64,000 bases of DNA. It comes from Chiloscyllium plagiosum. Lineage: Eukaryota. Position 1 is the first letter of the stretch; the number at the start of each line of letters is the position of its first letter. The DNA lies in assembly GCF_004010195.1 (NCBI RefSeq), contig NC_057728.1, forward strand, positions 18,389,852 to 18,453,851. The letters run 5' to 3'. The notes under the pieces are model-generated. The model was not told the origin of the DNA. It made no database searches and saw only the letters and a list, made by a program, of their open reading frames with translations. The translations under genes were made by a program, and so were the position numbers. Positions 1-64,000 of the stretch are shown piece after piece.

Positions 1-205
1 GGAGTGGGAGGGGGAGTTGAAGTGTTGAGCCACAGGGTGGTTGGTCCGGGTGTCCCAGAGGTGTTCTCTGAAATGCTCCGCAAGTAGGCGGCCTGTCTCC
101 CCAGTATAGAAGAGGCCACATCGGGTGCAGAGATTGCAATAGATAATGTGTGTGGAGGTGCAGGTGAATCTGTGGCGGATATGGAAGTGTCCCTTGGGGC
201 ACTTT
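1..205 (-). mobile_element. Penelope-like element fragment, GIY-YIG endonuclease region
   Basis: Minus frame reads ..FHIRHRFTCTSTHIIYCNLCTRCGLFYTGETGRLLAEHFREH.., a PLE GIY-YIG motif. Confidence 0.8.
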
Positions 206-365
206 GAGGGGTCCTATTCTCTCCCTCGTTTCCGTTTTGTCCTTAATCTATTTGCAAAATCCCTTTGGATTCGCCTTAACTCTATTTGCCAAAGCTATCT
301 CATGTCGTCTCTTTGCCCTCCTAATTTCCCTCTTAAGTATACTCCTATTGCCTTTATACTCTATC
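206..365 (-). mobile_element. CR1-type LINE ORF2 fragment
   Basis: Minus frame reads ..LKREIRRAKRRHEIALANRVKANPKGFCKYIKDK..RERIGPL, the CR1 linker region. Confidence 0.75.
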
Positions 366-1089
366 TTTGCAAGTGGAACAGAATCTTGATTGTAGTTTTT
401 AAATACTTAAATAATTAAACTACAATAAACTTCTTTTCAAATATGGTCTTTTCTCGTCTCTAGCTGTATGCATGAGATGTGTTGCGTCTTCAAGGAAGCC
501 ATATTTGCAAGAGGAGGGAGAATGTGATTTTTGTCCTATTACATTAACTGTTCAAAGATTGCCAGTCATAAATGAAAAAAAAAACTTTTAAATTGAATAC
601 TATAATAAAATAAATTCAAGTGAATCAGTAAGTCTATTTTGAACGTCCAATTACATGGGGGGTTGCAAGCTTGATGAACTGTAATCATGGTGGTACTGGA
701 ACCTGTCTTCATTACCAAAGTTTAATTACTTTTTCAACAGACATATGAAGGGAAACGTTTCACAAGAACAGAGGTTTGTGGGAGGATAAGGGTGGGCAAT
801 AGAGAATAAATGAAAGATGTAATTAATAGGACTGATCTCGTTGTGCAAATGTATATACATTCTGCTTTGTTACTCCAGGTTACAGTTAGGGAAGAGCTTG
901 CGGCTTCACCTGTACTGCTTTATTAACTGTAATAGTAAATATGCAATGCCATCCCTTATTACTAGATAGAAGGGAAGAGAAAAAAAACAGGAAAGAGAAA
1001 GGAATGGGATGGAACAAATACATAATGGATTCTTTGGACATTTCATTACAACCAGTACAGAGGGGAGAGAAGTAGTGATGTAATCTCAC

Positions 1090-1193
1090 CGTAACAGCAT
1101 TATTGAGCAGCCTATCCTTCATCTCCAGTTGTTCATGTTCACTCTTTAATTCGCTCCCTCGTTTTAACAGCTTCCTCTTCTCCTCCTCTTTCA
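1090..1193 (-). CDS. PHF21B: PHF21B coiled-coil exon: (V)KEEEKRKLLKRGSELKSEHEQLEMKDRLLNNAVT; final exon expected beyond position 1
   Basis: 104 nt, ttttcag| and acg|gtgaga, phase 1-0. Matches PHF21B KEEEKQKLLQRGSELQNEHQQLE. Confidence 0.94.
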
Positions 1194-1384
1194 CTGAAAA
1201 TGCAACATTAAAATAAAAAATACTCAGTTTTCTAAACATAATCATTTAAATTTTAAAAAAGTTATTAGAACTATATATACTTACAAACATCTTTTATTTT
1301 ACAGACAATTATAGAACAATCAGATAGGCACATATTCCATCTCAGTCATGTTTGTATTTTTGATCTGCTGGCTATGAGGAGAGG

Positions 1385-1715
1385 ATGGAATAGTGGGTGA
1401 TATCACTGAACCAGTAATGTAGAGGCCCAGGCTAAAAGCTGTGGGGGCAGGGACTCAAATTCAAGCATGGCAACTGGTAGAATTTAAATTCAATTAACAA
1501 ACCTGGATTATTAAGCTAGTCTCATCAATGAGAACAATGACAACCATCATCAATTATTTGTAGAAACCTATCTGGCTTACCAATGTCCTTTAGAGAAATA
1601 CATCTACCATTCTTATATGTTCTGGACTCCAAGCGACTCATGTATCTGTCCTCTGTTTCACCAAACAAACTACTCAGTTAACTAGGGTAGGCAACAAACG
1701 TAGCTCGCATTGCTC
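1385..1715 (+). mobile_element. Old tRNA-derived SINE (shark family), degraded
   Basis: tRNA-like head, body and tail all similar to the copy at 54093-54420 (aatgtcctttag, actcagtt, ggcaacaaa). Confidence 0.6.
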
Positions 1716-1725
1716 ACGGCTTTTT

Positions 1726-2029
1726 TAGAATAGATTAGATTCCCCTTGTGGAAACAGGCTCTTTGGCCCAACAAGTCCACAGTGACCCTCTGAAGGGTAA
1801 CCCACCCAAACTCATTTCCCTCTGACCAATACACCTAACACTATGGGCAATTTAGCATGGCCAATTCATCTTTGGACTGTGGGAGGAAACTGGAGCACCC
1901 AGAGGAAACCCATGCAGTCACGGGGAGGATGTGCAAATTCCACACAGACAATTGCCTGAGGCTGGAATTGAACCCAGGTCCCTGGCACTGTGAGGCAGCA
2001 GTGCTAACCATTGAGCCATCATGCTACCC
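1726..2029 (-). mobile_element. HE1-type V-SINE
   Basis: tRNA head (gtggttagcactgctgcctcacag...ggttcaattcc), V-domain (gtgtggagtttgca..ttctcccc..tgggtttcctc) and CR1/HER1-like tail. Eight copies occur in the window. Confidence 0.88.
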
Positions 2030-2074
2030 TGCTGATGAGACAACTAAAATATCGCAATTATTTCATCTTTGCCA

Positions 2075-2393
2075 AGTGGTTAGCACTGCTGCCTCACAGT
2101 GCCAGGGACCCAGATTCAATTCCAGCCTCAGGCAATTGTCTGTGTGGAATTTGCATGTTCTCCCCGTCACTGTGTGGGTTTCCTCTGGGGTGCTCAGGTT
2201 TCCTCCCACAGTCCAAAGATGCACAGGTTAGGTGAATTGGCCGTGCTAAATTATCCCATAGTGTTCAGGGATGTGTCGGTTTGGTGCATTAGTCCGGGGA
2301 AATGTATGGGGAATGGATCTGGGTGATATACTCTTTGTAGGGTCGATGTGGACTTGGGCCGAAGGGCCTGTTTTCACACTGTAGGGATTCTAT
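2075..2393 (+). mobile_element. HE1-type V-SINE, inverted relative to the adjacent copy
   Basis: Same head, V-domain and tail on the plus strand, about 45 bp from the previous copy. Confidence 0.88.
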
Positions 2394-2427
2394 ATATAAA
2401 TTCTATATATAATTAGGTTTTGAAGAT

Positions 2428-4104
2428 CAAGTCTGCGAAAACATTTGTAGCTCAGGTGCCGGTTGTCATAGTTATGATTCTGTTCACTGAGCTGGGAAGT
2501 TGATTTGCAGATGTTTAGTCCCCTGTCTAGGTGACATCTTCAGTGCTTTGGAGCCTCTTGTGAAGCGCTGCTGTACTGTCTCTTCTGGAATTTATTTGGT
2601 TCTGTTCCTGCTGTTTCTGGTTGCCAGTTTTGGTTGTTCATTGTAGTGGCTGGTATACTGGATGTAGTCTATGTGCTTGTTGATGGAGCCCCCGTGGCTG
2701 AATGCCATGTTTCTAGAAATTCTCTGGCTGCCCTCTGTTTGGCTTGTCCAATGATATTGTGTTGTCCCAGTCAAATTTATGGTCCTTGTCATCTGTGTGT
2801 GTGGCTACTAGGGACAGCTGGTCATGGCGTTTAGTGGCTAGTTGGTGTTTGTAGATGCGGATTGTTAGTTGTCTGCCTGTTGACCTGCATAATGCTGCAT
2901 GCAGTCTTTGCATGGAATCTTGCAAATTATGTTTGTCTTGCACATGATGGGTATAGGATCTTTCAACAACCAAGCATATGAACAGATCAATGGAACACCG
3001 ATGTGCTCACCCATCTTGGGGCACATAGCAGAAGCAGTGATGCAAAGACTGGAACAAGCAGCCCTTCCACAAATCCTACCCAAACTTTGGATGAGATACA
3101 TGGATGACACTTTTGTTATCATTCAGAGAACAGAAATTAACACCTTGGTCACAGGGATCAGATTTACGAGAGAGGAGGAAACCAACAATCAACTCGCATT
3201 CCTGGATGTGATGGTGAAAAGAACACAAAACAATTAATGCACTACAAAAGTATACAGAAAAGCCACATACACACTGACCAGGTCCTGAACTACAACAGCA
3301 ACTACCTGAACACACACAAGAGAACCTGCATTAGGACCCTGTTTAAACGGGCTACAGCACACTGCAGCACTCCTGACCTACGAAGGGAAGAAGAACACCT
3401 TTCAAGCATATTCGCCAAGAACGGATATCCCCCAACTTCATCCGCAGATGCCTAACAGACAATGTGACGAGGACATGCCACGACCTAACTCACTTGCCAC
3501 GCTACCTTACATAAAAACACCTCAGAACTGACAGCCAGTGATCACTGGGATTCATGACAGCCCATAAACCGACAGCCACACTCAGACAGCAACTCACCAG
3601 GACAAAAGACCTGATACTCATCATGTGCAAGATAAACATAATTTACAAGATTCCATGCAAAGACTGCACGAAACACTATACAGGGCCAACAGGCAGACAA
3701 CTAGCAATCCGCATCCACGAACACCAACTAGCTACCAAACACCACAACCAAGTGCCCCTAGTAGCCACACACAGACATCAAGGACCACAAATTCGACTGC
3801 ACCAACAAAACAATCATTGGACAAGCCCAAACAGAGGACAGACAGAGAATTTCTAGAAGCATGGCACTTATCCACAGACTCCATTAACAAGCACATAGAC
3901 TGAGACCTAATATACCAGCCACGCCAATGAACAATCTGAATAGACAATCGGAAGTAGCAGGAACGGAATCAAATAAATTACAAGCGACACAGTACAGCAG
4001 CGCTTCACAGGAGGCTCCAAAGCACTGAAGATGTCACTTTGACAGAGGACGGAATGTCTGCAAATCAACTTCCCAGCTTGGTGAACATACTCACAACTAC
4101 GACT
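2428..4104 (+). mobile_element. Penelope-like retroelement (Poseidon-like), decayed RT + GIY-YIG, with an inverted copy of its 3' end
   Basis: RT motifs GTPMCSP..AEAVMQRLE, RYMDDTF, FTREEE..LAFLDV. Endonuclease IIYKIPCKDCTKHYTGPTGRQL..RIHEH. 2428-2963 is the reverse complement of about 3605-4104. Stops and frameshifts present. Confidence 0.9.
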
Positions 4105-5311
4105 GGTTCTGAACAAATATGGAATTTTTTTTTAAAATAAGAAAGTCACAAGAAACTTTTCATAATCATTGCATTGTAATTTCATTTATTTATGTTTATA
4201 TTTGGAGATATTTGCTTAAAATGTATTAATTACATTATTGAAGCATTGGCCTCATTCTTTACTGTTGGAGGGAATTATATCAATAAACATTAAGTTATTA
4301 AGCCAATTCTGTCTTGGTTTCAGCTGTGCATGCTAATTAAGCTCTCTTGCACTTGCAGTCTCCGTAGCCATTCCAAGTTGGTACTGCTATCCAAATTCAT
4401 CAGCCTTCTAATTATAAATTCAGCTTTCACATGTCATTCAAAAATTTTTCTCTTTATTTGTTGGACATATTTATTTTCTGAAAGCGAATACCATGGGGCA
4501 GTAACTTTTCAATTGTAATGTGGGGCAATTGGAAAGAACTGTTGCCTTCCCTGCACACATCACTTTGATTAGTTCAAAATGACAATAACAGAGGCTAGGA
4601 AGGTAGATGTGGTCTAAATTGTTTAGCTTCTAGATTTTAAAAAATCATCCTGGTGACAGAAGGCAATAGTCGGAGACGTAAGAAGAATGAAGAATGTCCT
4701 GCTCACAGCCCTAATGCCATTTTATCAGTATTAACAATAATAAATTCAGTTCTTGTCTATCAAAGTGCTAATCCAAGGTCTCGCAGATTTCATGCATTTC
4801 TTTTCTACTCCACACTTTCCAGATCAACACATGTGCCTCTGGGCGTTAGGATGTTCAGCTTAGAGACACTTTGATGGCATAGCCAAACTACTAGATCGTT
4901 CAATTTGCTAAACATGATGGAATTCTGCACACTAGTTTTCCTCTATTGCAGTAGAGTGCCCTCTCATGAGTAGTAGAAACTCACAGGGGTAGACATTCAA
5001 CTTATTGCCAGAACATAAAACTAACATTGAAGGTCAGTAATAGACAACGCCCAAACTTTTTGGTTAAATTTACTTAAATGGAAATGAAACTGGGCAATTC
5101 CTATAAAACGCAGCTGATCGAAAGTGCAAGCTTTACATCTTGGTGGTGAGTTTAAAATGTGGTTAATTTTTCTGGAAAGATGGACTGCAAATGTCATTCA
5201 GGTCTGGGATTTGAACACTGGTCACATTAGCAGTTTTCCAGTGCTCGAGTGTTATATCAGTCTGTAACTAACAAGCCATTCCTGGTATCAAACATGCACT
5301 ACATTTCATAC

Positions 5312-5387
5312 CCGCTTTATGTGCAAGATAGGAATGGACGATAGCGAGGGTTCCAGGCCATGATACGTTATCTTCCTTCTTTAATAC
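5312..5387 (-). CDS. PHF21B: PHF21B coding exon: VLKKEDNVSWPGTLAIVHSYLAHKA
   Basis: 76 nt, atacag| and cgg|gtatga, phase 0-1. WPGTLAIVHSY is a PHF21 motif. Confidence 0.95.
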
Positions 5388-8228
5388 CTGTATGAGCAAG
5401 AGACACACATTTTCTGGACAGAAGTAAAATGATTTACTCTTAAAACTACCACAGACTGGCCCTGGGATTACTGATTATAAAAGGTAAAGTGGTCCAAAAT
5501 TACAGCTCTCCATTCTGATTTGCCCAAAAGCAAGGTTTCTATACATATGTTTCTTTTTTAATAAAGATCTTACAGGTATATGTCATAAACAATTATTTAA
5601 TTCCAAGTAGTGACTATCGTTATGGAAGAAACTACGGTAGCCATTTCAATGAAAATGAGAAGCTTCTTCGCCTTTTGGTGTTAGGTAAACATGGTATTCT
5701 CATCATTACACGATACCTTTCTCTTCTTTACTTCTTGAAATGAATCATTTGTAATGGGGACTTGGTTCTCTGATGCAATGTGCACGAGATGTGGGAAGTG
5801 TTTCATGCATATTGACAAGCAGCTGGTAGTTTATCAGGAAAAAACAGAATCAGATTCAAAGACTTGTTCCTGATTCAACACACCATTTGGATTCTATTCC
5901 ACTGTTCAACCTTCACTGACCAAGACGGAGAAGGGAGGTTGTTGTTCCAGCTGATAACTGAGACAGTAAGTAATGATAGACTATTGCACAGAAAACATAG
6001 CAACATAGCTATAACAATATTTTGGGAAGAGAGCTCAGGAAACTTTGTGCCAGATCTTAAATTATTTGTATTTCCTATTACAACTTTTCATAATTAGGCT
6101 GCATCTTCTGACACAACCAGAAATTATGAAGCAGTAAATGCTGGAAATCAGACAGCACCTAAGAATAAAACAAACAAGTTAATGCTTTAAATGTAATCCT
6201 TCATCAGAAACAAACAACAAACTATTATTTAAACAGAACCATTATTTAAACAGAATAAAGGCAACGTGAGAATAAAATGCATTGATCAGTGAATAAACCT
6301 ATGATCTATTGAAAGGTATTTTAGATGGCTGAGATCATTTTTCCATCAGACTATGAGAAGTACTGTGGGACTGCTGTGTTACAGATCACTCAAAGTCTGA
6401 GTTACTTATTGCAGATTGGAGTCATGGATAGTAGAGGTTCCAACTTTCTTTCTATTACATGGATGGCCAATCCACTTCATACTCTTTCTCTCTGTTCCAC
6501 ATCTACAAATTTGATTTATGCATAAACCAGGCACAGGCAGAGGGCAGCAAATGCAACAGAGTCACTGACCGATTGCAGGGAAAACCAGGTGATCAAGCAG
6601 CTGAGTCAGGAGAACGTGTATTGGTCTCACATTTTGCTGTGTTTCTGCTCCTCTCCATCTATGGTACAGGCTCCCATACCTTAGGATTGAAACCCAACTT
6701 CACAGGCACTAGCAACTGCACCAGGTGTTGAGAAAAGGTGAGATGGGTTAGCGAGAACATGTGCAAGTACATAGTGTCAGAGAAGAAAGTTGGGAAGAGG
6801 GTCTTCTGAGTGAGTGGTGGCAGCAATGCGGGGGGTTGGCTTAAGAAGGGCCGCTGAGTGAAAGGCTGCGTGCATGTGTTATAGGAAAAGGAACTGGACT
6901 ATGAGTGTGGATTAGGAAGGATCGGAAAAGAAAAATTTTGAAGTACTTTAAAAACTTAGATTCTCAAATCTGTTTGATATTTTAGTCCATCATACAGAAA
7001 CTTCAATATCTAGTGAATGTTAGTATCTGTTTTTCTGCTTGTGATCGGGGTCAACAGGATAGTACTGGAAACTTTTATGGGAAGCACTGCACTAATCTGT
7101 TTGACTACTTCCATTGGAGAGACCATATAAACCTAAGTGACCTACCTCATTGAACAGTCTATCCCCATCACTTGCTATGACCCACAATCATTATGACCTT
7201 TCTGATACCGTACTTGTACAATGTACCAATGAAATTTCACTCAGCTTCAAGAACAACAGCGTATCTTTTTACCACAAGGCCTTAATTAAGCTTCTAATTT
7301 CTTTACAATAGGGACTGGTGATGTGAAATTGATTAGTCTGCATTGAAAAGACAGGTTGGATGATGTAGTGGAGAACCTGCTGCCAGAACACAAGGTGGGA
7401 ATGAATCTGTTCTCTCGGTGACCAATCTTGTTTTCTTATACACAAGTTTTTAACCTCTCTCTCACCCACAAGTTTCCAAACTTATTTGTCTTCTGCTGTC
7501 TCAAATGGTCACACATTCATTACTCTTAATATCATTGTATTCATCTAATCAACATTTAATTCAACTGATCTCAAGCCATTGTTTTGAGTTTGTTTTAATA
7601 TGAGTCATTTTTCTATTCTTGTTGAAGGATTACATTGGAAGCATGAAGTTACTTGTTGTCCAAAAATGCTGACTGTCCTACTCTCTGTTTTTAATGTACT
7701 CTGCTTTATTTTTTGACATTTCATTATCTTCTGTGCCATTGATTTATTGATTTGGAATGATCTAATGACTTGGAAACAAAATCCAAAAATTGTCATCAAA
7801 CAGGGTGTCCTCCAAGTCTGAATGCTCTTGCAATAAGGATCTGAGAGTGATAAAGATGTTGTGAAGTGGTTGAAGTGGGCTTTTAACACATCAACTTGCA
7901 TTTATAGAACACCATAAAATGTACAAAGCCCAGAAGCATAACAAAAATTCAAAGATATAATAAAAGAAAATTCAATGCCAAAAATTAGGAGGGATGACCA
8001 AAAGCCAAAGAGGCATTTTAAAAGATAGTCTTAAAACCAAAAGGAGGTGGAAAACTGAAGGATTTAATGGCGTAACCACAAGGAAATTTAAATGTAAGAA
8101 CAGGATTTTAACTTTGAGGTATTAAAGGACTGCATGGAGAAAGTGAGGACTGCAGATGCTGGAGATCAGAGCTGAAAATGTGTTGCTGGAAAAGCGCAGC
8201 AGGTCAGGCAGCATCCAACAAGCAGGAG

Positions 8229-8264
8229 AATCGACGTTTCGGGCATGAGCCCTTCTTCAGGAAT
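8229..8264 (-). ncRNA. Minimal hammerhead ribozyme core on the PHF21B sense strand
   Basis: Reverse complement reads attcCTGAAGAaGGGCtcatGCCCGAAACGTCgatt. Confidence 0.7.
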
Positions 8265-8277
8265 TGTCCTGAAGAAA

Positions 8278-8313
8278 ATTCCTGAAGAAGGGCTCATGCC
8301 CGAAACGTCGATT
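8278..8313 (+). ncRNA. Minimal hammerhead ribozyme core (PLE type)
   Basis: CTGAAGA-A-GGGC-tcat-GCCC-GAAA-CG-TC: conserved core, 4-bp helix II, palindromic ACGT in place of helix III. Confidence 0.7.
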
Positions 8314-8739
8314 CTCCTGCTCCTTGGATGCTGCCTGACCTGCTGCACTTTTCCAGCAACACATTAAAGGACTGCATGCCAATGTAGATTAACAAAGATA
8401 AATAGATAATTGTGGGCTAGGATAGAATAATGCCAATAGAATATGAAACAAGTCATATGTTTTCAAAAGGGATTATAAAATTACCTAAAGGGAAAAGATT
8501 GACAATGTCAGAAGTAAAACAGCTAAGATAGGGTAGTCAGTATTGTCTGAAGCATCAGAAAGTTCACCCATTCTTTGTGTGCGAGCCTATGTCAGGCTAT
8601 TCAACGATACAGAACATTATAGATGAGACTAATCCTATCCACATCTGACATGCATGAATAATTCCAGCAAGAGCAACTGAATTGCAATTGAAAGCAGAAC
8701 TGTGGCAATTTTCCCCTCCTAAAATACAAGTAATGTTGG

Positions 8740-9064
8740 TCACCATATTGAAGGAAGGATGTAATTGCATTGGAGACAGTTCAGAGAAGGTTTACTCAAC
8801 TAATACTTGAAATGGATGGTTTGTCTTGTGAGGAAAAGTTGCACAGGTTAGGCTTGTACTGTTGAGAGTTTTGAAGGGTAAGAGCTGGTGAATTGATTGA
8901 AACATAACATTAATATTTTTAAGGCAGAGGCAGACAGGCTCCTGTTAAGCTAGGGTTAAAAGATTAACCAGGGGAGAAAGTTTGAGGTTACAATCAGATC
9001 AGCTGTTGTCTTTCTGAATGGTGGAGCAGATTCGAGAGGCTGACTGGCCTACTTTTGCCCCGAT
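8740..9064 (+). mobile_element. CR1-type LINE 3' fragment, degraded
   Basis: aggaaggatgtaattgcattggag..gttcagagaaggtttac and tail gaatggtggagcag..cgagaggctg..tggcctact. Confidence 0.75.
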
Positions 9065-9181
9065 TCAAATGTTGCTGCGATGCTGAAACTTTCTAATCCA
9101 TTTAGCTGAGAAATTCACTTTATTAACTAGCTTAAAAGTGATAAGCAAAATTATTCTAATGAACAGAAGTTGAGTCTGTAC

Positions 9182-9337
9182 CTTTTCCTGGCACCTGGGG
9201 CAGACCCACACCCCCTTGGGAATGGTCTTGAGAGGAGGTTCTAAACATTCCAGATGATATACACGAGAGCAAGTGTCACACAGAAGAAGTTGACCACTAC
9301 GTTTGCACACTGTACAGTAATCCTCATGAATATCATC
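9182..9337 (-). CDS. PHF21B: PHF21B PHD-finger exon: [52 protein letters not shown]
   Basis: 156 nt, ttttttaag| and aag|gtacag, phase 0-0. Complete C4HC3 PHD signature. Confidence 0.96.
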
Positions 9338-9606
9338 CTTAAAAAATGAAAAAGAAATGACTATATTAATTGAAATAAATTTCAGTGTACTGCAGAATGG
9401 TATGCTGAATCAAGTTTGGAAATTTTGATTGAATGAAGACTTAAATTTGAACACAACTCCACATCAACTTGCATCCAACATCATGATGCTACCATCAAAA
9501 GACATCTTCACCCCTTGCTCTCCTCTTGGCCTGGGGAAGGGCCAAGGGAACAGTTGCCGTTTTACTACTACTTCTTCTTAACTGAACAGTGAATTGTTTA
9601 CATGCC

Positions 9607-9960
9607 ATACACGCATCACCCTCTGTGTGAAAAAGTTGCTCCTTGGGTCCCTTTTACCTTTCCCCTCTCACCCTAAACCTATGCCCTCGAGTTCTGGACT
9701 CCCCCATCCCAGGGAAAAGAGCTAGTCTACTTATCATATCCATACCCCTCATGATTTTATAAACCTCTATAAGATCAACCCTCAGCCTCCGACACTCCAG
9801 GGAAAACAGCCCCAGCTTATTCAACCTCTCTTCATAGCTCAAATCCTCCAACCCTGCCAACATCCTTGTAAATCTTTTCTGAACTCTTTCAAGTTTCACA
9901 ATATCCTTCCTATAGGAAGGAGACTGGAATTGTATGCAATATTCAAAAAGTGGCCTAACC
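9607..9960 (-). mobile_element. CR1/HER1-type LINE ORF2 C-terminal fragment
   Basis: ORF LVRPLFEYCIQF.SP.YRKDIVKLERVQKRFTRML..RTRGH. Confidence 0.9.
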
Positions 9961-10991
9961 AAACTGAAACTTGGAACTGCTCCCACTCTGCAGGAACTAC
10001 CTTACATAACTATGCCAGTTATTTGCCTCTACTGAATATTCCAGCCATAACATCTTTACCAACTAAGCCTCTGGAGAACTTCACTTAATCAAAACAGTAA
10101 ACAAAATCAATAGTCATATGGTCATAACTTGTCACATTTGGCAACTAACCACCAGCTTCCCAAAGGTAATTAGGGACAGACAATAAATGGTGGCCTAGCT
10201 AATGACACACACACACATTCATGAAAGAAATAATGAAATGTTGGTAATTTTAACAGCAAGTCCCTTTAAACCTCATTTATTTGTATTTTTTTAAGATAAT
10301 GACAAAACTATTTTGTTTTATGCTCAAACCAAAATGAGTAAATCTTGTTTGCCATATACAGTTCTATATATACTTGAAAAGCACTTTATGAAAAATTACA
10401 AAAATTCATATGAATAAACAGAGTAGTTGCAGATGAGCTGCAGTGGAAGTGCAAGGATAAAATAAGACGGAGCAGAGTGGCATACCATGACAGCAAATCT
10501 GGCAGTAGGTACAAACAGCAACAGCAAATATTTGTTATAAGGATGGCATGGAAAATGAAAGCTTAGAGATCATGCCTTTTTATGTAATACAGCACCATAG
10601 ACAGCAGCTCTAGAAAGACAGCTCATCATTTATATCTTGGTATCAAACCATGCTGGTGCTAAATAAATACCTATTATAACCAACTATTGCACGATTTGCA
10701 TGTCCAAACCTTTGTCCTTGAAATTCTGCTTTTCATAAATGTAATGCTTTCCTAATAATCCTTACTGATTCATTCAATATAGCTGCAAATCTCTCCAATA
10801 TGCTTATCTAATGGATTGTCCTATTAATAAATATGACAATTTAAAAGCAACAATACATTTTCAGATACATCACAAACATGTTTAAACATAAAGCTAGAAC
10901 TTGTATTATACTGCTCATGTCTTGCAGTAATAAAAATTTTTGATTGCCAAGAGATTTACACAGTAAAAGTCACTGAATGGATGAGACATAC

Positions 10992-11014
10992 CTTCCAACA
11001 TAGGTCCTCATTGG
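10992..11014 (-). CDS. PHF21B: PHF21B 23-nt microexon: (A)NEDLCWK
   Basis: cacgcaag|CCAATGAGGACCTATGTTGGAAG|gtatgt, phase 1-0, restores the frame between the flanking exons. Matches recalled PHF21B ANEDPCWK and the PHF21A neuronal ANEEHWPK. Confidence 0.9.
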
Positions 11015-11044
11015 CTTGCGTGTTAAGGAGAAAGGTAGAAACAT

Positions 11045-11051
11045 GTTAGTA
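11045..11051 (-). promoter_or_regulatory. Perfect TACTAAC branch-point consensus upstream of the microexon
   Basis: Minus strand reads ctcTTACTAACatgtttctacctttctccttaacacgcaag|exon. The putative branch A is about 32 nt upstream of the exon and is followed by a pyrimidine tract. Confidence 0.7.
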
Positions 11052-14000
11052 AGAGCTGATTTGTAGAGCAGGCTGGGAATTAGGATAATATGGATTCCAC
11101 AAGTGGACCAAATACAAGTAATGATTGGAGCTACTTGGATCATCCAGAGGATATCATACTATGAGGACACTGATAATTAGACAGTACACAGAACTGCCTT
11201 CAATAGGAATGCAGGAGAAGTTGTTGGGGACGGGTGTATGTGGGAGATGTATCCTGCCCTATCATGTATTGTTTCTTCCATTTATACACCAGTTTCAAAG
11301 TAGATAAAAATTTGATAATTCCCTGGTTTAAAAGTTATCTTTGGCTAAGTAGCTCAGTAAATATCTGAATTCAAAATATTCAGGTCAGAAATGAAGTTCG
11401 CTTGTTTCCTTAGAAAGATAACATTTACACTGATACTTAATACTTGCACAAAAAATAGTTCACCTTGTAGCTTCTCAGTTACTTCTTTGCCCCTGTGCTT
11501 GTAAGCATTGTTCTGTGATGTCAAACGATTTAAAAAGAATTCAGTCACTGTAAGGTATTTATGGTTGCAATTACCCAAGTACATTGTCCAAGTTGCCAAG
11601 GAACTATTGCATGAGTTATCATCTTGACAAGATAGAATCTAACCAACTACCCTTGAAATTCAATTGCATTACCCATCACCGATTCCTTCACTACAGACAG
11701 AATATCTCATGAAAACTGAAAGTGTCTGAAAACAGACATTCCTTTTGCCTGCACTCCAAGTGGTTTAGCCAACCTCATCCAATCCAATCTGGAAAGGTTT
11801 GGGGAAGATGCTGCAAAACCTTTAAATCCCATGGGCGCTGGTTGCCTTCTCGCAGTTTGTCCAACTCAGTTCAAAGAGATTTACTAAGAGTACTGTATAA
11901 TCTTAAATTAATTAAAAAAATGTTTTTCAGGTACGACTACTACATAGTATTTTTAATATTATTTCAGCTTGATTGATCTTTTCTCAAAATAAGCAGGGTG
12001 TACTGATGTTGGGAAATGGGAGAGGCATGAGAGTTATGAAATCCAATATGAGAGAAGTGAATTAATATCAGCAGCACATGAACACTTAATTAAAAGTGCT
12101 TTGCAATTATATCATTTGTTTTTTCTGTATGTCCTAATTATTGACTTTGTGGGGGTACCAATATGTTTTATGAAAACTGGCATATTGAACATGACAAAAC
12201 AGGTATGATCCCAAAGTTGCTGGATTTCAGGTACCTATGTCAACTTTTTCAGAAACTGACAGGACCAGTCACACAAATGCTATGGTTACAAGACCAGGTC
12301 AGAGGATGGAAATTCTGCTGCAAGTGATCTACCTTCTGATTCCTCAAAACCAGTCCACCAAGGCATGAGCTAGGAGCATTACAGAAGCTTAATATCACCC
12401 AGGAGAAAGCTGTCTGTTTGATGGGCACCTTATTTACAACCTTAACATGCAATCCCTCTACTACCAGTGCACAATGACAGTATTTACCATCTAAAAAATA
12501 TACTGCAGCAATTTGTCAAGCTTCCTTCAACATCATCTGCGAAAACCTGCAACTTCTATCACCGAGATCTGGCCTGGGCAAACGAAGGTGCAACCCATAT
12601 TTGGTGCACAGCAACCTCTAATCCAGCCTCGAGATAACCACTGGGAAAGCGCACACAGTGCACTGGTAAACTTCAGTGCATGCCAACAACTGCTCCTGGT
12701 GCTTGATAGGTGTGAGAAGCTGAAAGGAGCTAAAATGCAGATTGGGGAGAGCTTCAAGGGAAGCACTTCATGGGAAGAAAAGTATTTGCAGGTAATTTGG
12801 AGTTGACCAGTTATGGGAGTCTGGAGGTGGGTTTTTCTTGGATACTGCACCATCATGTTAAATCAGGAAGTACGTGTGGGGCAACAGAAGAACACAGAAT
12901 GCATACTCACTTAAAATTATTACTCTTTGATTTACTTTCTGGATTTTATACACAATTTCAAAACTTCAATAAAGTATGAAGTGTATGAAAACTAAAGTCA
13001 ATTCTTAAATACAAAGGAGGTCCATTCTAATGTGTTTCAATATACCATGAATTTGCTTATTGCTTGAGGTTTTATGGCAGCCAAAAGAAGCAAATGACTA
13101 TTTAAATCTTCATTTTGTTAGTTAAAAAGGAGAAAGTAAAGAGTTTTCTTAATACGGCCCATACATTATTACATTTTGGACCTCAACATCCACATTAAAA
13201 TGGACGTCCACCATAGTTTTGATGTTCTATTTTTCCAATTTCCTCATTTCAAAGCGCTGATTCTTCACGTCCATTTTGGGATAGTAATACACAGAAGAGC
13301 TCCTTTACTCATTCAAAAGGGCGTAAGATCTGTAATCTAGTCAAAATATTTGCACCTGTATGCCTGTGAATGGCTTAATTTATAAGTTCCCACAGACAGT
13401 TACAGTAGTATGAGGGATGTAGAACTTTAGATAAATGGGCAGTTAAGAAAATATAGAATTGTTCTCCTTATAGCAGAATAAAATAAGGTCAGGTTTAACG
13501 GAAATGTTTAAAATTATGAAGGCTAAATAAGGAGAAACTGTTTCTAGTGCAGAAGGGTCAGTAAACCAATATAGAGGTCATAGATTTATGCGTAATAACA
13601 ACAGAACCAGTGGGTAGTGAAATTGTAGACCTTGCAAAACCTTGATTTCTAATTCTGCTAGTGAACAAAGTATTGAAATATCAAAGCATAAACGCTAACT
13701 GCAATGAACCACAACATATGCATGACTGAAGATCTCCAAAAGCATTCTCAGTTTAATATGGGCATCTCAATGATTATTTTTAAGCACATCCAAAAATTAA
13801 AGCTGTAAAAATTCTTTTTATTCTTGAAGAAGTGCAATTAATATTTATATTTTTACAAAAAAGATGGTAAGTGAAGAATGTTTGGTCTTAGCTAAGTTTT
13901 TTGTATTTTGAGAAATTTGAAAATGAGAAACATGCACCCTAACTGGTCTGGGACAGGTTAATGATGCTGTTAGTAGCACACCTTCTAAAATGTGCTGAAA

Positions 14001-14788
14001 AGTTATTAATTCACAGTTCTGAGCACAAGAGGTTGAGAGAGAGGTTGCAGATTATTGTACTCCCTACATGATGTGGTGGGTATTTCTGAAGTGCCTTTCG
14101 GCTCACCCACATTTTCCTTTTTATTTCTTAATTGTTTTTTGCTTCTAACACTATATCATCAATTATAGCAAAGCAGTACTTGTATTGGTAAGTCTAAAAG
14201 AAAACATTGCAGTTAATGGAAATCTGAAATGAAAACAAAATACTGCAAGTACTCAGCAGATCAGATGGCATTTGTAAAAAAGAGTGGAATTTGATGCCAC
14301 TCAGAAAAAAAGGTGACAAATTACATTGTTAACATTACGCCAGAAAGCGTGTAAAAGGAGAGTATGTTTGATTTCATTATTATACGTGATGCACTATTTA
14401 GTGGTAATAGTGCTCATCATAAATTGGAACCTCCTACTCAACACCTCTCCCTGGCTTCCTGTCCTTGCAAAGATCACTCCCCCACACATCCACAGTCTGA
14501 CAAAAACTCAAGCTGGATAAAACCATCTGTGCTGCACCTTACTTACCACTCCATAATGACACATTCAATACTCTCTGTCTTCCATCTCGGCTCCCTATAT
14601 GGAGCACTCTTCCTAAGCAAGTTCTACCAAGACACCCTTTAGATCAAGAAGTGGTGTGAATGCCTTATGCACTTGTGGACAGACATACACAAGGCTGCAT
14701 CTTATCAAGGAGTGCCCCTTCTATAAATTAACTAGCAGACTAATCATCTTAAACTCAACAAATCAGGCTTGGCTTTGAGGATTTCCAT

Positions 14789-16680
14789 GAGAAAGTGAGG
14801 ACTGCAGAGGCTGGAGATCAGAGCTGAAAATGTGTTGCTGGAAAAGCGCAGCAGATCAGGCAGCATCCAACGAGCAGGAGAATCGACGTTTCGGGCATGA
14901 GGCCTTTTTCAGGAATGAGGAAAGTGTGTCCAGCAGGCTAAGATAAAAGGTAGGGACTTGGGGGAGGGGCGTTGGAAATGCGATAGGTGGAAGGAAGTCA
15001 AGGTGAGGGTGATAGGCTGGNNNNNNNNNNNNNNNNNNNNNNNNNNNNNNNNNNNNNNNNNNNNNNNNNNNNNNNNNNNNNNNNNNNNNNNNNNNNNNNN
15101 NNNNNNNNNNNNNNNNNNNNNNNNNNNNNNNNNNNNNNNNNNNNNNNNNNNNNNNNNNNNNNNNNNNNNNNNNNNNNNNNNNNNNNNNNNNNNNNNNNNN
15201 NNNNNNNNNNNNNNNNNNNNNNNNNNNNNNNNNNNNNNNNNNNNNNNNNNNNNNNNNNNNNNNNNNNNNNNNNNNNNNNNNNNNNNNNNNNNNNNNNNNN
15301 NNNNNNNNNNNNNNNNNNNNNNNNNNNNNNNNNNNNNNNNNNNNNNNNNNNNNNNNNNNNNNNNNNNNNNNNNNNNNNNNNNNNNNNNNNNNNNNNNNNN
15401 NNNNNNNNNNNNNNNNNNNNNNNNNNNNNNNNNNNNNNNNNNNNNNNNNNNNNNNNNNNNNNNNNNNNNNNNNNNNNNNNNNNNNNNNNNNNNNNNNNNN
15501 NNNNNNNNNNNNNNNNNNNNNNNNNNNNNNNNNNNNNNNNNNNNNNNNNNNNNNNNNNNNNNNNNNNNNNNNNNNNNNNNNNNNNNNNNNNNNNNNNNNN
15601 NNNNNNNNNNNNNNNNNNNNNNNNNNNNNNNNNNNNNNNNNNNNNNNNNNNNNNNNNNNNNNNNNNNNNNNNNNNNNNNNNNNNNNNNNNNNNNNNNNNN
15701 NNNNNNNNNNNNNNNNNNNNNNNNNNNNNNNNNNNNNNNNNNNNNNNNNNNNNNNNNNNNNNNNNNNNNNNNNNNNNNNNNNNNNNNNNNNNNNNNNNNN
15801 NNNNNNNNNNNNNNNNNNNNNNNNNNNNNNNNNNNNNNNNNNNNNNNNNNNNNNNNNNNNNNNNNNNNNNNNNNNNNNNNNNNNNNNNNNTTTGCTACTT
15901 GGAGAATTAACTGCAGTGTGGGAGAGTGCAGACTCTCTCAAAGAGATCAGTGTCCATATTGTCATGATCGTGATCGCCGCCCACACGATAAATCGTAGGC
16001 TCAAGCATCTCTGCTGCTGCTGTTTTGTTCCAGACAATTGAATTTTCAATGGAACCGAAGAGAGACCGTTATTTCATCGCTGTTGTGAAACAAAGTTCTA
16101 TAGTGACTCTACTAGCCATTATTTTCTGTTTTGGCGAATGGGAAAATTATTCCAATGAATTTCGATGTCATATGTTCTTAAATTTCTACCATTTCTTTCA
16201 TTCTGTTCTGGAGACGGCAGAAGGGAAAGGTAATCTAATCGAGAATGTGGTTGGTGAAATTCACTTTTCATGGCCCATTCTTTTTGTATTCTTTCTTTCT
16301 CTCTTTTCAGCACTTTCTGGGAAATGGCGGTGCACTAAGGCTCCAGGATGTTTGCAAGAGCAGACTGGAATTCCCCTGCTGTTAGTTGCGAGATTAGTAT
16401 ATGGCTCAAGCGCCTGGTTGTGCCCGCCAGAAACTACCCTTGTCTTTCCTGACCTCTCCGCCCCCACCCCACCCCGGTCTATCACCCTCACTTTGACCTC
16501 CTTCTACCTATCGCATTTCCAACGCCCCTCCCCCAAGTCCCTCCTCCCTACCTTTTATCTTAGCTTGCTGGACACACTTTCCTCATTCCTGAAAAAGGGC
16601 TCATGCCCGAAACGTCGATTCTCCTGCTCCTTGGATGCTGCCTGACCTGCTGCGCTTTTCCAGCAACACATTTTCAGCTC
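14789..16680. mobile_element. Family-1 Penelope pLTR insertion with inverted ends and a 13-bp TSD, spanning a gap and non-repeat internal DNA
   Basis: TSD tgaggatttccat at 14776-14788 and 16681-16693. Arms 14789-15020 and about 16437-16680 are reverse complements. Confidence 0.75.
15021..15890. other. Assembly gap (N run)
   Basis: 870 N. Confidence 1.
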
Positions 16681-17784
16681 TGAGGATTTCCATTCATTAA
16701 ATAAATAATCAGAAAAATAAAAGTTTAATGCTTATTTATCTTCATTATAACTTCATTTTTTGAGGATTTATGGTCAGCTCTCTTGCATCTTCCCTCATCC
16801 AACTTCCATACCCAGATGTGGCCCACCAAATGAGAGGTAGGCCTGCTTAGAAGAAAAAGGGTTGCTGATCTTTGGGGGCACAATGTCCTGCAAGTTCACC
16901 TCCGAACTATTCTAGGAGTGCAATCATCTGTGTTGAGTGTGTCTGAAGGCAAAACAGTCTGAAAATTGTCGTGACAAGTAAATATAGCACAATACATCAA
17001 ACTTGTTACAGGATTAATGGTTGAAAAATTATAGCAATTTCTTATAAATTCTGATGAAATGCAAATACTTCTGGGCAAATCCAACCATGGTTGTATTGGT
17101 GAGGTAGACAAGTAGTCATCACATCCTCAAGGGAGATAACGTCATGGAATCTGTGGACCAGATTTTCCACTCCCTTGAGCAGCCTGGGCAATGATGGAAC
17201 AATTAAGAAAATAGGATGAAAATAGCAAAATCAGGTTCTTAATGTTGAGAAAAAAAGTTCTGACTTTCTCCTTGGATTTAAATAACAGATTCGGAATCTC
17301 ACTAATGAGTGATGATTACCTTATTTCCATGTATTTACACTCAGTATTAGTTAAACATGCCTCAGTTCTATGCAATTCTATTTTCCTTTCCTTCCCAGAG
17401 AAACTACATAGTGCCAATTCCCAGCATGAAAGTCAAAGTGGTTACCTGGCAACAGAAACTCACCACTTGCATCTCCAGGCAAATAATTCTGTCTTCACCA
17501 GAATAATCCTGCATACTTCATGAACATATTCTTTCTCTACCTTTCATCCACACAAGTAGACATTGCCAAATCACCAACCTCACCACATCACCATGGCTGC
17601 ATCCATCTCTGTATGATTTCATTTTGGAGCTCAGGGATACTTATATGCTTCTGTTAGGTCACTTTGGCCACGGAGGCATGCATGCATCCACACAGACTGC
17701 ATTTTCGGAATCTTAGCTTACTTTCTTAGCAGTCATTCACTTTATGCTCATTCGGAAGCTGCCAGCCTTCTCTTTAGTGATGAA

Positions 17785-18096
17785 ATTAGATTCCCTACAG
17801 TGTGGAAACGGGTCCTTCAGCCCAACAAGTCCACACCAACTCTCCGAAGAGCAACCCACCCAAACCCATTTCCCTCTGACTAATACACTGACACTATGGG
17901 CAATTTTAGCATGGCCAATTCCCCTGACGTGCACATCTTTGGACTGTGAAAGGAAACTGGAGCACCCAGAGGAAACCCAGAGAGACACAGGAAGAATGTG
18001 CAAACTCCACACAGACAGTCGCCCGAGGCTGGAATTGAACCCAGGTTCCTGGCACTGTGAGGCAGCCGTGCTAACCACTGAGCCACTGTGCCGCCC
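17785..18096 (-). mobile_element. HE1-type V-SINE
   Basis: Full-length match to the other copies. Confidence 0.9.
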
Positions 18097-20671
18097 CAGT
18101 GTGCGGCTACAGGCTGTCAACCTCTGTGGTTTGCACTTCTTTTCAGTACAGAAGGGAGACACAGGCAGCTGGTCATCGCTTTGAACAATGAACAGTCAAA
18201 GGGATGGACATTTGCTGTAGAGCATGACACTATGTCAATATCACACCAACATGTATGAGCAATTTATGCAGCAAATGCACTGCACGTAATTCAAACAAAT
18301 GCCATGTCTAAAAGTCAAAGGGCCAGTCCTTAGTGGGCGGATAGCTATAAACTATTATTCACACAGTGGCCTATAGCTAATGGGAAAGAAATATTTCACC
18401 AAGAGGTAGCTTTCGATCAAACCAACTTTTGAGGATGATATGGAAGACTCAGAGGATGTACAAATTATACACTTTACTTTGCAAAAGGACATTTTCTTCC
18501 TCGAGTGGTGGGGAGATCCTTCTTATTTGGCATGGTTTACAATCTGGTAAGTACTTCATTGACACGTTCCAGCAGCTGATAGAGATTGTAACAAGTAAAA
18601 GTTTCTGACAGTTGAAAAACTGAAGAATATTCTCCATGACAGTGACATGCCCATGTAAACAGCCATAAGAAACTTGACTGACATGCATAATGAAGGGAGG
18701 AAAACATTTAGTATAGATGTCCAAGGCTATGAACCGACTTAGCTAAAAGGTGGAAACGCCTGTCCAAGTTCTGAGGGCTGTCGTGGCTTAAGCATGCTAG
18801 TACTTTGCTTCCAAAAACTGGCAATGTCCATGGAAAGCCAGATGTAGCTGAACTATTGGATATCCACTTAGACTTGCATTCCATCATTCCAGTTGAAGAA
18901 TCAATGTACCAGTGATTAGATGAGAGGGGATGAGACACATGTACCTCCTTTCAGATGCCCTTTCCCCTGAAGGACGCAGGAAGTGCTGAGACGGAGAAGG
19001 AGTGCATGCCAGCAATCCTGTGGGCCTTCTTCTCAGGACACTCTTGGGTTGGCGAGCCTGCACAACCCCTCCAGTACTGACTCCAGCAAGTGAAAATAAG
19101 GGGACTGCTCCTGTACTCATTCATAGTGAGCAAAATGCCTTAGCCTCAACTGCTGATCTTCCATCAATCCCAACTTAATTAGTCAATGCTAGTTCATTTC
19201 CATAGATTCATTCTGTTTATGAGAAACTGACTTTTGGTCATTTACACAATTAAGTTACTTTGTCTAACTTACTACCAGCTTCGGGGAGCATCATAAGGTT
19301 CCGCCCTATTTTCCCCACATGCCTTCCACTAGAACGCATGAACATTAATTGGTTTGTAATGGGAGTCAATTCACTCAATAAATACAGACTAATAATTATA
19401 GCCCTATGTAACTAAAACTTTTTCGCACTTTTTTTTCATAACAATATACTAATTATACACGGATGAACAGTTACAAATACTCTGGATTTTAATTAAAGAC
19501 TTAATACTATATGCAAGTTACAAGCGATCTATATATCTAAGAGGAAATCAACTCAGCCCTTGCTTGATACGTCACATGTCATATGACAACACTGACTGCA
19601 AAGATGTTGTACACTCCTTCTTTACATTGTTCATTCAAGTAATATCATAATCATGAGTGCATTACAAGGAAAGGAAAATCCAAAAGGAATATTGTTCTTT
19701 TTCAAAAGACACTGCTGAGTACTAGCGATTATGGTACGTACTAAATTAACAAACTGTAGGTCAAGATCAAATTCTGATGAACAAAACCTTGAACCCGAAT
19801 TTAAAAATCCAATAATTTGCCACCAAATTCCAACTATACAATCATAGCCACCAAAATCTAACTGTATGAATGGTGCCTATTTGGCCCATTGACTTAGTGC
19901 TGGTTTTCCACAACAGCAATTTAGTTAGTCCCATGCCCTGCCCTGTCCCCGTAGTCCAGAACATTTTCTCTCTTTAGATGAGAATTTCATTTTGAAAGTC
20001 AGAACTGACTATGCCTCCATCACCTTCTTGGGCACTGCATTCCAGATCCTAATCACTCACATTTTATGTTGCCTTTGATTCTTTTGCCATTCACCTTGAA
20101 TCATATCCTATAGTCCCAATTTTCCAAGTCTTTCAAGATTGGGCAGGGTAAAAAGAAGTTATAAAATATTTACATTTACACAGGAAATGCTTCAATGACA
20201 TGCTCACAATCTCAGTGAAAAAGTACAACTCCTCTAATGACTCAGAGAACACTAACCAGGACCATTGAAGTGGAGGGAAGAAATCCGGGATGGATTTGTG
20301 CACTTCAAATCACATTGCTGTTGCTAGCTGAAGTCAAGCATCAACAAAGAAAGGAATGTGTGGTAACCTGGGTATACCATCTTGTCATTCCTCAAACTGT
20401 GCCCAACCAGTGATAGGTGCCAAAGGTTATGCATTAGGTTCTGCCTAAGAGACTGTCTAAGAAGAGCATTTTTCTCTTCAAGAAATATAAACTCCGTAAT
20501 ATAATTGCTCATTTACACCAATTATGAATGCTGTGTCTACTTCAAACTGGTAGTTGACACATCTTGTTCCTATGCAAAGTCTGCAATTTTGCTTCTCCTC
20601 CTATCCATATTTGCAGGAAATATATATGTGGTGTGGTTTAATAACGTGATACAAAAGCAAACAAAGCACAG

Positions 20672-21180
20672 GGATTCATTTCCATAGAATTGAAGAACCA
20701 GAAGCTGTATTAAGTTTGTACAGAACCTTATTAGACCACACTTGGGAGTAATGTACACAGATCTGTTCTCCACAATATAAAAAGGATACAGAGGTAAAGT
20801 GAAATGCTAAACCTATCACGAAAAATTCAAGAGGCTGGGGCTCTTTCTTTCTAGAAGTGACTTAGAGGTATTTAAAATTGGGCTAAAACTAGAAATGTTT
20901 TCGACTTTTGGGGGAGACAAAAACCCAAGAGACATGAAGTTAGGTGATAATTAACAAATCCAATATGAAATTGTGAGAAACTTCTTTACCAAGAGAATCA
21001 ACGGAATGCCTAGCCATCACAGTTGTGGTGACTAGCACAGATGCTTATAAGTGGAATTTATATAAATACATACAGGAAAAAGGAAAATAGATGAAAAGTG
21101 TTGGGAGGATGCTCATGTTGACTATTAGAAGTCAACATGGATAAGGTGGGCATATGATCTGTTGCCATGCTGTATATAAC
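20672..21180 (+). mobile_element. CR1-type LINE 3' fragment, degraded
   Basis: ..ttagaccacacttggga.. (RPHLE), gagaaacttctttacca and a CR1-like tail. Confidence 0.65.
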
Positions 21181-21874
21181 GTGTAAGCATAAGTATTCTA
21201 AGCTCTTGTGCTTTGGTACTCACTTATTAAGCTCTTACTCCTAACTTTATTACATCATAGTAAATCCAGAATTAATACTCAATTACTCTGCTAACAATTG
21301 GTCTTAAGCTGAATCTAAGAAGATCCCTGCTACTTAATTATACATTCTGCTAATAATATTCTTATATATGAACTTAAAAGGATAAGCTATATCAATTGCA
21401 GGAACAGCTAGAATATGAATGAGTTAGGACAACACCACTCGTCAAGTGTCTTGTTTTGGTACCTCCTACTGTCACAGTCATTCTCTTTCTGTAAAGGCAT
21501 AATATCATACCATGCTGTATGACTAGTTTGATTTGGAGTAAGCAAGGTAGGTATTCCAGATTCAGCTTTTAAAATAGAGTGACCTTCTCTTCCCAACAAA
21601 CTGAGCAACTATAGTGAAAGAGAACAATTAAATTTGAATCCTGCCTTAATGCTTAAGAATACTTCAATTCTGCGGATATGCACTTCATAAAACTATTACT
21701 TAAGAATACTAGTTAATTGTATGAAACACATGTCCGCAGAATTGTCCAATAATTCAAACCCACCAAGTAAAATACAGACTTCATCACTCTAAAATTTATA
21801 TCTTGCCTGTGGATACCTTTTATGCTGTAGATGTACTTTTACATGCATTTTTAGAATGAAGGAATTGTACATAC

Positions 21875-21929
21875 CTCTTGTTGAAACATATAAAGAACCA
21901 TTCAGGTAGCTTGTTGCGATTCGCTTACG
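21875..21929 (-). CDS. PHF21B: PHF21B coding exon: RKRIATSYLNGSLYVSTR
   Basis: 55 nt, ttttcctag| and gag|gtatgt, phase 0-1. Aligns to recalled PHF21B RKRLASNYLNNPLFLTAR. Confidence 0.92.
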
Positions 21930-22394
21930 CTAGGAAAATTAAAATAAAGTCATTAAAAGTATTTTAAAATAGGGGCCAGAACACATTTTATAAACAATGT
22001 ATTTATATGACAATTTGCCGATCAAAGTATTTCAAAGTGATGTGGTGTAACCAAAGGAAAAAAATGCATTTTGGGATAAGATTATCCTGGAGTTTTAAGG
22101 TCTATTTTTAAAAGAAGTATTGTCTGCTGGGAAGAATGCTGGTCAAACACTGGGATTTCCACTGCTCACTGAAAAGTGCCATGGAAACTGACGGGGGTTC
22201 TTTTAAAGCTTTCTTGGTAACCTCTCAGTAAGGTAATAGAACACCAACCTGCATTATCTGCTGAAACTTTGGTATGGGGCATGAAATAAAGAGCAAGAAT
22301 GAAAACTAACTGAACTAAGATGACACTTTCACTCATGTGTCCTAATTTTAAACAATTGTGAAGTGCTTAAGAGGATTGCAAAAAGGAAGTATGA

Positions 22395-22680
22395 CTTATC
22401 CTTATATAGCACATTTGACTACCAAACATCTCAAAGTTCTTTATAGTCAATAAAACACTTTTGAAGGTAATCACCATTCTAACGTAGGATATGCAGGCAT
22501 TAAATTGTACACAGCAACTGTCACACTGTTGTCTGCAGGCAGTGGCCAGATCATTTGTTTTTGTAATGCTGATTGAATGAGAAATATTGGCCAGGACACA
22601 TGAGATAATTCTCCTGCTTTTATTCAGAATAGTGCCATAGAATCTTTAAGGTCACCCGTTTACATCCCTTCTGAAAGATT
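22395..22680 (-). mobile_element. Ancient Deu-domain-type SINE (SacSINE1/AmnSINE1-like), degraded
   Basis: ttatatagcac..caataaaacacttttgaag..aatattggccaggacac..aatagtgccatag resembles the recalled DeuSINE consensus. Related pieces at about 22120-22330 and 62770-62990. Confidence 0.5.
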
Positions 22681-24482
22681 CTGAAAAGGTGGTCAATGGC
22701 AAATTTCACTTCCATTTATTGGGTATGGAAAGAGTAGGAATACTCCTCCAAGCTGCAAAAGCTCAATTCACTTTCACTCTTCAAGCAATAGAGATTGATC
22801 CAGCCCATGGTCTTACCTTCTCCAGCTTAGAGCATGATTGGATTGCATGTTAGGACATCCCAAAACAGGTGAGCTAGCCCCAAGGCATTCAAGTTCCAGC
22901 TGAGCCTGCTATCTCCATGTAAATGAGGCACAGCCTTCAAAATGGACCATCCCTCCAGCCATAACTAATACTTATCCAATCAAAGCATATCACCTACATC
23001 CATTTGGGACAATGAAGATGGTTAAGAATTCAATACAATAATCTCATCCTTTGGAATGTTGGCGACTGCACCTCATTAAGTCAAGGAGGTTGCTTAATGT
23101 GCTTAAGATTCATATGGAATTAAAAAAAATATATGATACTTACTGGGAACTTGAATTATCACTGTGCCTTTAATGTCGAAATAAAAATCAGAAGCATTCT
23201 AGCAGTGCTGGAAATGGAAACCAAGCCAAATGAGGCAGAGATCAGATGAGACAAAAAAATCTCTGCATTTGGCTTTTGATCGTTTTTTATATAAATGGTT
23301 GAGGGCTGAATAGACCAAAAGAGTGATTTTCCATATAGCATGAGTGAGGCAGCTGAAGGTGCTACCATCAGTGAACAGTTTCAGTGAAATGTGAAGTATA
23401 CAGAAGGCAGGTTTTCCCGATGTTGAGTTGGAAGATCTCATAAATTGCCCAGGATTAAAGAGCAAGTAAAAGAGTTTAATGATTATTTGGTAAAAGAGAA
23501 CAAATTTCTTGAGGAACATGTAATTATTATCCAAATATGTTTCTTATAAACTACCTCCATTTCAAACTAACTGAAGTTAAAAAAAATTAACTAGTTAGTC
23601 TCTATCAGCATTGCTCCCAGTCAAAATTAAATTTAAATTGCATTATGTTAAGGCAACTGTCTCTGTATTTGCAATGATATTGTATGCTTGAGTTTCTCTG
23701 CTTTTCTGTTTGCTTTCTATGGGCTCTCTCTTTATGTGCCTGTTTCAGCAAAATTTAACGTCTGTGTATGAGATGAAAGATCAGACACTGGTTTCTAATA
23801 TCACCCAGTCCATGTGATATACATTTTTTCAAAAATAAAATGATAGGAGAAAGTTCTTTATGTTTAGGGTTATCTGAATATGGAAGGCTTTTCTCTCAAC
23901 AATTAGTGAATAGTAAGATTACTTGTGAATTGTTCTAACAAAGAGCTAATTACATCCTTCAGTAAAATAAAGTTACTTGGGATACAGCAGAGTATATGTC
24001 GAGCCAAAATAGATACTGAAAGGACTATTTTTTAAATTCAGCTCTATTAAGAGCTCCTTTGTGTACATTACTTATTTTTCTTTATTTTTCTCTCTGGAGA
24101 TAATGATCTGGCATTAAACAGGAGTTGAGGCTTGGGGCAGATCAGTCATGAGCTTGTTGAATGGCAGGGTAAGCTTGAGGGGCCTACTCCTTTTTATACT
24201 TCTTATGTTATTATAGAATTACTGAAAACTTTTTATTATGCACACACATATTACTGGCTCTAAACTACTTTTGTAATCACATATGATTGGATGGATTATA
24301 CAAGACAATAATTTTCACAATTAAATATCAAGATATCAGCAGAGAGATACTAAGCATCCTGTTCACTGAGACAAACAGCTGTTCTGGTGCTCTCACAGGT
24401 TAATGTGTGCAACACTGAAGTATTGCATATATTTTCCATACTTCCAAGATTCAGTAATTAATATTTCATGATATAACCAAAG

Positions 24483-24655
24483 ATCCAAAGAACTACAGAT
24501 GCTAGAAATGAGAAACAATCAGATGTTGCCGGAAAAAAATCAGCATTGCTGGCAACATAGTTCTGAGGAAGGATCACTCAATCCAAAAAGTTAACTCTGA
24601 TTTCTTTCCACAGATGCTGCCAGACCTGTTGAACTTTTCCAGTAATTTCTGTTCT
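24483..24655. mobile_element. Older hairpin Penelope pLTR relic
   Basis: cagatgct..ggaaaa..cagca arm followed by ctgaggaaggatcactcaatccaaaa..cacagatgctgccagacctg. Similar relics at about 26380-26510, 50530-50720, 58790-58885, 59060-59250 and 59975-60150. Confidence 0.6.
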
Positions 24656-25381
24656 GTCCCCAAGGTGATAATAATGAAAGAAATCTGAGGTTGAGACTCA
24701 ATATTCACTTGCAATTACTGATAAACATTTAGGAAAAGAAAGAAAGCAGCTGATAATGTCTTGCCAGTGTAAATATTACATTTGCTGATACTAGACTGAT
24801 GTGATTATGACAACAACTTGGGAGAACACAAACACAAATTTAATGAATGTTTGATCTAGTAATGCCTTACTTTATGATCGAATTCTATAACCAGGAATTA
24901 ACATTATTAGTACTGGATCTGTAGTAGTAAAGACTATATTGAATAAAAATCAATAGCTCATATTGAAATTGTCTTTGATAGTTTTCATATATAATGTGTT
25001 AAACTTACACGCAGACAAAAGCACAAAAGTTAACCTAATGATGAACAGTTTTCAACCAGTTAAAGCTGCAAAGTTTTTTTAACATGCACCTTGCTAACAC
25101 CCAAATATAGCTAGAACATTTGTGAAATTCTTCGACATTTTAACTTCGTTTCAGTTAATGGTACATAGTAAAGAATCAAAGTAGATGTTTTATCGAAAAT
25201 GGCAATAGCTCATCATTTATGTGTATTTATACTATTTAATGTTTGTTAGGACTGCAGAAATGAATAACTTACTCAAGTCAATATTGACAATATGGAAGAC
25301 TGGGTCATTGCTTGGCAAATGGAATTTAACTAACTCAGAAAAGTTTCACAATATCTAAACATACAGAGTAATGTCACTTAC

Positions 25382-25458
25382 CTCTGGCTCAAACAATCCG
25401 CTGTATGTTGGATTGGCTGTGCTTCTTCTCTTTCTTTCCTGGCGTCTGCTTTGGATTT
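25382..25458 (-). CDS. PHF21B: PHF21B coding exon: (E)[25 protein letters not shown]
   Basis: 77 nt, tgtag| and gag|gtaagt, phase 1-0. Conserved [11 protein letters not shown] basic motif. Confidence 0.95.
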
Positions 25459-25967
25459 CTACAACCATCAAAATATTATTATTATAATCAAATAAATTCC
25501 AAATATTTTAAATAAACAAAAAGAGTTGAACTAAAATAAAATTGTTTTAAAACCGATATGTTCTCACATGAAGCTAATTAATATTAGGACCAATACTGCG
25601 ATAACTCAGATTTGTGGTAACCATACTTTGCATTCCAAAGCATAAAAAGCAAGAAAATATTTGATTATTCTCAGAAGTTAGTAATATGACCCAAAATATT
25701 GGCTCCTACAACATACATAGAGAGCATTTCAAAAAGAACCTTAATTCATTCCATTTATAATCCTTCCACAATTTTCACAAAAAGAATTAAAATAACACTG
25801 TTGAGATAAAAAAGAAAGAAAAATACATCTGCATGAGAAAAATGCAAAAATACAGTAAATTGTCCAACTCATATTTTCAACACAACTGTAATGGTTTTTG
25901 ATATAATACAGTCCACAGTAAGCTAAGCTTTTGGTTTAAATTATATGTTGCGACCGTTATGTTACTT

Positions 25968-26343
25968 ACTACTCACTGGAGTTTAAAAGACTAAGAAGTG
26001 ATCTCATTGAAACATATAAGCTTCTTCAGAAGGTTGACAAGGTAAATGCTGAGAGGACGCTTCCCCTCATCGGAGACTGTAGGACCAGGAGGCTCAATTT
26101 CAGGATAAAGGGGTGCCAATTTAAGACTGAGATCAGGAGGAATTTCTTGCTACAGAGAGCTGAGCGGAACACACCTTGCATACATGTTAGGCTGGAATAG
26201 ACAGATTTTTGATCAGTGGGGAAATCAAGGGCTATGGGAAAATTCAGGAAAGTGGATGTGAGGAATGTCAGGTCAGCCATATTGAATGGTATTGCAAGCT
26301 CAAGGGGCCAAAGTAGCCTACTCCAGTTCCTCTTACTTATGGT
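25968..26343 (+). mobile_element. CR1-type LINE 3' fragment
   Basis: tactcactggagtttaaaaga..gatctcattgaaacatataag..aggaggaatttctt..gcctactcc tail. Confidence 0.8.
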
Positions 26344-26812
26344 TTTACTGATCATTCTCAAGACCTCTTCCCATCTGTCTTCTACATATACATCACCTTT
26401 ACCTAACTGCTATCAGTTCTGAAGAAGGGTCACTAGACCCAAAACATTAACACTGCTTTCTCTCCATGGATGCTGTCAGACCTGTTAAATTTCTGTTTTT
26501 ATTTCAGACTCCTGGGGAAACTTCTCTCCAGCCAGAAAAACACCCATTCACTAAACTTTGCCTCCTATCCTTCCAACATTTATACACCCAAATGATGTGT
26601 CCCCTGAAAACCACATACTTCTGCTTTCTGAATAAATCGGACATGATACTTTATTTAACATCTTTTGAAAGTCAATTTATGTATATTGAACCACTTTGAT
26701 CAAATCTCCCTTCATCAAAAGGCCAAATCAGGCTAGTCAGACCTTTTAATATAATAAAGCTGTAATGGCTTTCCCTCATTAGTTCATTCTTTTTCAAGTG
26801 AGAATGATTTAT

Positions 26813-27110
26813 ATTAGATTAGATTCCCTACAGTGTGGAAACAGGCTCTTCGGCCCACCAAGTCCACACAGACCCTCTGAAGGGAGACCCATTTCCCTCT
26901 GACTAATGCACCTAACATTATGGGCAATTTAGCATGGCTAATTCACCTGATCTGCACATCTTTGGACTGTGAGAGGAAACCGGAGTACCTGGAGGAAACC
27001 CACGCAGACACGGGGAGAATGTGCAAACTCCACACAGATAGTCGCCCGAGGATGGAATCGAACCTGGGACCCTAGTGCTGTGAGGCAGCAGTGCTAACCA
27101 CTGAGCTACC
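26813..27110 (-). mobile_element. HE1-type V-SINE
   Basis: Match to the other copies, with an (attag)n tail. Confidence 0.9.
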
Positions 27111-27470
27111 CTTCAGAAATCAGCTTCAGCACTCTCCTCAATTACAGGTGTTAGGCTGATTGGCCTGTAGTCTCAGGTTTTATTTGTCCCTGATAAACTA
27201 AACTATTCTTTAATGATTTTTTCTCACATTTACATGTATAAACATTTGTAGGCTTCTTTCTGCTGGAAAAATTGGAACTGTGTACCCAAACTATTCTTGC
27301 AGAACTTCTTTCAGCTGCTATAGGAAAAACAACAAACACTTATGAAAGCAAATGAATAATTAACTAACATTTCAGGGATGAAAGATGGCACCTATTGCAA
27401 AAATTAAACCAAGATACAGAGATTTCTTTTAAAACATTAAGATTGCACTTGATGAAACAATTGGACATAC

Positions 27471-27522
27471 CTTCCAGGTGCTCTGTTGTAACCAGGCCTA
27501 GTGAGACCATAAAGGCAAGTTT
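27471..27522 (-). CDS. PHF21B: PHF21B coding exon: KLAFMVSLGLVTTEHLE(E)
   Basis: 52 nt, ttttgcag| and aag|gtatgt, phase 0-1. Conserved PHF21-family motif. Confidence 0.95.
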
Positions 27523-27564
27523 CTGCAAAATTAGAATGTATGCATGTTTATATAAGTAAAATGC

Positions 27565-27566
<2 letters not shown>

Positions 27567-27596
<30 letters not shown>
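27567..27596. repeat. (TA)n microsatellite about 45 nt upstream of an exon acceptor
   Basis: About 15 TA units. Confidence 0.95.
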
Positions 27597-27599
<3 letters not shown>

Positions 27600-28302
27600 T
27601 CCCTATGAATCCAATCTTACAAAGGGTCAATGATCCTCAACAGCTTGCATTTATACAGCATTATTATACTTGTGAAACATTCCAAAGCATTTCCACAGGT
27701 ATGTCGCCAAATACTATTTGGCATCAAGCCATATTAGGAGATATCAAATCAAACACTAAGGTTTACAGAAGTGCCTTAAATGAGTGGTAGAGAGGCCTAA
27801 CAAGAAAATTCCACAGGAACCAGGAAACTGAAGATAAGGCCAAACTGGTACTGTGATTATTAGTTTAGTTCATAAGGCCAGATTTGAAGGAATAAAGAGA
27901 ATCCTAAAGTTTGTGGAGTTGGAAAAGATTAAGAGACAGACTGATTTAAGAATGAGGATATCTGCAAGGTTACTTCATTCTTCACTAATCATAAGGCTCA
28001 TTTTCAGAACACAGGGATAGGTAATCATACACCGAAACTTTAAATTTTGATTCAGTCATCCTCTGCTATCGCTGCTTATATACTAGAAGATAAATGTTTT
28101 TCAACTTTTCCTCAGTGTTATTTCAGTTAACCACACTCCATAAAATGTACACACTTTGGCTTCCCATATTGTATCCAATTAACCCTTAATTAATACATAC
28201 ATAACCTGTTCCCTCAATCCATTAGGTCAACCTTTCAGACCATACTAGATGATAACATCATTAATCAGAAACGGAACTGGACCAGCCATATAAATAGAAA
28301 GG

Positions 28303-28520
28303 ATAAAGTGAGGATTGCAGATGCTGGAGATCAGTCAAAAAATGCAGCGCTGGAAAAGCACAGTCAGTCAGGCAGCATCTGAGGGGTAGGAGAGTCAGGA
28401 ATGTGGGGAGTGCCCAAAAAAGCTGAGAGATAAATGGGTTGGGACTGGGGGGGAAGGTAGCTAGGAATGTGATATGTGGATGAAGGTGGGGGATGATGGT
28501 GTAGGTCGGAGTGGTGGGGA
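28303..28520 (-). mobile_element. Penelope pLTR fragment (family-1 related), interrupted by an HE1 SINE
   Basis: aaagtgaggattgcagatgctggagatcag..ctggaaaagcacag..tcaggcagcatc. Confidence 0.7.
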
Positions 28521-28837
28521 TAGATTAGATTAGATTAGATTCCCTACAGTGTGGAAACAGGCTCTTCAGCCCAACAAGTCCACACCAACCCTCCGAAGAG
28601 TAACCCAACCAGACCCATTTCCCTCTGACTAATGCACCTCACACTATGGGCAATTTAGCATGGCCAATTCACCTGCCCCACACACCTTTGGACTATGGGA
28701 GGAATCCGGAGGAAACCAACGCAGCCACAGGGAGAATGTGCAAACTCCACACAGACAGTTGCCTAAGGCTGGAATTGAACCTGGGACCATGGTGCTGTGA
28801 GGCAGCAGTGCTAACCACTGAGCCACCGTGTTGCCCA
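28521..28837 (-). mobile_element. HE1-type V-SINE
   Basis: Full-length copy with a (tagat)n tail. Confidence 0.9.
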
Positions 28838-29009
28838 TAGGTGGGAATGAAATTGGAAAAGTAGGACAGTGCTGACTTAGAGGGTTGGTTCTGGGATAAG
28901 ACGGTTGGCCAGGGGGGGCAGGAAAAGGGAAACTGGTGAATAAAAACAGAAAGAAGTGGTTAAAGGCCGGGAATTTAGTTGGCAGAATTCAATGACAGAG
29001 ACAGATCTG

Positions 29010-29680
29010 GACGTGCTGGGACATGAATTTTAAAAAAGGTTAGTATGCAATTCAGCAAGGATTATGGAGGTAAATGGAATGTTGTCATTTATTATAATGG
29101 GAATGAACAGTAAACGTAGGAGAGTTTTGCCACAATTATACAGAGCATTGGTGAGATCTCGTCTGGGGTACTGTGCACAGCTCTGGTCTCCTTATTTAAG
29201 AAAATGTATAATTGCACCAAAAGCAGTACAGAAAACATCCACTCAATTAATTTCTGGGATGAAGGGATTGTCTTCTGAGAAAATGTTTGATCGGTTGGGC
29301 TTTATTCACTTAGGTTTAGTAGAATGAGGTGATCTTATTGAAAGATGTAGGATCCTGAGGTAACTTTACAGTGCAATACTGAAAACATATTTCCTTGAAT
29401 AGGAAAGGCTAGAATAAAGGATATTCTATTTAAGCTGAGTTTTTTTTTTCCTTTTACTGTTTCCTCAGAAGATCATTCATCTATGGAATTCTCTTCCCCA
29501 AAAAGCAGTGGGGCAAGAGGCAGCGTCATTGTACAATTTCAAGGCCAAGTTAGATGGAATCTTGATTGACAAGGAAGTTAAATAGTAGGAGATGGAGTTG
29601 AGGCAACAATCAGATCAGCCATATTATCATCAAATGGTAAAGTGAGCTCAATGTAATGAACGGCCTATACCCTGTTCCTA
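29010..29680 (+). mobile_element. CR1-type LINE 3' portion
   Basis: ORF LYRALVRSRLGYCAQLWSPYLRK plus tail. Confidence 0.85.
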
Positions 29681-30170
29681 ATTCATATGTTCATATACAC
29701 AATTATTGTTGGGTAAGAAGTGGAAAATAGAAAGGACCTCATCTTGCATTATCCTGAAGCTGATTAAAAAAAAGTGAACAATATTGTAGTGAAACCAGTA
29801 TAAAGAATCATCAGGCCAACTGGATAGTGACAAAAGACGTTGTAGGTTACACAGAGGCATAGATAAGCTGCAGAGCTGGGCTGAGAGATGGCAAATGGAG
29901 TTTAATGCGGACAAGTGTGAGGTGATTCACTTTGGTCGGAGTAACCGGAATGCAAAGTACTGGGCTAATGGTAACATTCTTGGTAGTGTAGATGAGCAGA
30001 GAGATCTCGGTGTCCAGGTACACAGATCCTTGAAATTTAGGGTGTAGGTTTGCTCGTTTAGCTTTTATTAATAGAGGGATCGAGTTCCGGAACCATGAGG
30101 TTATGCTACAGCGGTCCCAAACTCTGGTGTGGCCGCACGTGGAGTATTGTGTACAGCTCTGGTCACCGCA

Positions 30171-30706
30171 NNNNNNNNNNNNNNNNNNNNNNNNNNNNNN
30201 NNNNNNNNNNNNNNNNNNNNNNNNNNNNNNNNNNNNNNNNNNNNNNNNNNNNNNNNNNNNNNNNNNNNNNNNNNNNNNNNNNNNNNNNNNNNNNNNNNNN
30301 NNNNNNNNNNNNNNNNNNNNNNNNNNNNNNNNNNNNNNNNNNNNNNNNNNNNNNNNNNNNNNNNNNNNNNNNNNNNNNNNNNNNNNNNNNNNNNNNNNNN
30401 NNNNNNNNNNNNNNNNNNNNNNNNNNNNNNNNNNNNNNNNNNNNNNNNNNNNNNNNNNNNNNNNNNNNNNNNNNNNNNNNNNNNNNNNNNNNNNNNNNNN
30501 NNNNNNNNNNNNNNNNNNNNNNNNNNNNNNNNNNNNNNNNNNNNNNNNNNNNNNNNNNNNNNNNNNNNNNNNNNNNNNNNNNNNNNNNNNNNNNNNNNNN
30601 NNNNNNNNNNNNNNNNNNNNNNNNNNNNNNNNNNNNNNNNNNNNNNNNNNNNNNNNNNNNNNNNNNNNNNNNNNNNNNNNNNNNNNNNNNNNNNNNNNNN
30701 NNNNNN
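30171..30706. other. Assembly gap (N run)
   Basis: 536 N. Confidence 1.
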
Positions 30707-30858
30707 TGACGTCCAGAAATGTGAGTTTGTTGTCAGTTTCTTCCTCCTTGGTGAACTTTATGCCTGTGAGGGTATTGTTGATGATGTTAAATGTCTCTTC
30801 TATCTTGTTTCGTTTTGTGATGACAAAGGTGTCATCTACAAACCTTCACAAACCTTGC
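30707..30858 (-). mobile_element. Penelope-like RT fragment nested in CR1
   Basis: Minus frame reads VDDTFVITKRNKIEETFNIINNTLTGIKFTKEEETDNKLTFLDV. Confidence 0.85.
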
Positions 30859-31884
30859 AGATCCTTCAAAGTTGCCACCCAGGTTGACAGGGTTGTTAAG
30901 AAGGCATACAGTGTTTTAGCTTTTATTAATAGAGGGATCGAGTTCCGGAACCATGACGGTATGCTACAGCTGTACAAAACTCTAGTGCGGCCGCACTTGG
31001 AAGTATTGTGTACAGTTCTGGTCACCGCATTATAAGAAGGATGTGTAAGCCTTGGAAAGGGTGCAGAGGAGATTTACTAGGGTTTTGCCTGGTATGGAGG
31101 GAAGGTCTTACAAGGAAAGGCTGAGGAACTTGAGGCTGTTTTCGTTAGAGAGAAGAAGGTTGAGAGGTGACTTAATAGAGACATATAAGATAATCAGAGG
31201 GTTAGATAGGGTGGACAGGGAGAGCCTTTTTCCAAGAATGGTGACAGCGAGCACGAGGGGCATAGCTTTAAATTGAGGGGTGATAGATATAGGACAGATG
31301 TCAGAGGTAGTTTCTTTACTCAGAGAGTAGTAAGGGTATGGAATGCTTTGCCTGCAACGGTAGTAGATTTGCCAACTTTAAGTACATGTAAGTCGTCATT
31401 GGACAAGCATATGGACTTACATGGAATAGTGTAGGTTAGATGGGCTTCAAATTGGTACGACAGGTCGGCGCAACATCGAGGGGCGAAGGGCCTGTACTGC
31501 ATTGTAATGTTCTATGTTCTATGAATTGAAACAGCTTCTTTGTCAGGTTAGGAAATGCAGCAGATCCACTGTGGGGTGAGGAGTTGGAGTTGCAACAGGC
31601 CTCACATTAAGTTCAGTGCAAAAACTAGAGAGTGCCTCTTTAGGGCTCAGGACAGGGAACTGGTATGGGCACGTTTCATAGGAAGTTAAGGACTAAATTA
31701 CTCAGTTAAAAGTTAACTGACATCTAAGGTCAACTTAACTATGGAAGATAATTGTGGAAAAATGAAAGTCCTTTGCTATTAAACCTTGCCCCTTTAAAAT
31801 GCAAAAATGCTTTTAGAAGTTGTGCTAGTGCAAATATGAAGGAAGGAAATGTAACCACTTCCAGTTAAATTAAGAAAAGTTTAC

Positions 31885-32007
31885 CTCGGGATTTTCTTCT
31901 CTCTTTGATTTTATGGAAAGATGGCCCTGAGACTGTTCTCCTGAAGTTTTCCTTTTCTCAGTCAGATGCTCTGTTTGAGTCTGACTTTGTGGCTGAATGA
32001 TTAATAC
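31885..32007 (-). CDS. PHF21B: PHF21B coding exon: VLIIQPQSQTQTEHLTEKRKTSGEQSQGHLSIKSKREENPE
   Basis: 123 nt, tttttgtag| and gag|gtaaac, phase 0-0. Matches the VIIIQPQ...ENPE exon of PHF21B. Confidence 0.92.
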
Positions 32008-32884
32008 CTACAAAAAAAAACAAGTCAGTAACCATGCATCCATAAGATTCTCTGACATAGGATTTAGGAGCACAAGTAGGCTATTTAGCAGTTCCATATT
32101 TGATGTTATTACGGCCAATCTGATTGTGCTTTCAAGTCCTCTTTTCTGTCCAAACCCTTACTCACCCAAGCCCCACAGTCTTTCACCGTCATAGTTTAAA
32201 GAGGATCAAACTCAAAAATAGGAATCGTTAAGTTACTGCTTTGTTAAAGAAATAAACAAGATAAACTAATTCCCACCTTGAACTAAAATATCAAGCAAAC
32301 TAATAATGTCAACATTTTGACAAGTGTGCTGCAAAATGAGTGTGTTTCTAGGCAATATTATATTATCTGCAACTCAAGAAATTTTGTCTCATAGTTGCTG
32401 AGCTACAATCTGTGCAGGTAAAGTTGTGAGGCAACAGGGACTGGAGTAGTTACCTGGACACTGTTTGAGAAGAAGCCACATTTTTAGTAATGCAGTACAT
32501 TAAAATGATCATTGGCCAAGGGTAGGAGGGTATGATTGAGAATCAGGCAGGTATGGAAATCGAGGATGTAGTCATTTAGGTGACTTGGTTTTTGTCCGAT
32601 TGACATGATGAACTTGCTGACTTTGTGAATGATAACCAGGTATTAGGAAGATTGGTCAAACTGATCATGTTGCAGGAAGTCATTCTGTACAGATGGAGCC
32701 ACAGGAGCGAAAAAGAACATAGAACTGATAGCAGGTACAATAATGAATGAAGTAGAAACTGTTCTCTACAGCTGAGGCTTGAAGTTCCAAAGGTCGTGTT
32801 GCTCACTTGATGCCAGGGTTCAGGATATCTCCTCACAGTAAGTCCAGAAACCGGACTGGAAAGGTAGGGCTTGCATAATTAGTG

Positions 32885-33630
32885 GTAGGGCCTTGGGTAG
32901 TGTTCTAGAACAGAGGGACCTGGAGGTGCAAGTACATAATTCTTTGAAGTTTGTATCACATATAGAAAGGGTAGTTAAAAATTCTCTTCATTGCTCAGTC
33001 CTTTGAGTATAGGAGTTGGGAAATCATGTTGAGGTTGTACAGGATATTGGTGAGGCCTCTTCTAGAATACTGTATCCAGTTCTCTCGCCCAGTTATAGGA
33101 AGGATATTATCAAGCTGGAGAGGGTTCAGAAGAGATTTGCCAGGAAGGTTTGAGTTATAACAAAAGGCTGGATGGGCTGGGACATTTTTCACTGGAGCAT
33201 TTAGAGATGATCTGAAAGGAGATTAGAACATAGAAAAGTACAGCACAGAACAGGCCCTTTGGCCCATGATTATAAAATAATGAGAGGTATAGACAGAGTT
33301 AATGGTAGTTGTCTTTTCCTTAGGATGATGGCTTTCAAGACAACGGGCACATTTTTAAGGTGAGAGGAGAGAGATTTAAAAAAGACATGAGGGCCAAATC
33401 TTTTATATAAAGGGTAGTTTGCTTGTGGAATGAACTTCCTGTGGAAGTGGTGGATGTAGGTACAGTTACAGCATTTAAAAGCCATTTGGATAAGTACATG
33501 AATAGGAAAGGTTTGGAGGAATATGGACCAGGAGCAGGCAAGTGGGACTAGTTTAGTTTGTATTATGTTCAGCATGGACTGGTTGGACTAAAGGGTCTCT
33601 TTCCATGCTGTATGACTTTATGAATCTATG
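32885..33630 (+). mobile_element. CR1-type LINE 3' portion, with a short antisense CR1 tail inserted at about 33225-33270
   Basis: LYRILVRPLLEYCIQF-like sequence and a CR1 tail. Confidence 0.8.
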
Positions 33631-35353
33631 TTGTGTTTCACTGAAATCTAAGATTAAGGTTCAGCAGAGGAGTTTGAGGAACTGGGTTTTAAATTAATAA
33701 GCAGAATCGCAAGTATAATAATTTCTAAATTACTTCTTCAATTTGACATACCAATTGACACAGGGTCAAGTGCATTAGGAAATAATCACGTGATTCAGAG
33801 TGGTATTGGAAGAAGGGGTTTTGATTTTTAAGACACTAACACCGGCATTGGGGAAATGGGGAGTTATTCTGTTAGGATGGGCTACAATTTAACAGGTCTG
33901 GAATCAGTGCCCTGGCAAATTAAATGACTCAGTCTATCAACATGGATTTAAACAAATTGGAAGGTGATGAGTTCCACAGCGAGTAATTTAGACTTCTAAA
34001 GAGAAATGAGCAGTACAGCAATTCAGGCAAAGGCAAACAGGCAGGGATAGGAAGGGATAAAGAGATTAATGGTAACAGCATATCACCAAGTAAAGACCAT
34101 GCAACAGAGAAAAGAAACAGAGAAACAGGGATTAAAAGCTGACAAATCCCAGGATGTGATACACACATCAAACGAATCTAAAAGGGATACTTGCAGAGAT
34201 TGTGGCTGCAATACTTATGTTTTTCCAAAATTTACTACAATTCTAGAATTGACTGTTTGAGCGAATTCTAAGTTAGAAAGCAACACTCTTTGAGAAATGA
34301 CAGAGATGGAAATGAGGGAACGATGGACAAGTCCATCTGTCATCAATTGTTGGGAAAAGGCTGGAAGCTACAATGGGCATCTTAACAATACATTTAGGAA
34401 AATACAGCATGGTTGCTCAGTGTCAACATTGTTTTACAAAAGAGAAAGCATAGATGGCAAATTTTCATTGTATTTGAGTTTTTGAGAGGAACGTAACTGG
34501 TAGGGTTGGTAAGGTGGAGCCAGAGATGCCTCATTCATCTGACCTACACTCAAACTAAATGTGCCATATCAGATAATTGCCACCTCCAACAACGGACAAA
34601 CTAACCATCTCCCCTTGACATTCCATGGCATTACTATTGCTGAATCTCCATCAGCAATATCCTGACAGGGTTATTAACTATAAATGAATTGGAATGGACC
34701 AACCATATAAATAATGTGGCTCCAAGAGCTAGTCAGAGGCTGGGAATCACAAAAGTAATGGAAAGGGTTATTCTTAGTGCTATCATGCAGCATTTTCAAA
34801 GGAATAACCTACTGACCAACATTCAGTTTCTGTTCCGTCAGAGCCATTCAGCTCTTGACTCCATGACTGTCTTCGTCCAATCATGAACAAAAGAACTGAG
34901 GGGTTGTGGCAAACTTATTTTGCCTGAATTCCACTCTACTCCTCATAAATCAACTATTGGGGTGTAATCAACATGCTGCCAAGTTAAACAAGAAGTTGAA
35001 ATACTTTTATCAATATATTCCCTTATTGCAAAATAAAAAATATACATCATAATTTCCATTAGAAATGTGAATTTTACTGCATCCACAGAAAGTCTCTTTT
35101 ACAGTTCACACCAGTGACATTACTGATAAGCACCATGAAGTTGCATTTGACATTGTTTCATGATTTATAACTGGTCAAAGAGCCACTTGGGAAACAATGC
35201 TATTAACTAGGGATGCAGCAAGGAGAATATAATGAAGGGGAATAAACTAGTCTAATTTGCCTCTGCATTACATACAAATATCTTATAAAGCAGCCTGATG
35301 GTGTCAAAATTGCTTCCTCTTGTCAAATATTTACTTCAAAAGTTGGTCCTTAC

Positions 35354-35698
35354 CTTATCTGTGCTGAGTAGAAGAGGTTGGACACTGATAGTGTCACTGG
35401 TCAGAGAGACTGTACTGCTGCTCACAGAACTGCCATTGTTTGGAGAAGCAGAAATGATTGCAAAAGCCACACCAGCACTGCTGATTGGTGTGGACACCAA
35501 TGGTGAATCTGCAAAATGCTGTGTTTGGCCAGTTGGTGTCTGTACATGGTTGACAGTGTTGTTGGCAGTAGGAAGAGCAGGACTGGGGTTCTTGATGCTA
35601 ACTACAGTGGCCTTCTGAAGAGACTGAGGCTGACTGGAGGTCTGGTCACGGCACAGGGTGACTGAGAGGCTGTCCGGAATCAGGGTCTTTGGCCTAAC
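35354..35698 (-). CDS. PHF21B: PHF21B coding exon: [11 protein letters not shown]...[22 protein letters not shown]...[11 protein letters not shown]...[10 protein letters not shown]
   Basis: 345 nt open frame, ttttacag| and aag|gtaagg, phase 0-0. [11 protein letters not shown] and [14 protein letters not shown] are characteristic of PHF21B rather than PHF21A. Confidence 0.95.
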
Positions 35699-35797
35699 CT
35701 GTAAAAATAAGAAATCATAAAATCACATGTTTAAAAATAAATTCCTTAAATATTTGTCTACTCTCAATACTAACACCATAAATATTTTTCTGGATCT

Positions 35798-35912
35798 GGG
35801 GCTGCCCGAAATGTCGATTCTCCTGCTCCTTGGATGCTGCCTGACCTGCTGCGCTTTTCCAGCAACACATTTTCAGCTCTGATCTCCAGCATCTGCAGTC
35901 CTCACTTTCTCC
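35798..35912 (+). mobile_element. 5'-truncated family-1 pLTR 3' end
   Basis: gcccgaaatgtcgattctcctgctcc...ctcactttctc. The hammerhead 5' core is missing. Confidence 0.85.
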
Positions 35913-36499
35913 TGCCAGAAATGATGCCAATTAACATAAATGCTTCATAAAACGTGCAGTTGCTGAACTCAAAAACTAAATATGTCTGAAGGGCAAGTGC
36001 AGAGTCTTCCATTTCCAGCTTCAGAATGTAAATGAGCTTTCACTAGAAATCCTAAAAAGCAATCTACCATAGAGAAATCATAATTGAAGATAATCATGTC
36101 ACATTCACAGAATATATTCCAGTGAGAGAGTGTGCACCCTGGAAAAGACATTCTCGTTCTCACTGCAGCGATTTAACATAGGAGTCAGCAGTTATGAATG
36201 TTAAACCAACCTCAACTGGCACAGAGAACAGGCACTTTGACCTTGGGAAGAACCACTGGTTAGCCAACTCCTACCTTAGGTCGGACAACCCCTGACTAAT
36301 ATGTGCTGACCTTCCACAAACCATCTCATTAACTGAGTGCTTGGTGCTTTGAGTCTCCACTCAACAAGTGTCCCAAATTCATTGCATCAGGCATATAAAT
36401 AAAACAAATCAAAACAAAGAAACATAAATAAATTGCTCGAGAAACTCAGCACGTCTGGCAGCTCGGGAACTCCGGGAAGTAAATATTGTGTCAAGAAAA

Positions 36500-38045
36500 C
36501 AGCCCACGTTAGAGAGGTGGTGGTGCTAGCGGTTTTAAAAAGCATAAAGGTAGATAAATCTCCAGGACCTGAATGACTGTATCCCAGGATATTGTGGGAT
36601 GCTAGGTAAGAAATTATGGGGCCCTTACCAGATATTATTTGTATCACTTACAGCCATGGGTGAGGTGCTGGAAGATGGTAGGGTGGCTACTGTTCTGCCT
36701 AGAGGCTGCAAGGAGAAACCAATGAGTCTGATGAGATTCTGAAAGATAGGATTTACATGCATTTGGAGAGGCAAGGATTGATTAGGGATAGTCAGCATGG
36801 GTTTGTGCTTGGGAAATAGTGTCTCACAAACTTGATTGAGTTTTTTGAGGATGTGACCAAGGAGAAAGATGAGGGCAGAGTGTTAGATGTTCTCCACATG
36901 GACTTTAGTAAGGCCTTTGACAAAGGTTCCACATAAGAGACTGATTAATAAAGTTAGATCACATGGGATTCTTGGAGAGCTTGACAGTTGAATACAAAAT
37001 TGGTTTGATGGTAGGAGACAGACAGTGGTTGTGGAGAGTTATTTTTTGGACTGGTGGCTTGTGACCAGCGGTGTTCCACAGGGATCCATGCTGGGTCCAC
37101 TGCTGTTTGTCATTTATATAAACGATTTGGAACAGAATATAGGAAGTATGGTAAGTAAGTTTGCAGATGGCATCAAAATTGGTGGTATAGTAGAGTGTGA
37201 AGAAGGTAATCTAAGATTACAAAGGGATCTGGATCAATTGGGCCAATGGGCCAACGGGTGGCAGATGGAGTTTAATTTAGATAAATGAGAAGTGTTGCAT
37301 TTTGGGAAAACAAACAAGGGCAGGATTTACACAAATAATGGTAGGGCCCTGGGGAATGTTGTCAAACAGAGACACCCATGAGTTCAGGTACAGTTCCTTG
37401 GAAATGGTGTCACAGGGAGACAAGGTGGTAAAGGAGGCATTTGGCACACTTGCCTTCATTACTCAGACCACTGAGTATAGGAGTTGGTACATTATGTTGA
37501 GGTTGGACAGGACATTGTTGAGGCCACGTTTGGAGTACTGTGTGCATTTCTGGTCACCCTGCTAGAGGAAAGATATTATTACATTGGAAAAGGTTCAGAA
37601 AAAGATTTACAAGGATGTTACCGGAACTGGAGGGTTTGAATTAAAAGGAGAGGCTGGATCGGCTGGGACTCTTTTCTCACTGGAACATAGGAAGTTGAGA
37701 AGGGATGTTCAAAATGCTTATAAAATCTTGAGAGGCAAATGCCTTTTCGTTAAGTTAGGGGGGTCAAAACTAGAGAGCATAATTTTAAGATGAGAGGAGA
37801 AACATTTAAAAGGGACCTGAGTGGTAACATTTTCACACAAAGGGTAGTTCGTATGTGGTGAAATGAACTTCTAGAGGAGGTGGCAGATGTGGGTACACTT
37901 ACAACATTTAAAGGACATTTGGACAGGTACATGAATGGGAAATATTTAGAGGGATCTGGGCCATACACAGACATGTAGGACTGGTTTAGTTTGGGAAACT
38001 TGATCAGCATGGACAAGGTGGACGAAAGAGTTTTACTGTGCTTTA
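36500..38045 (+). mobile_element. CR1-type LINE, decayed RT domain to 3' end
   Basis: QHGF, DFSKAFD, VTSGVPQGSMLGPLLFVIYINDL, SKFAD, LLRPRLEYCVHFWSP. Confidence 0.92.
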
Positions 38046-38399
38046 CTACTGAACCTAGAGACCATATTTACTTACATAACAGAGCTATCAGAAGGGTATT
38101 CACCATAACCACCAGATGTTCAAGACAAATCCATGTCAATCAGATCATTGCTATATGCCAAGGACGTCAGACAAAAATCCCATTCTGAGCAACATTTCAG
38201 CGGCAAATAGATAAACTCTCATGCATCTAAATAGGTGGACTGACCATAAGCACCAGTGTGGTGCTGGAAAAGCACAACCGGTCAGGAGGCATCCGAGGAG
38301 CAGGAGAGTTGACATTTCCAGCATAAGCTCTTCATTAGGAATGTAGGAGAATTCTTCAAGGTGGCATCCTCAAAAGAGGCTTCCCTCCTGACCATAAGC

Positions 38400-39130
38400 A
38401 CCAGGAAGGCAAATGAATCTAGAATTCTGCTAATCTATCATCAAGCTGCATTAACAATTTGATGGTCGTTGATAACTCCACCTATGTAGGCTCCATAAGC
38501 AATCTGTCACTTGATGCTAAAATCAACACATAGATCACAAATGTTGCAGCTCTTATACCCAACCTGAGTAAGAAGATGTAGAATAATAGCAAATTGAGTT
38601 CAGGTTAAGATTTCAAGTTTGCTTTCCCAAACACATCCTCAGCATTTCTTAGCAAGATAAAGTTGCCCATTCAATAGTTCTGCAGTATTATAATTACATC
38701 AGCATGCACTCGTTGGGATGGTTTGCATTTCTTTGGCCATGTTCAATGATGGCTCTACACCCAAAACATCTTCTACATGGTGACCCGATCATTGATTCAG
38801 GATCCATTGAATGTCCACCATTCTGTTGCAAGGAAACCTACAAATGATGGTGAAAACGGCAGACATTGACAGAGACAATTGGAAATCAGACACAAATGCT
38901 TGTCACATCTCAAGGTTGATTGTTTGGAAGGATAAAGGAAGAGATGAGGTGGAACTGAAAGTCAGCTTATTGGGAAGAAGATCCAGAGAAAACAGAGTGC
39001 AGGAAATCCTGCACCTTTCAGCAGACTACCTTTACCAGCAGCAAATGTGGCAGAAACTACTATTCCAGAGTGGGGCACCAAAGCCACAGCAGGCTGTGTT
39101 TGACACAACAGCACTAATCACTGTCTTATG
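38400..39130 (+). mobile_element. Probable RTE-clade LINE relic
   Basis: Degraded resemblance only (ttcacctatgtaggctcc.., cgttggg..ggccatgt.., cagcaaatgtggcagaaact). Confidence 0.35.
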
Positions 39131-40244
39131 TGATAGATGGCTACCAAAGAACTTGTGAAGCATACATTCCATTTCAAGAACGAAAACCACCTTTTAATTA
39201 CTTCATTCATCCATTATAGTGGTTATGAAGATGCATTACTTGAAACGTTACATTTAGAATATCATTAATTGGACAAAAATACAAATCCTGGATTTTCATT
39301 TTACAAAAAACACACTGCAAATCAGAAGAGACTGGCATCAGCAAGGAAAATGTTGCATTTACAAAGAACACAAGCTGATTGACAGAAAACACCAAGTCTG
39401 CAACACTTACAGAGAGTTCACATAACCCCATTTATGGTCATAATAAAGCTATTGGATTCATTAATAGAATTAGAACTTGCCTGGACCATTTGCCATCTCT
39501 CTCGTTCCATCAACATTTGAGAGTTGAAAACACAATGAAAGACCGCATCATTCTAAGTGGAGGATTGCTAAAAGAAGAACTCTTCATTGCTGCAACTTGA
39601 GAGTTAAAGGGGCATCTAAACCTATCACACTGTCTCTAGATAGAAAGAATACAGCCAGCTATCACTGTACGAGAAACATGGACAGTGCTGACTGCTTGTG
39701 TGCAAACTCACCAGCTACAGCCCAGTATTTGTGACAACCTAGGATTTAAAAAAAGAATTTAATTGCTATTTGCACCTAGTCTTAGAGGACGTATATGTTA
39801 GCTTTCAAGGAGGATAGTTGTTTACATTTGCAAAGTTTAAACCTTTAATTAATAGTCTTTACATTTTTGTTTGAGTAATTTTTATTTGAAATAAACTAAT
39901 TCTTTAGCAATAAGTTTAATTTTTAAAAATTCATTTTTTACAGTCACATTTTGTTGTGGCCAGTGGAAAAGTCAGACAAGGAATCAGTCCACCACTCCGA
40001 AATCAGTCATAACAGTAGGAAGTAATCAAAATAGTATTTATTGAGGGTTGGATACTGATGTTGTAAACATTAGAAATCAAAATTAAGAAACAAATTACTA
40101 AGAATTTGTTGCATCCACTAGTCAAAATGAGACAGCATATTAAATTAACATGAGAAGAGTATGGTATTTGGTAGCTCAGTTAGAATCCCCTTCTTTGGAA
40201 TCGCTCAACCTCAGCCTTCAACTAACCCTTTCATCTTTTTTCTG

Positions 40245-40440
40245 ATTTGAAGATGCCGATGTTGGACGGGGGTGTACAAAGTTAAAAATCACACAACACC
40301 AGGTTATAGTCCAACAGGTTTAATTGGAAGCACTAGCTTTCAGAGTGCTGATCCTTCATTCAGGAGTGGCGCTCCGAAAGCTAGTGCTTCCAATTAAACC
40401 TGTTGGACTATAACCTGGTGTTGTGTGATTTTTAACTTTT
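40245..40440. mobile_element. Hairpin Penelope pLTR insertion (family 2) with a 12-bp TSD
   Basis: TSD atcttttttctg at 40233-40244 and 40441-40452. Near-perfect inverted arms aaagttaaaaatcacacaacaccaggttatagtccaacagg.. Degenerate hammerhead (ggag..ctccgaaagcta). Confidence 0.85.
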
Positions 40441-41849
40441 ATCTTTTTTCTGTACTTCATTTCAGTACAAAATGAATGACTACTGTCGAATAGATTTTCT
40501 TTGATTCTTTTCAAATTACCAATTTACTTTCTGACCCTTTCTTAAAAGAAAAATATGACTTTCACAGCACTGAAAACCAAAATACCCATTCCACTTTGGA
40601 ATCCAAGTTCCCAATTAATAACAAAATATTAGAAATCTTCATCAAAATATTAGAAACATAATTGGACAAATCAGATAAAGGTTGTGGCTACAACAGCAGA
40701 CCAGATGCTTGGAATCTGGAGGTGAGTAATCACCTCCTGACTCCCGAAATCCTGGCCACCATCTACAAAGTATAAATCAAGAGTGAGACAGAATAATCTA
40801 CGATTGCATGGATGCGTACAGCTTCAATCTTTCTCATCAATGAAGCAAAAAGGCACAAGTGTTTATTGTCTACAAGATGTACTGCGACAATTCACAGGGC
40901 ACCTTCAACAGTACATTCCAAACAAAGATTCTCTACCACCGAGAAATTCAAAGGCACCACCACTTGTAGGTTGCCCTACTAGCCACAGGCCAACCAGAAT
41001 TGAAACACATTGCTACTTCTTCACTGTCATTGGATTAAAATTCTGGAACTCCCTTACTAATTCTCTTCAAAACAGCATTTTGAACGCACTCCATGCCCTG
41101 CAATGGTTCAAGAAAGTGGCTCACCACTATCTTCTCAAGGGAAATTAGGGAAGGGTGATAAACACTCATTCAGCCAGTAGCAGTTACATATATATCATTT
41201 CTTAAAAATCAATGTCGATGATATCTTCAAGGCACAGAATATAGAAGAGGAAGTAAATGGAGCCCAGGTCAAATATTCTGCGAGTACAGAGGCAATAGTG
41301 TACAACTGGGAAGCAAACAATTGTGGTAACTGTTCTGGGTATTCTCAGATAAGAGTGGAACTTTGCCAGAGAAATTCCATTTAGCTAGTTGATGGAGCAG
41401 AGATAGGATGGTGTGAGGGAGATGGTATAATTGACCATGTCATTTGCTGCAGAACAGTTTGGGTAGGAAGGCAATAAGGAATAATGTCTCATAGTTACAA
41501 TTAGAGGGGCACAATGTGTGACTTTGAAGAGAGCAAGGTACAACTAGTCAATAAAAATCCATGCTGCTACTGTGGCAACTTGGGAAAAGCCAGTATGGAA
41601 GTAGTAACTGAAGTCAGGAGGGGAGATTACTATAAGGGACATAGTATTGCCATTTGTGAACCATTTCAGTCAAGTCCAAGGTGTCAATGAAATTATCCAC
41701 AAGAAGATCATGAATGGCAAAGGCCTTGTTTGCAATTCAAAATCTGCAACCCAGCATTGCATTCTCACAGCAAATAGGCATAGAAATACAGTATATGCAA
41801 CCGTGCCAGCCCATGTCCTGTGAACACATTTTAAAAATGTATATACCTC

Positions 41850-42544
41850 TTTGATATTAAAACAAAGAACAGGTACAAAGGGAGCAAGCAACAGAGGCCC
41901 TGGAGGAGTATAAGAACTGGAGTGGTGGGAACTCATGAAAACAAATGGAGCATGAAAAAACACTGGTGGGCAAAATTAGGGAGAATCCCAAGATAATTTA
42001 CAAGTTTACAATTTATAATCAAGGGGAAGAGAATAACCAGAGAAAGAGTAGGGCCAATTAGGGATCCCAAGGAGGCAACTTGTGCATGAATCTGCAGGAC
42101 ATTGGTGGAGTATACATGAGCACCACATATTTCTTTGGGAGAAGGAGAATGCAAGAACAAAATTTGAGAAGATGGACTGTGATGGTTCTTCAGCAAATTG
42201 ATATAAGCAGCGAGGAGGTAATTCAATCATAGAGATGTACAGCATGGAAGCAGACCAATCGGTCCAACCCATTCATGCCAACCAGGTATCCTAAATTAAC
42301 TTAGTCCCATTTGCCAACATTTGGCCCATATCCCTCTAAACCTAGGTCTAGATGAGTTGTATCTCAGGTTACTATGGGAGATGAGGAAGAAAATAACAGG
42401 GCCCCGAACCATATTTTAAATTGTCTCTGGCCACCGGGGAGGTGTCAGAGAATTGCAGAATAGTGAATGTGAAACAACTTTCCAAAATGGGTGGTAGAGA
42501 TAGATCAGGCAACTACAGACAAGTGAGTCTTAACATCAGTGGTT
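41850..42544 (+). mobile_element. CR1-type LINE ORF2 5' fragments, continuing after the PLE at about 43730
   Basis: ENPK..RERVGPIRD-like sequence and ggcaactacagacaagtgagtctta (NYRPVSL). Confidence 0.65.
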
Positions 42545-42548
42545 GGCA

Positions 42549-43730
42549 TGATTTGGAGGAGCCAGTGGTGGACTGGGGTGGACAAAATTAAAAATCACAC
42601 AACACCAAGTTATAGTCCAACAGGTTTATTTGGAGACACTAGATTTTGAAACACTGCTTCTTCATCAGGTGGTTGTGAAATAGGACCATAAGACACAGAA
42701 TTTATAGCAAAAGGTTACAGTGCCATGCAGCTGAAATGACAAACCTAGATTAAATCTTTTATCTTTGAGAATGGGTTTGCTCATTTTGGTTCTTTAGTAT
42801 GTAAATCCCCAGAACTTCTTTAAGTCACATTCTCAAGGTAACTTCACGATTTCTAACAAAAGGTGCCAACTCATTTCAGACAATGCATTTAAGGTATGAG
42901 GTAAAAGTTTGTCCCAATCTTCAGTCAGACTGGTTCTATTTCTAAAATTGGATTTATAGAATATTACATAGATTGACTGTAGATTATGCATTTTTGAGCA
43001 AAATAGAATGTATCTGCAAATATAATTCTGCAGATACAAACCCACCCTATAAATTTATATGTGTGAACATGCAGGAGTGACAGAGTGAGCATGTGCACGT
43101 GAGAAAATGTGTATATTTGTGTGTGTGAGCGTGTGTGCATGTGAGAAAATGTGTATATTTCTGTGTGTAAGCTTGGTAAAGTATGTGTGTGAGTCTGATG
43201 GGAGTGTGTGTGTGTGTGTGTGTGTGTCCAACTTTGCCTTGTTGCCTGGAGTCCTGAAATCTACCTCACATGATGGTCACCTGAAGGTCCAAGGCCAAAT
43301 GTTACTGCCTGCTGAAGTGTTCCCCAACTGGGAAAGAACACCCCTGCCTGGTGATTGTTGTGTGGTGTCCATTTATCCAATGTCATATCATCTGCTCAGT
43401 CTCGCCAAGGTACTATGCCTCAGGCATCCTTGTCTGCAGCGTATGAGATAGACAATGTTGGCCAAGTCACATGAGTACCTGCCACATACATGGTGGGTGG
43501 TGTCCCCATGGGTAATGGTGGTATCCATGTCAACACTGACAGGTCTCGCAGTGGTTGCCATGACAGTGTTGTACAGTGTAGTGGTCGATTTCGGTCCTGA
43601 AGGCTGGGCAGTTTGCTGCAAACAATGATCGGTTTAAGGTTGGTGGTTGTTTAAAGGCGAGAAGTGGAGGCATAGGGAAGGTTTTGGCAAGGTGCTCATC
43701 ATCATCGATAATGTGTTGCAACAAATCGGA
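42549..43730 (-). mobile_element. Penelope-like element (Neptune-like) 3' part: Cys-rich linker, GIY-YIG, (CA)n 3'UTR and family-2 pLTR
   Basis: Minus peptides PLLAFKQPP, CHGNHCETCQ and YSCDLANIVYLIRCRQGC. Terminal 42549-42675 matches the family-2 hairpin arms. Confidence 0.8.
43080..43227. repeat. (TG)n-rich repeat inside the PLE 3'UTR
   Basis: gtgtgt arrays and a duplicated gtgagaaaatgtgtatattt unit. Confidence 0.9.
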
Positions 43731-45026
43731 GGTAGGAAAATTATTGAAAGAATATAGCGAAGGTGAAAACAAATCTTCTTATATTTCAAGGAGGAGACCA
43801 AATGTGTAGATGAGGGTAAGACAGTTGATGGTTTATATGGATTTCAGCAAGGCCTTTGACAAGGTTCCACATGTAATAATGATAAAGAAGATAAAAGCTC
43901 ATGAGATCCATGGTAACTTGGCATTTTGGATCTAAAATAGTGTTGTTGGCAGAAGGCTGTTTGTGTGGCAGGAGCCCAATGTACAGTGGCAAACCACAAA
44001 GATCAGTGCAGGGTTGCTTACTGTTTGCAATATTCATACATTATGTAGATGAGAATGTGGGGGGGAATGATCAGTAAGTTTGCAGATGATTGGCAGCGTG
44101 GTTGACAGCAAGGAGGGAAGCTTTAGGTTAAAGGTGGATATAAATGAATCGGTTAGATGGGCAAATGGAATTTAACCCTGAAAAAAGTGAGATGATGCAC
44201 TTTGGAAGTAACAAGACAAGGGAGCAGTCAATGAATGGCAAGACAATAGAAAGGTCAGAGGAACAGAGGGATCTTAGGACACTTGTCCTGAGATTCCTAA
44301 AGATGGCAGGGCAGGTCAAGGCACAGATTATAAGAGTAGGGAGGTTATGTTGGAGCTGTGCTTAACTTTGCTTAGGACACAACTAGAGTACTGTGTGCAG
44401 TTCTGGTTACTACAAGTGGACCAGCTCTAGATGAGTTGTATCCTAGGCTACTGTGAGAGATGAGGGAGAAAATAACAGGGCCCTGACCCAAATTTTAAAC
44501 CGCATCTGGCCACAGGGGAAGTACCAGAGGACTGGAAGACTGCAATTACACTGGAAGGATGCAATTACACTGGAAGGGGTGGAGAGGAAATTCACCAGGG
44601 TGTTCCCTGGATGGAGCATTTCAGCTATGAAGAGATGCTGTATAAGCTCGGGTTTTCTTTGGAGTAGAGAAGTTCAAGGGGGATCTCAAAGGGGATAGAT
44701 ATTATGAGGGAATAATATTATGAGGGACATGGACAGGGTAAATTGAAAACAGCTGTTTCCCTTAGTCAAAGGGTTAAGAAGGGGGCACACATTTAAAGAG
44801 AAAGGCAAGTAATTTAGAGGGGATTTGAGAAAAAATGTTTTCATTCAGAGGATAGTGGGGGTCTGGAATGCATTGCCTCAGAAGATAGCTGAGGCAGGAA
44901 ACCTCAGAATTTTAAAGAGTACTCAGATGAACACTTGAAATGTCATAACGTTCAAGGTTATGGACCAACTGCAGGAAAGTGGGGTCAGTGTATGCAGGTA
45001 TATTTTTGACAACGTGGACTCAATAG
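43731..45026 (+). mobile_element. CR1-type LINE RT to 3' end
   Basis: YMDFSKAFDKVPH, SKFADD, QMEFNPEK, LEYCVQFW. Confidence 0.88.
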
Positions 45027-45595
45027 TGTTACGACACTGCTAATTAAACACCCAGAAAAGCTCACCTCGCCTGTAAAAGTATTAGTGACAGAGATCTCAC
45101 AAACTCCAACATTTAAAGAAAAATATCAATTTATTCTTTAATTCTAAAAGTAAACATTAAACAACAACTATTCACAACTCTAAGCGTCCTTTCTCCTAAC
45201 TGCCTGTTACCTGTCTCCAACTCTATAACAATATACTGATCCAATAAAAGCCCCTAATAAAATTACATCAACTTAATTTTCAAAACCAACTTCTTTTATA
45301 CCCCAAACCTGGGATCGTCACATTGATTCGATGTTGGCCAAACAGTGAAATTCAAATTCAATTGGATTTTAGTATCCTGGAGCATAATTTAAACTGATTG
45401 GTTAAATTCAAATAGTTGTCAACATAGCAACCAAAACTCAGGTGTGTGTTTCACAGCCAAATGTTACATATTTTCAATTTTCCAGTACACTCTGAGACTA
45501 CTAGTCAGTCAAATGACAGTTGCTTGCAAGCTCTCAGTGCAAAACAGCTTTCTCTCTCTCTTAAAGGTACAGTACATGCCTTCAACTTCATAACA
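45027..45595 (-). mobile_element. Probable solo LTR inserted in the CR1 tail
   Basis: TGTTACGA...TCATAACA termini and flanks atag/aaag. Minus-strand TATAAAA at about 45300 and AATAAA at about 45134. The CR1 tail resumes afterwards (ggccaaagagc..tgattctatga). Confidence 0.65.
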
Positions 45596-45965
45596 AAAGG
45601 CCAAAGAGCATCTTCTGTATTAAATGATTCTATGATATCAGTGAAATAGTTCAAATCTAGAAAGCAGCTATTTTTATCCAGGAAAAAGAGACCATGTTAT
45701 CCTACAACAGGAATGCATGAGTTGATGATAGTCTGGAGTGGCAATAGGTTCCTCTCCAGACACTGAAATCAGTTCAGAATATTTTCCTGTGATCCCACCA
45801 GTAGAACTGGGTCATCATAGAAAGATTATGAATCAGTTCCTCCCAGTTTGTAGATATTGAGTATCATAGCATTTCCTTTCAAATGCATATAGATTGCTGC
45901 AAACTAAATCTGAAACTGTTTCCAAGCATGCCACTGACCTCAAATCCAGGCAGATATACCGTATG

Positions 45966-46153
45966 AGGAGAAAGTGAGGACTGCAGATGCTGGAGATCAG
46001 AGCTGAAAATGTGTTGCTGGAAAAGCGCAGCAGGTCAGGCAGCATCCAAGGAACAGGAGAATCGACGTTTCGGGCATAAGCCCTGAAGAAGGGCTTATAG
46101 CGATACGTCGATTCTCCTGTTCCTTGGATGCTGCCTGACCTGCTGCGCTTTTC
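45966..46153. mobile_element. Hairpin Penelope pLTR insertion (family 1) with a 15-bp TSD
   Basis: cagatataccgtatg at 45951-45965 and cagatataccatatg at 46154-46168. Inverted arms. Confidence 0.88.
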
Positions 46154-46489
46154 CAGATATACCATATGGACTATTACAAGCCATTAAATTGCAATACTTA
46201 GCTATTGCTCTTTTTTTTTACTTTTTCCAAAAAATATTTCATGGAAATAATCTGAATGCATCTTTTTCCACTAAACATTTGTTTATTTCCACTCCAAAGA
46301 ATTTGTCTTTTGGCTGATGGTCTCTTTATGTTACTCTGACACCTTATATGTTTTGCCCATAATCCTCAAAATTAATCATTTGCATTCGATCAAAATATTC
46401 ATCATGCTACAATCACTGCCCCCAAAGTATTCGCTCAGTTTTAGAGAGAGTTTTGAGAGACTTAACTCATTGCACAAGATTCTATTGGT

Positions 46490-48023
46490 ATGTGAACAGA
46501 AAAATATCAGTGAAGCCAAATGTAGGTCCCTCACAGTCAGAAACAGGGAAGTTATAAATGGGGAAACTGATGGGAATAAGAGCCGGTAAATCCCTATGGT
46601 CCGATAAATCAGAATATTTAAAGGAAGTGGCCCTAGGACGAGTGGATGTATTGGTTATCATCTTTTGAGGTTCTAATGATTCTGGAACTGTTGCGATGGA
46701 TTCAAGGGTAGCTAACGTAACCCCACTACTTTATAAAAAGGAAATAGAGAAAAAACACAGGGAATTTTAGACTGATTAGCCTGACATTAATAGTGGTGAA
46801 ACTGCTAGGGTTCATTACAAAATATTTAACAGCAGAGCACTTGTAAAACAGTACAGGATCACCATAGGATTAACTATCAGATTAAATAAGGAGATGCAGT
46901 GGATGTGGTTTAGTTAGACATTCAGGTGACTTTTGATAATATCCCATTTAAGAGATTTGCATGTAAAATTATGGATAGTGGATACAGAATTGGTTGACGG
47001 AAAAATAAAAGATTAGGAATGAACAGATTTTTTCAAAGTGGCAAACAGCAACTAGTGGGTAACACAGGGATCAGTGCTAGAATCTCATATATTTATAATA
47101 TGCACCTTAATGATTTAGATGAAGGAACTAAATATATCTCCAAGTTGATGTCACAAGGCTGATTAGGAAGGTCAGCTTTGAGGATGCAGAGATGTTTCAC
47201 TGTGATTTGCACAAGTTGAGCGAGTGGACAAATGCATGGTAGATGAAGTATAATGTGAAGGCAAGGCTATCCACTTTAGTAGCAAAAATTGAAAGGCAGG
47301 TTATTATCTGAACAGTGCTACTTTGTGAATGAGGGAGATGCAATGAGACCTACACATTCTACTACACTAGTCACTAGAAATACATATGCAGGTACAGCAG
47401 GCAGTGAAGAAGGCAAATGGTATATTGGCCTTCATGGCAAGGGGATTTGAGTATAAGAGCAGGGATGTTTTCCTGCAATTGTATAGGCATGGGTAAGACA
47501 AACCTAGAGTACTGTGTACACTTTTGCTCTCCTTATCTGAGGAAGCATGTTCTGGCTATGGAGGAATTGCAACAAAGGTTTACCAGACTGATCCCAGATA
47601 CGCCAGGACTGAAGTATAAAGATAGATTGGATTGGTTAGGACTCTATTCACTTGAATTTAGAAGAATGAGGGGGGAATCTCATAGAAACCTATAAAATTC
47701 TAATAGGACTACACAAAATAAACACAGGAACCCGATGACCAGAGATTCATGATTTGGGGTCATAGTCTTAGGATATAAAGTATGAGGAGAAACTTCTTCA
47801 CTTAAAGAGCAGTGAGCCTGTAGATTCCTCTGTCAAAGAAAGCAAATAAGGCCAAAACAATGAATGTTCTCAAGAAAGAATTAGGTATAGTTCTTACGTT
47901 CAAATGATATGGGGAGAAAGCAGTAATAGGGCACTGTTTTGGATGATCAGCCATTACCATAGTGAATAGCAGAGTAGGCACAAAGGGCTGAATGGCCTAC
48001 TCCTGTACCTATTTTCTATGTTT
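46490..48023 (+). mobile_element. CR1-type LINE, decayed
   Basis: ANVTPL, NLEYCVHFCSPYLRK, QQRFTRLIP and a CR1 tail. Confidence 0.85.
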
Positions 48024-48664
48024 CAGGTAGTTCAATTTTCCACACTAATTATCTCACAAGATTATGTCATACTGCATCTTCCTCCTTTGCATTTGTAATA
48101 TATTAATTTAGAAAACACCCTTGAGTGTAATATGAAGTAACATCATCCAGGCAAGTGTGGGGAAGAATTGGAGGATTTGAAAACATTGTTACTGATCCTG
48201 AGGCTGGAAAGCATGGGGAAGGGATTAGGATGTCAATTTGGTTGAAGGTGGTGGAGTTTGGCTCAAATTTGGATGATATGTTAAGATTTTGCATGAGTGC
48301 AGAAGTTTTATTTGTAGAAGTTTTGGGAATGCTCAAGCAGATAGGAAAATAAGGTTAACAGGTCTCATCTGTCTGACTCATAGTCGTATTTTTGTGGAAA
48401 TCTTATTCTCATTCCAGTCAAGACCACCAAATTAAAGGAATTGAAATTCGTGATCCCAGGTACTTGCCATGAGAACAGAAGTTCGGGATTCCATGGTTTT
48501 AAACAAACAAACCGGACCGACAAGTATTTCTTTGAAAAAGACGCAGATTGTCTAAGTTTTTCATCTTACACTCAGGACATTTACACAAATACAAATTTAC
48601 ACTAATGCAAAAGGAAAAACTTTCTAGTGTATTCACAGTATTTATTGCTTTTTGAAAAAATGGA

Positions 48665-48882
48665 TGGCACAGTGGCTCAGTGGTTAGCACTTCTCCCTCA
48701 CAATGCCAGGGACCCGGATTTGATTCCAGCCTAGGGTGGCTGTCTGTGTGGAGTTTGCATGTTTTCCCTATGTCTGCGTGGGTTTCCTCCAGGTGGTCAA
48801 GTTCCCTCCTGCAATCTAAAGATGTGCAGTTTAGGTGGATTGGCCATGCTAAATTGCCCATATTGTCCAGAGATGCACAGGT
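48665..48882 (+). mobile_element. HE1-type V-SINE, 3'-truncated
   Basis: Head and V-domain on the plus strand. Confidence 0.88.
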
Positions 48883-50749
48883 TGGGCTGACTGTTAACTG
48901 GCAAGCTTTGATAAATTTAAACCAGGCAGATTAATTATGATTAATTCTTGAGAGCAATGTCAGAACTATCCAGTGAATGGCTGTCACCTCATTTGTGGAC
49001 CTCAAAAAGGGATAATGTATGCACACATTCTTTCTGTCTACAAAAAACTGGGTGCTGTGCAGCTTCCAGAACCAGTGCGTGAACCACACTGCAAGCCAAC
49101 TGAAAAAAATAAGTTTAGTTGTCAGGGTAATTCTTGGAACACGGTAGATTATTGCTGTCCAACTGCAGAATCACATTTAATATGGGACATTGTGTTTTGA
49201 GTTTTACAAGCAAGGACAGATTGGGTACAGTCAGTACCTTGTCTGTTACAAGAAGAGACACGTTTGTCACCAAAGTTGTATAAGTACTAAGTCATATTTG
49301 ACCCATCTGCCACCCTGTGACATATGAGAGCTACGACACATGTACACCAGCTATCCTTCCAAATACCAAATTCAATAATCTTCACATTACAATGATTTGG
49401 TTAATATTGGATTCAGTCTATTGAATTTTAAATTTTGCACTAAACTTCCTCATTGTTTATTGAAGAAGACAATTATTTAGCAGAAAAGAACCTAATAGTT
49501 TATTCTCTTTTATTCATTCTTTCACCATTTCTCCTCCTGCCCAAATATTGTATCGTTAAAGCATCAGTTTGCCACTACTTCTTTCACATCTTCCCCCCTT
49601 TCTTGATCCAATAGGACTCTGTCAGGATATGATTAGTTGGCTGTAATGTTCCCTTTGGTACTTGATCATATGACAATATTATTCATTCTGCTCAGAACTG
49701 TGACATTGCCAATGGTTTGCCACTGCAGAAGAATACAAATGAAATCCACATAAGGCACGGAAATGAGTGTATTTTTTCTGTCATGCAGATTTAACACAAG
49801 TGCAACCAGGTTATTGTTTTGACACAATACCTTCTCCTCCCAATTGGAATGTAACAAGACTTCTCTTCAGCAAGAGGACAATCTGACTAGTGCTAGTGAA
49901 ATGCCAGAAATAAAGTTTGATTGGTAAGTGTGTCAGGAAATCTCTGATTTTTCTTGTTTCAAGATTTTAAAAAGTAGGTGCATTTTTTCCATGTATAAAA
50001 GATGGACATGATCATCACTGATGTTTGCAATGGTGATAGTAATGAACTATTTGTCAGTACGTGTAGACTTCATGCTTTACTTAGAAAAATCATCCTTTCT
50101 ACATGTTTCAATCACATTTCTTGAGTAAATTAGAGGTGCAGACAAAGCTTATGTCTCTGGATAAGGACTTAATTCCTCCCACCTTCTATTATAAGCCACA
50201 GCCTGCTCAAATCCCAGACTCTAACATGATTGGCAGCTTTCAAATCCCAGGAAATTGGAAGTTTAAATTCCTAGTAATTGCCACATTGTCGCTGTATTGG
50301 GACCTCTAAGACTCTAACGATGTGGAAGATTTGGGTCACTATGTCCAAATCTTTCCTAGGATAACAATATCTGTTCACCATTAAATAACATTCACAAAAT
50401 AATAGTAAAAATGTACTATCTTGTTGCTGCTTTAGTTATAAGTGGCAAGACAAAAGGTGTTTTTTTGACCAATAATCCTTTGATTTATCAGCATTGTTAC
50501 ATAATTTAGTTTTATCCTATGTTTGTTGCAGTAAAAATGCTGGTACTCAAACTCTGCAGTCAGCGCCTGACGTTCTCCATCCCTCTATTTCCAGAGTCAA
50601 TGTTTCGGGGTTCTGAAGGATCACTGGTCCCAAAACAACTCTGCCTTCACTTCACAGATGAGTTTCTCCAGCTATTTCTGTTTTTATTTCAGATTTTCAG
50701 CATTTGCAGATTTTTTTGTCGTTTCATATTAGAATTTTATAGGTTTCTA

Positions 50750-51510
50750 TAAGAAATTCCCCTCATTCTACTAAAAAACTCCAATTAATGTAATCCTAAC
50801 TGATTTAGTCTCTCTTTGTACGTCAGACCTACCATTTTAGGAATTAGTCTGGTAAACCCTTGTTGCACTTCCTCCATAGCAAGAAAATCCTTCCTCAGAT
50901 AAGGAGACCACACAATACTCTAGATATGGTCTCATCAAGGCCCTGTACAATTGCAGCAAGACATTCCTGTTTTTCTACTCAAATCCTCTCACAATGAAGG
51001 CCAATATCCCACTTGGCTTCTTCCCTGCCTGCTGCACCTACATGCTTACTTTCAGTGACTAGTGTACTGGACACACAGGTCTCGTTGCAACTCCTTCGTT
51101 TCCAAGCTATCACCTTTCAGATAATAATCTGCCTTTCTGCTTTTGCAATCAGAATAAATTACCTCACATTTATCCAGATTATACTTGATCTGTCATGCAT
51201 TTGCCCACTCACTCAACTTGTGCAAATCAGTGAAGCATGTCTCCTCACAGTTCATCCTCCCGAAAAGCTTTGTGTCATCTATAAACTTGGAACTATTACA
51301 TTTAGTTCCTTGTTCCTTTAGTTCCTAAATCTATGATTTATATTGTGAATAGCTAGGATCTTAGCACTGATCCCTGCAATACCTCAGTAGCTGCCACTCA
51401 GAAAATGACTTGTTTATTCCTGTTCATTGTTTCCTGTCTGCCAATGTGTTCTCTATCCACATCAGTACACTACCCCCAGGTCCATGTGTATTAATTTTAC
51501 ATGCTAATTT
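50750..51510 (-). mobile_element. CR1-type LINE fragment
   Basis: Reverse complement of LYRALMRPYLEYC..SPYLRKD-type sequence. Confidence 0.8.
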
Positions 51511-51513
51511 CTT

Positions 51514-51835
51514 ATAGAATCACTACACTGTAGAGCCCATTAAGTTGACACTGATCCACTGAAGGGCATCCCGGCCAGACATACCCCCCTATCCTATCCC
51601 TGTATTTCCCATGGCTAGTCCACTTACACATCCCTGGACACTACAGGCAATTTAGCATGGCCAATCCGCCTACCTGCACATCTTTGGACTGTGGAAGGAA
51701 ACTGGAGCATGCAGAGGAAACCCATGCAGACACGGGGAAAATTTGCAAACTCCGTACAGACAGTCCCCCAAGGGTGGAATCAAACCTGGGTCTCTGGTCC
51801 TGTGAGGGAGCAGTGCCACTGAGCCATTGTGCCAC
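51514..51835 (-). mobile_element. HE1-type V-SINE
   Basis: Match to the other copies. Confidence 0.85.
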
Positions 51836-53039
51836 TAGGACTTTATTGTTAGGAACTTAGTAAACAATGAGACAGATATTAATGTCTTGTATGCTAAACA
51901 GTGCATGCTAATAGAAACAGGATAAACTTTCTCTTCATTATGGTTCCAGCTACCTATAGGCCTTCATGCACTTTTGTATGGTTTGTTACTGTCATCAGAT
52001 CTCTGCAAAAGCGTGTTGTCCTTTAAAAGGGAATTGTGACCGTTGTGAGCAGGTTCCTTCAATCAATCATACAGTAGAATCTTAATAAAAGGTGGCAGAG
52101 TCTAAACTAGGAGGTGCAAAGTCAAACATTTAATTCAAGACAGATAAAATAGAGAAAAAAATAAAAAGCAGAAAAGCTAAATGGGATGAGGAAAATTAGG
52201 CTAATATTCAAAAAATGAAGTTTTATAATTTTCTAATGATAATATTTGAAGAAGTGAGACTCAATACTTATATAAGGTAGTTTTCAGTCTCAGAATGGAT
52301 AATTTGATGTGTATTAAGACTCGTTACATTATTAAAAATTCAATTATATTTGAATGGACAAGCTCTAACCTGTCCTTACATGTTTAGTGGATATCTAGTT
52401 ATTAAGTACAGCAACTTCTGTCCAAGGTATGAAGTGGAGCCCATGGAGGAACAGGGCAACGTGAACAGAATTTTCCTGTCTGCCATGTTTAACTGCACAT
52501 GTGTAGATTATAAAAGCTTCTGCCTGACCTACTCCATAGTAGGTCCACAGATAAGTCTCCCTGTTAGCTTTAAAATAAAATCCAAGCAATTAATAATTAA
52601 GAGGCGGAAGAAAATCAGCTTGAAGAGAGTAATGTTCACCACCTACAACTAACTACCTTTTGGGAGATTTTCTGTGTCAGAAGCAAATTCTGACTGCATC
52701 AAGTCAACATATTTGAAGTGTTTTAGTACCAACACAGAAGGAATAAATGAGAATCAGTAAATCCATGGCTGTTCCAAGATGTTTCAGCAACTATTCACCA
52801 TTCCTCCACCCACAAAGAAATGATCCATAGTCTTATTCTATAGTTGTCACAGCTCTTGAAAAAATGCCTAACATGATGACTTGCTTATAGGTTTTTAACC
52901 AAACCTGATCCTACGCTAAACTATTGCCCACACACAGGCATTCCAAAAGAAATCACAGTGTAACACAATGACAGCCCAGGCTCATTCTCTATCATCCCCA
53001 AAGAAAGAATGCTGAGGCATAGTTAGGAAGGACATTGGG

Positions 53040-53500
53040 AAGATGTTTCCATTGTTAAAAGAGACTAGGACCAGAGGGCACAGCCTTAGAGTAAAGGAAA
53101 CTTTAAGAACAGAGATAAGGAGAAACCTCTCCAGCCAGAGAGTGGTGAATCTATGGAATTCACTGCCACAGAAGTCTGTGGAGGCCAGGTCATTGAATAT
53201 ATTTAAGATTCGGAGATGTCGGTGTTGGACTGGGGTGTACAAAGTTAAAAATCACAACACCAGGTTATAGTCCAACAGGTTTAATTGGAAGCACACTAGC
53301 TTTCGGAGCGACGCTCCTTCATCTGTTGGACTATAACCTGGTGTTGTGGAATATATTTAAGACAGAGATAGGTAGGTTCTTGATTGTCAAGGGGATCAAG
53401 GGTTATGAGGAGAAGGAGGGAAAATGGGGTTGAGAAACTTATTAGCCATGATTGAATGGCGGAGCAGTCTTGGTGGCTGACCGGCCTATGTCTTATGGTC
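53040..53500 (+). mobile_element. CR1-type LINE 3' end, interrupted at 53209-53348
   Basis: TRTRGHSL..RRN.SSQRVVNLWNSLP plus tail. Confidence 0.85.
53209..53348. mobile_element. Hairpin Penelope pLTR insertion (family 2) with a 14-bp TSD
   Basis: TSD gaatatatttaaga at 53195-53208 and 53349-53362. Short inverted arm tgttggactataacctggtgttgtg. Confidence 0.88.
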
Positions 53501-54092
53501 TCTCTCTTCAGTTACTGCTAAAGATACAAAACTGTTTATTATGTACATTAATTCATCTCAATTAACTGTGCAGCTGAAAAATCTCTTTAAAGTACCTTCT
53601 TAGTGGCTACTAAAAATGATTTTTTTTTTCCAAGACTGTTTGTGTATTGGGACAACAGCTGATTGTACAGTCAATAATTAGTGACAAATAAGCATATTTT
53701 CTTTAATGTGAGTCACTTTCAGCTCATTTGTTAGGAAATTATAACAAAGTTACAGGGTTTGAATCTATTTCAGTTCTACTCACTGTTAGGAAAATTAGTA
53801 AATATTAATACACAAAGCAATGATAGTTTCATATTGGATTTGAACAACAAGTCAATATTTTCTCTTCATTCATTACTCTATAATTTAATGATAACTCATA
53901 TCTAGCACTAACTTCACAATTTCAATGCATTATTATCTATTAATTGAGAAGAGAAAGCAACATTAAAAGGAAAACTTCATTATATACACATATTACTTTG
54001 ATATCCTTCATTATCAATTACTGATAATTTATTTGATCTTCAAAATATCACTCACTGATCATAGCAACAAACCAACTGAACAGTGCAACAGG

Positions 54093-54420
54093 GAGATGGA
54101 AACCTCATAGTAATAACACTGGACTGGTACTCTAAAGAGCCAGGGTTTAAAACCTATGATGGCAATGGTGGAATTTAACTTTAATACAATATGAAATTGA
54201 AAGGTAGCTTCAATCTCCATCAATTGTTATAAAAACCCAAATATTTCACTAATGTCCTTTAGGGAAGGAAAGCTGCCACCTGTACTTGGCGTGATCTACA
54301 GCGGCTCCAGATCTATATCAATATGGTGGATTCTCAACTCAAGCCACTCAGTTCAAAGATGATTAAGGATAGGCAACAAATGCTGGCCTTGCCATCGATA
54401 CCCATATCCCAGAGGGAGAA
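54093..54420 (+). mobile_element. Old tRNA-derived SINE (same family as 1385-1715)
   Basis: aatgtcctttagggaaggaa..ctgcc..aagccactcagttcaa..ggcaacaaatgctggccttgcca. Confidence 0.65.
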
Positions 54421-54702
54421 AAGTTGTCAAAATATCAGCAATGGAATTATCATTCATTCTTTTAACAGTATTTTCGAGCCGAAGAGGAATGAAGGCTGTA
54501 TGGGAAAGTAGACGTCAGGCCAGATGAACTGAAGTAGATTCAGAGCCTATAACTTCATTATAATATCTCAATAAATGCACTGAAAGTGACTCATGTAAAG
54601 ATATTATCATTATTTGTCACTAACTATCTCATGAATGGCAGAGCAGGCATTGAGCTAACTGGTTAAAATTCAAATGCTCACATGTAGTATTATCATCTTT
54701 AC

Positions 54703-54795
54703 CTGAGGTAGCACTGCTGGTCCTTGGCCTGCCAACCTCTGCAATGAGCTGACCTGGGGGACCTTAATGGGCACTGCAGTAATAGTTCCCAGTGT
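54703..54795 (-). CDS. PHF21B: PHF21B internal coding exon (most 5' exon found in window): [31 protein letters not shown]
   Basis: 93 nt, tgcag| ... cag|gtaaag, phase 0-0. Peptide matches recalled vertebrate PHF21[32 protein letters not shown]. Confidence 0.93.
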
Positions 54796-56519
54796 CTGCA
54801 CAAGTAAAAAAAATGACAACATAATTAGAGTCAGAATCTGTTTGTAAGTTAGTTTTGAAACAATGTTATTGAAATGATGGCAGAAATTATGGTTTCTACA
54901 GAATTTGTAATTTACAACATGTCAAGAACAATTGACCTTTAGCTTTTTAACATTAATGATCAAGAAATATTTTACTCAAGGAAATACTTAAAGGGAGCTA
55001 AGAAAAAAATAAATCCTGCACACAAATAAAATATTTCATTACATGTGATAATTTGGCCATTGAAAGAATTAAAATAATTTAATATTTCCAGTATATACCT
55101 TCGTTATCTTCTTTGATTTTGGAGACGCAAACCCATTTAGTTCAAACGTAAATATTAAGTATGGAGGAGGAGCAATTAAGATACTTCAACTCCTCAGATA
55201 CTTGTTATTCTACCTTATTGTTACAGTAGCTTCATACTTAATAACTTGAGGACTTGTTCTTGAAGGTTTGTGAAAACCTGTAATTTTTTTCTCCCCCCCA
55301 AGAGAAAGGCCAGCAAACCTTTTTATAACAAGGCATTTTTTGAAAGTCATGTCATGTGGTAACTGCTTATTTACTGCAGATGCCTGCCAGGATTTACGAC
55401 AACCAAGTTGCAGCTTCTGTTTTGCAGATTGCTTAGATTTTCACTTGGCGGACAGCCTGGGAAAGGAGAACAGCTTCTCAGCCCTGCTCTCCTATTTCTG
55501 AAAAACCTCCCATTGTGCGTCTAGTGTTGCACCTGATTCTCTGGTTCAGTCTTAACCCAGGTTATCCTCAAAAGCATCCAACACAATATTAAATACTGTA
55601 TTTCTTCTTCAAGCTATTTTGGCAAGAATCCGACTAGGCATCTGCTCGTGCTTGGTGACATCTGTCTTTACACATCTGAATGCCAGATTGACAGCTGTCT
55701 GAGCATTCCACAGCTTTTCCTTTTCTCTTACCTTCAAGGACTAAAAAGTGAATCATTGCAGAGAGAAATTTCTTTTCCCTCTTTTCCTAGTATGACAGGA
55801 CATGTCTATTTAGATGTGAAAGCAATTACATTTTTATATCTGTCACTAGAAATCACTTGCTAACGAGTATGAAATTCTAAATCACTGGAAATGGGTTTGG
55901 TAGGTTCTTGAATGGCTATTGAGCCCAATCCCAGAGCCACATCTCCAACGATACATCTAACAAGTCACTGGCCTTGAAATTGCTGGCATTCGTTTCTCTG
56001 GTTCCTTTTCCATACTTGCTCTTACAGACAGGTGTTCTTAAAAAAAAGTGTCCCTTCATAGAGAAAGTTCCTTCAAGTCGGACACACTGACATTTCTGTT
56101 GCATCTCTTGAGTGAAGCCTTCAGGGAAATCTTTCAAACATTTCCTGTGTTGTCCTCTTGTTTGAGTGCTTTCTTTGAGCTGGGCAAAGATGATTTGCTT
56201 TGGCAGTCAGAACTCAATCACCCTAAACGGAACCAACTCCAATGGAGTTGGTTCCAAATGTTCATGGCCTCGATATTGTTGGCTCCTGCAAGGATGCTGA
56301 CGTTAGTACACCTGCCCTCTTAGTTGATGTGGAGAATTGCCTCAAACAGTGCTGACAGTACTTCCCAAGGGCCTTGAGGTGGCATCTATATGTAGTTCAA
56401 ATTCTGAAGCCACATAAAAGAATCGAAAGGCTTATTGCCTATCTTCATATTACAAATTGTGTTAACGAATTTTACATCTTCAGATAATAAATATTTCAAT
56501 AAACAAAAAATATTATCGA

Positions 56520-57395
56520 AGAAAATGACTAGGATGCAGGGGCAGAAATCACTTTAATCAAATTTGTATGACACTAAAATAGATGAGAAAATAAGCTGCA
56601 ATGAAGAAATAAGAAATTTATAAATGGATATGGATAGGTGAGGTGAATGGAGGAAAATTTGGTCGATAAAGTCTAACATGCATAGGTGTGAGATTATCCA
56701 TTTTGGTCAGAGAAATGGAAAGGCAACATATTGTTTAAATGGAGAGAACTTTCAGAGTGCAGAGGGATCTGTGTCCTTGAGCACAAATCATAGAACATTA
56801 GTATGCAGGTACAGCAGGTTATAACAAAAGCGAGTGAAATTTTGGTATTTATAGCTAAAGGAACAGAATATGAAAGTAGGGAAATATGGCTGCAACTGGA
56901 TGTGGTTGTATTGGAGACTATTCAAATGAGGATTACTAAAGATTAAATCTGCAGATATATGAGGTTTGTCTTAAGAAGAGTGATTGAGCAGTTTAGGCCT
57001 ATACTCTCTAGAGTTTAGAAGAATTGTAGGTGCTAAAGAGGATTGAGAAAGTAATGTAAAAAGGATGTTTCCTCATGTGGGCAAACTAGAACAAGAGATC
57101 ACAGTTTTAGGATAAGGAGTAGCAGATTTAAAACCAACATAAGGAGAAATTACTTCTTTCAAAGGGTCACGAATCTGTGGAATTCACTCCCCCAGAGTCT
57201 GGCTGATGTTGGGACACTAAGTAAATGTAAGGAGGAGATAGGCAGACTAAGTCTGAGTCATGGGTTGAAGGCTTATGAAGACAGGGCAGAAAATTGGAGA
57301 TGAGGCCGAGATGAAATCAGCTCCAATTGGATCAAATGGCACAGCAGGCTCAAGGGGCTGAAATGTTTACTCCTGCTCCCAATTCTCATGTTCTA
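56520..57395 (+). mobile_element. CR1-type LINE 3' portion
   Basis: CEIIHFG, RRNYFFQRVTNLWNSLP-like sequence and tail. Confidence 0.8.
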
Positions 57396-57399
57396 AGTA

Positions 57400-58970
57400 G
57401 GGAACAACATGGGAACAAGGGAAAGAATAGGAAACTGCAGGCCAGTCAGTATAACTTCAATGGTGTGGAAACTATTGGAAGCAATTCTGAGGGACAGGCT
57501 TGATCTGCACTCATAGAGGCAGGGATTAATCAAGAACAGTCAGCATTGTTTTGTTAAAGGGAGGGTATTTCTGACCAACTCAATTGAATTTTCCAAAAAG
57601 TAACCATGTGTGTCAGTGAAAACAATACATTCACCATAGTCTGCTTGGATTTCAGCAAGGCTTTTGATTAGGTCTCACATTCTTTGTGAAGATAAGAGCC
57701 CATGGGATCCAAGGAAATTTGGCTAACTGAATCCAAAATTGGCTGAATGGCATGATGCAGACTATATCAAGGGATATTTTTGTGACTGGAAACCTGTGTT
57801 CCATTGTGATCAGTGTCAGGGCCCTTGCTGTTTGTGGTACATATAAGCTATTTCGAGTTGATCCTCGGAGGGTTGATCAGAAAAATTGTAGATATATGAA
57901 AATTAGTGGAGTGGTAAATTAGGAGGAAGATTATTTTAGATTACAGAAAGATATGGATGGGGTGGTCAGAAGGGCTGATCAGTGGCAAGTGGAACTCAAT
58001 ACAGGTAAGTATGAGGTAATATTTGAGTGGTAGGAGTCTGGGAAGCACCAAGGGTTCAGCGGGACCTTGGTGTGCATGTCCACTGGCCCTATGAGTTAGC
58101 AGGTCACTTAGATAATGTAGCTAAGAAAACATATTTTGCCTTTATTAGCTGAGGCATAGAGTTTAAAATGGAAGTTATGCTGTCACTGTATAACATGTCT
58201 GTTAGGCTACAGCTAGAGTATTCTGTGCAGTTGTGAAATCCGTATTATAGGAGAAATATGATTGCGATGGAGAGAGTGCAGATGAGATTTACAAGGATGT
58301 TGCTTGGGCTGGAGACTTTCAATTATGAAAAAGATTGGATAGACTGGGGTTGTTTTCCTTGGAGCAAAGGAGGCTACAGGGGCACATAACTGGGATGTAT
58401 AAAATTGAGAGGCATAGATAATGTAGACAGGAAGGAACATTTCCCCTCGGTGGAGGGATCAATGACCAAGACGCAAAGTATTAAGCTTAGGTCGGAGATT
58501 TAGAGGGGATGTGAGGAAATTATTTTTCACTCATAGGCTAGTGAGAATCTAGAACTGCTGCCTGTAAGAGTGGAAGAGGCAGAACATTCAAGGTGTATTT
58601 AGATATGCACTTGTGATGTCAGGGCACACAAGGATATGGGCGAAAGTGAGTACTGCAGATGCTGGAGATTAGAGTCAAGAGTGTCGTGCTGGAAAAGCAG
58701 GTCAGGCAGCATCTGAGGAGCAGGAAAATCGATGTTTCGAGCAAAAGCCCTTCATCAGGTGGAAAATGGGATTAGAATGGTTAGTATTCTGAGGAAAGTC
58801 ATTCTGAGGAAAATGTTAACTCTGACTTCTCTCCACAGATGCTGCTAGACCTGCTGAGCTCTTCCAGCAATTTTTGCTTTTGTACAAGAATGGTTAGATG
58901 TGGTTGTTTTCAAATGGCACAAACTCAATGCACCAGATAGCCTTTTTTCTATGCTGTAGACCTTTATGAT
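57400..58970 (+). mobile_element. CR1-type LINE RT to 3' end with nested pLTR fragments
   Basis: ggatttcagcaaggcttttga (DFSKAF), LEYSVQL, ERVQMRFTRML. Confidence 0.82.
58643..58760 (-). mobile_element. Penelope pLTR 3' end with a near-intact hammerhead core
   Basis: Minus strand reads cCTGATGAaGGGCttttGCTCGAAACATCgat. Confidence 0.75.
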
Positions 58971-61900
58971 TTTTTTTTAATTCGAAGTCTAAAATTGAGA
59001 AAGTATAAAATTGACTAGATGAGAACAGCATAAAAACAATTACATTTACGTTGTAATAAAACAGAAATGCCAGAGAAACTCAACAGCCTTGGCTTCATCA
59101 ATTAAGGGAGAAACAAAGTTAATGTCTGGGGCTGACATGACTCTCCCTCAGACTCAAATGTTTTTCTCACTGTAGATATTGCCAGTCCACTGACTTTCCT
59201 TCAGCACTTTCTGCTGTTATTTCAGATTTCCAGTATTTGCTTAATTTTGTTTTATGACCTGTGGAGTACAGGACCAAAAAGAAAGACAACCAACTTTTCA
59301 CATCTCAGTCAAAACAGAGAGTGCCGAGAAGGTAAAAGCTTGACCATATATCTTCTACTGCATATGGAGATCACAAAAGTAATGCATCTTTTGGTGGCTT
59401 TGAAGATTCCTGCTTTAAGCATGGAGTAAAGTTGGAGGACTGAGAGAAAGAAAAATTGTGCAGGAGGTCAAGTTACAGCAAGCAATGTTGTAAAAGTATG
59501 GCATGAAGAAAACCCTGATTAGGGAAAAACATGAAGTGAAGAAAGAAGAAGCCCACAGCAAAAATTAATACTGTTTTGAGAAAGTAATATGCAGCAAGCT
59601 ATATTAAAGAGAAAGGAACTTGAGATTTTGCGTTCATTTTCATAAGTGAGCTTCCTGATCTGTAAGTTATTGATTCTCTTAAAGTTGTACTTGTTTGCCA
59701 TATGACTATCAACTGATGTTCCATTTTGGCCACTGTAGGTATTGGCATATGCTGTTTGAGTTTGTCAATTGTTTGTCCTATGCATGAGTACTGTTTAGAG
59801 TGTGCATGCAAGTATGAAGTTGGGGAAAATTCTGGGTTTTATTTTAAGTTAGAAAAGTGAATGTGTCTCAATGTTGGAATATTGAAATTTTATTTTTACT
59901 GTGAAAGCAACCTCTTGTTCAGTTTTTACAGTAATTCAGAAAGGCACTTGAAAAAAGGAAAAAAAAATCGCTAATAAAAGCAAAATATTGCAGATGCTGG
60001 AAAAATTAAAAGAAAATATATGAAAATATAAAGTGGAGCAGCAACTCAGCAGTTCTGGCAGCATCTGTGGACAGACAAACAGAGTTAACGTATGAAGCCC
60101 AATATTGCTCTTCTTTGGAGCTGAAGAGTGATATTAGACTTGAAACATTAACAATCTCTGACAATACATCCAAGATGTTTGTGTTTGGTTTGTAATTTTA
60201 AACCTAAATTACATTGGAAATGAGATTTTTTGTTTGATCCTTTTATGGAATGTGGGTGCCACAGGAAATCCAATATTTGTTACCATTTCTTAATTGTCCT
60301 GGAGAAGGTGCTAGTGAGTCATTTTCTTGAATTGCTGCAATCCATTTAGTGGAAGCACATGTATACTGTAAATAAAGTTGTGAAAAATATGACTTTTATT
60401 GGGGCCACACTGAAATTCTCACTATGATAAATTATAAGTGAATTTCTACTTCTACATAAAATTAACTGGCTTTTCTGTTAACTTCCAAGAAGTCAGTGGC
60501 TTGAAATGACTGTTTTAATTCTCTTGGTGATCCTAGAAAATGAAACAAGAAGGGGTATTCTGCTGCTGTGACGCTAATGATCTGTTGATATCTTGCAGAT
60601 AGATTGTAACAAAACATCAATATTGTGAAACAACTTAATTTGAGGTTGCATGGATCTGAGACAATTGACATTGATTGATGAAGTCTGTTTTTGTCTCCTT
60701 TTGAAATGCAGAAACATTAACTTCACAAGCATCATTTTTGTGCTTTATATAAACACATTAATTGTTTTTAACTCACCAAGCAATAATTTCCATGTAGAAA
60801 CTCATTTGAGGTTTAATGAGGTTGTTTGATTTTTTTTGAAATCCTTCGATATTAGCATACGTTTACTAAATTCAATGGTATGCAGTTTTGTCTTAAGTTT
60901 GCATATAAATTGAAACCTTTTCATGAATGTGCTGCAACTAAATGATCTACATATAGATCTAAAAATACGTACATCTGAATATTGCACCATAGTGTTCTAA
61001 CTAATCGCTTCTAATTCTGGAGTGTCACCGTTTACAGTTCTACCAGTACAAAGTGACCACAGACCAACATACAAATGGCATCCTCAGATTCTGAATTTGC
61101 TGCAATTCTACTTTGATCCTGATAGTGGTATTTGAAATTATGTCTATGAAATAGATGTTCTAAATAGCTTCAGTATTTGAATCAAACAATTTGTTGCAGA
61201 CATTATTATAATATCGCTGATAATGAATGGACTATGTCCACACAATACTGAATCAGACATGATGTGTGAGCTCTTAAGGGTCATTATTCAGGTGGAGCCT
61301 AACAGTTACAGGTGATGTTTCAACTGTAGTTTCAAATTGATGTTTCAATTATGTTGGTAATATTACATTTATTTCAGATGGTATATTCAAAAGCAAGGTG
61401 CACAATTGAAAAATGTTATTGATCAGTCTTAACTGACTGCACAAGTGATACCCAAATGGCTCCTGTTGGCAAAATACAAAAAGAAGAGAAGGGGGATCTT
61501 GTATTTGAATATACATTGCTGTTCATGGGATCACAAATGCTAAAACAATTTTCTGCATTAAGTGCTGAAAACTGGAAAGTCACTCATCTGTTTCTTAAGA
61601 GTTTGAGAACTTTTTATCATAATAAAGTGTTTGAGTAGGTCTACAATCATGAAAACAGAATCAGTAAAAGAGGTTGATGAACAAACAGTGTTTAATATTC
61701 ACTCAATATTATCTGAAATCCAAGCGGTGGCTTTTAATGTATTAGAAATTACTGTTAATAGAAATGGAATGCAAGGATGAAAAGCTAGAATTTAGTGTTG
61801 AGTGAACCATGCTGTAATGCCAAGGCGAGGTATCTGAATTCATTGATAATCATATAAACAGAACAATGCTACATGAGTTGTTTAAGGTGTAGCTGGTGTG

Positions 61901-62396
61901 AGGATCAAGTGGTCTGCTATGACCTGTATAGTTTCAAGCCTTCAGAGTGCTCTGGAGTTGTGCTTACTCTGGCAAGCGGACAGTATGCCATCACACTCTT
62001 GCCTTGTGCTTTGTGGATGGTTGATAGACTTTGGGGAATCAAACAGTTAAGTTGTTCCTTGTATAATTCCCAGATGCTGACCTGCTATTGTAGCCACAGT
62101 ATTTATGTGATTGATCCAATTCAGTTTCTGGTCAATGGTAACCCAATGGTAACAATCTTTGCTCCCAGTTTCAACCATTTGGTAGAACAGAATGAGCTGC
62201 CAATTTGCATAAAATGGCCTTCATTTAAATGGGCCAGAATACCTCAGTCATGGCACAGAAATAGCAACTTTGTTTCAACACCATTAAAGGTGATAGCCCA
62301 AAACCTACCTTAGAAACATGCACAAAACTTAGACTGAAATTTTGGTAGAATGTCAGATATGAAGTTAAATGGTATCCCTGACTATTCACTATATTA

Positions 62397-62736
62397 TAGA
62401 ATCCCCACAGTGTGGAAACAGGCCCTTCGGCCCAACAAGTCCACACTAATCCTCTGAAGAATATCCCACCCAAACCCATTCCCCATTACTCTACATTTAC
62501 CAACTAATGCACCTAACCTACACACCCCTGAACACAATAGGCAATTTAGCATGGCCTATTCACCCAACTGCACACCTTTGGATTGTGGGAGGAAACCGGA
62601 GTAGCCGGAGGAAACCCATGCAGACACGAGGAGAATGCGCAAACTCCACACAGACAGTTGCCTGAGGCTGGAATCAAACCCATGTCCCTGGTGTTGTGAG
62701 ACAGCAGTGCTAACCACTGAGCCACCGTGCCACCCC
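62397..62736 (-). mobile_element. HE1-type V-SINE
   Basis: Full-length match to the other copies. Confidence 0.9.
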
Positions 62737-63466
62737 TAAATGTCCACTATATGTGGACATTAAAAAAATTCCACAACATTATCTGAAGAGATGTGTGGAG
62801 TAACTGGGCAATAAGTATCCCTCAACCAATATCACTAAAAAAAAATCCAATTATAACCACATCAACGTTTGTAGGACTAAATTGGCTGCCCTGTTTTCTA
62901 CACAACACCAATAACATTTGAGAAAAAAACCTCATTGGCTATAAAACTTTGGAATGTCATTAGATCATAAAAGGCAAGTTCTTTCATTATCTTTCAATAT
63001 TGTGCAAACCCTCGTTGTTAGTAACATGCTAACAGGGTTAGAAATAGTGTGATTTTCTACATTTGCATGGTATAAAACAACAAATTCTAAACATTCACAA
63101 AATAGTTGCAACCTTGGAGGTTTGAGCCTTTTCAATAAAACACTTAATTAATTAGATGTTTAATTATTTTATATATTCCTTTACATCCTCTACCACCACA
63201 TGTTCACTCTAAATGAAACACAATATTGTCTTCACAGAATTTCAATGTTGTTTAGTTTTCTCCTAATTGTCGACTTTTTCATACAACGAAATGTCAGTGT
63301 GATTGGCACAATTATTTTGCCACATCATTGTACTACAAAATAGGAGTGCAATAAACATAGATGCCTTACCAATATTTTAATAGCTGTGCATAATTTAGTT
63401 AAGTGGTAACCGCAGGGATGATCCTTCTTCTCCCTTTCTTTCTCAATTGAATTATCAAGATGTTAA

Positions 63467-63688
63467 TACAAGCTGTTTTGCTATAACACGCGTTTCCACA
63501 ATGCAAATTCGCTGTAACATGATTGATGAATTGGGAACACTACTTGTAAAGCACAAACTTTTAAAATGTTGTGTTGCCTGTAACATGATTACATCGCCAA
63601 CATTTCAAGCGCGGTTTCTAAAGTGCAATTTTTATAACAAGGGGCTGTACAAGAACACAACCTTTGCATTATAGAAGAACTGACTGTG
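63467..63688. mobile_element. Probable Tc1/mariner (Tigger-like) MITE
   Basis: Imperfect TIRs taca..gttttgctataac / attatagaagaactgactgt, with internal gctgtaacatgatt repeats. Confidence 0.5.
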
Positions 63689-64000
63689 GTCAACTTTACA
63701 AACTGCAGCAAACTTTGTTTCAACTGGTATCTTGTAAACTAGCAGAAATTACATACCTCAAACGCTGGAAGTTTACTACATTATTACGAACTCTGCATGG
63801 TCTGAGTTATCAGTTGAAGGTGCGAGTAAGGAGGCTCTATGCCAGTAAGTTTTACTGAATGCAAAACTGCATTATTACTTAAGCGATTATTCTGTAAACA
63901 AAACATAACAGTGATGTGTATACCCTGTTCTTTATATTTCTATGATTATGTGTTTTCACATTGATTATGTGAACCTCTTGATTAACCAGAATATTTGATC

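Follow-up and report, generated by a model that had tools for sequence, protein, structure and literature searches.

What is the short, self-complementary insert that lies in an intron of PHF21B in Chiloscyllium plagiosum with a hammerhead core on each strand, and how was it built? We propose, with a probability of about 0.6, that it is a dead-on-arrival insertion of an endonuclease-bearing (EN+) Penelope-like element (PLE), made of two back-to-back pLTR leaders and built by twin priming. The identity of the unit, its TSD, the common source of its arms, the use of one 3′ end per arm and the de novo origin of the junction are matters of observation. Below, "the window" is the whole stretch of 64,000 nucleotides that was analysed, and the unit is numbered from the A of ATTCC as position 1. 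The features of the insert and its surroundings are as follows.

5388..9181, minus strand: host intron of PHF21B, GT...AG, from the PHD-finger exon (9337-9182) to the next exon (from 5387)
8121..8136, no strand: left TSD copy, 100% direct repeat, spacing 242
8137..8264, minus strand: long arm, a pLTR leader covering unit positions 1 (at 8264) to 128 (at 8137, the distal 3′ end)
8137..8170, minus strand: tail of about 34 nt, between the family 3′ ends at about 94 and at 128-130, in the long arm only
8229..8264, minus strand: minimal type I hammerhead motif, oriented like the host pre-mRNA, with the cut predicted at 8233/8232, after GUC
8265..8277, plus strand: join between the arms, consisting of a 2-nt filler, a 10-nt extra copy and one further A
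8278..8362, plus strand: short, tail-less arm, unit positions 1-85
8278..8313, plus strand: another minimal hammerhead motif, in antisense to the host pre-mRNA, with the cut predicted at 8309/8310
8363..8378, no strand: right TSD copy, 100% direct repeat

The preliminary description of this DNA had reported a 226-bp hairpin within a 16-bp TSD, and its coordinates were right: repeat comparison shows identical 16-mers at 8121-8136 and 8363-8378 enclosing 226 bp. The two inverted copies that it named are present (8177-8268 and 8274-8365, 96% complementary over 92 nt), but they are unequal, the minus-strand arm measuring 128 nt and alone bearing the tail, the plus-strand arm 85-88 nt, so that about 40 nt of the insert stay unpaired. 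The RNA fold of the insert has a z-score of -21, and none of 200 shuffles was equally stable. The partial copy noted in the loop is also there, as 10 nt at 8267-8276 that repeat unit positions 3-12, TCCTGAAGAA. At the end of the short arm, positions 86-88 (ATT, 8363-8365) are common to the right TSD, a microhomology of 3 nt, and at the opposite end the last base of the left TSD copy (8136) may double as element base 129. Nine nucleotides of the TSD also occur in the tail region of the element, a likeness due either to chance or to landing in an old copy. A target resembling the tail was rejected as a general rule, a 9-nt match being found in 2/46 TSDs against 1/232 controls.

Intronic placement, likewise proposed earlier, is borne out by exon matches. 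PHF21B has nine of these across 1090-54798 of the window, a 52-aa exon matches PHF21B of several cartilaginous fishes with 100% identity, and the 3.8-kb intron with the hairpin comes directly after the PHD-finger exon. An empty site, suggested earlier as a check, was not found in a related species, whose contigs enter both insert junctions in 3/3 runs, none of them spanning the insert. Since both junctions occur there, the insertion is older than that split; the flanks differ at 20 of 463 bases (~4% diverged).

From what does the unit derive? All 30 of the GIY-YIG loci that we fetched run on into it, and in a top copy, L021, the GIY-YIG frame lies directly upstream. In L130, a long frame begins in the sequence that follows the unit, and a search with that frame led to L155, a near-full copy with an assembly gap inside, in the order pLTR, ORF start, RT, GIY-YIG, pLTR. 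Its RVT_1 match (E 2e-6, 28.1 bits) falls just under the cut-off of 29.6, and its GIY-YIG match has an E of 0.006; GIY-YIG is above the cut-off in L021 and L140. Read by eye, the L021 translation has two Cys between IIY and YIG and two His downstream, the CCHH motif. Related proteins combine RVT_1 with GIY-YIG, and the nearest named RT relatives are uncharacterised carpet-shark proteins with 71-80% identity; a PDB search with the element RT gave no useful match. Direct pLTR copies flank the ORF in L155, L136 and L147, and inverted ones occur in L036, L047, L048, L051, L057 and L060. The 20 long candidates all have assembly gaps, and an unbroken RT-EN frame was found in none of them. The usual break point is a Pro/Thr-rich, low-complexity repeat linker ahead of the RT (L140, L150, L155). 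Given the 30/30 GIY-YIG loci and the layout of L155, the unit is, judged from sequence, the pLTR leader plus tail of an RT/GIY-YIG Penelope-like element. The preliminary description would have been given up had the unit failed to match the terminus of such an element; the 30 loci and L155 supply that match.

The 5′ end of the unit is well defined. Among 60 single copies, 34 begin within ~10 nt of position 1 (counted in a numbering one lower than the unit numbering), and none begins at the hammerhead cut. Position 1 sits in TCATTCC, which coincides with the 5′ edge of hammerhead helix I and which we take to fit the initiator consensus. Judging by this context, position 1 is probably the transcription start, and we infer that the cDNA ran off a transcript starting there. 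For the older subfamilies, the BLAST end near position 1 may come instead from upstream divergence. Since the inserts span the cut site, the template RNA must have been uncleaved, and uncleaved RNA also serves as template in vitro (PMC11167929, accessible part).

There are two 3′ ends. In the 30 GIY-YIG-linked copies, the 3′ end lies at 128 in 13 and at 93-99 in 17, several of the latter being simple TSD-flanked copies without an inverted part. Both ends recur in the hairpins, divided between the arms. Among 49 hairpins taken by exact junction pattern from the start of contig C1, 37 combine a long with a short arm (short ends at 88-104), nine a long with a still shorter arm, three have two long arms and none two short ones. 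The tail is therefore on one arm only in 46/49, and the three with two long arms have no TSD. One of each 3′ site is used in 37/40, where free choice would give at most 50% (p = 1e-8). Further hairpins had exactly one long arm in 20/20 cases. Nine of the 49 short arms stop well away from the proximal site; that of the window insert ends 4-9 nt before the modal site (mode 92-96, 30/46 hairpins).

Tail ends were recovered for 59 hairpins, with a clear TSD in 46; these TSDs are 12-19 bp long, 39 of the 46 being 14-17 bp, and most short-arm junctions show a microhomology of 0-3 nt. Two different hairpins, L066 and L099, have an identical 15-bp TSD, which suggests that insertion happened more than once at one site inside another repeat.

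Longer copies follow the same division. Six of the 30 GIY-YIG loci are long TSD-flanked inserts with an inverted arm; in 6/6 this arm starts at the 3′ site that the main arm does not use, and in 6/6 it is joined hundreds of bases upstream and does not mirror the join. In L036 and L048 the short inverted arm is the tailed one; that of L036 spans only 128 to 93 and abuts the start of the other arm. The two genomic 3′ ends agree with the two in vitro RT start sites of PMC11167929, in the accessible part of which PLE protein nicks and extends both strands, starting at two tail-defining sites. That part describes start sites that are alike between strands and does not report a pairing of sites.

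Both arms of a hairpin stem from one source. At a variable site in loop II, 5,170 hairpins divide into 1,297 C/C, 3,654 T/T and 219 mixed, so that the arms disagree in 4%, whereas independent templates would give 2,048 (40%). Non-majority letters are shared between arms 125 times, against 27.8 +/- 8.6 in 2,000 shuffles. Twenty mixed loci were inspected with three linked markers: 16 differ at the loop-II site alone, one is uninformative, two are ambiguous and one has two haplotypes, as has L079, a further hairpin. The arms of the window insert have 3 differences in 72 scored sites. Adjacent changes at unit positions 45-46 were considered as a sign of two source alleles, an idea dropped on seeing that the variant has 246 matches against 93,150, which is background. 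At two other loci (G000:C3:110396239-110396336 and G000:C9:24331255-24331363) a rare variant, in 0.3% of copies, is on both arms, which is what the copying of one template into both would give.

Taken by its hairpin shape alone, the insert could pass for a DNA-transposon MITE, or for two independent insertions at one site. Its unequal arms, the 12-19-bp TSDs of the family, the identity of the unit with a PLE pLTR, a single TSD pair around both arms and the concordance of the arms contradict these readings. We regard both as refuted and give them almost no weight; that the object looks like a MITE and is not one, as was suggested earlier, also fits its unique junction.

How, then, would two leaders come to lie back to back? 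Under twin priming, the PLE protein, likely as a dimer (it is predicted to be dimeric in the accessible part of PMC11167929), would nick both strands about 15 bp apart. Reverse transcription would start from one target end at the distal site (128-130) and from the other target end around the proximal site, ~94 (in this insert at 85-88, by way of the ATT microhomology). The template could be a single RNA or a pair of RNAs with a common source. The two cDNAs would each be extended as far as position 1, the 5′ end of the RNA, and run off there; their 3′ ends would be joined with a short templated filler, repair filling in the rest. What weighs against this account is that the short arm of the window insert ends before the modal site, that nine of the 49 short arms stop well away from it, that a few hairpins have two haplotypes and that the start sites in vitro are alike between strands.

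A different route to the same product is fold-back, in which a cDNA begun at 128 reaches the RNA 5′ end, snaps back, copies itself to ~35-40 nt from the target junction and is joined to the other target end by microhomology. This is close to the self-priming idea of PMC3846280 (accessible part). It accounts for same-source arms, palindromic joins, the 10-nt loop copy as an abortive attempt and the 0-3 nt of microhomology at most short-arm junctions; the concordance of the arms is expected from fold-back too, or from later arm-to-arm conversion. For a perfect hairpin, twin priming and fold-back predict identical sequence, so longer copies are needed to separate them. It is these that weigh against fold-back, since in the six long inverted copies the second arm does not mirror the join, and in L036 and L048 the tailed arm is the short one. 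Fold-back also leaves unexplained why the stop point should be the 3′ end of simple copies. We consider it unlikely, though it is the strongest competitor. Since the six inverted copies are non-mirror, the simplest account is that each target end was primed independently. A short snap-back while the ends were being joined is suggested by the 10-nt loop copy, so that a hybrid mechanism is possible.

It is tempting to go further and to see the tail and the inverted pLTR as one phenomenon, in which a dimeric RT-endonuclease uses coupled start sites, one per strand, on one source RNA and yields run-off, strong-stop-like cDNAs. We would put this wider proposal at even odds. Published accounts have explained the inverted part by self-priming on an antisense template (PMC3846280, accessible part) and the tail by endonuclease resolution (bioRxiv 2021.04.23.441226, accessible part). 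A literature search found no published statement of coupled start-site use in PLEs.

Are the hairpins made anew each time, or do they move as hairpins? A genome-wide copy census, proposed as a check in the preliminary description, was carried out with exact sequence patterns, for which reversed controls gave 0 matches. It returned 5,672 head-to-head junctions, 38,682 intact 30-nt cores and, for a 25-nt stretch farther downstream in the unit, 93,150 matches. Unselected DNA (66 stretches of 10 kb, 639,443 called bases) contained single copies and head-to-head pairs at about 3:1 (63 and 20). The junction of the window insert occurs once in the genome, and sampled junctions fall into 34 spacer types; the hairpins were thus formed anew at each insertion. 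The earlier term "retrotransposed pLTR-only element" therefore holds for retro-origin from a Penelope-like pLTR and fails for a distinct element that moves as a hairpin, given the unique junction and the 34 spacers.

The preliminary description had further stressed the hammerheads. An intact core was found on each strand, by sequence and by motif scan: CUGAAGA-A-GGGC(UCAU)GCCC-GAAA-CG-UC starts at 8282 on the plus strand and at 8260 on the minus strand, and a relaxed motif scan of the whole window returned these two and one older copy at 58758. Both arms have the features of minimal hammerheads, namely the conserved core, an extra base before helix II, G10.1-C11.1, the palindromic ACGU, as stated earlier, and NUH. 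An Rfam search of 7000-9500 at E<=10 gave no match to a hammerhead family and four weak miRNA/snoRNA matches far below the gathering score, and the ribozyme is therefore called from its motif rather than from a covariance model. In 1 Mb of loci, of which 34/100 stretches had been picked for hairpins, there were 126 family cores against 0.6 by chance. Helix II is fully paired in 112/126 of them, with a two-sided change in 1/126, and within-family covariation is scant. Helix I of the window insert has three pairs and a U-U mismatch, and a subfamily change restores the pair in 10/126. An older subfamily (L105, L077, L081, L100, L094, L073, L067 and L083) has 7-9 linked changes, one of which turns the helix I U-U into a U-A pair.

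Would such motifs cut? For a dimer, the active-type fold comes to -9.5 and the cofold MFE to -24.1 kcal/mol, with tertiary terms excluded. The motifs lie on opposite strands, so no cis dimer is possible, and with the head-to-head geometry, transcription of either strand reaches the antisense arm first. In the folding model, helix II has a pair probability of 0.98-1.00 in one arm and of 0.000 in either full transcript, and is thus predicted to be fully sequestered in both. Dimer cleavage of PLE hammerheads was reportedly seen by Lunse et al. 2017. Monomer cleavage of the published minimal PLE hammerheads was undetectable (PMC4209133, accessible part), and the anole PLE hammerhead needs PLE protein (PMC11167929, accessible part). 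The hammerheads are therefore best seen as passengers: the hairpin is predicted to lock them, and on their own they would in any case probably be too weak for cleavage.

In the preliminary description, this sequestration by the antisense arm made the ribozyme tolerable in an intron. The sequestration agrees with our prediction. That it is needed does not find support: single arms are in the majority (63 against 20), monomers are inactive in vitro and the anole motif is protein-dependent, so we see no sign of such a need. The full form of the idea is a self-propagating retro-MITE hairpin, selected for intron tolerance through an antisense arm that silences the ribozyme. The 5,672 head-to-head junctions, 22 RNA reads across joins, the loss of helix II in both full transcripts and the early transcription of the antisense arm would suit it. 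Against it stand the unique junction of the window insert, the 34 spacer types, the variable ends of the short arms, the excess of singles over pairs and of exact cores over junctions, and the inactivity of minimal PLE hammerheads as monomers (PMC4209133, accessible part). We hold it to be very improbable.

RNA reads on the full pLTR numbered 1,888 in one run and 0 in a second, and 22 reads cross head-to-head joins. In this fragmented poly(A) single-cell library, which samples mostly passenger copies and cannot serve to test cleavage, splicing or the start site, there was neither an end pile at the predicted cut nor a spliced join in pLTR reads. A pyrimidine tract holds the distal 3′ end and in many copies leads to TAG, splice-acceptor-like, shortly before the long ORF, though the reads gave no support for an acceptor there; the tract was located at L155:990-1006 and in L130 and L005.

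The closest published likeness is with other EN+ PLE insertions. The accessible parts of work on Adineta Pen2a_Av (PMC3846280) and of Craig et al. (bioRxiv 10.1101/2021.04.23.441226, Fig. 2) describe an inverted 5′-truncated pLTR and a one-sided tail of 30-40 bp, and they share with the present insert the head-to-head inverted pLTR, the tail at one end, the single TSD pair and the palindromic join. The anatomy is thus already published. Unlike the insertions in those parts, the hairpins here have no ORF and both arms stop at a common 5′ point; there are thousands of countable copies, and the TSD is narrowly 14-17 bp. To the known anatomy the census adds that the arms have one source (4% against 40% discordance) and that each arm takes one 3′ site in 37/40.

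As far as PMC11167929 is accessible, Poseidon_Ac (PAc) of the green anole also has a pLTR hammerhead closely followed by two 3′ ends some 35 nt from each other, an uncleaved RNA template and an AC-rich proximal end. The ORF of PAc starts in helix II, whereas here an in-loop ATG opens 27 codons only and the long frame lies downstream of the tail. Apart from a helix I of 4-5 bp, as the class has it, the features listed for minimal metazoan PLE hammerheads in the accessible part of PMC4209133 are present here; our motif has a helix II of 4 bp and a weak helix I of three Watson-Crick pairs plus the mismatch, and its two copies, on opposite strands, exclude a cis dimer. Like the non-LTR retrozymes (bioRxiv 10.64898/2026.07.22.740005, accessible part), the insert is PLE-derived, non-coding and hammerhead-bearing; those form head-to-tail tandem arrays, and the insert is one head-to-head pair, which places it outside that class. 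A search for literature on Penelope hammerheads in sharks found no relevant paper, and the supplement of PMC4209133 may list shark motifs.

Taken by itself, the locus is a harmless-looking intronic repeat, and such hairpins can be mistaken for MITEs or microRNA precursors. Twin priming of L1 is the subject of PMC2837659. In L1, both target ends prime and an inverted insert forms within one TSD, with short microhomology at the second junction. The arms of L1 are different parts of the RNA, whereas here both arms copy one leader, and the second priming uses a site fixed for the family. As a class, the stubs bring counts to bear on the origin of tandem and inverted PLE structures and of the tail, an open question in the accessible part of bioRxiv 2021.04.23.441226, and they make a precise prediction that bears on the in vitro PLE system already available. 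If the coupling is true, the hairpins document, across a whole genome, a step in PLE integration that is still unsolved.

The window holds further copies and other repeats. A unit copy at 14789-14916 (minus strand, ending at 128) and another at 16585-16683 (plus strand, ending at ~96-99) are flanked together by a single 13-bp direct repeat, and 14776-16693 looks like one long inverted insertion with an internal assembly gap; both hammerhead cores within it have an identical G8-to-A change. A second hairpin of the family lies at 45968-46156, also in a PHF21B intron, with a 15-bp TSD, arms ending at 128 and 79, and cores damaged at the join. More single or older unit copies are at 28302-28379, 38257-38342 and 58642-58759, and a coreless one at 35803-35911 is ~100 bp from a PHF21B exon (35701-35351). 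By eye, 2835-3903 contains decayed pieces of a different Penelope-type RT and GIY-YIG region, 9654-10001 a CR1-like LINE 3′ fragment, and 1801-2330 (an inverted pair) and 17717-18195 tRNA-type SINE copies, presumably HE1-like.

Follow-up and report, generated by a model that had tools for sequence, protein, structure and literature searches.

We propose that a 23-nt microexon in PHF21B is an isoform switch that was turned into an on-switch, with splicing coupled to nonsense-mediated decay (NMD), and we consider this the probable explanation of our results. The ancestral vertebrate gene would have chosen between a default AT-hook exon and the microexon. After duplication, PHF21B would have lost the default exon, and without inclusion of the microexon a cell would make no functional protein. 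In neural cells, where SRRM3/4 probably promote its inclusion, the full PHD-finger protein should be made. If it is skipped, then there would be a stop codon at the junction and the transcript is predicted to be degraded by NMD. We are evenly divided on a broader claim: that deletion of the default exon made the neuronal switch SRRM3/4-gated and NMD-enforced, from shark to human, with PHF21B as the permanently "neuronal-form" paralog that is licensed by the microexon program.

The PHF21B gene and its microexon

We analyzed 64,000 nucleotides from Chiloscyllium plagiosum (this whole stretch is "the window"). We identify the gene in the window as the ortholog of PHF21B, as the first-pass annotation had it: it groups with PHF21B and not with PHF21A. 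Ten joined exons from the window are letter-identical to part of P0177, a record from a Chiloscyllium shark that is named PHF21B. In a 15-row tree, which is unrooted and in which lamprey falls on the A side, six PHF21B rows (from shark to bat) separate from the PHF21A rows with 100/100 support. The same genome contains a separate PHF21A gene, on C16. The features of the PHF21B gene are:

54703..54795, minus strand: upstream coding exon
35354..35698, minus strand: upstream coding exon
31885..32007, minus strand: upstream coding exon
27471..27522, minus strand: upstream exon A
25382..25458, minus strand: upstream exon B
21929-21875, minus strand: exon C, upstream, 55 nt, with a phase-1 donor (sequence reading)
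15021..15890, no strand: assembly gap of 870 N in the intron 5' of the microexon, which could conceal an exon
11051-11045, minus strand: TACTAAC consensus branch point (by motif), predicted branch A at 11046; a single ACUAA, SF1/QKI-type motif
11015..11044, minus strand: pyrimidine tract followed by a spacer with interrupting purines, and the AAG acceptor; no UGC
11014-10992, minus strand: microexon, 23 nt, frame-restoring, A-NEDLCWK (from the sequence; the peptide is in cartilaginous-fish records)
9337-9182, minus strand: PHD-finger exon, 156 nt, phase 0 (sequence reading)
9335-9333, minus strand: TGA, in frame only in the skip form; the next junction is 151 nt downstream (direct count)
5312..5387, minus strand: downstream coding exon, 76 nt (joined-exon match to P0177)
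1090..1193, minus strand: downstream coding exon, 104 nt (joined-exon match to P0177)
L017:6349-6113: last coding exon, beyond the window

A second assembly gap within the introns of PHF21B is at 30171-30706. We also note that the exon for residues ~51-137 (G000:C19:18468205-18468465) is on the opposite strand from the remaining gene. This is probably a local assembly inversion, and it may explain why the model P0177 is short at the N-terminus.

We judge the microexon to be genuine and not a chance feature, and it is already annotated. Its acceptor is ..ACACGCAAG and its donor is AAG/GTATGT. If it is included, then a single open frame runs from exon C into the PHD exon. TACTAAC lies 37-31 nt upstream of the acceptor; the minus strand of the 64-kb window has 8 copies of this motif, and the chance of finding one in a given 23 nt is p ~0.003. 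No other ACUAA(C) is found within 150 nt. Directly before the acceptor is CGC. The first-pass annotation had described the 23-nt exon, the AAG acceptor, the TACTAAC, the CGC, the phase-1 donor at 21875, and the phase-0 PHD exon at 9337, and its description was accurate throughout.

Among cartilaginous fish, 49 PHF21B records extend into the microexon region (two Logan fragments that fall short were left out), and 43 of them contain the 8-residue microexon peptide. The other six records comprise one that extends the peptide, two with a 28-residue alternative, one with an in-frame double skip, and two from elephant shark that stop after exon C. The peptide is also found in shark, ray, chimaera, teleost-like, and mammalian records. 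With its conservation across vertebrates and its length of 23 nt (the class extends to ≤27 nt), this exon likely belongs to the SRRM3/4 neural microexons. A UGC near the 3' splice site is a feature of SRRM3/4-dependent microexons, and the PHF21B microexon lacks it, as the nearest UGC is at -56. However, the nearest UGC to the microexon of shark PHF21A is at -29, so it has none within 28 nt, and because of this, we do not view the lack of a proximal UGC as an argument against SRRM3/4.

The skip form in protein records and RNA

If the microexon is skipped, then the protein would end as ..STR G stop, with the TGA right after the junction of exon C with the PHD exon. NMD is expected if a premature stop precedes a junction by more than 50-55 nt. 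This stop is 151 nt upstream of the next junction, and three exon junctions lie downstream of it (two further exons are within the window, and the final coding exon is outside it), so the skip product is predicted to undergo NMD. These positions agree with the earlier claim that skipping gives a stop at the junction, before the PHD finger and upstream of further introns.

The skip form appears to exist in both sharks and mammals, as read from protein records and from the ends of RNA contigs. Some mammalian proteins end with ..LTAR-ERDHPR-stop, which is what the PHD exon would encode if its frame were shifted by one base. The tails of 7 of 8 mammalian proteins are compatible with one of four references, while random draws gave 0/200,000. 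(Six fit three of the references, one more fits the fourth, which has a different residue, and P0267 fits none.) The human "PHF21B isoform 3" (ALQ34302.1) is a frameshifted skip product of this kind and is found on 46 Logan contigs. In the elephant-shark model P0214, exon C is followed by R-stop and the protein ends, in agreement with the prediction for skipping in that species.

To read junctions from RNA, we aligned four runs (X1, X2, X3, and X20) to positions 9100-11300 of the window; the upstream donor is outside of this reference, and junctions were read from contig ends. X1 carries the same species label as the best DNA matches, and X3 is from another species. (In a run search with the locus, none of the matching runs listed was recorded as RNA.) X1 and X3 each have a spliced contig that aligns to 9179-9339, over the PHD exon, at depths of 24.8 and 31.1. 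By its ends, it lacks the microexon, and it is the main spliced contig in both runs. The end at 9179 is explained by three letters that are shared with the next exon, so the contig alignments run on for as long as the letters match. For the 5' end of the PHD exon, inclusion (..AAG) predicts an end at 9340 and skipping (..GAG) predicts 9339; the Lys codon cannot yield 9339. In X1, 57 nt of the contig precede the PHD exon, as expected for exon C plus the shared AG, while inclusion would give 80; this argument presumes that the record's coordinates follow the strand of the contig itself. (At its 3' end, the X1 contig extends 2 nt beyond an exon end.) Depth in the microexon bin was 0 in X1, X2, and X20, and the depth there in X3 came from an unspliced contig, although a 23-nt piece may not align. 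The matches listed in the four runs include no inclusion junction, with X2 and X20 being uninformative; the inclusion form is seen in annotated models. X20, a raw single-cell run of which about 2% was read, had no reads on the PHD exon. Judged from contig ends, then, the skip form appears to occur in shark RNA in two of the four runs.

We also noticed a LINE-like repeat fragment at ~9600-9960, with a reverse-transcriptase-like peptide, which had very deep coverage in all four runs.

The PHF21A exon pair and the proposed loss of the default exon

Shark PHF21A has a 23-nt microexon (ANEDQWLK), which is separated by 41 nt from the AT-hook exon that follows it (155 nt); the lengths of both are of the form 3n+2. 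(The pair is at G000:C16:61212002-61211784, L011; the human exons are ~7.7 kb apart.) A spacing of 41 nt is likely too short to be spliced, which would enforce mutual exclusivity sterically in shark. Human PHF21A uses its neuronal microexon and its AT-hook exon in a mutually exclusive manner (PMC11864812, PMC11605454); a search of these two papers found no mention of PHF21B. The human microexon peptide is ANEEHWPK (record P0104).

Outside of the jawed vertebrates, lamprey records include a 7-residue microexon-type form as well as AT-hook forms. An AT-hook motif precedes the PHD finger in homologs from a hemichordate, sea urchin, brachiopod, annelid, bivalve (mollusc), and tunicate; the exact motif is absent from the nemertean record. 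(Of the 10 invertebrate homologs that we looked up, 8 have a name in their cluster.)

In PHF21B, we found no AT-hook exon or remnant in the readable introns by motif, tblastn, or blastn (the 870 N at 15021-15890 are unreadable), and the AT-hook is in 0 of the 49 cartilaginous-fish records. We reject a hidden remnant for the readable introns. The AT-hook partner of a PHF21A-type mutually exclusive pair is missing from the readable sequence between exon C and the PHD exon. Since the two isoforms are both found in lamprey and the AT-hook is found in invertebrates, we infer that the AT-hook exon is ancestral, that the microexon predates the A/B split, and that PHF21B lost the default exon. Two claims of the first-pass annotation are upheld here: that the microexon is homologous to that of PHF21A and older than the A/B split (from the exon pair in shark PHF21A and the lamprey forms), and that PHF21B has no alternative partner exon of the PHF21A type.

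Regulation, alternative explanations, and related systems

Published human data link PHF21B to both SRRM4 and NMD at the level of the gene. In supplementary tables of PMC7935315, PHF21B mRNA was higher with wild-type SRRM4 than with splicing-dead SRRM4, by 13.6x in MCF7 cells, 12.5x in DU145 cells, and 11.4x (24 h) or 16.7x (7 d) in SH-SY5Y cells, and PHF21B is listed as SRRM4-induced in just 3 of 6 human lines. The 23-nt exon of PHF21A is in another table of that study, at +93 PSI with SRRM4, and the PHF21B exon is absent from the SRRM4 exon PSI tables in those supplements, among the files besides file 16. PHF21B was also up in SMG7 knockout cells with SMG6 knockdown and in UPF3 double-knockout cells (PMC9108619); the supplements of that study, aside from file 12, have no rows for PHF21B isoforms. 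From these gene-level human data, PHF21B would be SRRM4-dependent and NMD-sensitive. Both rises fit with escape from decay when the microexon is included, and both are gene-level.

We found nothing on PHF21B in the supplements of PMC7821500 (8 files) or PMC13281805 (2 files), in those of PMC11188260 besides file 13, or in those of PMC5630039 besides files 1, 18, and 25-27, which may include the raw PSI table. PHF21B is flagged among 233 "microexon-related genes", as a background set, in supplement file 15 of PMC7935315. In one supplement table, PHF21B in day-50 human neurons was below its level in progenitors (0.45x). The 233 "microexon-related genes" may have been identified as regulators in a screen, in which case the flag on PHF21B would point to feedback.

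It is unlikely, in our view, that the microexon is just a weak small exon that is meant to be constitutive, with skips as noise at low transcription and with a neural or SRRM4 response that is transcriptional. SRRM4 inactivates REST by splicing (PMC7652395), and this could raise the transcription of PHF21B. Also in favor of this reading, the mouse gene is induced during progenitor differentiation; exon-level PSI for PHF21B was in none of the five supplement sets that we searched; and the donor of the microexon is strong and its branch point matches the consensus. However, the non-inclusion contig is the main spliced one in two runs, at a depth of 25-31, which is high for noise, and the paralogous exon of PHF21A is strictly neuronal and SRRM4-driven. 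As for REST, the exact RE1 core has four matches on C19 and none near 18.4-18.6 Mb; this argues against REST at the shark locus and says little about human.

We give still less credence to the idea that PHF21B has an isoform switch rather than an off switch, in which a non-neural in-frame bypass, by skipping exon C as well or by using another 3n+2 segment, would yield a PHD protein without the linker. Exon C and the microexon add up to 78 nt, so skipping both preserves the frame. One Hypanus model has this double skip, as does a partial model of sturgeon PHF21A, and models from Hypanus and Mobula birostris have a 28-residue in-frame alternative exon (83 nt), which is possibly a new, lineage-specific default exon. 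These three stingray and manta models are P0188, P0189, and P0191. Besides the unread gap, the window has open 3n+2 extensions at a GC donor (+68), a GT donor (+32), and an acceptor (-23). (The GC donor, 68 nt into the intron at 21874-21807 on the minus strand, looks strong, and either it or the AG that is 23 nt before the PHD acceptor, 9360-9338 on the minus strand, would restore the frame without the microexon.) The contig end at 9339 also fits with the in-frame double skip or with the 68-nt extension of exon C. But the start of the X1 contig is exactly where a direct junction of exon C with the PHD exon would put it; a search of the window for the ray exon gave no significant match, and a genome search with the same query was also negative; the extension peptides are in none of the 49 records; and frameshifted products are recorded in mammals and elephant shark. 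The interpretation in the first-pass annotation is partly supported. Its reading of regulated skipping agrees with the skip form in contig ends (X1, X3) and protein records and with the gene-level human data, which fit an SRRM4/NMD gate; its switch with no alternative partner holds for the AT-hook exon. But in-frame alternatives to the microexon are in 3 of the 49 records, all from rays, so the switch may be leaky. Least probable of all, we think, is that the skip transcript escapes decay and encodes a truncated protein without the PHD finger, perhaps dominant-negative, or that QKI represses the branch point in place of regulation by SRRM3/4. There is enough of the skip form for contigs to assemble, a human isoform has been deposited, and ACUAA branch points can be repressed by QKI and activated by SF1 (PMC13004596). 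Against these ideas, expression of the gene rises upon loss of NMD and upon SRRM4 expression, and the reporter case for QKI had tandem ACUAAC while the site in PHF21B is single.

Full-length PHF21B models with the microexon and the skip product ALQ34302.1 are already deposited. We found no paper that ties the isoforms of PHF21B to regulation, to NMD, or to the PHF21A event, though subscription papers or VastDB may hold a profile of the exon. What is new is that the skip form appears to be real, the gene-level link to SRRM4 and NMD, and the proposed loss of the default exon. In mouse cortex, PHF21B is a chromatin reader that is needed for the switch from progenitor to neuron (PMC7462064). If the microexon gates PHF21B, then its neural specificity is partly set by splicing, and misregulation of the microexon would abolish the protein rather than tune it. 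PHF21A and PHF21B would then clearly exemplify paralogs that specialized through the loss of one mutually exclusive exon.

The closest known system is exon E14-n of PHF21A (VastDB HsaEX0047035, 23 nt), which has the same position, phase, and length, a similar peptide, and the same flanking upstream and PHD exons. PHF21A has an in-frame default exon, E14-c, and swaps isoforms, whereas no default exon is found in the readable part of PHF21B and skipping shifts the frame. Exons 19 and 20 of Parp6 (PMC7652395) resemble the PHF21B microexon in that inclusion keeps the frame and skipping gives an early stop, far upstream of the last junction, with predicted NMD. Dependence on SRRM3/4 is at the exon level for Parp6 and at the gene level only for PHF21B, and only for PHF21B do we propose an origin by loss of the mutually exclusive partner. 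Exon 11 of RAI14, at which QKI and SF1 compete for ACUAA, is likewise an alternative exon with ACUAAC where its branch point would lie (PMC13004596); its elements are in tandem, while PHF21B has a single putative site.
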